Below are positions 1 through 40,423 of a DNA stretch of 40,423 nucleotides, piece by piece. The DNA lies in the IMG/VR virus record IMGVR_UViG_2713896906_000007, positions 1 to 40,423 of that record; one strand, given 5' to 3'. The number at the start of each line of letters is the position of its first letter. Within the stretch, counting starts at the first letter, position 1. Position numbers and translations under genes: made by a program. The notes under the pieces are model-generated. The model saw only the letters and a list, made by a program, of their open reading frames with translations. It searched no databases and was not told where the DNA came from. Source of the DNA: a virus. Its lineage: Duplodnaviria; Heunggongvirae; Uroviricota; Caudoviricetes.

Positions 1-135
1 TCAAAACATGTAAAGCCTTGCAAGCCATTGTGAGGCCTTATGTGTCTCAGTTTTGTCCCACCTTGTATTATGACTTGCATAGCCAATGAAGATAAACGTG
101 ACGACAAACAGCGCAGCAGTTTTCTTTTCCTTCAT
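1..135 (-). CDS. Small hypothetical protein (44 aa) with hydrophobic N-terminus; below the ORF-track size cutoff
   Basis: Manual minus-strand translation gives MKEKKTAALFVVTFIFIGYASHNTRWDKTETHKASQWLARLYMF with ATG at 133-135 and stop at 1-3. No homology recognised. Confidence 0.25.
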   Translation of the reverse strand: MKEKKTAALFVVTFIFIGYASHNTRWDKTETHKASQWLARLYMF

Positions 136-324
136 ACTTTCCCCACCCAGCATGCATACCTTCCACCATAACTGTAGTGAATGTCTGTTATGAGCGAAAA
201 GCAGACTGTTACGTGTTGAAGTTAATTGTATTTCTTAGGTAAACACTATCATTTTCCTGACGTTAAGTTGTATCTTTGATAGGATTAAAAAATGTATAGA
301 TAACTTATACTACTGAGGAAAAAA

Positions 325-1134
325 ATGACGCAAATTAGTGAACGATGGAAGCACAATGGCATTACTAAAGGTTATTGCAATATTTGTGGAAAATATGACT
401 TCCTCACAAAAGATCATGTTCCTCCAAAGTGCGCCATAACCTTAGGTCCTGTTCTTCAGAAAACAGTTAGCGAATTTTTTGGTGTTCAGGAACCAGTTAA
501 ACCATTAAATGCTAAAAACGGTTCTTATTTCAAAACCATTTGCAGCAACTGTAACAATAAGGTGTTAGGTGGACTCGACGTTGCAATTGAAAATGTAGCA
601 AAGTCCTTTAAAGAACAGTTGAGTCAATATATGAATGGTATGAATGTATATCCATTCATTAGAATACCTTTTGATAGCATATCTTTCACTAAGGCTATGA
701 TTGGACACGTGCTATCGGCAACTTCAGTTGAAGATTGTAAAAAAGAACCCGTAGATAGCCCCTTCTATACACCTTTAAAAGATTATGTTTTGGATAAAAA
801 TCCAAGTTTTGAGGAGACTCATGATATTTACTACTGGTTTTACCCACACAGAATGCACATATCAGCTCAAAGTGTAGCATTTATGAACGAAGGACATGTA
901 GCATTTATTTGTGCTTTACATTTTTTTCCTATCGGTTTTATTATCACAATTAAAAATGAAGGAATATACCCTGCCCACTCAACAAAATTAGAACTTGAAG
1001 ATAAATTCCTTACATTTAACATGACATCTGTAAATTATGAGTATACGACATTTCCATTTGTAAATCTTAAGGGAAACCAAATGTATGCTATAAGCAACGG
1101 CCATACATGTGTGAGTTATCCAATAATTAAGTGA
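325..1134 (+). CDS. Hypothetical cargo protein with N-terminal Cys-rich HNH-like motif and a ~180 aa C-terminal domain of unknown function
   Basis: ATG at 325 preceded by GAGGA with 5-nt spacing. N-terminus reads CNICGK-x8-DHVPPKC ... CSNCNN, resembling a zinc-ribbon HNH nuclease core. AT-rich composition unlike phage structural genes. Occupies the position of mcrA in K-12 e14. Confidence 0.6.
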   Translation: MTQISERWKHNGITKGYCNICGKYDFLTKDHVPPKCAITLGPVLQKTVSEFFGVQEPVKPLNAKNGSYFKTICSNCNNKVLGGLDVAIENVAKSFKEQLSQYMNGMNVYPFIRIPFDSISFTKAMIGHVLSATSVEDCKKEPVDSPFYTPLKDYVLDKNPSFEETHDIYYWFYPHRMHISAQSVAFMNEGHVAFICALHFFPIGFIITIKNEGIYPAHSTKLELEDKFLTFNMTSVNYEYTTFPFVNLKGNQMYAISNGHTCVSYPIIK

Positions 1135-1161
1135 CTGCCAGATCATACAATCGACGCATGT

Positions 1162-1509
1162 TCACTTTCTACATATACCATCTATAATGTCCGCTCTTGG
1201 CACGCAGGGGACCAACCAGCTGGTCCTCAGGTCCGATATGAGCGAGAAGCTGAAATTTGCAGTTGTTCCCAAAGTCGATGGAGGAATTTTTAACATTACC
1301 GTGTATTTATCAACGGAGAGCAGGTCACTCTCTATGGTTCTCGCATTATTTGTTAACAAAATAACATATTCTTTTGCTTCATCGATAGTATTGAATATCA
1401 TAACTTTCCCACTTAACATCGATATCTGCGGTAACTGATTAACACAAAGAAATTCATCCAATAGCAGAGAATAACTTTGAGTTTTAGATTTTAAAAAACC
1501 TTCATCCAT
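1162..1509 (-). CDS. Small hypothetical protein overlapping the 3' end of the PIN-TM gene; possibly co-transcribed
   Basis: ATG at 1507-1509 overlaps the PIN gene stop (1491-1493) by 19 nt. No homology recognised. A competing plus-strand ORF (1187..1438) covers the same DNA, so coding status is uncertain. Confidence 0.3.
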   Translation of the reverse strand: MDEGFLKSKTQSYSLLLDEFLCVNQLPQISMLSGKVMIFNTIDEAKEYVILLTNNARTIESDLLSVDKYTVMLKIPPSTLGTTANFSFSLISDLRTSWLVPCVPRADIIDGICRK

Positions 1510-2333
1510 AATGTTTCGAGTCTTGTGCCAATCACACCTTTTCCAATGTTATCCAGCCCTCGAACCATTGCGTATAAGCCACCTAATATTTGAATCCCTT
1601 CCTTTATACCTAAAGACGAATAGTCAAAAGTTGGAAAGAGGACGTAATAAGACATAATTACCCCAATACAAAACTCGAAAACTCCATAGGAAAGACGGAA
1701 ATTTTCTCTATACCAAAATAGTATGAGTCCTAAAACGGGCAAACCCACCATTGTCCCCCAAACTGTAATGGTAGATACCAGAACCTCTATATTGGAATAG
1801 ACGATGTTTGCGACTAGAGAAGCAAGCCCGCCGAGCGCAAAACTGGCTTTTAGGTAACGCTTTTGAGATGAAACAGCTTTTTCTGCTTTCTCTTCTATTT
1901 CTTTATTTAGAAAATCGCCTTTGCTTTCATTTATAAACTCAATGCCAGTCATAGATGTAATATTCCGACTAGCAAGAAAATAAGACAAGGCACGATCATT
2001 GGTCACGACGCAAGGAACTTCTTCTCCTTGCCGTTCTGCGTAAGAAATAGCTATTCGAGCAATATCAAAGTCTGCCCCAGTCAAACGCTGAGCATTTCTA
2101 TCGGATTGGAAGAGGTCGTTTTTTATTTTTTCAGGCGCTTCAACTATGAGCACACCAGCGGGAATTGACGAGGCCACTAAATCAGTAATATCTGACCATT
2201 TGTTGCTTTTCCCTCTATATGAAAGCTCATGCATCACAGCTCTTGGGATAACTAGCTTCCGATTTCCAGCTCTAGACAATATCTCCGGATGCTGCAATAA
2301 AACATTAGTATCAATTATGTATCTGCTTGGCAT
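1491..2333 (-). CDS. PIN-domain protein with C-terminal multi-pass transmembrane region
   Basis: N-terminal ~130 aa has PIN-like acidic motifs (IIDTNVLL ... VVTNDRAL). C-terminal ~120 aa has several long hydrophobic stretches. ATG at 2331-2333 with AGGGA 7 nt upstream. AT-rich. Confidence 0.65.
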   Translation of the reverse strand: MPSRYIIDTNVLLQHPEILSRAGNRKLVIPRAVMHELSYRGKSNKWSDITDLVASSIPAGVLIVEAPEKIKNDLFQSDRNAQRLTGADFDIARIAISYAERQGEEVPCVVTNDRALSYFLASRNITSMTGIEFINESKGDFLNKEIEEKAEKAVSSQKRYLKASFALGGLASLVANIVYSNIEVLVSTITVWGTMVGLPVLGLILFWYRENFRLSYGVFEFCIGVIMSYYVLFPTFDYSSLGIKEGIQILGGLYAMVRGLDNIGKGVIGTRLETLWMKVF

Positions 2334-2671
2334 AAGCTATCCCTGATACCTTAATTTATCAAATATAACAGTATGTAAACATATAAAACATAACTTCACA
2401 ACTCACTTATCGCTGCAAGTTTCCCACCCAGACAAGCCATGTGCTTAGATATCTGACCTAACGTTTCTAAAGTGATGAATGTCCGCTATTGGCACATAGC
2501 AGTCCTAGAGACAGTGTCGTAAAGTCATGGAGGATCGGTGGGAGGATATTCAGTTTCATTCATGCCGAAATACGGTAAAATCTATAACAGATAGAAATCA
2601 TTCAATATTCGCACTATCAGAAGCTGGCCAGCCAGCCGCAGCACTTTCTTGCATACGACGAGCCTGCGGTT

Positions 2672-3226
2672 TCATTTATCTCCGACCGGAAACTTCTTAT
2701 ACAGTGTCGATACACCAACATCATAGATGATCGCCACCTTCTGGCGAGGAATTCCTGCTGCAATTAATCGTCCGGCCTGCGCCCATTGTTCTGGTGTAAG
2801 TTTGGGACGACGTCCACCAATTCGTCCCTGTACGCGAGCAGCTTCCAGTCCGGCTTTTGTTCGTTCAACAATCAGTTCACGCTCCATTTCAGCCAGGGCA
2901 CCCATCACATGGAAGAAAAAACGCCCCATTGGTGTACTGGTATCAATTGAATCCGTCAGACTACGAAAGTTGATACCTCGTTCGCGCAGCTCTTCCACCA
3001 GCACGACAAGATGCCGCATGCTGCGACCGAGTCGATCCAGTTTCCAGACCACCAGAGTGTCACCTGCCGATAATGTCCTGAGCAGTTTTTTAAGTCCCGG
3101 CCTTTCGGACTTTGTACCGCTTATCTTGTCTTCAAAAATCAGCTCGCATCCTGCACAGTTCAGCGCATTACGTTGTAGATCTGTGTTCTGGTCATTTGTT
3201 GACACACGTACATAGCCAATAAGCAT
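2672..3226 (-). CDS. pin: Serine DNA invertase (Pin/Gin/Hin/Cin family)
   Basis: Protein MLIGYVRVSTNDQNTDLQ...DTLVVWKLDRLGRSMRHL...GGRRPKLT is near-identical in motif content to e14 PinE. Start moved to the ATG at 3224-3226 (GGGAG 8 nt upstream); the track ORF begins 12 codons earlier. Confidence 0.9.
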   Translation of the reverse strand: MLIGYVRVSTNDQNTDLQRNALNCAGCELIFEDKISGTKSERPGLKKLLRTLSAGDTLVVWKLDRLGRSMRHLVVLVEELRERGINFRSLTDSIDTSTPMGRFFFHVMGALAEMERELIVERTKAGLEAARVQGRIGGRRPKLTPEQWAQAGRLIAAGIPRQKVAIIYDVGVSTLYKKFPVGDK

Positions 3227-3281
3227 GGTAGATCTCCCTGACAAAAGCAGGAATGATGCCATTTGCTCGTTATTTCTGCAT

Positions 3282-3307
3282 TTTCATAAACGTTGGTTTG
3301 GGAGAAG
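3282..3307. repeat. Left crossover site of the Pin-invertible segment (gix/cix-like)
   Basis: ttggtttgggagaag at 3294-3308 is the exact reverse complement of 5201-5215. The core aaacc-NN-ggttt is typical of Gin/Cin/Pin sites. Lies just upstream of the pin start. Confidence 0.6.
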
Positions 3308-3666
3308 CGGCAAAACGGGATGTGGGGACAGGGGAAAATCAGATACCGGACATGACCTCTTTTGCCAGTGGTGATGGATGGATGAAATTACCCAACGGGA
3401 AAATCCTGCAATATGGTCGTGGTGCGGTTACGCCGACATTATCGACGCAAACAATGAGAATTACATTCAGCATCCCTTTCCCCAAAAAAGCGGACTGCGC
3501 CATGCTTACTCATTCTGGTGATGGCGGTGCGCCTTTAGGCGCTGGGCGAGGGTTCGTGATGACTGCAGAAGGCCCAACGTTAACCGACTTTAATTCTGCT
3601 TACAGAACGTCATCAACCAGCGACACGGTATCGATGAATTACAGTTGGTGGGCTGTTGGTGAGTAA
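3295..3666 (+). CDS. Alternative tail-fibre C-terminal variable cassette (promoterless in this orientation; fused to the constant N-terminus after inversion)
   Basis: In-frame GLGE codons at the crossover site followed by 124 codons. The track ORF 3253..3666 starts outside the invertible segment and is probably not translated as such. Confidence 0.55.
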   Translation, partial: GLGEAAKRDVGTGENQIPDMTSFASGDGWMKLPNGKILQYGRGAVTPTLSTQTMRITFSIPFPKKADCAMLTHSGDGGAPLGAGRGFVMTAEGPTLTDFNSAYRTSSTSDTVSMNYSWWAVGE

Positions 3667-3686
3667 TTTTATTCAGGGTGATTTAT

Positions 3687-4130
3687 ATGAACGAATATGT
3701 TTATAGCGCAAGGCATAATGCTTTTTTCCCTGTGGATATGATTGATAAATATAAATCAGAGGGATGGGATTTATCAGACGCTAAGGAAGTAAATCAAAAT
3801 ATTATCAGTGAGTTTATGGCTGAACCGCCACAAGGAAAAATCCGTATTGCCGGAGATGATGGGCTGCCTGCGTGGGCAGATATTCCGCCACCCACGCATG
3901 AAGAACTTATTGAAATTACTGAATCAGAAAGACAGCTACTAATTAACCAGGCCAACGAATACATGAACAGTAAGCAATGGCCCGGTAAAGCCGCTATTGG
4001 TCGTCTGAAAGATGATGAACTGGCGCAATATAATTTGTGGCTGGATTATCTGGACGCACTGGAACTGGTTGATTCCTCCAGTGCGCCAGATATTGAATGG
4101 CCTACGCCTCCGGCAGTTCAGGCCAGATGA
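3687..4130 (+). CDS. tfa: Tail fibre assembly protein (Tfa / Mu U-like), alternate-orientation copy
   Basis: ATG at 3687 with AGGGTG 6 nt upstream (track start at 3678 is GTG). C-terminus ...APDIEWPTPP mirrors that of the convergent tfa copy. Confidence 0.75.
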   Translation: MNEYVYSARHNAFFPVDMIDKYKSEGWDLSDAKEVNQNIISEFMAEPPQGKIRIAGDDGLPAWADIPPPTHEELIEITESERQLLINQANEYMNSKQWPGKAAIGRLKDDELAQYNLWLDYLDALELVDSSSAPDIEWPTPPAVQAR

Positions 4131-4704
4131 CATCCGGCGCGGTGCTGGTATCTGTTGCCGTCACCGCGTCAATGTAATCCAGCACAGCGTTAAGTCGGGT
4201 GGTTTCTGCCTGCGTCAGCTTCCGTCCGGCCTGTAGTTTCAGTTGAATCAGACTAATGGAAGCCATTGCTGCATCAATAAGTGACTGGCGCAGTGCTTCT
4301 GCCGCGTCTACTGCGGCATTATGCTGTGCCTCAGTATCTGTCACCCATTTCTCACCATCCCATTTATCGTATGGCGTTAATGGGGCGATAGTGGTTGTAT
4401 TATTAGGGTAATCACCCGGAGCTGTGATTTCTTTTGATTCTCCTGTTTCGGTGCTATAGATGATTTCACCGCGATGGTCTGGCACATATTCCCATGAGTT
4501 AAAATCTGCAGAACGGCAGATTGCATAACCAGCTTTATGTGTAACTGGTGCATCTAAACAAGAACATGCCGGGATACCGACGCCAACCGCAAGATATTCA
4601 GTTGATGTGGAAATATACTCCCGCGTTTCACCATCATAATTATAAATGGTAATGACTCCCGCTTTTATGGCAATGAGTTCGTTATTTAATACGGCTTTAT
4701 TCAT
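4102..4704 (-). CDS. tfa: Tail fibre assembly protein (Tfa), copy expressed in the current orientation
   Basis: Immediately follows the tail-fibre CDS on the minus strand (start overlaps the fibre stop). Tfa-like C-terminus ...APDVIWPELPEA. Overlaps the convergent tfa 3' end by 29 nt. Confidence 0.8.
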   Translation of the reverse strand: MNKAVLNNELIAIKAGVITIYNYDGETREYISTSTEYLAVGVGIPACSCLDAPVTHKAGYAICRSADFNSWEYVPDHRGEIIYSTETGESKEITAPGDYPNNTTTIAPLTPYDKWDGEKWVTDTEAQHNAAVDAAEALRQSLIDAAMASISLIQLKLQAGRKLTQAETTRLNAVLDYIDAVTATDTSTAPDVIWPELPEA

Positions 4705-5504
4705 CAGGCAGCCCTCACGATATAATTAAAGGCAATGTTACGAGGACGGTTTTCGTTTGCAGTTGGAACAATTCTTGAAGCATCAAGGCCAATCACTTTT
4801 GGGTAAACAGCGCCATCTGTTCTTTCTGTCACCATACTTCTGATTAAGGAGAAATAACTATTGTTCGTTGAGGGGTTCAAAGGCACCACTGCCCCCTTAA
4901 AAGAGCCTACTGATTCCCATATTGAATAATTTTCGGTGTTTACAGTCTTGAACTCACCATAGATATTACGTATGGCATCGCCCTGAGCGGATAATATTGC
5001 CCTCCCCGTATCCATACCACGTCCGTCATCCCAGCCACGAATAAACTCACCACGTAAATCAGGCAATTTATTTGTCGGGTAAGCCTTTGCCAGTTCCGGG
5101 TATTCTTCAGCAGAAAAAGCTGCTCCGTTGCATTTCAGCCAGCCTGTTGGCGGAGTGGCTGAGGGCCACGGAACAGGTACGCCAACAGGCAATGCTGAGC
5201 CTTCTCCCAAACCAAGGTTTTCGAGAGCCGTTTTCACCGTGCCATCCGATTTGATATCGCCAAACGGATTCTTGCGGCTTAACAGCAGCGCACGAAGCGC
5301 GGTAAGCAGCTGGTCATGCCGCCCCTTATCCAGGCTGGCACCGGATGCCTCCACCACGCTGCAGAGTTCTTCCTGCAACATGTCAAAGTAGTCATCATCC
5401 AGATCGGTGGCAGGTGTGCCGGTCTGGGGGTTACCACGGGTAAAACCGTTCTTACCCGCGCCGAACTTATCCTTCTGCGCGGTTTTCGTGTCTATACGAT
5501 GCAT
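4704..5504 (-). CDS. stf: Side tail fibre protein (constant N-terminus + invertible variable C-terminus)
   Basis: N-terminus [40 protein letters not shown] matches the e14 StfE/StfP constant region. The crossover site lies at codons 95-102. Confidence 0.8.
5202..5227. repeat. Right crossover site of the Pin-invertible segment, inside the tail-fibre gene at the constant/variable junction
   Basis: cttctcccaaaccaaggttttc sits in codons 95-102 (ENLGLGEG) of the tail-fibre CDS. It is a 15-bp perfect inverted repeat of 3294-3308. Confidence 0.6.
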
Positions 5505-5507
5505 GGA

Positions 5508-6092
5508 TTACTCCGGATATTTAAAAATTACGTAGGTATGCGAAGGGCAGAGTTTGTTAAGCACACACTCGACAACGGTGTCGCCCCAGATACGCAGCGC
5601 GGAATCACAGGGATCGCCACATGTCATCCAGGTGCTGTTGGTGGTGGCTGGCATGTTGACCTGCCAGTAATACCGCCATTCCGGCGCATTCACCGCGTCA
5701 GTACAGGCCGATGAGCAGGTGAACGTGCTTTTGTCGTATCGCGTGATGGTGGCATCTGGTCTGCCCAGGGCAGCAAGCTGTGCAAGATAAAAATCCTCGT
5801 TGATGCCGCCCGTCAGGTTAACCTTCGCATCCAGCCGTTGCTGACGCTGGCGAAGGGTCTGCGTTCCCGCCGGAATACATTCATCCGGCAGACCGCACAG
5901 ACGCTCCCAGCGGTTTATCAGTTCAGTGGTGGTGCGCGGATCCAGCTCCCGCATCAGGGCATCCGCACGCTGATGAACGCGGGTTAATGACGGTGCCGCA
6001 CCGGCAATCGCCGGATCGCTGGCTGACCACGCCGGACCGGGGGGCAACAGTGCCGACAACAGACGGATGTAATCATCGTTTGTCACGTCCAT
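5508..6092 (-). CDS. Tail protein, YmfQ / Mu gp48-like (DUF2313)
   Basis: 194 aa, same length as e14 YmfQ. Sits between baseplate J and the tail fibre. Confidence 0.7.
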
Positions 6093-7141
6093 GAAATCGT
6101 CCCCAGTACCGCCAGTTCATTTTTTGCAATGGAGATATTGTCTGCCGGTGCAAGCAACTGATGGCTGTATTCCCCGTTCGCACCGGAAATCGCCTCACTG
6201 ATACGCGATACCTTCAGTTCTCCCTGCGGATAACCATCACGCAGCAGGAACGAACGCAACTCCGCGGTGATGGCAGCCCGTATTTCCGGTGTGTCCGGCG
6301 TCACGCGGATATGAAAATCCACCGTATGTGCCACCGGCCTGAACACATACAAATCAGAGCCTGCCACCGGGGCCAGTGGCCCGATATGTTGTCTTGCCGC
6401 CGTTTCCGTTGATTCTTCCGGAATGGGATTAATCAGGTCACTGCCGGCAATCATCACACCGACAGTCCCCGTTCCCATCCAGTGACGGTATGTCCATGCG
6501 CGGGTAATGCCGGGCACTTCTTTAGCCCAGACGACATAGTCCCCGTCAGCCCCACCCTGAGGCGTCCAGTAATACCGCTCAATGACGCGGGCGCGCCACG
6601 TTTCCAGATCTTCAGTATCGAATCCGCCAGTCAGGGTATCTGCCACACCGGAAGACGGCAGACCATTCACCGGCGTGACCAGGATTAATGCCGTACCGTC
6701 GTCAGCGTTACCGACCGCACCTGCACTTGAGCAGGCGATCGGCACGCGCAGGACACCACCGGAGCTGGTTGCATCGGCAGTTGCCGTGTACTGAACCAGG
6801 TCATCGCGCTGAATAACACTCCCGGCAGTCACCTTCAGGCCATCGCTGACACCTTCCCAGCGCATATACCCGCTGGCAGCCGTGGCCCCCTTGCGCGGAC
6901 ACCGTTTCATCGCAGCATGTCGCGCCAGCCAGGACTCATCGCACAGGTCAGGCAGCATGTTCATTGCCAGATAATCGATGTAACCGTAAACCGTATGCAG
7001 CGCCGCCGCATACACCTTTGCCCGCACGTCTTCATCCATGCGCCGGAGCGTGTCGCTGACGTCCAGCCTGGCGAATAAATCGTTACGGAGCATACTGATA
7101 TTTTCTGCCAGCGTCGGGCGTTGAAATTCACTGTCCGCCAT
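6083..7141 (-). CDS. Baseplate J-like protein (Mu gp47 / JayE-like)
   Basis: 352 aa. Order and size match the baseplate J family. Overlaps neighbours as in a translationally coupled operon. Confidence 0.8.
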
Positions 7142-7556
7142 GCGTTATCGCACTCCACAGATCATCAAAAGAAATCATTACCGGTCCGTCACGACGCCAG
7201 AGAGTGATACTGTTACCCAGTTCATTAATCCCGGTGCGGCGGATATCCAGATCAATACGGGACACCACGCCGTCATCAATCATCCATTGCAGGCATTCGC
7301 GGATATACCCCCTTACCGTCTGCACCAGCTGATTGGTCAGTTTGCTGCGCTGAAGCAGCCACAGCCGGGAGCCGTAACGGTCATTCTGTACCGCAGGCCA
7401 GGTATCCCCCCACCATCCCATCGGGACGTCGGCGTTGTCATCAGGCTCCGCCCGCCGCCAGGTAAACAGGGAAATCACCACGGCGCGGGTCAGCGGATCC
7501 AGCTGTGCGCTGGCGCAGGTGCGTTTACCGTTCACCGTCAGCCACAGTTCCATCAT
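7128..7556 (-). CDS. Baseplate protein, GP46 / P2 W-like
   Basis: 142 aa located between the spike and J homologues. Confidence 0.7.
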   Translation of the reverse strand: MMELWLTVNGKRTCASAQLDPLTRAVVISLFTWRRAEPDDNADVPMGWWGDTWPAVQNDRYGSRLWLLQRSKLTNQLVQTVRGYIRECLQWMIDDGVVSRIDLDIRRTGINELGNSITLWRRDGPVMISFDDLWSAITHGGQ

Positions 7557-8101
7557 GCCTCCATCGCTTTATCAGGTTTGTCGGTGTTACTGCCCTGACC
7601 GTTCTCTCTGTGACGATGCCCGTTATAAGCAAGCCGCATCGCTGACATGGTGGTGCCGCCGGAGTCGCACAGGTCTTTCACCTGTCCTGTCACTTCCAGG
7701 TCCATTTCAAAACGTGCTTCAGGTGCATTGCGAAACGTAATCGTTTTACCTGCACCGTCCACCACGATCCCCTCCCGGGTCAGCGTCACAGACTGCCCCT
7801 GATCGTCATAGACAGCCACCTCACCCGTCTGCAGCCCTTTCAGGCGGTAACGCCGATCCGACACCGTAACAACCACCGCATGAGAACGGTCACCATCCGG
7901 AAACAACACCACCGCTTCCGCACCGCTGTTTGCCCTTGCGGTAAAACCGTAAGGTTCAAGATGTTCAACCCCGGCTTTGGGTTCACCGGCAATCAGGGAC
8001 ACATCCACGGTCTGACATTTCGTGGCGGCACTGATGCTTTTCACCACGGCCCGCCCAATCAGCCCGAGGAGTTGTCGCTGTATGGTTTCAATCGCCCTCA
8101 T
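7553..8101 (-). CDS. Baseplate assembly protein V / spike (Mu gp45-like)
   Basis: 182 aa in the Mu-like order after the gp44-like gene. Confidence 0.7.
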   Translation of the reverse strand: MRAIETIQRQLLGLIGRAVVKSISAATKCQTVDVSLIAGEPKAGVEHLEPYGFTARANSGAEAVVLFPDGDRSHAVVVTVSDRRYRLKGLQTGEVAVYDDQGQSVTLTREGIVVDGAGKTITFRNAPEARFEMDLEVTGQVKDLCDSGGTTMSAMRLAYNGHRHRENGQGSNTDKPDKAMEA

Positions 8102-9180
8102 CAGAACGGGTCCTCCTGTACTCTGGCTTTTTTCTTTTTCCGCGCGCCGGGATCTTCGGGTTCAGGCAGATAAGCATCAGGCGGGCCGACACGGATTTCC
8201 GTCAGGGTGCCGTTCTGGTCCTGAGTAAACGTGACTTCCGAAACAAGCAGTTCGGTATTGTCGAAACCACAGACCGGATCAAAGACAATCACCCGCTGGT
8301 TGGGCTGCCACAGCGTACCGTTACCCTGTCGCCAGCCCTGCACCACATAGGTGGTTTCATCCGTCCGCGCCGCCCGTTGTCGGGCTTCAAAGTCAGCACG
8401 CGCAATACAGCCTGCCCCCGTGGCCTGCCCTGTCTGCCTGATATACATCGGACGGTAACGGGCAATAAATGCGTCCTCTGTGCGGGCCCGCAGCGCGGTG
8501 GTGGTGGCCTCACCGAAATCATCGTCGTTTCCGGCACGCTGCCCCGCCACCTGGTAAACTGAAAACCGCTCCCGGATACTCTTCTCCGTATCGCAGGAAA
8601 GGATGTTTTCCCCGAGTACCAGCGCGGTATGTGCCCGCGTTGAGCCAATACCGCCAATCACCAGCCTGCCGTGCGGGTCGTCGTAAGCCAGTGCCTGCTG
8701 CTGACCGAGTATTTTGTTGATTACCTCAATCACCGTTTCACCGTGATCAGGCTGGACGTCAGGAATAACACCCGACGGCGCACCGTTGTTCACCACCTCA
8801 ATGCCGAAGGGCGCAGCAAGCGCCTGCGCAATCTGTACCAGCGATCGTCCGTTAAACTGTGTCGGTTCGGCTGCACAGTCAATCAGATCAGCGGTCAGAC
8901 TGCGTCCGGCAATACCGGTGCTGACCGAACGGGCATCGTAACGAACGGGCGTCGCCTCCACCCAGCCGGTGATCACCAGCTCATCACCAATCAGCACTTC
9001 CACTTTTGAACCGTTTTTAATGCGCGGCTGAAGCGTGGTGATACCCTCATCTCCCGGCCACTGGCGGGTGATCTCCACACTGAAATCCCGCGCCAGTCGT
9101 TCAACACCGGCACCGATGCGCACCGATGTCCAGCCATTCCACTCCCGGCCATTTACCCGTAACGTGACGTTATCGTTCAT
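8101..9180 (-). CDS. Baseplate hub / tail protein D-like (Mu gp44-like)
   Basis: 359 aa. Syntenic with Mu gene Q. Confidence 0.7.
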   Translation of the reverse strand: MNDNVTLRVNGREWNGWTSVRIGAGVERLARDFSVEITRQWPGDEGITTLQPRIKNGSKVEVLIGDELVITGWVEATPVRYDARSVSTGIAGRSLTADLIDCAAEPTQFNGRSLVQIAQALAAPFGIEVVNNGAPSGVIPDVQPDHGETVIEVINKILGQQQALAYDDPHGRLVIGGIGSTRAHTALVLGENILSCDTEKSIRERFSVYQVAGQRAGNDDDFGEATTTALRARTEDAFIARYRPMYIRQTGQATGAGCIARADFEARQRAARTDETTYVVQGWRQGNGTLWQPNQRVIVFDPVCGFDNTELLVSEVTFTQDQNGTLTEIRVGPPDAYLPEPEDPGARKKKKARVQEDPF

Positions 9181-10505
9181 TGCACTGGCACCTTCAGAGG
9201 GATCACCGGCACAAAGCCGGGATGCGTAATGGCATTACGCCGGATAATGTCCGCGTCACGCGCCGCGTTATCAAACCAGGTCGCCGCCAGCACCAGCGCG
9301 GGTAAAACCTCATCCGGCGTGCGCTGAATGATCCGCGCAGACTGTTCAAGGCGCATGTTGATATCCGCATTCAGATCTGCTTTCACCCGGCGCAGCGCCA
9401 GAAACAGCGCATCACTGGTTGTACGGGACAACTCCTTATCAATTGCCATATTCAGTGTGTCGCGAATGTCAGTCAGTTCTTCCCACGTCGGCAGGTCAAC
9501 CGTGTTTTTCACCGCCGGTGCATTGTTCAGTGCCGGATGCGTGACGGAAGGCCAGCCAGTGCTCTGCGCAGGTGTTGTTGCCTGCCCCACTGCGGCATTC
9601 TGCATCACCGCGGAAGTTGTTGGCGCAGGCAATCGGGTGACGGCATACGCCGCTTCGCTGATTGCGGTCGTACGAAGGGTGCTGGCAACCACGTTACGCT
9701 GCTGCGTAGCCGTGGCGGTGGTTTTACTGTCCGTTTTCCAGACGCCGCGCGGTTGCAGATCGCTGCCGAGGCTGACACCGGAAAGCGTTTTGATCATGGT
9801 GACCAGGTCGCTGGCGTTACCATAAAGGCGCTTCCCGGTACGCCACATTTTCTGCACTTGCTCAACGAAATTTTTGCCTGACGATGGCGGCGGCAGAAGT
9901 ACCGAGATATCCCCCTGCAACAGCCTGGCGGCATCCGATACGGCAGAATCCACCACTTTCATCGCATCAGAAACATACCCAAGCATTGTGCTGGCATTAC
10001 CGACGACGTCGTTCTGCACAAAATCTGCCACGCCATCGATACTGAAACCGCTGAAACTGTCACTGATGCAGTCATCCAGTGCAGAACAGGATGACATCAG
10101 CGTCTGTGCCGTCGCCGCACCTGATGTGGGGTAAGAGAGTTCTCCCGCTTCGACAAACTTCAGGTCAAAGCGGACAATACGCCCTTCATTCTTCGATGTG
10201 CTGACCCGAACTTCCCCGTCAACACAGACTTTCAGCTCACCGTAAGTCGGATGGACAAGCGTGCCGGGACCGGGTTTATTCAGCGCGTCAATCAGGCGAT
10301 CGCGCTGGTCAAAGCAGTCATCTCCCACCACATAAGCTGTGATGGACGGGCGAAAAGTGACTTTTCCCAGATCTTCGGTATAGGGCTTGTCACGGTTCGG
10401 GTATTCATGTGTTTCCACACGGCGACCGGTTCCCGCACTTTCTTCTTCAACCTTAAACGGCACACCGCGAAATGACGCGCCCTGAAGCCTGTCTTTCCAC
10501 GTCAT
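9177..10505 (-). CDS. DNA circulation protein (Mu gp43-like)
   Basis: Start reassigned to the ATG at 10503-10505 (MTWKDRLQ...) with GGAG 5 nt upstream. The track start at 10553 would lie inside the upstream terminator hairpin. Confidence 0.7.
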   Translation of the reverse strand: MTWKDRLQGASFRGVPFKVEEESAGTGRRVETHEYPNRDKPYTEDLGKVTFRPSITAYVVGDDCFDQRDRLIDALNKPGPGTLVHPTYGELKVCVDGEVRVSTSKNEGRIVRFDLKFVEAGELSYPTSGAATAQTLMSSCSALDDCISDSFSGFSIDGVADFVQNDVVGNASTMLGYVSDAMKVVDSAVSDAARLLQGDISVLLPPPSSGKNFVEQVQKMWRTGKRLYGNASDLVTMIKTLSGVSLGSDLQPRGVWKTDSKTTATATQQRNVVASTLRTTAISEAAYAVTRLPAPTTSAVMQNAAVGQATTPAQSTGWPSVTHPALNNAPAVKNTVDLPTWEELTDIRDTLNMAIDKELSRTTSDALFLALRRVKADLNADINMRLEQSARIIQRTPDEVLPALVLAATWFDNAARDADIIRRNAITHPGFVPVIPLKVPVQ

Positions 10506-10520
10506 ATAAACTCCGGATAT

Positions 10521-10542
10521 AAAAAAGCCCACCGAAGTGGGC
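10521..10542 (-). terminator. Rho-independent terminator after the PH-domain moron
   Basis: Minus strand reads GCCCAC-TTCG-GTGGGC followed by TTTTTT. Confidence 0.65.
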
Positions 10543-10568
10543 ATGAAAGACATAAATTAATGTAAGGT

Positions 10569-10946
10569 TTACCCTGCTATTTTTTGAGCCAGATGGGCCT
10601 GCAATTTATAAATGTTTGCTCCTTTACTGAACTGTTTTTTTATCGGTTCTGCAATACCAGAAATCCATATCTTCATTTCAGCATCAAGATCAAGATGCCC
10701 GGCGGTTTCAATAGAAAAGTTTGTCACAGATTTATATGGAATCGAACGATACTCGACTTTTTTCCCTGTGACACCCTGCTTATCAATAAAAATTAACCTT
10801 CTGTTAGTCAGAATAATTTGGTCACGAATGAGTTTATAGGCAAGTTCGACATTTTCTCCCTCACCTAAAACAGCCCCTAATTCCTGTTGTGCATCTGATG
10901 CATTAATTTCACCGGCATTACCTATAATGGCATGTAACAGACCCAT
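10569..10946 (-). CDS. Bacterial PH-domain protein (bPH_1-like), a moron inserted between tape measure and DNA-circulation genes
   Basis: 125 aa from the ATG at 10944-10946 (AAGGG upstream). The track ORF extends to 11027, overlapping the tape-measure 3' end. AT-rich, with its own terminator. Motifs TNRRLIF ... EYRSIPY are typical of the small bacterial PH fold. Confidence 0.55.
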   Translation of the reverse strand: MGLLHAIIGNAGEINASDAQQELGAVLGEGENVELAYKLIRDQIILTNRRLIFIDKQGVTGKKVEYRSIPYKSVTNFSIETAGHLDLDAEMKIWISGIAEPIKKQFSKGANIYKLQAHLAQKIAG

Positions 10947-10998
10947 AGATTTCCCTTCAGTTGATAACAAACTTAAAGACAAATTATATCTGGTTCCG

Positions 10999-12834
10999 TC
11001 ATCTGCCAATATGCGTATAGCCAACATCGTGATTTATATCAAAACCGCTGGATCGCGTTTCCATAACCCGCATCCCCGGAGGCGAATTCACAAAAGATAC
11101 CTTGATCTCACCATCAACTTTTGGCGCAGAAGCTTTGTTAATCATGAAGGGATTCGGGCCTGTGGCATTGGAGGCGTTGTTTGACTGAGCCGGATCCACC
11201 GCCGGATAAGGTGTGTATCCCCGCGCCGGTATTCCCGTCCCATAAGCATCATAAGCACCCGCGCCCCACTGCGCAGAGTTAATGGCATCGACCGTGTCAC
11301 CGGAACTGTCGGTAAACCACTCAATAATTGGCTTCAGCTTGTCCCACATATCCTGAAACCACTTAACAACCGGTCCCCAGTTATTGATCACCATCCCCAG
11401 CGGCGACCAGGCAAAAACCTTCTTAAGAAGTTCCCAGCCAGTCTCAAAATAAGGACCAATGGTTTCCCAGAGTTTCTTAAAATAAGGTCCGACAACATCC
11501 CAGTTAGTGATAATTAATCCCGCAGCCAGGGCTATCGCCGTCGCAATCATGCCAATCGGCGTCATCGACATGATCCTGCTGACAATACTGATGGCACTGC
11601 CCACGCCCATCAATCCCAGTTTCAGAATCGCAAGACCGGCAGCAAGCCCGACGACGCCGCGAATAACCCGGGGATTTTCATCCGCAAACTTCGTGAATTT
11701 TTCCCCCAACTCCCCCAGCCATTGCGTGATATTTTTAGCGTCACCAGAAAATGCGCCGCCAATAGCTGCAAGACCGTTAGTTGCGGTCCCCGTCATTGCC
11801 TCCCACAGGTTGGACAGCGTACCAAGCTGAGCCTGAACACGTTTATTCAGGCTGGCCTGTTTATTCATCTTCTGCTGGATCTGATCGTAGCCATCCTTTC
11901 CTTTATCGATCAGGGCATTGACCACCTGAAGGGTTTCGGCATCATCACCAAATATTGCCTTAAGTACGCCTGTTCGCTTAACGTCGGTCAGTTTTCGCAA
12001 CTTTGCCAGTTGCCTGAACATGTTATCAAGACCGCCAAAACTTCCTTTGCCGTCAGTAAAATCGAGCTGTACCCCGAGTTTCTGGCGGGCCATGACTTTA
12101 TTGACGTCCCTGATTTTCTTAACACTTAATCCAGACTGGATAACTTTTCGCAGGGCATTACCTGCCGACTCCCCGTTCATCCCCATCTGATCCATCATGA
12201 CGCTGATGGGGGAAAGGCTCTGTGCAGCCTGAAGACCGTCCTTGTTCACCATCTTCAGAACAGAACTGGTTTTAGTGAAGAAGGACAACATGTTGGTATC
12301 GTCAACGCCCAGATAAAACGCCTTCTGAATAGTGTCGAACAGCCCCATCATGTCTTCTGACGCCGTTCCGGTAGCATCCTGCATCTTTGCAGCAAACTCA
12401 GCAGCCGCTTCCGGTGTTTTTTTCAGTTGTACCGCAAGATAAGCTGTCGCTTTACCCACACCACCAAGAATGTTTTCTGCCGGGATCCCCTGACGCACCA
12501 GCATCTGCATCATGTTCTGGAAATCAGCCGTTGTACCGGGTAGCTGGTTACCCAGGCCAATAGCCAGTTTATTGATGTCCTGAAAGCTCTTTCCAACCTC
12601 GCCGTTCGCATCCATCATGGCGACTTTCAGCCCGGTGGCGGCGTTTTCCTGATCGGCATAAGATTTCAGGGAAAGCGTCAGACCCGCTGCCAGTCCGCCA
12701 CCAAGCGCCAGCCCACCCTGTGACGCTTCTTCCGCCTGGCGTTTAAATCCCCGGATTTTCTTTTGCATTTTCGACAGCGCGGGAGAAAGTCTGTCGACAC
12801 CGGTTATCAACGCCTTAAGCTCAAATTCAGCCAT
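10999..12834 (-). CDS. Tail tape measure protein
   Basis: 611 aa, Gly/Ala-rich with a hydrophobic central region. Lies between the chaperone and baseplate genes. Confidence 0.85.
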   Translation of the reverse strand: MAEFELKALITGVDRLSPALSKMQKKIRGFKRQAEEASQGGLALGGGLAAGLTLSLKSYADQENAATGLKVAMMDANGEVGKSFQDINKLAIGLGNQLPGTTADFQNMMQMLVRQGIPAENILGGVGKATAYLAVQLKKTPEAAAEFAAKMQDATGTASEDMMGLFDTIQKAFYLGVDDTNMLSFFTKTSSVLKMVNKDGLQAAQSLSPISVMMDQMGMNGESAGNALRKVIQSGLSVKKIRDVNKVMARQKLGVQLDFTDGKGSFGGLDNMFRQLAKLRKLTDVKRTGVLKAIFGDDAETLQVVNALIDKGKDGYDQIQQKMNKQASLNKRVQAQLGTLSNLWEAMTGTATNGLAAIGGAFSGDAKNITQWLGELGEKFTKFADENPRVIRGVVGLAAGLAILKLGLMGVGSAISIVSRIMSMTPIGMIATAIALAAGLIITNWDVVGPYFKKLWETIGPYFETGWELLKKVFAWSPLGMVINNWGPVVKWFQDMWDKLKPIIEWFTDSSGDTVDAINSAQWGAGAYDAYGTGIPARGYTPYPAVDPAQSNNASNATGPNPFMINKASAPKVDGEIKVSFVNSPPGMRVMETRSSGFDINHDVGYTHIGR

Positions 12835-13245
12835 GTGTGCGTTTCTCCTGCTCTATCCTGTTTGCCTGACTGACCAGCAAGGGAATTTCACTGATCGGCA
12901 TATTCAGCAATTCGAAGGGATTAATGCGCCAGTAGCTGGCGCAGTCAAAGAAGCGATCAGTGAGGTATTCAGCCGTCAGGCCTGGAGGAAAAAACCAGCC
13001 ACAAGCCACGCCGCTGCATTCAGGTCTGCCGGAGACATCTGGTCGACAGAGCTTTGCGGCACTTTCGCCAGCCGCACAATGTATTTCGACACCACATGCG
13101 CCAGAAGTCTGACGGACTCATCCTGATTCATCTGGTAGGGATACCCCAGCTCGCGGACATCTTTCCCGGTGGGCTCATCAAACTCCAGTACGGAGAGTGT
13201 CTCGCCATGAGCGGTAATCGGTTTCTTTAACTCAAGCTCTTTCAT
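12827..13245 (-). CDS. Tail assembly chaperone, -1 programmed-frameshift fusion product (lambda G-T analogue)
   Basis: Slippery heptamer T_TTT_TTC at 12988-12994 (minus-strand sense) lies exactly where the -1 frame ORF 12827..13009 overlaps. The -1 frame has no ATG of its own at the overlap. Confidence 0.45.
12976..13245 (-). CDS. Tail assembly chaperone (short, in-frame product)
   Basis: 89 aa immediately upstream of the tape measure. Ends just after the slippery heptamer. Confidence 0.6.
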   Translation of the reverse strand: MKELELKKPITAHGETLSVLEFDEPTGKDVRELGYPYQMNQDESVRLLAHVVSKYIVRLAKVPQSSVDQMSPADLNAAAWLVAGFFLQA

Positions 13246-13601
13246 TACTGGTAATCCCCTTCTTCACCGTGGAACTCAAGATCGACCGTGCCTTCTTCGG
13301 CATTATGGTTCGCTTCGCCGTGCAGCCAGGCAGACGACAGTACATAGACCTGACCGTTCGCCAGCTCGGCAGTGATGGTCATCTCATCAGACGAGGTGAT
13401 TTTGCTCACCGGAAAATTCTTCGGCACCTTGAAGGTCCCTTTGACATAAGGCGCACGGTGAGTTTCCTTGCGGTCCACTGAACCGTCCAGGCCGATGATG
13501 TCATCATTGACCGTCCTGTTCATGGGCACCTCAATGCCGCCGGTCAGCGATAGCTGCTGACCGTCAATTTTGAAATAACAGGTTCCCCCGATACGGGCCA
13601 T
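13245..13601 (-). CDS. Tail tube protein (Mu gp40-like)
   Basis: 118 aa directly downstream of the sheath gene with overlapping start/stop. Confidence 0.75.
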   Translation of the reverse strand: MARIGGTCYFKIDGQQLSLTGGIEVPMNRTVNDDIIGLDGSVDRKETHRAPYVKGTFKVPKNFPVSKITSSDEMTITAELANGQVYVLSSAWLHGEANHNAEEGTVDLEFHGEEGDYQ

Positions 13602-15097
13602 TATGCGGACTCCTCTGAATACTGAAGACGGAACTGGTTAACCACGGCAAAGACACGCAACTGGTTAACATAGTCAGGCGGGAACAGCGTGTTCAGGCGG
13701 TTCGGATCGCTGGCATCACGCTCCACAACCAGGTACTGCTTAAACAGTTCGTAGTTTTCCACGATCCCCGCACGCTCAAGCTGACGGTAGGTTGCCAGCA
13801 GTTCCCCTTTGATCACCGCCGGGGTGACAATCGCCTGACCGGGACCAAAGCGGGTACCGTCACTGGCAAGCTTGTGACGCCCGTACTTACTGGTAATGAC
13901 GGATTTCAGTTTGCGCAGTACATACGCGCTGGTATGCAGAGTCTCACTGTCTAGGTAGCTGTTATCCGCAACCCCGTAAGCGTTTTTCCTGTACGTGGTG
14001 ACATCACGCTGAATGCGCAGTACCCCGCTTTCGACATACGCCGTTGCCACGCCATGAGACAGCAGGGTCTGTTGTTCGGTCATCGTGAACCGTTTCCCCT
14101 TCGGCGCAGGCAGCATACCCACCAGCTCACCGGTCTGCGTGGGACGTGCCGGATCGTTGCGAATAAACACCGCTGCGCGGGCGGTACGGCTTGCCGCCAG
14201 TTCGTCGGCAGGCGTCTGGGTCTCTTTTTCGTACCCCGCCAGGGTAATGTGCTGCTGGTTAAACTGGTCACCTGCGGTCACCAGTTCTGACAGCGTGCCG
14301 ATCTTTGCCGTATACACATGACCATACAGCTGACGCGCATAGCTCCAGCGACCGCTGGTATCGTTCATCTCGGTCACCAGCGTGTTAACGGAGGCCGTGT
14401 CGTTGAACGGCAGGCCGATATAATCAAACGGCTCATCCGCCATTGCAGCCACCGCGCCGGTGAGAACCGGAGCACCCGTACCGGCGGTACCCGTCGCCAC
14501 GGCAATCTGTACGCCCGCTGGCAGCACTTCGCCCCCACCAAAGCCGTAGTAATTGAGGCTGACAGGAATTTCATTCCCGCAAAGCCCCTTATGACGCGCG
14601 GTCAGTGTGACCACGCCTGCCGAAGATGAAGCCGTAAACGGCAGGGCCGGAACGGCATTGATGGCATCTTTGATACTGCTGGCAATCGTCGTGACGTTAT
14701 CGCCGTTGGTCACCGGAGCCTGCACGCGGGTACGTCCCACATAGACATTCACCGTGCCGGTTTCGGTTGCCTCCCCGGTCACCGTCAGCGTAACCGTTGC
14801 CGCCGCGCCTGTGGATTCAGGAACGGCAATCACATACAGCTCGCCAAACGGGTCGGTCTGGCGATAAGCCTCGACCATACGCGCCAGCTGACTTCCCGCA
14901 CCACAAATCTGGCGTGCATAGTCTGCCGACGGCATCAGTACCAGACTGTTGGCAACAATCTCTGCACCGTTATTGGCATGACCAATCAGCAGCGATGCTC
15001 CGCTGTCCTGTGCAGTATTCGCCGCCTGGTTATCCATTTCCGCATAAAACAGCGGAACCAGCGTATTCGACGGAATGGTGTTAAAGCTTATCGTCAT
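13601..15097 (-). CDS. Contractile tail sheath protein
   Basis: 498 aa. Sheath-like size and position upstream of the tube. Confidence 0.85.
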   Translation of the reverse strand: MTISFNTIPSNTLVPLFYAEMDNQAANTAQDSGASLLIGHANNGAEIVANSLVLMPSADYARQICGAGSQLARMVEAYRQTDPFGELYVIAVPESTGAAATVTLTVTGEATETGTVNVYVGRTRVQAPVTNGDNVTTIASSIKDAINAVPALPFTASSSAGVVTLTARHKGLCGNEIPVSLNYYGFGGGEVLPAGVQIAVATGTAGTGAPVLTGAVAAMADEPFDYIGLPFNDTASVNTLVTEMNDTSGRWSYARQLYGHVYTAKIGTLSELVTAGDQFNQQHITLAGYEKETQTPADELAASRTARAAVFIRNDPARPTQTGELVGMLPAPKGKRFTMTEQQTLLSHGVATAYVESGVLRIQRDVTTYRKNAYGVADNSYLDSETLHTSAYVLRKLKSVITSKYGRHKLASDGTRFGPGQAIVTPAVIKGELLATYRQLERAGIVENYELFKQYLVVERDASDPNRLNTLFPPDYVNQLRVFAVVNQFRLQYSEESA

Positions 15098-15251
15098 CGG
15101 TGTTCACCTTTTTATTCACGCGCCGGATATCACCCGCTGCTTCACGGCGCAGCCAGTAGTTGTTCTCGTCAACATTTCGCCCTTCGGCGGGCAAAAGGTC
15201 GCCGCGGGCAGGGTCAGGAACTGACCGCCCTTTAACAGGTTTGACAAACAT
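15081..15251 (-). CDS. Small Mu-like phage protein (DUF2635-like), below the ORF-track cutoff
   Basis: Manual translation: MFVKPVKGRSVPDPARGDLLPAEGRNVDENNYWLRREAAGDIRRVNKKVNTDDDKL. AGGA upstream. Overlaps the sheath start by 17 nt. Confidence 0.45.
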   Translation of the reverse strand: MFVKPVKGRSVPDPARGDLLPAEGRNVDENNYWLRREAAGDIRRVNKKVNTDDDKL

Positions 15252-15259
15252 GAGGATCC

Positions 15260-15820
15260 TCAGGAAGGAAGGGTTATTTCGGTGTGATGTTCGATATCGC
15301 CGTCAGGCCCGTTACCGGGCTCGAGATAATCAACATCAATCGCCAGCGTTTGCAGTTCATCCAGACTGTTCAGATCATCCTGCTGGCGGGTATCGTCTTC
15401 AGTCAGCTCGCTGATGACCGAAAAATCGAACTGATAAATCAGCTCATGACGATTCAGATCCAGCAGCGTGCCGCCGTCATAGGTAATCGGGTTACCGCAC
15501 GCTTCCGGGTTCCAGCCCAGCAGGGCCTTAAAGAGCATCTGCCGGACATCGTCCACCACATCATACGAGGCAAACTGACCGCGCTCATCACGCCCGTTAC
15601 TCAGTATGACAACCACGGAGAAGCCCTCTTTCAGCTCCTGCCAGTAGTCGGTCTGGCTTTTGTTTTCTCCCGGAGAGTCATCACCCGGTACCACATACGC
15701 CGCCGGGAGTCTCAGCTTTCCGACCTCCGGCAGATTTTTGAACTGTGCCGCGCCTGCCACCCGGTTTTCAAAATACGGGCAGCGGGCACGCAGCGCAGCA
15801 ATAACAGGCGTCAGTTTCAT
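15260..15820 (-). CDS. Mu gp37-like protein (DUF1834)
   Basis: 186 aa, syntenic between the morphogenesis gene and the sheath. Confidence 0.5.
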   Translation of the reverse strand: MKLTPVIAALRARCPYFENRVAGAAQFKNLPEVGKLRLPAAYVVPGDDSPGENKSQTDYWQELKEGFSVVVILSNGRDERGQFASYDVVDDVRQMLFKALLGWNPEACGNPITYDGGTLLDLNRHELIYQFDFSVISELTEDDTRQQDDLNSLDELQTLAIDVDYLEPGNGPDGDIEHHTEITLPS

Positions 15821-16323
15821 CTGTGTCGTCGCTCCGGCTTCAGTGATTTACGCAATTCCCGCGCCAGAAAATAGCGTGTCCAGCTGCGGTTCTTTTCAAG
15901 AGTTTCCACCATGAAGTTATTACGTGGAGCCAGTCGCCAGCCGCTGCCACCGGATGCACCACGATGATGACTACGACGACGTTTTGCTCCTCCCCGGACA
16001 CCAAAAAACAGAAACGCCGGATAGAAGTCACCAGAGATCATCCGGTTCCCCTTCCCGTTGTGCTGGTTAGGGGCAATGCGTGTCATAAAACCGGCTCGCT
16101 TTTTACTGGCTCTCGGCACCATGTAACCAATCGAACGAGCCAGGCGTCCGGTCTGATAACCGGGGTTTTCACCCGGTGCCGACCGCGCACGGCGCATCAC
16201 CAGCCGACGGGCATCACGCATATGACGCTGCCCAATCGTGATAAACGCCCGCCGGACACGGGCGCGGTTAAAGCGCATCTCGGCGGGCTGCTGAACATCA
16301 ACGTGAAAAAAGGGAGTCGCCAT
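15817..16323 (-). CDS. Virion morphogenesis / tail completion protein (Mu G / P2 S-like)
   Basis: 168 aa, basic. Position between head-tail adaptor and tail genes. Confidence 0.5.
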   Translation of the reverse strand: MATPFFHVDVQQPAEMRFNRARVRRAFITIGQRHMRDARRLVMRRARSAPGENPGYQTGRLARSIGYMVPRASKKRAGFMTRIAPNQHNGKGNRMISGDFYPAFLFFGVRGGAKRRRSHHRGASGGSGWRLAPRNNFMVETLEKNRSWTRYFLARELRKSLKPERRHR

Positions 16324-16708
16324 TGCTGCCTCCGTGACTCTGCCTACATTCGCCCAGCTCCGTACACTCCAGCAGCAGAAAGCGCCGCGCCCCGTTCAGA
16401 TCACGCTGACGTTTCACCCGGTACACACTGTCATCACAGACCACCTCATAATCAGCAGTGATCCCCCGGCGGTAACGAATGGTGATGTAATGGGTGATGG
16501 CGTCCCCGGTCTGCGCGGTTTCCTGCCAGGTGGTGGCACTGGTCTGGATAACCTTCGCCCATGTCCGGAACGTAACCGGGTATTGAGGCTCCACGCCAAA
16601 GTTATCCGCGGGCATATCCACCCGCTGGCGGATCAGGACGCGTTTATTCAGTTCACCGGGGTCCGGCAGAATGTAGGTTGCGCTGGTCTGCGCCTGACGA
16701 ATTTTCAT
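16298..16708 (-). CDS. Head-tail adaptor / head closure protein
   Basis: 136 aa downstream of the gp6-like connector. Assigned by synteny only. Confidence 0.45.
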   Translation of the reverse strand: MKIRQAQTSATYILPDPGELNKRVLIRQRVDMPADNFGVEPQYPVTFRTWAKVIQTSATTWQETAQTGDAITHYITIRYRRGITADYEVVCDDSVYRVKRQRDLNGARRFLLLECTELGECRQSHGGSNGDSLFSR

Positions 16709-17016
16709 TGCGGAAAGTACCTGTACGGGCCGACAAGCCAGCCAAAACTCTGCGGCATGTCGAGTTTCTCCACTTCCGTAACCGACGAGCGGTTTTCGTA
16801 AAAATGGCTGATAAGCATCAGCATCCCCAGACGAATATCATCCGGCAGGTGCAGCCCGTCCGGATCGCTGTCCGGAATGGTTTCATCCGGTGCATAGAGC
16901 TTCCGGTTCAGATACGTTTCCGTCCGCTTTTGTGCCGCACAGGCCAGCAGTTGCAGATGGCGGTCATCAGCATCGAAATCCTCATCCAGCCGGAGTTGGG
17001 CTTTAATCTCTTCCAT
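16705..17016 (-). CDS. Head-tail connector protein (gp6-like)
   Basis: MEEIKAQLRLDEDFDADD...YLNRKL is the characteristic gp6 N-terminal pattern. Start taken at the second Met. Confidence 0.6.
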   Translation of the reverse strand: MEEIKAQLRLDEDFDADDRHLQLLACAAQKRTETYLNRKLYAPDETIPDSDPDGLHLPDDIRLGMLMLISHFYENRSSVTEVEKLDMPQSFGWLVGPYRYFPQ

Positions 17017-17030
17017 TGTCAGAAGCATAC

Positions 17031-17231
17031 TCAGCCCTCTTTACTGGTCGTGGCTTTTTTCTCTTTTGCCGCTTTACTGCTTTTTGCACTGATTCCGCGC
17101 TCTGCTAACCCGGCCTGAAGTGCAATCTCCTGCACCCGGGCAGGAAGTGCCCCGTCGTCATACTCACCGGCCCGAATGACCTCAACACGCATACCGTCCG
17201 GTGACCATTTCAGATCTTGTTTCAGGATCAT
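17031..17231 (-). CDS. Small hypothetical head-module protein
   Basis: 66 aa ORF between capsid and connector genes. Lys/Ala-rich C-terminus. Confidence 0.35.
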   Translation of the reverse strand: MILKQDLKWSPDGMRVEVIRAGEYDDGALPARVQEIALQAGLAERGISAKSSKAAKEKKATTSKEG

Positions 17232-17280
17232 GATTCTTCACCCGTCAGAACAGGGGGCGCGGTTCCGCGCCCCTGAATGA

Positions 17281-18486
17281 TTACGCCGCTGCAATCTTCA
17301 GCAGTTTGATGGCCTGCGAATCGACCAGCATCCCGCCGGTGCGCTTGGTGGTATAAAAACCGACAAACGGTTTATTGGTGTACGGGTCACGCAGAATGCG
17401 GGTGCCGATACGGTCAACGATGGTGTAACCCCGTTTGAAGTTACCAAATGCAATGGCTTTCGCATCAGCGGCGATATCCGGCATCTGTTCGTTTTCAGCG
17501 ATACCGTAACCCGCCAGAGAGGACGACTGCCCCAGTTCCAGCCCCGGACGCCACAGATAGTTACCCTCGCTGTCTTTCAGCAGACGGATGGCAAACAGGC
17601 TGTTGTTGTTCATCATGAACTTCGCGCCAGTGCGGTGTGCCTTACGTAGCGTGTAAATCAGTTTGATAATGGCGTCTGCTGTCACCGTCGTCGCTTCACC
17701 GGATACAATATGCTGAAGTTTGCCGAACGCCCGGACCTTATCGGTTTCATCAGTGGATTCATACGCCAGGAACCCTTTCGGCTTCTTGGTACCATCGCCG
17801 GTGGTAAAGGCAATTTCTTCCTGTTCGGCAAATTCGGTTGCCAGCTCGCTGTTGATCCATGCTTCCACGTTGAAAAAGGCATCATCCAGCATTTTCTGGG
17901 TGGCCTGCGGGTTACCGTAGATTTCCCCCATGAAAGGTTCAATCAGGCCCAGTTTTGAGGTGGCAGTCTGGGAGCGCGCGTCAGTCTCGCCAACCCATCC
18001 GGAAGCCGTGCCGCCCAGATTCACCAGTTTTTTGTAGTCGGAACCACCAACGGTGATCACCGTGGCTTCCTGGCGCATCACCACTTCATCTTTCAGCAGG
18101 GTGAGAATGTTGCGATCCAGTGCTTCCGGCACGGCATAGCCGCCGTCTTCATCGGTGCCCACCTGTAATGCCTTGCGCTCCAGATCGCGCAGACCATCTT
18201 CACGGCCTTTACGCAGGAAGCCCACAAACGCTTCTTTATGCTCGGTGGCCAGTTTATTTTGCGCACCACCTGCCGGACGTTTCAGCTCAAGCAGCTCTTT
18301 TTCAAGATCGCTTTTGAGGTTTTCCAGCTCGCTGAGTTTCCCGTTCAGGGTTTCCACCTGCCCGGCAAGTTTGCCTTTTTCCTGCTCAATCGCATCCACG
18401 CGCTTGTCGTTCTTTGCTTTGAAGTCGTCAAACTTCTGCTGCAGCTCCTGCGCGACCTGTTCGACATCTTTAATATCAACCGCCAT
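17281..18486 (-). CDS. Major capsid protein (HK97 fold)
   Basis: 401 aa with an N-terminal coiled-coil/delta-like region (KLSELENLKSDLEKELLELKR), as in HK97-type capsid precursors. Confidence 0.85.
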   Translation of the reverse strand: MAVDIKDVEQVAQELQQKFDDFKAKNDKRVDAIEQEKGKLAGQVETLNGKLSELENLKSDLEKELLELKRPAGGAQNKLATEHKEAFVGFLRKGREDGLRDLERKALQVGTDEDGGYAVPEALDRNILTLLKDEVVMRQEATVITVGGSDYKKLVNLGGTASGWVGETDARSQTATSKLGLIEPFMGEIYGNPQATQKMLDDAFFNVEAWINSELATEFAEQEEIAFTTGDGTKKPKGFLAYESTDETDKVRAFGKLQHIVSGEATTVTADAIIKLIYTLRKAHRTGAKFMMNNNSLFAIRLLKDSEGNYLWRPGLELGQSSSLAGYGIAENEQMPDIAADAKAIAFGNFKRGYTIVDRIGTRILRDPYTNKPFVGFYTTKRTGGMLVDSQAIKLLKIAAA

Positions 18487-18500
18487 CGTATTTCTCCTGA

Positions 18501-19151
18501 TTAGAAGTTCAGATTTTTCAGTGCATTCAGTGCAGAGCCCACATCCTCAGCGTCGCGCAGGGACAGTGCGCCATAGCCCCCGGCCATGAATGCTTTGGCC
18601 TGGGTACGGGAGAGTCCGACATCACGCAGGACTCTTTCGATTTTTTTCTGTTCGGGGATTTCCCCGCGGGCCAGTGCGTTCTTGACGTCGCTGATCCGCG
18701 CCTCGTCGTTAGACGGGAACGTCACCAGGCTGACTTCCCAGAGGTCGATTTCTTTCAGCAGAAAGGCTTCTTTGCTCCGGTCGTATTCCCAGTCCTTCAG
18801 GACGTACCCAATAGAAAGGCCGGTTAACGAACCGGCCTTCATGTGTGCATGTGCGCGTTTTGCGAGGGGATCATCATCGATAAGCAACCGTCCCCTGACG
18901 TAAAGCCCGACATCGTCTTCCTTCATTTCGGTGTAAACACCGATGGGTTCATCCATGCGGTGCTGCCAGAGCAGCGCAGGTAACGCTTTTCTGTCACTCC
19001 ACGCCCGCAGGGAAGCAGCAAATGCCCCGGACATCACCACATCATCGTGGCTGTCCTTTACACCAAAGACGGAGCCATACCCTTCAAACTCACCGGAGTC
19101 ACTGACAGATTTCAGACTCAGCGGTACATCAAGACGTTGTTTCGTCTGCAT
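18501..19151 (-). CDS. Prohead protease (HK97 family)
   Basis: Between portal and capsid genes. Start set at the ATG at 19149-19151 (AAGGA upstream); the track start at 19187 would overlap the portal gene by 59 nt. Confidence 0.75.
   Translation of the reverse strand: MQTKQRLDVPLSLKSVSDSGEFEGYGSVFGVKDSHDDVVMSGAFAASLRAWSDRKALPALLWQHRMDEPIGVYTEMKEDDVGLYVRGRLLIDDDPLAKRAHAHMKAGSLTGLSIGYVLKDWEYDRSKEAFLLKEIDLWEVSLVTFPSNDEARISDVKNALARGEIPEQKKIERVLRDVGLSRTQAKAFMAGGYGALSLRDAEDVGSALNALKNLNF

Positions 19152-40423: not shown

Follow-up and report, generated by a model that had tools for sequence, protein, structure and literature searches.

The window, i.e., the whole analysed stretch of 40,423 nucleotides, opens with AT-rich cargo (positions 1–2500) located beyond pin in an e14-like E. 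coli prophage. The GC content over these positions was 0.32–0.43 in comparison with 0.50–0.61 past 5 kb. The features identified in this region, together with the adjoining pin gene, are listed below.

1..216, no strand: conserved segment bounding the cargo slot distally, with matches in 3,621 of 5,426 E. coli genomes
183..205, + strand: m2 (GTCTGTTATGAGCGAAAAGCAGA), left of cassette A, direct repeat of 1231–1253
325..1134, + strand: gene A (269 aa), putative N-terminal zinc-ribbon HNH-like (His-Me finger) region followed by a C-terminal domain; phrog_21495
1162..1509, − strand: ORF C (115 aa), overlapping B by 19 nt, probably not a gene
1186..1203, + strand: m1 (AATGTCCGCTCTTGGCAC), right edge of cassette A, also right of A in P2-like, lambdoid and plasmid copies
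1231..1253, + strand: m2, left edge of cassette B, direct repeat of 183–205
1491..2333, − strand: gene B (280 aa), PIN_4 nuclease with a C-terminal membrane domain
1494..1853, − strand: membrane domain of B, residues 161–280, four helices
1926..2333, − strand: PIN domain of B, residues 1–136, with D8, E36, D88 and D113
2478..2495, + strand: m1, right edge of cassette B, adjoining pin, direct repeat of 1186–1203 (94%)
2672..3262, − strand: pin, serine DNA invertase anchoring the slot (Resolvase and HTH_7, E = 1e-50)

The sequence-only reading had described three open reading frames at 325..1134 (+), 1491..2333 (−) and 1162..1509 (−), a turn to AT-rich sequence downstream of pin and a location in the slot occupied by mcrA in strain K-12, and all of these observations were reproduced. 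The gene order in K-12 e14 is pinE, mcrA and the prophage end, pinE being the annotation carried in other genomes by DNA homologous to the pin gene described here, and this order places positions 1–2500 in the mcrA position. The conserved segment at 1..216 contains no annotated feature and the cargo to its right varies by strain. No tRNA or att repeat marking the prophage boundary was found within the window. The comparison of the pin-distal slot across six e14-like prophages revealed a different cargo in each of them, namely McrA; DUF262; HNH with DUF6650 and GIY-YIG; beta-flower with an unknown protein; three unknown proteins; and A with B. This pin-distal end of the e14-like prophage is a slot for variable cargo, in agreement with the earlier view of the prophage end as a hotspot. 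A 279-aa protein encoded in the slot of F9792 was considered as a relative of B and rejected (BLASTP E = 2.9).

Genes A and B are each surrounded by their own m2...m1 repeats. Apart from the copies listed above, a lambdoid prophage and a plasmid also carry m2 on the left of A. In ZH177, m2 lies on the same side of B as at 1231..1253, with m1 located right of B. A structured cassette site was also considered and rejected, the folding of the junction not surpassing that of shuffled sequence (z = 0.02), with no Rfam match.

Gene A was present in 141 of 5,426 complete E. coli genomes (about 2.6%). It is mainly phage-borne (46 viral loci), its hosts being P2-like, lambdoid and filamentous phages as well as plasmids, and it is often located near prophage ends. 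In Plesiomonas, A sits among AbiU2, Shedu and PLD genes. The family comprises 82 clusters of uniform length, the architecture of approximately 270 aa is kept down to 22–30% identity, and the existing annotations of its members are limited to 'metal-binding protein' or 'chaperonin'.

The HNH-like region of A spans about residues 14–85 and the rest of the protein forms a C-terminal domain. The motifs C18xxC21-x8-D30H31VPPK and C73xxC76N77, from which the HNH-like character had been proposed, were found to be conserved in the family. Among 37 members, C21, D30, H31, C73, C76, N77, D85, H128, W171, Y173 and P174 were invariant and C18 was nearly so. The AF2 model of A (pLDDT 92, pTM 0.91) predicts a strand at residues 24–31 ending in D30–H31, a strand at 68–73 and a helix at 74–81 carrying N77. 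Native A scored 12 bits against HNH_5 (cut-off 27.5) and weak matches to this profile were obtained for 26 of the 37 family members. After the removal of a 20-residue loop (loop-excised A), HNH_5, HNH and Endonuclease_7 matched 22, 16 and 11 of 23 members, respectively, with 17.2 bits for the A protein studied here and E = 1.8e-5 for the best family member, values which were still below the cut-off. The curated Pfam cut-offs of these three profiles were reached by A neither in the native nor in the loop-excised form. The sole PDB sequence match of the N-terminal profile was the HNH endonuclease 4H9D, with E = 1.3 for the native sequence, which improved to E = 0.003 only once the loop was excised. 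The full-length profile gave no match to PDB sequences, and two fold searches against PDB returned neither a fold neighbour nor an HNH-like structure for A. A relationship with the VTB97584v HNH was rejected, as none was detected by hhalign. Due to the weak but specific sequence matches and the predicted strand–strand–helix order, which together with the motifs fit a zinc-ribbon His-Me finger, A is referred to only as HNH-like. The earlier assignment was upheld as far as the motifs, the predicted order of elements and the loop-excised match to 4H9D are concerned, whereas the Pfam cut-offs and both fold searches did not support it.

The CxxC...CxxC zinc-HNH site present in A aligned with both CxxC pairs of 4H9D, a Gmet_0936-type small HNH endonuclease, with the elements GxCxxCG...LTxDHxxP...CKxCNN aligned in order. 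However, the spacing between DH and CxxC is about 16 residues in 4H9D and 42 in A, and 4H9D, unlike A, is a single-domain protein of 112 aa. McrA (EcoKMcrA) acts alone as an HNH nuclease of the zinc type. A is similar to McrA in its slot, as judged by pinE, and in size (269 vs. 277 aa), but the domain order is reversed, A having its HNH-like region at the N-terminus, and the other domain of A has no known fold when compared with PDB. Homology between A and McrA was rejected on the basis of an hhalign probability of 1.6% over 15 columns.

The N-terminal part of B, previously described as PIN-like, matched the PIN_4 profile (PF13638) over residues 5–121 with E = 3.8e-11 and 43.8 bits against a cut-off of 21.9, and B shows the alpha/beta/alpha fold of PIN domains. 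The classic PIN family gave E = 0.19 only. PIN_4 was also matched by seven of ten distant B members, two of them at or just below the cut-off. The acidic residues D8, E36, D88 and D113 were nearly invariant among 39 sequences and kept in most genome loci, with substitutions at one or other position in a few lineages. The hydrophobic segments noticed in the C-terminal part were confirmed as a membrane domain with four segments within about 161–257 (approximately 161–181, 190–208, 214–236 and 246–257), two of the four helices being only moderately hydrophobic. K+R residues number 6, 2 and 4 on one side and 0 and 1 on the opposite side, in agreement with the positive-inside rule. The core of the membrane domain (Y216, E220, G224, G252, Y254, R258, G259, D261 and N262) stayed invariant down to 23% overall identity and the mean column majority in the motif at 246–266 was 91%. 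The mean identity in the family was 62% for the membrane domain vs. 50% for PIN. The search with the membrane-domain profile yielded 1,918 cluster representatives (50% identity), from Proteobacteria to Bacteroidetes. No Pfam model was found for this domain, no pore or holin family matched it above noise, and the Pfam search did not reproduce PF26425, an assignment precomputed for a single B homologue.

In contrast to A, B was detected in only 1 of the 5,426 complete E. coli genomes. In a P2-like prophage it occupies the tail-fibre/sheath slot and adjoins a SIR2 protein, and in a conjugative element a B homologue adjoins Gabija and RelE. Other contexts included a location beside a retron and a one-gene islet in Aeromonas. 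The 136 ORFs located near B homologues gave matches including retron RT, GajA, AbiLi, MADS and Cas1 in a survey conducted without a baseline. Across 22 loci, no neighbour was conserved with B except for aspartate aminotransferase in one Alphaproteobacterial clade. In the Reyranella/Rhizobium clade, the B homologue is located about 10 nt after the aspartate aminotransferase gene in a conserved chromosomal neighbourhood and its catalytic residues are intact; this looks like a housekeeping context. Homologues confined to housekeeping contexts had been named by the sequence-only reading as an outcome that would speak against a defence role. Such a context was seen in this one clade of B, and the contexts were otherwise mobile elements and defence islands.

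The classification of B as a VapBC-type type II toxin was rejected, as no neighbour was homologous across the 22 loci and ORF C was not conserved. ORF C itself was rejected as a partner or antitoxin of B. In ZH177, where the DNA is 96% identical, ORF C is broken by a 1-nt frameshift, and none of the other B homologues has it alongside. Its 3' end crosses the m1/m2 boundary sequence, and neither a Shine-Dalgarno sequence nor a family match was found for it. The 115-aa frame overlapping B, to which attention had been drawn earlier, does exist as an open frame but is probably not a gene, as judged from its sequence and lack of conservation. An RNA antitoxin (type III) was likewise rejected, since B is not flanked by tandem repeats and Rfam gave nothing at E ≤ 1; the only TRF match at B lay within the gene, at the minimum score.

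As anticipated, no named system could be assigned. A, B and C gave no match at E ≤ 1 to the 5,027 models of PADLOC v2 (dated 2023), with no sequence similarity of B to these models including Kiwa, and no mention of A or B was found in the searchable literature and the DefensePredictor supplements. YacL-type PIN/TRAM proteins, encoded by a core gene in Firmicutes, also combine a PIN_4-type domain with transmembrane segments, which are N-terminal and followed by the TRAM domain. B differs from them in its C-terminal membrane domain, the lack of a TRAM match and its occurrence as mobile cargo. It also differs from VapC of VapBC, having no adjacent antitoxin and possessing a 120-aa membrane domain, and it belongs to the PIN_4 (PhoH2/SMG6/Dis3-type) group, not to the classic PIN family as VapC does. 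In RexA/RexB of phage lambda, a membrane component and a cytoplasmic partner sense a membrane change caused by the phage. Kiwa comprises a multi-pass inner-membrane component and a cytoplasmic partner (KwaA/KwaB) and responds to phage membrane changes (PMC11785009). B, which may have a sensing function of this kind, is similar in concept to Kiwa and RexAB as membrane-sensing abortive-infection systems, but each of these two consists of two proteins and contains no PIN nuclease. DS-3 is a validated single-protein PIN defence system without an antitoxin (DefensePredictor, Science 2026, PMC13092281). Its catalytic residues are needed for defence and its auto-inhibition until infection was proposed by the authors (PMC13092281). 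B resembles DS-3 in being encoded by one gene, in its PIN ribonuclease domain and in the lack of a cognate antitoxin. When compared by description, DS-3 differs from B in its length of 340 aa, a PIN domain split across the N- and C-termini and no described membrane domain; the sequence and accession of B were absent from the supplements of PMC13092281.

The slot holds two independent, horizontally acquired single-gene cassettes. That they encode stand-alone nucleases engaged in phage or mobile-element competition is the most likely reading, with about an even chance given these data. A role of A and B in defence is suggested by their genomic context. According to the proposed mechanism, B would be an inner-membrane protein with four helices and both termini in the cytoplasm, and its cytoplasmic PIN_4 domain would act as a magnesium-dependent endoribonuclease. 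Because B has no antitoxin, the membrane domain probably holds the nuclease silent. The disturbance of the membrane by infection, or the binding of a phage protein, might then release the nuclease, which would result in translation shutdown. A would be a zinc-stabilised His-Me (HNH-type) DNA nuclease with an expanded beta1–beta2 loop, in which the C-terminal domain of novel fold may be responsible for target recognition. It could be a functional analogue of McrA and other nucleases of the same slot.

A functional pairing of A and B was not supported. The two genes converge; 140 genomes contain A but not B, and ZH177 and all distant loci contain B but not A. Due to this orientation and the differing distributions (141 vs. 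1 of 5,426), the assignment of A and B to one system was rejected in favour of separate cassettes, each with its own repeats. The adjacency of A, B and ORF C, here and in several draft genomes, and the 19-nt overlap of ORF C with the end of B would fit a multi-gene system, e.g., two nucleases with a small immunity protein; given the frameshift of ORF C in ZH177 and its absence elsewhere, such a system is highly improbable. As for A, a free-standing selfish HNH endonuclease of the homing type, spread by its own mobility and not through a benefit to the host, is an unlikely alternative to cargo. A is indeed HNH-like, mainly phage-borne and a single gene, and its close alleles share short conserved m2...m1 flanks in unrelated backbones. 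However, the same bracket encloses B and other cargo encoding no HNH, and the insertion contexts of A vary widely and do not correspond to one cognate site. Moreover, A is often located where cargo genes usually reside, namely near the termini of prophages and, together with Abi and Shedu genes, in chromosomal islands, and its architecture remains uniform even between distant members.

For B, the roles of the two domains could be exchanged, with the membrane domain being the effector (a pore or ion channel collapsing the membrane potential) and PIN serving as a nucleic-acid sensor or regulator. Conservation is highest in the membrane domain, which contains the invariant membrane-embedded E220 and R258-G-x-D261-N262, and PIN acidic residues are missing from some members (position 8 is A in three of them, and two Dechloromonas/Azonexus loci have K36/A88). 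Since all four acidic residues are nevertheless kept in most members and the comparison of the membrane domain with pore and holin families gave noise only, this exchange of roles is considered doubtful. Similarly improbable is a function of one or both genes outside defence, e.g., that of a membrane-associated RNA-processing RNase for B and of a non-catalytic zinc-binding regulator for A. It would be in line with the B homologue fixed beside aspartate aminotransferase in Reyranella, with the existing annotations of A, and with the absence of defence-database matches for both proteins and of structural HNH confirmation for A. On the other hand, the occurrence of both genes in E. coli is patchy, their contexts are mobile elements and defence islands, their composition is AT-rich and the catalytic-type residues are conserved, being invariant in A and present in most B members.

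The reading of the slot as two independent nuclease cassettes may be extended further, although the extension is rather unlikely. B would found a large, so far unrecognised family of single-polypeptide immune proteins, in which the four-helix module (intramembrane E220 and RGxDN) would sense phage genome entry or membrane perturbation and license the tethered PIN RNase. The m2...m1 cassettes would in turn point to a mode of transfer, not described before, that lets P2-like, lambdoid and e14-like phages and plasmids trade single defence genes with one another.

The same single-gene cassettes are exchanged between the tail-fibre/sheath slot of P2-like phages and the pin-distal end of e14-like prophages, and both slots are therefore useful for seeking new systems. 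The slot of Rousset et al. 2022 is reportedly different from the P2-like tail-fibre/sheath slot. If B defends, it would represent a new architecture among PIN-based immunity, in which a conserved domain tethers the nuclease to the inner membrane, and once confirmed it would provide an experimentally tractable one-gene model of the link between membrane events and an effector in the cytoplasm. For A, the gain would be a nuclease in which the specificity domain lacks relatives among solved structures.

The three open reading frames that the sequence-only reading had placed in window 1-2500 were all present in the ORF list, and ORF C overlapped the end of the B frame by 19 nt. The features of the slot and its anchor, including the sites of two short boundary motifs, m2 (GTCCGATATGAGCGAGAAGCTGA) and m1 (AATGTCCGCTCTTGGCAC), are as follows.

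183-205 and 1231-1253: m2
325..1134, + strand: A, a 269-aa Cys-motif protein
1162..1509, - strand: ORF C, 115 aa
1186-1203 and 2478-2495: m1
1491..2333, - strand: B, a 280-aa protein with PIN_4 and membrane domains
2672..3262, - strand: pin, serine invertase (Resolvase E=1e-50, HTH_7), annotated pinE in homologous DNA elsewhere

The pin frame is listed with 196 aa, gene callers give 184 aa at identical loci, and translation probably begins at the internal Met of MLIGYVRVS. The AT-richness ascribed to the slot was borne out, with a GC content of 0.32-0.43 relative to 0.50-0.61 in the structural genes past 5 kb. As the K-12 gene order is stfE, pinE, mcrA and the e14 end, window 1-2500 corresponds to the mcrA slot of K-12 e14, in agreement with the earlier proposal. 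An e14-like prophage of full length makes up the whole window, which carries Mu-type baseplate genes, ymfQ, genes for tail-fibre assembly, pin and, at its far end, an integrase gene. Five tandem 15-nt repeats (CAGATTTTGACGGGT-like) at 32974-33048, within a 313-aa ORF (32405..33346), look like origin iterons in a lambda O-type replication gene.

To compare the slot among sampled strains, pin was taken as one anchor and the conserved distal segment at window 1-216 as the other. The cargo between them differed in every strain, which upheld the claim that this prophage end is a hotspot.

Cargo of the pin-distal slot in the sampled E. coli strains
K-12: mcrA
F9792: '4-fold beta flower' protein and an unrelated 279-aa protein
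D3: beta-flower protein, insertion sequences, DUF262 protein
VTB97584v (L006, 6261-8975): HNH-motif protein, DUF6650 protein and LEM-3-like GIY-YIG protein in a row
23CRST025: three hypothetical proteins
this window: A and B

The VTB97584v genes represent three consecutive nuclease/defence candidates, DUF6650 being among the domains newly implicated in defence in the DefensePredictor paper (PMC13092281). The entire 1-3300 arrangement was absent from all 5,426 complete E. coli genomes searched and present in several draft genomes. The 1-216 segment, which carries no annotation, was matched in 3,621 of the 5,426 genomes, in up to four copies per genome and in some cases on plasmids. Its neighbours in strains D9 and DLI.5a are paoD and a LysR-type pseudogene, and the cargo that comes next is different, a type II restriction-modification system in DLI.5a. 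Because of this context, the segment may lie outside the prophage proper and mark a chromosomal site of integration or cargo.

The A family comprised 82 clusters, nearly all of 268-278 aa, and corresponds to phrog_21495, to which no function is assigned in that resource. Invariant residues in the N-terminal third were C21, D30-H31-V-P-P, C73, C76, N77 and D85, with C18 nearly invariant; those in the remainder were H128, W171, Y173, P174, F200, P202 and P244. The AF2 model was very confident (pLDDT 92, pTM 0.91). The native family gave weak matches to HNH_5 (26 of 37 members) and Endonuclease_7 (5 of 37), and the sole match of the N-terminal profile among PDB sequences was the HNH endonuclease 4H9D (E=1.3, both motif halves in order). 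When a query of our own design was used, from which the 20 residues between the motif halves had been excised, 4H9D was again the sole match, at E=0.003 and over a continuous 50-column alignment, and the 23 excised members matched HNH_5 (22), HNH (16) and Endonuclease_7 (11), with a best E of 1.8e-5. The predicted secondary structure consists of a strand at 24-31 ending in DH, a strand at 68-73 and a helix at 74-81 starting with CxxCN, and this predicted strand-strand-helix order is as expected of a beta-beta-alpha metal finger. The HNH-like character claimed for A was partly sustained by the motifs, the predicted order and the weak HNH_5 and 4H9D matches, but no curated cut-off of the HNH-type models was reached. 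Judging from sequence and model, A is quite likely a zinc-ribbon His-Me finger protein with an expanded loop; since the excised query was self-designed and no curated cut-off was reached, it is labelled HNH-like and not a confirmed member. No sequence relationship between A and McrA was detected.

The PIN assignment of B was confirmed by profile HMM, PIN_4 scoring 43.8 bits at residues 5-121 against a Pfam cut-off of 21.9. The PIN_4 group includes the single-strand RNA endonucleases SMG6, Dis3, Nob1 and PhoH2. The homology search yielded 106 clusters of B homologues, nearly all 275-290 aa and full-length, and an AF2 model built on a 39-sequence alignment had a pLDDT of 83. The acidic residues D8, E36, D88 and D113 were nearly invariant and retained in the majority of distant genomes.

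The hydrophobic C-terminal segments noticed earlier correspond to four helices in the last 120 residues, following a charged linker helix; helices 1 and 4 were only moderately hydrophobic. The K+R counts (linker 6, loop 2 two and C-tail 4, against none in loop 1 and one in loop 3) fit a predicted N-in, C-in topology. Mean identity was higher in the membrane domain (62%) than in the PIN domain (50%), with a mean column majority of 91% in the 246-266 motif, and Y216, E220, G224, G252, Y254, R258, G259, D261 and N262 were unaltered in a Dyadobacter homologue of 23% overall identity. Such conservation would not be expected of a plain membrane anchor. No Pfam model covered the membrane domain, and a profile of this domain alone found 1,918 cluster representatives (E<=0.001) in a 1.84-billion-protein library. 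Of the best 150, nearly all were ~280 aa long and had the domain from about residue 140 onwards. PIN_4 was matched in 7 of 10 distant representatives, two of these seven scoring no better than the cut-off or slightly below it; the combination of PIN and membrane domain is thus a fixed architecture. Some representatives (P0199, P0203, P0256, P0302) had just 110-150 aa almost entirely covered by the domain, and could be stand-alone membrane domains or fragments from short metagenomic contigs.

ORF C, reported earlier as overlapping B, is an open frame but was dropped as a gene. It has no Shine-Dalgarno sequence, its final 26 codons run over cassette boundary sequence, it is broken by a 1-nt frameshift in strain ZH177 at 96% DNA identity, and no counterpart lies next to any other B homologue. 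Neither an Rfam match nor a ToxI-like repeat was found for B, and an all-against-all comparison of 22 loci revealed no recurrent neighbour family with the sole exception of aspartate aminotransferase. B has no partner gene.

A and B are independent cassettes and not a pair. Their genes are convergent, which makes co-transcription impossible. Among 5,426 complete E. coli genomes, the A segment (191-1221) was matched at ~95-99% identity in 141, with 29 places on plasmids, and the B gene in one, ZH177. A was found without B on a plasmid, between hokD and replication genes of a lambdoid prophage, and in the P2-like phages pro147 and PEC1012, where it separates the tail sheath gene from the genes for tail-fibre assembly. 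In ZH177, B without A occupies the same P2-like slot of a prophage remnant, between a tail-fibre assembly gene and tail-module remains. Its neighbour there (L001, 6838-7746) is a 302-aa SIR2 protein matching ThsA/LmuA-type SIR2 models (PADLOC, E=1e-10), for which no partner genes were visible. This slot lies outside the P2 hotspot studied by Rousset et al. 2022, which is located between gpA and gpQ.

In the window and loci L001, L003, L005, L006, L024, L026 and L050-L067, brackets in the order m2-gene-m1 surround A, B and other cargo unrelated to them; the elements concerned are e14-like, P2-like and lambdoid prophages and one plasmid. K-12 e14 carries neither motif. The recurrence of the bracket round different cargo in different elements suggests that cargo moves between unrelated elements as bounded cassettes. 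At the A/B junction m1 is followed by 27 nt and m2, and the sequence there showed no unusual degree of structure (z=0.02).

We infer the function of A and B from genomic context. A was present on 46 viral contigs (29-98% identity) with P2-like, lambdoid and filamentous-phage backbones, and lay within 5 kb of the contig end in 13 of 28 large ones, whereas B had two viral loci only. Homologues of A are located at a filamentous prophage end beside a DUF2726 protein (Vibrio), in an island alongside AbiU2, Shedu (SduA_C) and PLD-nuclease genes (Plesiomonas) and in one delimited by a serine recombinase (Pseudomonas). Those of B occur in a conjugative element beside a Gabija-like pair and a RelE module (Chlorobaculum), in an element beside a retron-type reverse transcriptase and STM3845 partner (Pseudomonas), beside RES and DUF6414 genes (Halarcobacter), in an integrase/relaxase element (Pectobacterium), beside a reverse transcriptase and a ParE/Phd toxin-antitoxin pair (Paraglaciecola) and as a single-gene islet flanked by trpA and ydjM (Aeromonas). 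One PADLOC scan of 136 ORFs neighbouring B at 18 loci, qualitative and without a background rate, gave strong matches to retron RTs (2), GajA (2), AbiLi-like proteins (3), MADS components (3-4) and Cas1 (2). Counter-evidence came from four Reyranella assemblies and one 'Rhizobium' assembly (L042-L045, L049). There a B homologue of 261 aa, its catalytic residues intact, lies ~10 nt after aspartate aminotransferase, and the neighbourhood is conserved; no other context found for the family looked non-mobile.

In A, a probable His-Me nuclease is joined to a domain of unassigned fold, and its slot is occupied in other strains by McrA, DUF262, HNH and GIY-YIG nucleases. These features suggest an enzyme that targets DNA and would draw its specificity from the C-terminal domain; the main alternative is a selfish homing endonuclease. 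In architecture B recalls DS-3, a validated single-protein PIN defence also lacking an antitoxin, whose authors argued that an antitoxin-free RNase must self-restrain (PMC13092281). As a putative toxic RNase without an antitoxin, B would have to restrain its own nuclease, and the strongly conserved membrane domain would be the obvious regulator. It may sense a phage protein or a membrane event tied to infection, upon which the PIN domain would be released or assembled, cleave RNA and arrest growth. The main rival holds that the membrane domain is itself the killing module.

As a whole, the earlier observation was confirmed and its interpretation as defence or abortive-infection effectors partly supported. 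PADLOC v2 gave no match to either family, consistent with the statement that the nuclease-membrane architecture could not be assigned to a named system, and both families were absent from the searchable literature and the DefensePredictor supplements. Defence proteins built on PIN or HNH domains are already known, as are membrane-coupled abortive systems, and A and B would add new variants to these kinds.

Follow-up and report, generated by a model that had tools for sequence, protein, structure and literature searches.

According to PMC8987985, inverted repeats flanking the Z/fun region of P2-like coliphages were reported by Nilsson, Karlsson & Haggard-Ljungquist (2004, Mol Biol Evol 21:1), and both site-specific recombination and an exchange with bacterial genomes were suggested there. 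Large surveys of P2 and P4 hotspots have reported a very rapid exchange of defence loci, in which unrelated mobile elements also take part, and the mechanism was called unknown, as transposons were nearly absent and homologous flanks were missing (PMC13586616). In T4-type phages, variable genes are flanked by boxes consisting of a promoter and a stem-loop (PeSLs), which are thought to work by homologous recombination (PMC2839356). The DNA analysed here (the window) is a stretch of 40,423 nt from a caudovirus (IMG/VR record IMGVR_UViG_2713896906_000007) that carries two types of 24-bp site, termed S and W. Judged by sequence comparison, S and W are a conserved pair of recombination-type sites, found in many phages, plasmids and genomic islands at the two ends of interchangeable accessory-gene cassettes. 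They also appear to be the same repeats as those reported at P2 fun in 2004. The window alone is an ordinary instance of the S/W system.

Xer/dif core sites consist of two inverted arms of about 11 bp (the XerC and XerD half-sites) around a 6-bp centre. XerC/XerD-type sites flank resistance and toxin‒antitoxin modules on Acinetobacter plasmids (pdif modules), while the attC sites of integrons carry boxes in the order R''-L''...L'-R'. Engineered cassette exchange, a laboratory design, uses heterospecific lox or FRT sites. The crossover sites of the Hin/Gin/Cin/Pin invertases are 26 bp long, with 12-bp half-sites and a 2-bp core, and form an inverted pair around an invertible segment. Target-site duplications of transposons are short direct repeats copied from the target; they differ from one insertion to the next and lie around an element that has ends and a transposase of its own.

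Sites and cassettes in the window

The first-pass annotation reported two imperfect 22-bp direct repeats bracketing the PIN-TM gene (1491–2333, minus strand) and a small overlapping ORF (1162–1509, minus strand), and this arrangement was confirmed. Both copies are on the plus strand, the right one at 2478–2499 as given and the left one at 1186–1207, one base away from the 1185–1206 reported; a recount gave an identity of 19/22 (mismatches at positions 11, 19 and 20) and not 20/22. Neither a further copy with at most three mismatches nor a prophage att core was found in the rest of the 40.4-kb window. None of 100 dinucleotide shuffles matched the 22-mer (chance expectation 0.00), a control that rules out a chance repeat.

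The conserved unit exceeds the 22-mer. It spans 24 bp (1189–1212 and 2481–2504), the 3' arm having diverged in both copies, and the 22-mer comprises the left arm and centre of this site, W, plus the start of its right arm. The W consensus, GTCCGCTnT-TGGCAC-nnAGCGGAC, has 9-bp inverted arms (GTCCGCTnT / AnAGCGGAC) around an asymmetric 6-bp centre, TGGCAC. The sister site, S, has these same arms and the centre GAGCGA, so that it is roughly an inverted W, and its copies in the window lie at 183–206 and 1231–1254. The order of elements is S, the 269-aa gene, W, 18 nt, S, the PIN-TM gene, W and the pin invertase, and the window carries two stacked S-cargo-W cassettes between the prophage end and the invertase.

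Cassette 1 begins with S1 (183–206, plus strand; GTCTGTTAT-GAGCGA-AAAGCAGAC), which has three mismatches to the S consensus. The left arm of S1 is the one typical of the prophage-family backbone, and it is the right arm that moves together with the cargo; in loci L003 and L017 the left arm is identical and the right arms and cargo are different. The cargo (207–1188, plus strand) contains a 269-aa ORF at 325–1134 (plus strand), labelled 'chaperonin' or 'metal-binding domain protein' in public records, for which no Pfam or PADLOC match was found. The right edge of the cassette is W1 (1189–1212, plus strand; GTCCGCTCT-TGGCAC-GCAGGGGAC), and the left 22-mer corresponds to AAT followed by the left arm, the centre and the first four bases of the right arm of W1. 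The left arm and centre go with the 269-aa cargo, and the sequence from the right arm onward goes with the PIN cassette, as comparison with locus L001 indicates. An 18-nt spacer (1213–1230, plus strand) separates W1 from S2 (1231–1254, plus strand; GTCCGATAT-GAGCGA-GAAGCTGAA) in a composite W-18-S junction. The palindrome noted beside the left repeat, GGACCA-N6-TGGTCC, was located at 1209–1226 and is composed of the last four bases of W1 and bases of the spacer. The left copy does lie in a GC-rich stretch, as had been stated: 1189–1254 has 60.6% GC, versus 33.6% in the cargo to its left and 38.2% in the cargo to its right.

S2 is the left edge of cassette 2, and its counterpart in L001 (4043–4066) adjoins PIN cargo. 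The cargo of cassette 2 (1255–2480, minus strand) consists of the PIN-TM gene and the overlapping small ORF. The PIN-TM protein has a PIN_4 domain (Pfam, E = 3.8e-11) and a hydrophobic C-terminal half. Like cassette 1, this cargo gave no match in PADLOC, and a defence annotation was rejected for both, PIN_4 being the only Pfam result. The last ~30 codons of the small ORF cross the left repeat and the neighbouring site, and its cluster relatives are 78–79 aa long; since S2, the spacer and W1 all lie within the C-terminal part of its frame, the reality or length of this ORF is doubtful. The right edge is W2 (2481–2504, plus strand; GTCCGCTAT-TGGCAC-ATAGCAGTC), which the right 22-mer overlaps. 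The right arm of W2 belongs to the backbone of the hotspot downstream of pin, and together with its flank it is shared by L003, L017 and L119, which carry other cargo. Since the two W copies bound different, adjacent modules, the direct repeat would be a by-product of cassette stacking. Several arms are degraded (the right arms of W1, GCAGGGGAC; S2, GAAGCTGAA; and W2, ATAGCAGTC), so the site copies of the window are possibly no longer active.

The prophage has a lambda-type integrase, and its array is bordered on one side by a small membrane ORF at the prophage end and on the other by the pin invertase. The Pin/Gin-type serine DNA invertase (2672–3262, minus strand; Resolvase and HTH_7) is part of the backbone flank and outside the cassette system. 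Its crossover sites are inverted repeats at 3288–3307 and 5201–5220 that flank the tail-fibre segment, and S and W were rejected as Hin/Gin/Cin/Pin crossover sites because this pair lies elsewhere and has no similarity to either. S/W-flanked cargo was not seen inverted among the loci compared.

Recurrence in phages, plasmids and islands

The collected loci (1.19 Mb) contain 354 site units, versus 1 in shuffled sequence, and the S/W grammar recurs in most of roughly 240 public loci. The 'S cargo W' layout is present in 64 loci, besides arrays, and nearly all units are co-oriented. In arrays the W-S spacers are 15–19 nt, mostly 18 nt, and the 18-nt spacing (42 nt start-to-start) is found in L001, L014, L047, L057, L092, L101, L114 and many other loci. 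The 127 cassettes fall into 84 cargo clusters, with a median of 1.6 kb and 40% GC, and the longest cargo ORF may run in either direction relative to S→W (46 minus, 38 plus).

The S and W sites of the window are the sequences that bound the G-FI hotspot in L001, L002 and P2 (L005), and the window copies align with them. This hotspot lies between the tail-fibre assembly gene G and the tail sheath gene FI, whereas the window array is not at that position. W is found about 60 bp past gene G in L001 and L002, and S at the FI-proximal edge in L001, L113 and P2. Outside the P2-like phages, the sites occur in lambdoid hokD-DUF977 hotspots, plasmids and genomic islands, and the 24-mer is conserved from enterobacterial phages to soil Alphaproteobacteria. 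In Alphaproteobacteria W forms a dispersed intergenic doublet, often after genuine terminators. No recurrent transposase family, including REP-associated HUH, was found in the alphaproteobacterial loci, where clustering of all ORFs gave ordinary paralogous families.

Cassette 1 is present in 141 of 5426 E. coli genomes, where its surroundings are P2-like, lambdoid or plasmid-borne. The block 183–1218 is ~94% identical in P2-like type-B backbones, with homology beginning at 183, and the 269-aa block in the lambdoid hotspot and on the plasmid has S and W at its edges. In phage pro147 the block 241–1212 is 97.5% identical and begins at 241 without an S site, which represents one imprecise cassette edge. 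The PIN cassette was found in only one other complete E. coli genome, that of ZH177 (98% identity). There, the block 1189–2500 is 97.6% identical in a P2-like prophage, between G and FI and adjoining a SIR2 cassette, with homology ending in the repeats. The proposal that the repeats are duplicated insertion sites of a ~1.3-kb cassette is upheld by the ZH177 block as far as the cassette ends are concerned. A single copy had been proposed as the mark of an empty site in related prophages without the PIN gene, and those examined (phi458/L003, L017 and L119) have a single W at the pin-proximal edge, as part of one S-cargo-W unit with other cargo.

Position of the junctions

Pairs of W sites with only the right flank in common (n = 155) show 0.17 differences in the right arm and 2.02 in the left. 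Pairs of S sites with only the left flank in common (n = 286) show 0.05 in the left arm and 2.40 in the right. The pairs in both comparisons are phylogenetically non-independent. Each arm keeps its own flank, and the inter-locus junctions of both sites therefore fall inside the 6-bp centre, between positions 9 and 16. The site-detection motif itself accounts in part for the invariance of the centre, but not for the segregation of arms with flanks.

A candidate tyrosine recombinase

In plasmid p84, the gene between W and S encodes a 200-aa, Xer-like tyrosine recombinase (PF00589) that consists of the catalytic domain only. WP_001752951.1 (L362, 4519–5121) is an example of this recombinase. A W half-site is found 25–27 nt past the recombinase stop codon in all 16 distinct contexts (homologues at least 82% identical), and in 9 of the 16 an S half-site ends 48–51 nt ahead of the start; the background rate of half-sites is 0.009 per 100 nt. 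The same W half-site, again at a constant distance, accompanies homologues with 51–56% identity in alphaproteobacterial loci and 16 of 73 environmental homologues. No S or W sites were found near the 60–64%-identical homologues in IMG/VR. The gene is present in 876 of 5426 complete E. coli genomes (16%) and in only a few per cent of the collected site-containing loci; the GenBank phage set gave no close relatives in isolated E. coli phages. E. coli EC195 and DA61218 are among the strains in which site arrays and the recombinase are found together. As the window does not encode a copy, the recombinase would act there in trans, or would have acted in the past. A comparison with the PDB returned no relative by sequence, and the XerC and XerD models gave scores of 47 and 29 bits, far below cut-off. 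The conserved offsets make the 200-aa protein a candidate enzyme of the S/W system, a role proposed with less confidence than that of the sites. The same association with the sites would be expected of a recombinase gene that is simply one more passenger of the junction.

Proposed mechanism of cassette exchange and alternatives

The modules are bracketed in the form S-cargo-W and joined through W-18 nt-S, with two of them stacked in the window, and they are probably exchanged at the site centres. A module swap would proceed by paired S × S and W × W crossovers, comparable to a natural cassette exchange between two non-cross-reacting sites, and stacking could result when a W-18-S-cargo unit inserts at an existing W. 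The enzyme may be the 200-aa Xer-like tyrosine recombinase, although this step is held with less confidence. A broader proposal, which falls a little short of being probable, is that S and W are the non-cross-reacting sites of a widespread cassette system, in which the 200-aa recombinase of Gamma-, Beta- and Alphaproteobacteria moves, swaps and stacks single-function modules, many of them defence-like, among P2-like phages, lambdoid and other prophages, plasmids and genomic islands, the sites having been multiplied as REP-like doublets in some soil Alphaproteobacteria. If true, this would constitute a second cassette platform, independent of integrons, and supply the missing mechanism for the rapid swapping at defence hotspots.

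The alternative that survives best, although it is unlikely, holds that S and W are conserved boxes of 24–66 bp that provide short homologies for RecA or Red/RecT/Erf-type recombination, with no dedicated enzyme. Cassettes are traded between elements with little else in common, most arrays are without a recombinase gene, and the edge in pro147 is imprecise, all of which could be accommodated in this way; the mobile regulatory cassettes of T4-type phages offer an analogy (PMC2839356). Homologous crossovers would, however, be expected across the whole 24 bp and not just in the centre, and neither the conservation of the 24-mer from enterobacterial phages to soil Alphaproteobacteria nor the fixed-distance linkage to a tyrosine recombinase gene is explained.

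Considerably less probable is that the palindromes are functional hairpins or operators (bidirectional terminators, insulators, REP-like mRNA stabilisers or regulator sites) that occupy module edges merely as intergenic DNA. The P2-like backbones come closest to this, as W past gene G has a perfect stem of 9 bp, closed by a loop of 6 nt, and folds better than shuffles (z = −3.5 and −2.4), and the terminators preceding many alphaproteobacterial doublets would also be in keeping with it. The window copies, in contrast, showed no such advantage over shuffled sequence (z = +0.66 and +0.12). Rho-independent terminators consist of a GC-rich stem-loop followed by a U-run; a scan of 183–206, 1189–1254 and 2481–2504 found no terminator and no U-tract, and the sites had no Rfam match at E ≤ 1. 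Arm-to-arm complementarity is 674 for W (shuffled, 673 ± 7) and 640 for S (shuffled, 635 ± 5), and covariation between arms is absent in both the enterobacterial and environmental sets, which speaks against a selected hairpin; paired protein half-sites would fit such arms better. Some cargo genes have the sites on their 5' side and others on their 3' side, irrespective of orientation, and inter-locus homology breaks inside the centre, a feature that hairpins or operators leave unexplained. The same two observations count against the earlier suggestion that the repeats are paired regulator-binding sites, for which no support was found. A sigma-54 promoter reading of TGGCAC was rejected, as no TTGC-type −12 element was seen at the right spacing. 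Recombination would not preclude an additional structural or regulatory role.

Same-orientation repeats around a low-GC insert of 1.3 kb might also be the target-site duplications or terminal repeats of a PIN-carrying transposon, or a chance match, but this is scarcely credible, and the target-site half of the first-pass proposal falls with it, as no transposase was found in 1–3300 and no transposon ends, and the same 24-bp sequence, always paired with S, is identical at hundreds of unrelated cassette edges, its two window copies belonging to different cassettes.

Comparison with known systems

If S and W are taken as sites of cassette exchange, integrons resemble them in several respects: arrays of short single-function cassettes, imperfectly palindromic sites, a tyrosine recombinase (here a candidate), many arrays without a recombinase gene, and cargo that includes defence-like genes. 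Integrons have one attC of 57–141 bp per junction, whereas two 24-bp sites with different centres are found here, and the attC core GTTRRRY is absent from S and W on direct reading. Integron cassettes are co-oriented behind Pc, but S/W cargo is of mixed orientation with no common promoter, and the folded single-strand substrate of attC has no support from covariation in the S/W arms. The enzyme of integrons is an IntI-type integrase; for the 200-aa recombinase no IntI model scored above cut-off, the XerA/integron-integrase model giving 53.6 bits, far below the required 220. An attC identity was rejected on the core, the mixed orientation and this score.

The pdif modules are similar in size (1–3 kb), in their oppositely oriented core-type sites with a 6-bp centre and in the variety of backbones that carry them. 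Adjacent pdif modules share one site, whereas two sites and an 18-nt spacer are found here, and the S/W system has its own small recombinase gene linked to the sites. The 9-6-9 geometry of S and W is similar to that of Xer/dif, although the arm GTCCGCT appears, on direct reading, to be unlike those of dif, cer and psi. The inverted arms, the centre-confined junctions and the statistically strong recombinase linkage are suggestive of a generic tyrosine-recombinase core site, in which binding arms are inverted about an asymmetric overlap of 6–8 bp where a cognate recombinase exchanges the strands. Engineered lox/FRT exchange is likewise based on two sites that share arms and differ in the centre, placed around a cargo; by analogy, the difference between the S and W centres would block excision and inversion and allow exchange with a partner carrying the same pair. 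PeSLs are also short conserved boxes at variable genes, held responsible for modular shuffling, but S and W resemble neither promoters nor terminators, and no junction of theirs extends beyond the 6-bp centre. REP/BIME elements are dispersed extragenic palindromes that flank the gene of an HUH Y1 (RAYT) transposase, which recognises them as hairpins. The alphaproteobacterial W doublets may be comparable in their dispersal; the gene seen flanked by S and W encodes a tyrosine recombinase of family PF00589 and not an HUH enzyme.

In the 2022–2026 hotspot literature searched, there is no mention of a grammar of two sites, of composite junctions with an 18-nt spacer, of junctions mapped to the centres or of a linked recombinase. 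The 24-bp site pair, together with the centre-confined junctions and the linked small tyrosine recombinase, offers a concrete and testable mechanism for the swapping of defence loci. The S/W signature could be used to delimit cargo modules and to find candidate defence genes in any genome, and the PIN-TM gene and the 269-aa gene would be two such candidates. A possible similarity concerns the R64 shufflon, the core of which, GTGCCAA, would correspond to the W centre read on the other strand.

Cassette Layout of the Window

The first-pass annotation had described 22-bp direct repeats, identical at 20 of 22 positions, on either side of the PIN-TM gene (a PIN_4-domain gene with a hydrophobic half; nt 1491–2333, minus strand). 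The pair is present on the plus strand, with the right copy at nt 2478–2499 as described, but the left copy lies one base further on (nt 1186–1207) and the identity is 19/22. No further copy with up to three mismatches was found in the 40.4-kb window or in 100 dinucleotide-preserving shuffles, which excludes a chance match; a target-site duplication was also excluded. The palindrome GGACCA-N6-TGGTCC (nt 1209–1226) and the local rise in GC at the left copy (60.6% in nt 1189–1254 versus 34–38% in flanking segments) were both confirmed.

The repeat is the window's two copies of a longer site, W, which in P2-like phages extends to a perfect 24-bp palindromic unit, GTCCGCTCT-TGGCAC-AGAGCGGAC, with 9-bp arms around a 6-bp centre. 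In the window the 3′ arms have diverged (GCAGGGGAC at nt 1204–1212 and ATAGCAGTC at nt 2496–2504). A tolerant scan revealed two unit types that share arms, W (centre TGGCAC) and S (centre GAGCGA), S resembling W on the opposite strand, where the W centre reads GTGCCA. Together with the next base, the opposite strand of the W centre (nt 1198–1203 and 2490–2495) gives GTGCCAA, which appears to equal the core heptamer of the sfx sites on which the tyrosine recombinase Rci acts in the R64 shufflon.

Four units occur in the window, all in the same orientation; the order of units and genes is S1 (nt 183–206), a 269-aa ORF (plus strand), W1 (nt 1189–1212), S2 (nt 1231–1254) after an 18-nt spacer, a small ORF with the PIN-TM gene (minus strand), and W2 (nt 2481–2504), followed by the pin invertase. 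The layout is that of two S-cargo-W cassettes linked by a 66-bp composite junction. The left arm of S1 (GTCTGTTAT) is backbone-specific and its right arm cargo-specific, while W1 has its left arm from the 269-aa cassette and its right arm from the PIN cassette. Several of the window's arms are degraded, so that these copies may be relics.

The Same Cassettes in Other Elements

Break-points of megablast matches coincide with S and W sites. The PIN block (nt 1189–2500) has a 97.6% identical counterpart in E. coli ZH177, within the G-FI (Z/fun) cargo hotspot of a P2-like prophage; a SIR2 cassette adjoins it there, and the W-18-S junction to its left is also present. The 269-aa block (nt 241–1212) has 97.5% identity in phage pro147, and from S to W (nt 183–1218) about 94% in P2-like phages of another backbone type. 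It is carried by 141 of the 5,426 complete E. coli genomes; among its contexts are a plasmid and a hokD-DUF977 hotspot of lambdoid type, and in both the block is edged by S and W. Among relatives of this prophage, phi458 and two IMG/VR contigs have nt 1–205 and 2478–2678 in common with the window and carry one S-cargo-W unit with other cargo. Relatives lacking the PIN gene, a comparison the first-pass annotation had proposed, have a single W, at the pin-proximal edge.

Neighbouring S-W cassettes in loci fetched from public databases (L001, nt 2838–3746; L437–L441; L522) carry SIR2-family, TIR-like, SMC/AAA, DUF3800 and dynamin/patatin genes, consistent with S-W arrays being reservoirs of defence-type genes. 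In island L522 the window's 269-aa gene recurs.

Junctions Fall within the Site Centres

Loose-pattern retrieval gave 354 site units in 1.19 Mb of loci, compared with one in shuffled sequence. Units within one locus are nearly all co-oriented, and S-cargo-W is the commonest layout in the enlarged locus set (64 loci); the largest arrays hold three complete cassettes (seven sites), with W-S spacings of 15–19 nt, mostly 18. The 127 S-to-W intervals measure 0.3–4.7 kb (median 1.6 kb), have 40% GC and fall into 84 cargo clusters; their longest ORF may point either way (46 versus 38).

Pairs of W units with only the right flank in common (n = 155) showed right-arm differences of 0.17 and left-arm differences of 2.02, the latter to be read against a baseline of 1.74 for unrelated W units. 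S pairs sharing only the left flank (n = 286) gave 0.05 for the left arm and 2.40 for the right, and the reciprocal classes of both sites behaved in the same way. Since arm differences track the flanks, each arm moves with its own flank, and homology between loci switches between positions 9 and 16, within the 6-bp centre.

A Candidate Recombinase

In plasmid p84_MLI104-1, a gene for a 200-aa 'site-specific integrase' lies between the W and S that border two cassettes. Its only Pfam domain is the catalytic domain PF00589, and it scored far below cut-off against Xer and tyrosine-invertase models. Searches of all fetched loci (tblastn) found homologues adjoining sites in enterobacterial loci, and more distant ones (51–56% identical) in two loci from Alphaproteobacteria; the gene is absent from the window. 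The gene is linked to the sites: among 16 distinct contexts of homologues at least 82% identical, retrieved by protein alone, all have a W centre and outer arm 25–27 nt past the stop codon, and nine an S outer arm and centre ending 48–51 nt ahead of the start (motif background about 0.009 for W and 0.005 for S per 100 nt). The same module occurs at Proteus prophage ends (adjoining icd, invertase and tail-fibre genes), and the cargo beside it has TIR, SIR2 or SMC-type domains. The W half-site is retained in marine gammaproteobacterial islands, and 16 of 73 environmental homologues of the alphaproteobacterial enzyme have a strict W half-site 44–58 nt past the stop. The protein family is very large; the gene is present in 876 of 5,426 E. 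coli genomes, and one recombinase-bearing array, in a Qin-type prophage, reads S cargo [recombinase] S cargo W-18-S cargo W.

This linkage makes the small tyrosine recombinase a candidate catalyst, to which we would give an even chance. Recombination over short homology with no dedicated enzyme would suit the finding that most arrays are without a recombinase, but it is unlikely, as it fits neither the confinement of junctions to the centres nor the deep conservation of the sites.

The 39–45 nt between S and the recombinase start (L362, nt 5122–5160; L437–L441, nt ~4955–5000) hold a 12-bp inverted repeat across the ribosome-binding region (ACTCAAATCTCC...GGAGATTTGAGT; in Proteus, AATTAAATCTC...GGAGATTTAATT), and a second small hairpin 3′ of the gene overlaps the W inner arm; these are possible control elements. 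Many prophage contigs (L408–L430) retain only fragments of the gene (residues 25–103, 162–200 etc.). In L062 the reading frame meets a W site after ~9 codons, suggestive of truncation through recombination at that site. The recombinase gene also adjoins the 269-aa gene of island L522.

Probable Protein Sites Rather than Hairpins

Perfect W copies fold well and the window copies do not. Arm-to-arm complementarity was no higher than when right arms were re-dealt among units (W, 674 versus 673 ± 7; S, 640 versus 635 ± 5), and the arms are conserved as sequences rather than as pairs. This pattern agrees better with a pair of inverted protein half-sites flanking an asymmetric centre, as is usual for tyrosine-recombinase core sites, than with selection for a hairpin in RNA or DNA. 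A role as terminator, insulator or operator, which could coexist with recombination, is not supported by covariation tests or by scans (the sites matched neither a terminator-like feature nor an Rfam family), and would leave the break-points unaccounted for.

Under site-specific recombination, cargo exchange would proceed by paired S × S and W × W crossovers. S and W would not recombine with each other because, despite their common arms, they have different centres and are mutually inverted, which would hold cargo stable yet permit exchange. Stacking, as in the window, would occur when a [W-18-S-cargo] unit enters a pre-existing W.

The exact 24-bp W (21 specified bases; less than one chance match expected in the genome collection) is also abundant in soil Alphaproteobacteria (Pseudolabrys, Xanthobacteraceae), where it is dispersed, intergenic and multi-copy, as in L168 (nt 278–301, 5720–5743 and 7780–7803), one of the genome-contig matches L126–L245. 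About 21 nt downstream the arms recur in a second unit around a different centre (TGACCC or CGGGGGT), forming a doublet that resembles the enterobacterial W-18-S junction. No HUH-type transposase was found in the alphaproteobacterial W loci examined.

Inverted repeats at the P2 Z/fun locus were reported in 2004, as relayed in PMC8987985. The hotspot papers of 2022–2026 that were searched make no mention of repeats, hairpins or recombination sites, and one (PMC13586616) explicitly calls the exchange mechanism unknown; a 2026 paper ties small serine recombinases to defence loci and proposes no sites. The two-site grammar and its link to a recombinase are possibly the new part.

Neighbouring Features of the Window

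A 115-aa ORF (nt 1162–1509, minus strand) follows the PIN gene with a 19-nt overlap, and its final ~30 codons cross the S2-spacer-W1 junction. Relatives in its cluster are only 78–79 aa and ZH177 has no RefSeq annotation for it; the true gene, if any, is probably shorter. Within the first ~200 bases lies a hydrophobic ORF of 50 aa (minus strand), and nt 1–205 are 85–95% identical to sequences in phage 21, lambda-hybrid phages and many E. coli prophages, the homology stopping at S1. Judged by the int/attP record of phage 21, these matches put the cassette array at the prophage end opposite the integrase (nt 39,260–40,423).

The Pin/Gin-type serine invertase (nt 2672–3262) lies beside a 1.9-kb segment framed by 20-bp inverted repeats (nt 3288–3307 and 5201–5220; 95% complementary). 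The opposite strands of this segment carry alternative C-termini for the tail fibre and genes for tail-fibre assembly, so that it resembles an invertible host-range switch. Within a long minus-strand ORF, a head-to-tail run of four 15-bp repeats (CAGATTTTGACGNGT-like; nt 32,974–33,048) resembles replication-origin iterons.

Follow-up and report, generated by a model that had tools for sequence, protein, structure and literature searches.

The window analysed here is the whole 40,423-nt stretch of IMG/VR record IMGVR_UViG_2713896906_000007, an SfV/SfI/SfII-like Escherichia coli prophage whose tail is of Mu type and whose antiterminator Q is lambdoid. A small gene specifying a bacterial PH-domain protein lies in its tail operon, between the genes for the tape measure protein and a protein resembling Mu gp43. 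The relevant features are as follows.

9177..10505, minus strand: Mu gp43-like DNA-circulation/baseplate hub protein, 442 aa (PF07157 and phrog_184); downstream flank
10521..10542, minus strand: intrinsic terminator, a GCCCAC-UUCG-GUGGGC stem-loop (10542..10527) with T6 (10526..10521); folding energy -11.8 kcal/mol
10569..10946, minus strand: candidate moron ORF, a 125-aa bacterial PH-domain protein (PHb1/bPH_1, PF08000) with Pfam, PDB and PHROG matches
10952..10958, minus strand: putative ribosome-binding site GAAGGGA, Shine-Dalgarno-like, read from the sequence, 5 nt upstream of the PH-gene ATG
10983..11009, minus strand: predicted sigma-70 promoter, TTGGCA-15 nt-TATAAT, by match to consensus
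10999..12834, minus strand: tail tape measure protein, 611 aa (PF10145 and phrog_28/17727); upstream flank
28331..28720, minus strand: antiterminator Q (PF06530, E 4e-51)

The PH ORF starts at ATG 10946, RefSeq annotates a 378-nt gene, and an equivalent of the ribosome-binding site, GGAAGGGGA, is kept in Edwardsiella phages. A longer reading of 152 aa from 11027 overlaps the 3' end of the tape-measure gene and is unsupported, because all homologues are about 125 aa long and start with MG(L/F)L. For gp43, the most likely start as judged from sequence context is ATG 10505, which has a Shine-Dalgarno motif (GGAG, 10514..10511) and is the RefSeq start in a near-identical prophage; it is preferred to the longest-ORF start, ATG 10553, which would read through the hairpin. 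Nothing supports structured RNAs in the intergenic stretches, as the whole window contains no Rfam family and no tRNA (ARAGORN).

The PH-domain protein and its homologues

The earlier note had described this ORF as AT-rich and as carrying motifs of a small bacterial PH domain, and both observations were borne out. Its GC content is 0.384 (0.368 for the cassette) versus 0.511 in the tape-measure gene and 0.561 in gp43. A profile search returned Pfam bPH_1 (PF08000) with an E value of 3.1e-48 and 163 bits (cut-off 27.7), as a single domain that spans residues 3-122 of 125 and profile positions 2-121 of 122. Structures 3DCX and 3HSA in the PDB also match (E 4e-39 and 1e-38, residues 1-121 covered), while the PHROG match, phrog_7115, is annotated 'unknown function'. 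PADLOC models gave no match at E values up to 0.1, and NCBIfam gave none. The protein has no signal peptide, hydrophobic N-terminus, TM helix or lipobox, in contrast to known exclusion (Sie) proteins, which are typically envelope-localised by a signal peptide, lipobox or TM helix; its homologues of known crystal structure are likewise soluble.

The two structures are of Shewanella PHb1 proteins. According to Xu et al. (2010, PMC2817789), these assemble into C5 pentamers in the form of a dome, and their predicted ligand is another protein. They belong to the same family as the PH protein, are of similar length (117 and 126 versus 125 aa) and align over nearly the full length; the Shewanella genes are chromosomal whereas the PH gene is phage-borne and sits inside a tail operon. 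The eight residues of the conserved acidic site between subunits at which PHb1 proteins would bind their partner (D42, D55, Q57, K63, E80, D86, D88 and E90), together with the buried R50, are kept in the PH protein with the same numbering. By similarity to these structures (E about 1e-39), we infer that the protein forms a pentameric, dome-shaped ring.

Cellular homologues with 60-65% identity occur across phyla (Clostridia, Bacilli, gamma-proteobacteria) outside prophages, which indicates that the molecular function is not phage-specific. They are solitary genes in housekeeping neighbourhoods that offer no functional clue, and no conserved partner gene was found around the chromosomal copies of Edaphovirga, Photobacterium and Clostridium. 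A further chromosomal homologue, L102, has genes for a KAP NTPase and a Tpt1-like protein in its vicinity. The family also includes YozO, which is controlled by sigma-W. Among the best 120 database matches there is no other homologue named as E. coli. A literature search for functional studies of PF08000, DUF1696, YozO, YvbH, YjqA or PH-domain morons gave nothing beyond the structure paper of 2010.

Elsewhere among temperate phages, genes of the bPH_1 family tend to keep company with repressor and integrase genes. On 39 distinct viral contigs, which supplied 142 neighbour proteins, the commonest families are HTH_3 (14), Peptidase_M78 (8) and Phage_integrase (7). In phage ul36 and many IMG/VR contigs the gene is found beside an integrase, an ImmA-type protease and an HTH repressor, with Ltp lipoprotein genes among the neighbours; the order in ul36, on one strand, is cI, metalloprotease, ORF355, PH, int. 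The slot between integrase and repressor in lactococcal and streptococcal phages commonly holds exclusion genes of the Ltp or Sie type. In a Vibrio P2-like phage (L012) the PH gene (45% identical) follows cI and is itself followed by a gene for a SIR2-like protein of 612 aa and then by int; the SIR2-like protein matches the PADLOC models Aga_SIR2 and PDC-S65. Members of DUF1696/PF08000 have already been noted in the lysogeny modules of ul36 and Min1 (PMC2817789). The gene of the window is placed in the tail operon, not in a lysogeny module.

Occupancy and structure of the tape-measure/gp43 junction

The earlier note had claimed that a normally tight junction of Mu-like tail genes is interrupted at this point, and comparison with relatives agrees. 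The gap between the two genes is 24 nt in SfIV and 63 nt in SfII, SfI, SfV and 56 of 80 close IMG/VR relatives, against 493 nt in the window. The PH gene is absent from SfV, SfI, SfII and SfIV and from all 80 of those relatives (0/80). It occurs in 28 of 5426 E. coli genomes, about 1097 (about 1100) of which have the junction, so that it occupies roughly 2.5% of E. coli junctions; most are empty. SfV-like prophages with this junction are present in about one-fifth of complete E. coli genomes. The gene is dispensable for the backbone, as SfV, SfI and SfII do without it and IS1 splits it in four genomes. Conservation in all Mu-like tail modules, which the earlier note had set against its moron reading, is thus not what was found.

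Other E. coli junctions hold one of at least five unrelated, AT-rich single-gene cassettes, so that at least six alternative cargo genes are known at the site; the other cargos include the following.

Alternative cargo at the junction: 170-aa signal-peptide protein
Alternative cargo at the junction: 225-aa lipoprotein
Alternative cargo at the junction: 176-aa protein with a TM helix
Alternative cargo at the junction: 162-aa signal-peptide protein
Alternative cargo at the junction, opposite strand: membrane-anchored OB-fold protein

All of these cargos have a GC content of 31-42% and a hairpin terminator of their own, and cargo counts in E. coli genomes were 178, 85, 72 and 55. The five proteins carry envelope signals, in contrast to the PH protein, and PADLOC and Pfam scans of them were empty except for a tRNA_anti-like match of the OB-fold protein. 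A junction that is either empty or filled by varied, unrelated cassettes is a moron hotspot.

The terminator was claimed by the earlier note as a strong one belonging to the gene itself. The hairpin, the T6 tract and the folding energy are as described, and the element lies 3' of the PH gene and abuts the gp43 Shine-Dalgarno motif. In Edwardsiella phages the hairpin and T-tract are identical at 22 of 22 nt while the flanks are about 70-79% identical, which argues that the terminator is constrained. Exclusive ownership did not hold, however: empty SfII-type junctions carry a near-identical sister hairpin with a compensatory outer pair, so that this type of terminator is not exclusively that of the PH cassette and may be a backbone element or a scar. 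Under the 'scar' idea, the empty SfII-type junctions would have arisen from the PH cassette by deletion, but the spacers resemble each other weakly: 4% of shuffles attain their alignment score, and comparable scores are obtained with other AT-rich spacers. A generic terminator scan of the region returned four sites versus 4.5 expected from shuffles, i.e., no excess.

Upstream, the predicted -35 hexamer falls within the final tape-measure codons and the -10 hexamer sits 11 nt past the tape-measure stop. Nowhere else in the 40-kb window is an exact TATAAT combined with a match of at least 5/6 to the -35 consensus; shuffles give 0.78 such sites per window. The 15-nt spacer is suboptimal, there is no extended -10, and a standard scan (spacers of 16-18 nt) missed the site. 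Edwardsiella phage EPP-1 and L100, in which the stretch is non-coding, retain the two hexamers at the same spacing. Consensus scans of the other cargo cassettes gave a well-placed site in one of four (the 176-aa cargo), with counts equal to or below those of shuffles, and do not establish that each cargo cassette would have its own promoter.

EPP-1 is a plaque-forming phage (PMC11043334), and it retains the PH gene. The two copies share 88.8% amino-acid and 78.6% nucleotide identity, and the flanks share 70-72%. The comparison gives a pN/pS of 0.08 with saturation of the synonymous sites; pN/pS is reported because the Nei-Gojobori dS is not correctable at such sites. Low pN/pS, saturated synonymous sites and equally diverged flanks together indicate long retention under strong purifying selection, and, with flanks as diverged as these, the gene is an old resident rather than a recent insertion.

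A proposed lysogen-expressed cassette and its alternatives

The PH gene is best read as a classical phage moron, that is, an accessory cassette expressed in the lysogen and carried by an SfV-like prophage in its late tail operon, at a junction prone to recombination (probability about 0.6). The locus has extra DNA between genes that are adjacent in relatives, a deviant base composition and a terminator of its own, the last with the reservation that a sister hairpin stands at empty junctions. The earlier note had arrived at the same reading, and the deviant GC content, the constrained terminator, the promoter-like site and the presence at 28 of about 1097 junctions lend it support. A single-gene cassette would have been acquired horizontally into the junction. 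In the lysogen, the weak sigma-70 promoter straddling the tape-measure stop would transcribe the PH gene alone, and the UUCG hairpin would keep transcription out of the baseplate genes. Late expression is Q-dependent in SfIV, SfII and SfV (PMC3851460), and since the prophage encodes Q, late transcription should be able to cross a terminator within the tail operon. In the lytic phase, RNA polymerase that has been modified by Q and comes from the late promoter would ignore the hairpin, and tail gene expression would, on this proposal, be unaffected. The product would be a soluble, probably membrane-proximal pentameric ring that is not part of the virion and binds a partner protein through acidic inter-subunit sites. 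The weakest step is the benefit to the lysogen, for which protection against a superinfecting phage or against envelope stress seems the likeliest; superinfection exclusion or host modulation, as proposed in the earlier note, is a guess.

Two experimentally studied morons offer precedents. The gp15 moron of HK97 adjoins the tape-measure gene and excludes superinfection (PMC3594210). Like the PH gene, gp15 is a single small gene in a Q-antiterminated tail operon beside the tape-measure gene, is absent from close relatives, deviates in GC content and has its source in a family of cellular genes. This founding moron is expressed from the prophage, in work reportedly by Juhala et al. (2000) and Cumby et al. 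(2012). It differs in lying upstream of the tape-measure gene, where the PH gene lies downstream, and in encoding a small YebO-family protein of the inner membrane for which exclusion has been demonstrated, whereas the PH protein is a predicted soluble ring. Tab of the Pseudomonas phage JBD26 is a late-operon moron expressed constitutively from the prophage and was shown experimentally to target the tape measure of invading phages (PMC10884400). Tab and the PH gene are both small morons in late structural operons, and JBD26 is a Mu-like temperate phage; Tab, however, lies between terminase genes and has no sequence relation to the PH gene. The example of Tab makes clear that a moron in a late operon can serve in defence.

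Because the PH gene is co-oriented with the late operon it is necessarily also transcribed late, and its product could work in the lytic phase. The protein might be a late accessory made only from the Q-dependent transcript, of use to the phage in entry or lytic growth, whether as a binder of gp43 or the tape measure, as an aid to assembly or as a counter-defence protein, with the hairpin as a backbone element. The position of the gene directly between those for tape measure and gp43, the hairpin of the same type at empty junctions, the weak promoter evidence and the retention of the gene in plaque-forming EPP-1 (PMC11043334) would all fit. Yet more than 95% of near-identical tail modules assemble without it and IS1 disruption is tolerated; one alternative cargo, being on the opposite strand, cannot be a late-operon gene; and the family elsewhere tends toward repressor and integrase genes, not late operons, and has cellular members of 60-65% identity outside prophages. 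On balance this explanation is unlikely. Rarity (28 genomes), the IS1-disrupted copies, the lack of a defence or other family match beyond the PH domain and the commonness of cellular homologues could instead suggest a selfish or neutral passenger from a gamma-proteobacterial chromosome, carried by recombination at an insertion-tolerant junction. A passenger is hard to reconcile with a pN/pS of 0.08 at saturated synonymous sites between equally diverged flanks, or with intact binding-site residues and conserved hairpin and promoter hexamers, and is judged quite improbable. The same low standing is given to the idea of a multi-gene defence system that has its effector elsewhere and in which the PH protein would act as the sensor or adaptor half. 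The pairing with a SIR2-like gene in the Vibrio phage and the KAP NTPase and Tpt1-like genes near one chromosomal homologue point that way, but SIR2 pairing was seen in one phage only, and the window and all SfV-like relatives have a single-gene cassette, flanked by structural genes on both sides, with no effector nearby. Furthermore, the Q region of L017, another prophage with the PH gene, differs from that of the window (the Q proteins are 48% identical), so that none of the cargo in that region co-varies with the gene.

Within the moron reading, a more specific and doubtful proposal, though somewhat less so than those alternatives, is that the PHb1 ring is a prophage protection factor acting from the cytoplasmic side. 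An acidic pentameric cap, placed repeatedly in lysogen-expressed slots of phages of Gram-positive and Gram-negative hosts, would bind a component of the incoming phage and neutralise it. Such a target may be a basic segment of a tape-measure or pilot protein on its ejection, or some other protein that attacks the envelope.

Implications

The PH moron and the hotspot extend current concepts and change none of them. Structures of PF08000 proteins have been available since 2010, and the phage-borne E. coli copy, being dispensable and strongly conserved by selection, provides a convenient gain-of-function handle on the role of the family. The cargo hotspot, being present in prophages of about one-fifth of complete E. 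coli genomes, is a cheap source of candidate exclusion or conversion genes, none of its cargos having matched a known defence model. If the PH ring does act as a protection factor, the cellular PF08000 family, which is widespread and strongly conserved, would have an envelope-defence role too, and a first function could be assigned to the family through this prophage in the simple setting of E. coli.

The PH gene and the signals at its junction

The window carries its tail genes on the minus strand, and at the remaining tail-gene junctions neighbouring genes overlap by a few bases. As the earlier note had described, an AT-rich ORF of 125 codons interrupts this tight coupling between the tape-measure and gp43-like genes, and the order tape measure, PH gene, gp43 holds in all annotated PH-carrying loci that were compared. 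The features of the junction, in the order of transcription, are:

10999..12834 (-), tail tape measure gene (PF10145, phrog_28)
11009..11004 (-), predicted promoter -35 hexamer TTGGCA, within the last tape-measure codons
10988..10983 (-), predicted promoter -10 hexamer TATAAT, 15 nt after TTGGCA
10569..10946 (-), PH gene, 378-nt ORF with an ATG start and GAAGGGA ahead of it
10542..10521 (-), hairpin GCCCAC-UUCG-GUGGGC plus six U, abutting the gp43 Shine-Dalgarno GGAG
9177..10505 (-), Mu gp43-like DNA-circulation/baseplate-hub gene (PF07157, phrog_184)

Spacers of 52 nt and 26 nt separate the PH ORF from the tape-measure gene and the hairpin, respectively, and the GC content of the insert is 0.37-0.38 compared with 0.51-0.56 in the flanks. 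The same junction measures 63 nt in SfV, SfI, SfII and most E. coli relatives, and 24 nt in SfIV. The start of gp43 is best placed at ATG 10505, in agreement with the RefSeq annotation of a near-identical prophage; the longest ORF, starting at 10553, passes through the hairpin.

The E. coli and Edwardsiella cassettes agree at 22/22 nt of the hairpin and its T-tract, while the neighbouring non-coding DNA differs. At about 78% background identity this agreement has a chance probability of roughly 0.004 (rough arithmetic) and is therefore taken to reflect constraint. The hairpin had been noted previously as the PH gene's own terminator, and that attribution stands only in part. SfII-type junctions lacking a cargo gene (L001:2216-2254 in SfII, and 56 empty IMG/VR loci) hold a terminator-like sister hairpin within the tail operon, UCCCAC-UCCG-GUGGGA plus U6, in which the outer pair is altered on both sides (a compensatory change) and which GenBank annotates as a terminator. 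The terminator is thus real and conserved, yet the PH gene does not have it to itself. The gene may have entered upstream of a hairpin already in place, or the empty junctions may be scars left by deletion; the spacers of the two kinds of junction resemble each other too weakly to choose.

Across the 40 kb of the window, TTGGCA-15 nt-TATAAT alone combines a perfect -10 with a -35 that matches at 5/6 positions or more (block shuffles gave 0.78 such sites per window). Edwardsiella phages, in which this stretch does not encode protein, keep both hexamers and the distance between them, while the spacer bases vary. A standard promoter scan of the window did not report the site, the 15-nt spacer is suboptimal, and a consensus promoter was well placed in only one of four other cargo cassettes scanned; as a predicted promoter of the PH gene it is suggestive only. 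In lambdoid phages, Q-modified polymerase passes intrinsic terminators, and because of this read-through a terminator within the tail operon is no obstacle to lytic growth. Late expression is Q-dependent in the SfV/SfI/SfII group according to the SfIV genome paper (PMC3851460).

Occupancy of the junction in related phages

A 2.2-kb query spanning the junction matched 1097 of 5426 complete E. coli genomes, only 28 of which contained the PH segment, so the gene is not universally conserved at this position. The IMG/VR sample comprised 80 contigs with gp43 98-99% identical to that of the window, and the junction was classified in 79. It was empty in 56, and the others carried a 176-aa protein bearing a membrane helix at its N-terminus (13 contigs), a 170-aa signal-peptide protein (9) or a 225-aa lipoprotein (1); the PH gene occupied none of the 79. 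Relatives also carry two other cargoes: an OB-fold (tRNA_anti-like) protein that is membrane-anchored and encoded on the opposite strand, and, in a phage whose tape measure is of the SfIV type, a 162-aa signal-peptide protein. The five unrelated single-gene cassettes (L021:2918-3448; L002:2297-2809 (-); L005:2260-2937 (-); L004:2317-2763 (+); L008:3808-4296 (-)) thus comprise genes for one TM-helix protein, one lipoprotein, two signal-peptide proteins and the OB-fold protein.

Four of these cargoes were counted in complete E. coli genomes (the 162-aa protein was left out): the 176-aa protein occurs in 178, the 170-aa protein in 85, the OB-fold protein in 72 and the lipoprotein in 55, numbers that record gene presence, with location at the junction confirmed in example loci and the IMG/VR set only. 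Every cargo is AT-rich (GC 0.31-0.42) and is followed by its own, differing hairpin and T-run, which in co-oriented cassettes lies just ahead of the gp43 ribosome-binding site, whereas that of the reversed OB-fold cassette adjoins the tape-measure stop. Being reversed, the OB-fold cargo must have its own promoter, and the site therefore hosts autonomous units. The tape-measure/gp43 junction of SfV-like phages is a multi-cargo hotspot. The non-PH cargoes are all envelope proteins, of a kind typical for exclusion functions; none of the five matched in a PADLOC scan, and they are candidate exclusion or conversion genes. One PH-carrying tail module is found in a 70-kb record with a plasmid annotation (pMTY18781-3, NZ_AP023208.1); the record could represent a phage-plasmid, a prophage that has excised, or an artefact of assembly.

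Other genes of the prophage

The window covers nearly all of a temperate phage from the SfV/SfI/SfII group, whose members infect Shigella and E. coli and combine a Mu-type tail with lambdoid control. Its head and tail genes lead into an apparently invertible tail-fibre module; the genes of that module and the others recognised are:

39260..40423, integrase
34593..35285, S24 repressor
28331..28720 (-), antiterminator Q (PF06530, E 4e-51)
27651..28175 (+), Blc-like lipocalin
26499..27458 (-), DUF1722 plus 2-thiouracil-desulfurase-like protein
25416..26156 (-), AraC-family regulator
24050..25316, holin (25011..25316, -), lysozyme and Rz
4704..5504 (-), collar-domain fibre gene
3678..4130 (+) and 4102..4704 (-), tail-fibre assembly genes in opposite orientations
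3253..3666 (+), alternative fibre C-terminus
2672..3262 (-), serine invertase (Resolvase and HTH_7)
1491..2333 (-), PIN_4-domain protein, overlapping the next ORF
1162..1509 (-), 115-aa ORF, no Pfam match
325..1134 (+), 269-aa ORF, no Pfam match

The module at 2672..5504 looks like the Mu G-segment or e14 pin type. Beyond the invertase, the prophage end (325..2333) may hold another cargo or a toxin-like pair; a PADLOC scan of its three genes gave no match. Three non-phage-like genes lie in the Q-to-holin interval (25416..28175), the slot in which lambdoid phages hold cargo such as stx, and they likewise had no PADLOC match (0/3). A related PH-carrying prophage (L017) has other genes in that interval and also differs from the window between Rz and the HNH/terminase genes, where the window encodes a 202-aa DUF2441 protein (23336..23944, -).

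Conservation, family and likely role of the PH gene

A profile search confirmed the supposed PH domain with a full-length match of the protein to Pfam bPH_1 (PF08000), at 163 bits and E 3.1e-48. It falls in phrog_7115 ('unknown function') and matches two Shewanella crystal structures (3DCX, residues 9-120, E 4e-39; 3HSA, residues 1-121, E 1e-38). The crystallised proteins are dome-shaped C5 pentamers with a conserved, mostly acidic site formed by two adjacent subunits and predicted to bind a protein partner, not lipid (Xu et al. 2010, PMC2817789). All eight site residues (D42, D55, Q57, K63, E80, D86, D88, E90) and the buried R50 are kept at identical numbering, which places the protein, by sequence, in PF08000 group 1. 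No signal peptide or membrane helix was found in it, NCBIfam and PADLOC model scans returned no match, and it is outside every catalogued defence family.

IS1 splits the PH gene at one shared position in four E. coli genomes (L010:4025-5178 in EC_J_9, and three others), probably a single event that has since spread, and the flanking tail genes are annotated as complete. The gene also occupies the same junction in the plaque-forming Edwardsiella phage EPP-1 and in an Edwardsiella-type prophage. The window and EPP-1 copies share 88.8% amino acid but only 78.6% nucleotide identity (pN 0.061, pS 0.77 and saturated, pN/pS 0.08), and the flanking tail genes are 70-72% identical; the cassette has therefore long co-diverged with the phage under purifying selection and is neither a fresh nor a decaying insertion. 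EPP-1 (L009:3905-3950) and the Edwardsiella-type prophage (L100) also contain, between their own tape-measure stop and the PH gene that closely follows, a relic of some 45 non-coding nt with homology to the 3' end of the E. coli-type tape measure. This relic is a footprint of cassette exchange through recombination in the flank, and the homology indicates that the cassette moved or stayed together with that flank.

The family is strongly conserved: Photobacterium, Clostridium, Paenibacillus and Bacillus proteins are 60-66% identical to the window protein. Chromosomal copies are solitary, in unrelated housekeeping neighbourhoods (one near KAP-NTPase and Tpt1-like genes), and B. subtilis YozO is under sigma-W control (cited in PMC2817789). 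Lactococcus phage ul36 encodes cI, an ImmA-type protease, ORF355, PH and int on one strand. The lysogeny operon of a P2-like Vibrio phage (10N.286.45.B12_PE001, L012:3240-7402) contains cI, a bPH_1 protein (45% identical to that of the window), a 612-aa SIR2-like protein with PADLOC Aga_SIR2 and PDC-S65 matches, and integrase; this could be a PH and SIR2 pairing in a P2-type defence hotspot. Among 142 PH-neighbour proteins from 39 distinct non-SfV viral contigs, the top Pfam families were HTH_3 (14), Peptidase_M78 (8) and Phage_integrase (7); smaller counts came from Peptidase_S24 (3) and Ltp (2), a family of exclusion lipoproteins. Integrase and ImmA neighbours exceed the random phage gene expectation of about 2-3 (a rough estimate), counts that boundary errors may inflate, as some contigs are predicted prophages with the PH gene at the very edge. 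Temperate phages have repeatedly placed the PH gene at sites of probable lysogen expression.

Insertion, deviant base composition and a terminator (of a type also found at empty junctions) argue for a moron with a non-structural role, to which we assign a probability of about 0.85; its promoter is predicted only. In the lysogen, a weak constitutive promoter would yield a monocistronic PH mRNA ending at the hairpin, which would keep the baseplate genes silent. Upon induction, Q-modified polymerase would pass the hairpin, leaving the tail operon unaffected and transcribing the PH gene late as well. The product would be a soluble pentameric ring binding a partner protein via its acidic inter-subunit sites, and the lysogen would plausibly gain phage exclusion or envelope-stress tolerance; a specifically protective function is a tentative reading, less likely than not.

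That the product acts during late expression, as a phage accessory, is considered unlikely. Less probable still is a neutral passenger, which the pN/pS contradicts, and we give as little weight to the gene being one half of a multi-gene defence system, since the cassette in the window is a single gene.

HK97 gp15, beside the tape-measure gene (PMC3594210), and JBD26 Tab, within the late operon (PMC10884400), are proven precedents, and PF08000 members in phage lysogeny modules have already been reported (Xu et al. 2010, PMC2817789). New are the tail-operon location of a PF08000 gene, the multi-cargo hotspot at the SfV-like junction, and the evidence that purifying selection has long acted on a phage-borne copy that is dispensable. 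The main value of the finding is that it opens a conserved protein family without an assigned function to experiment.
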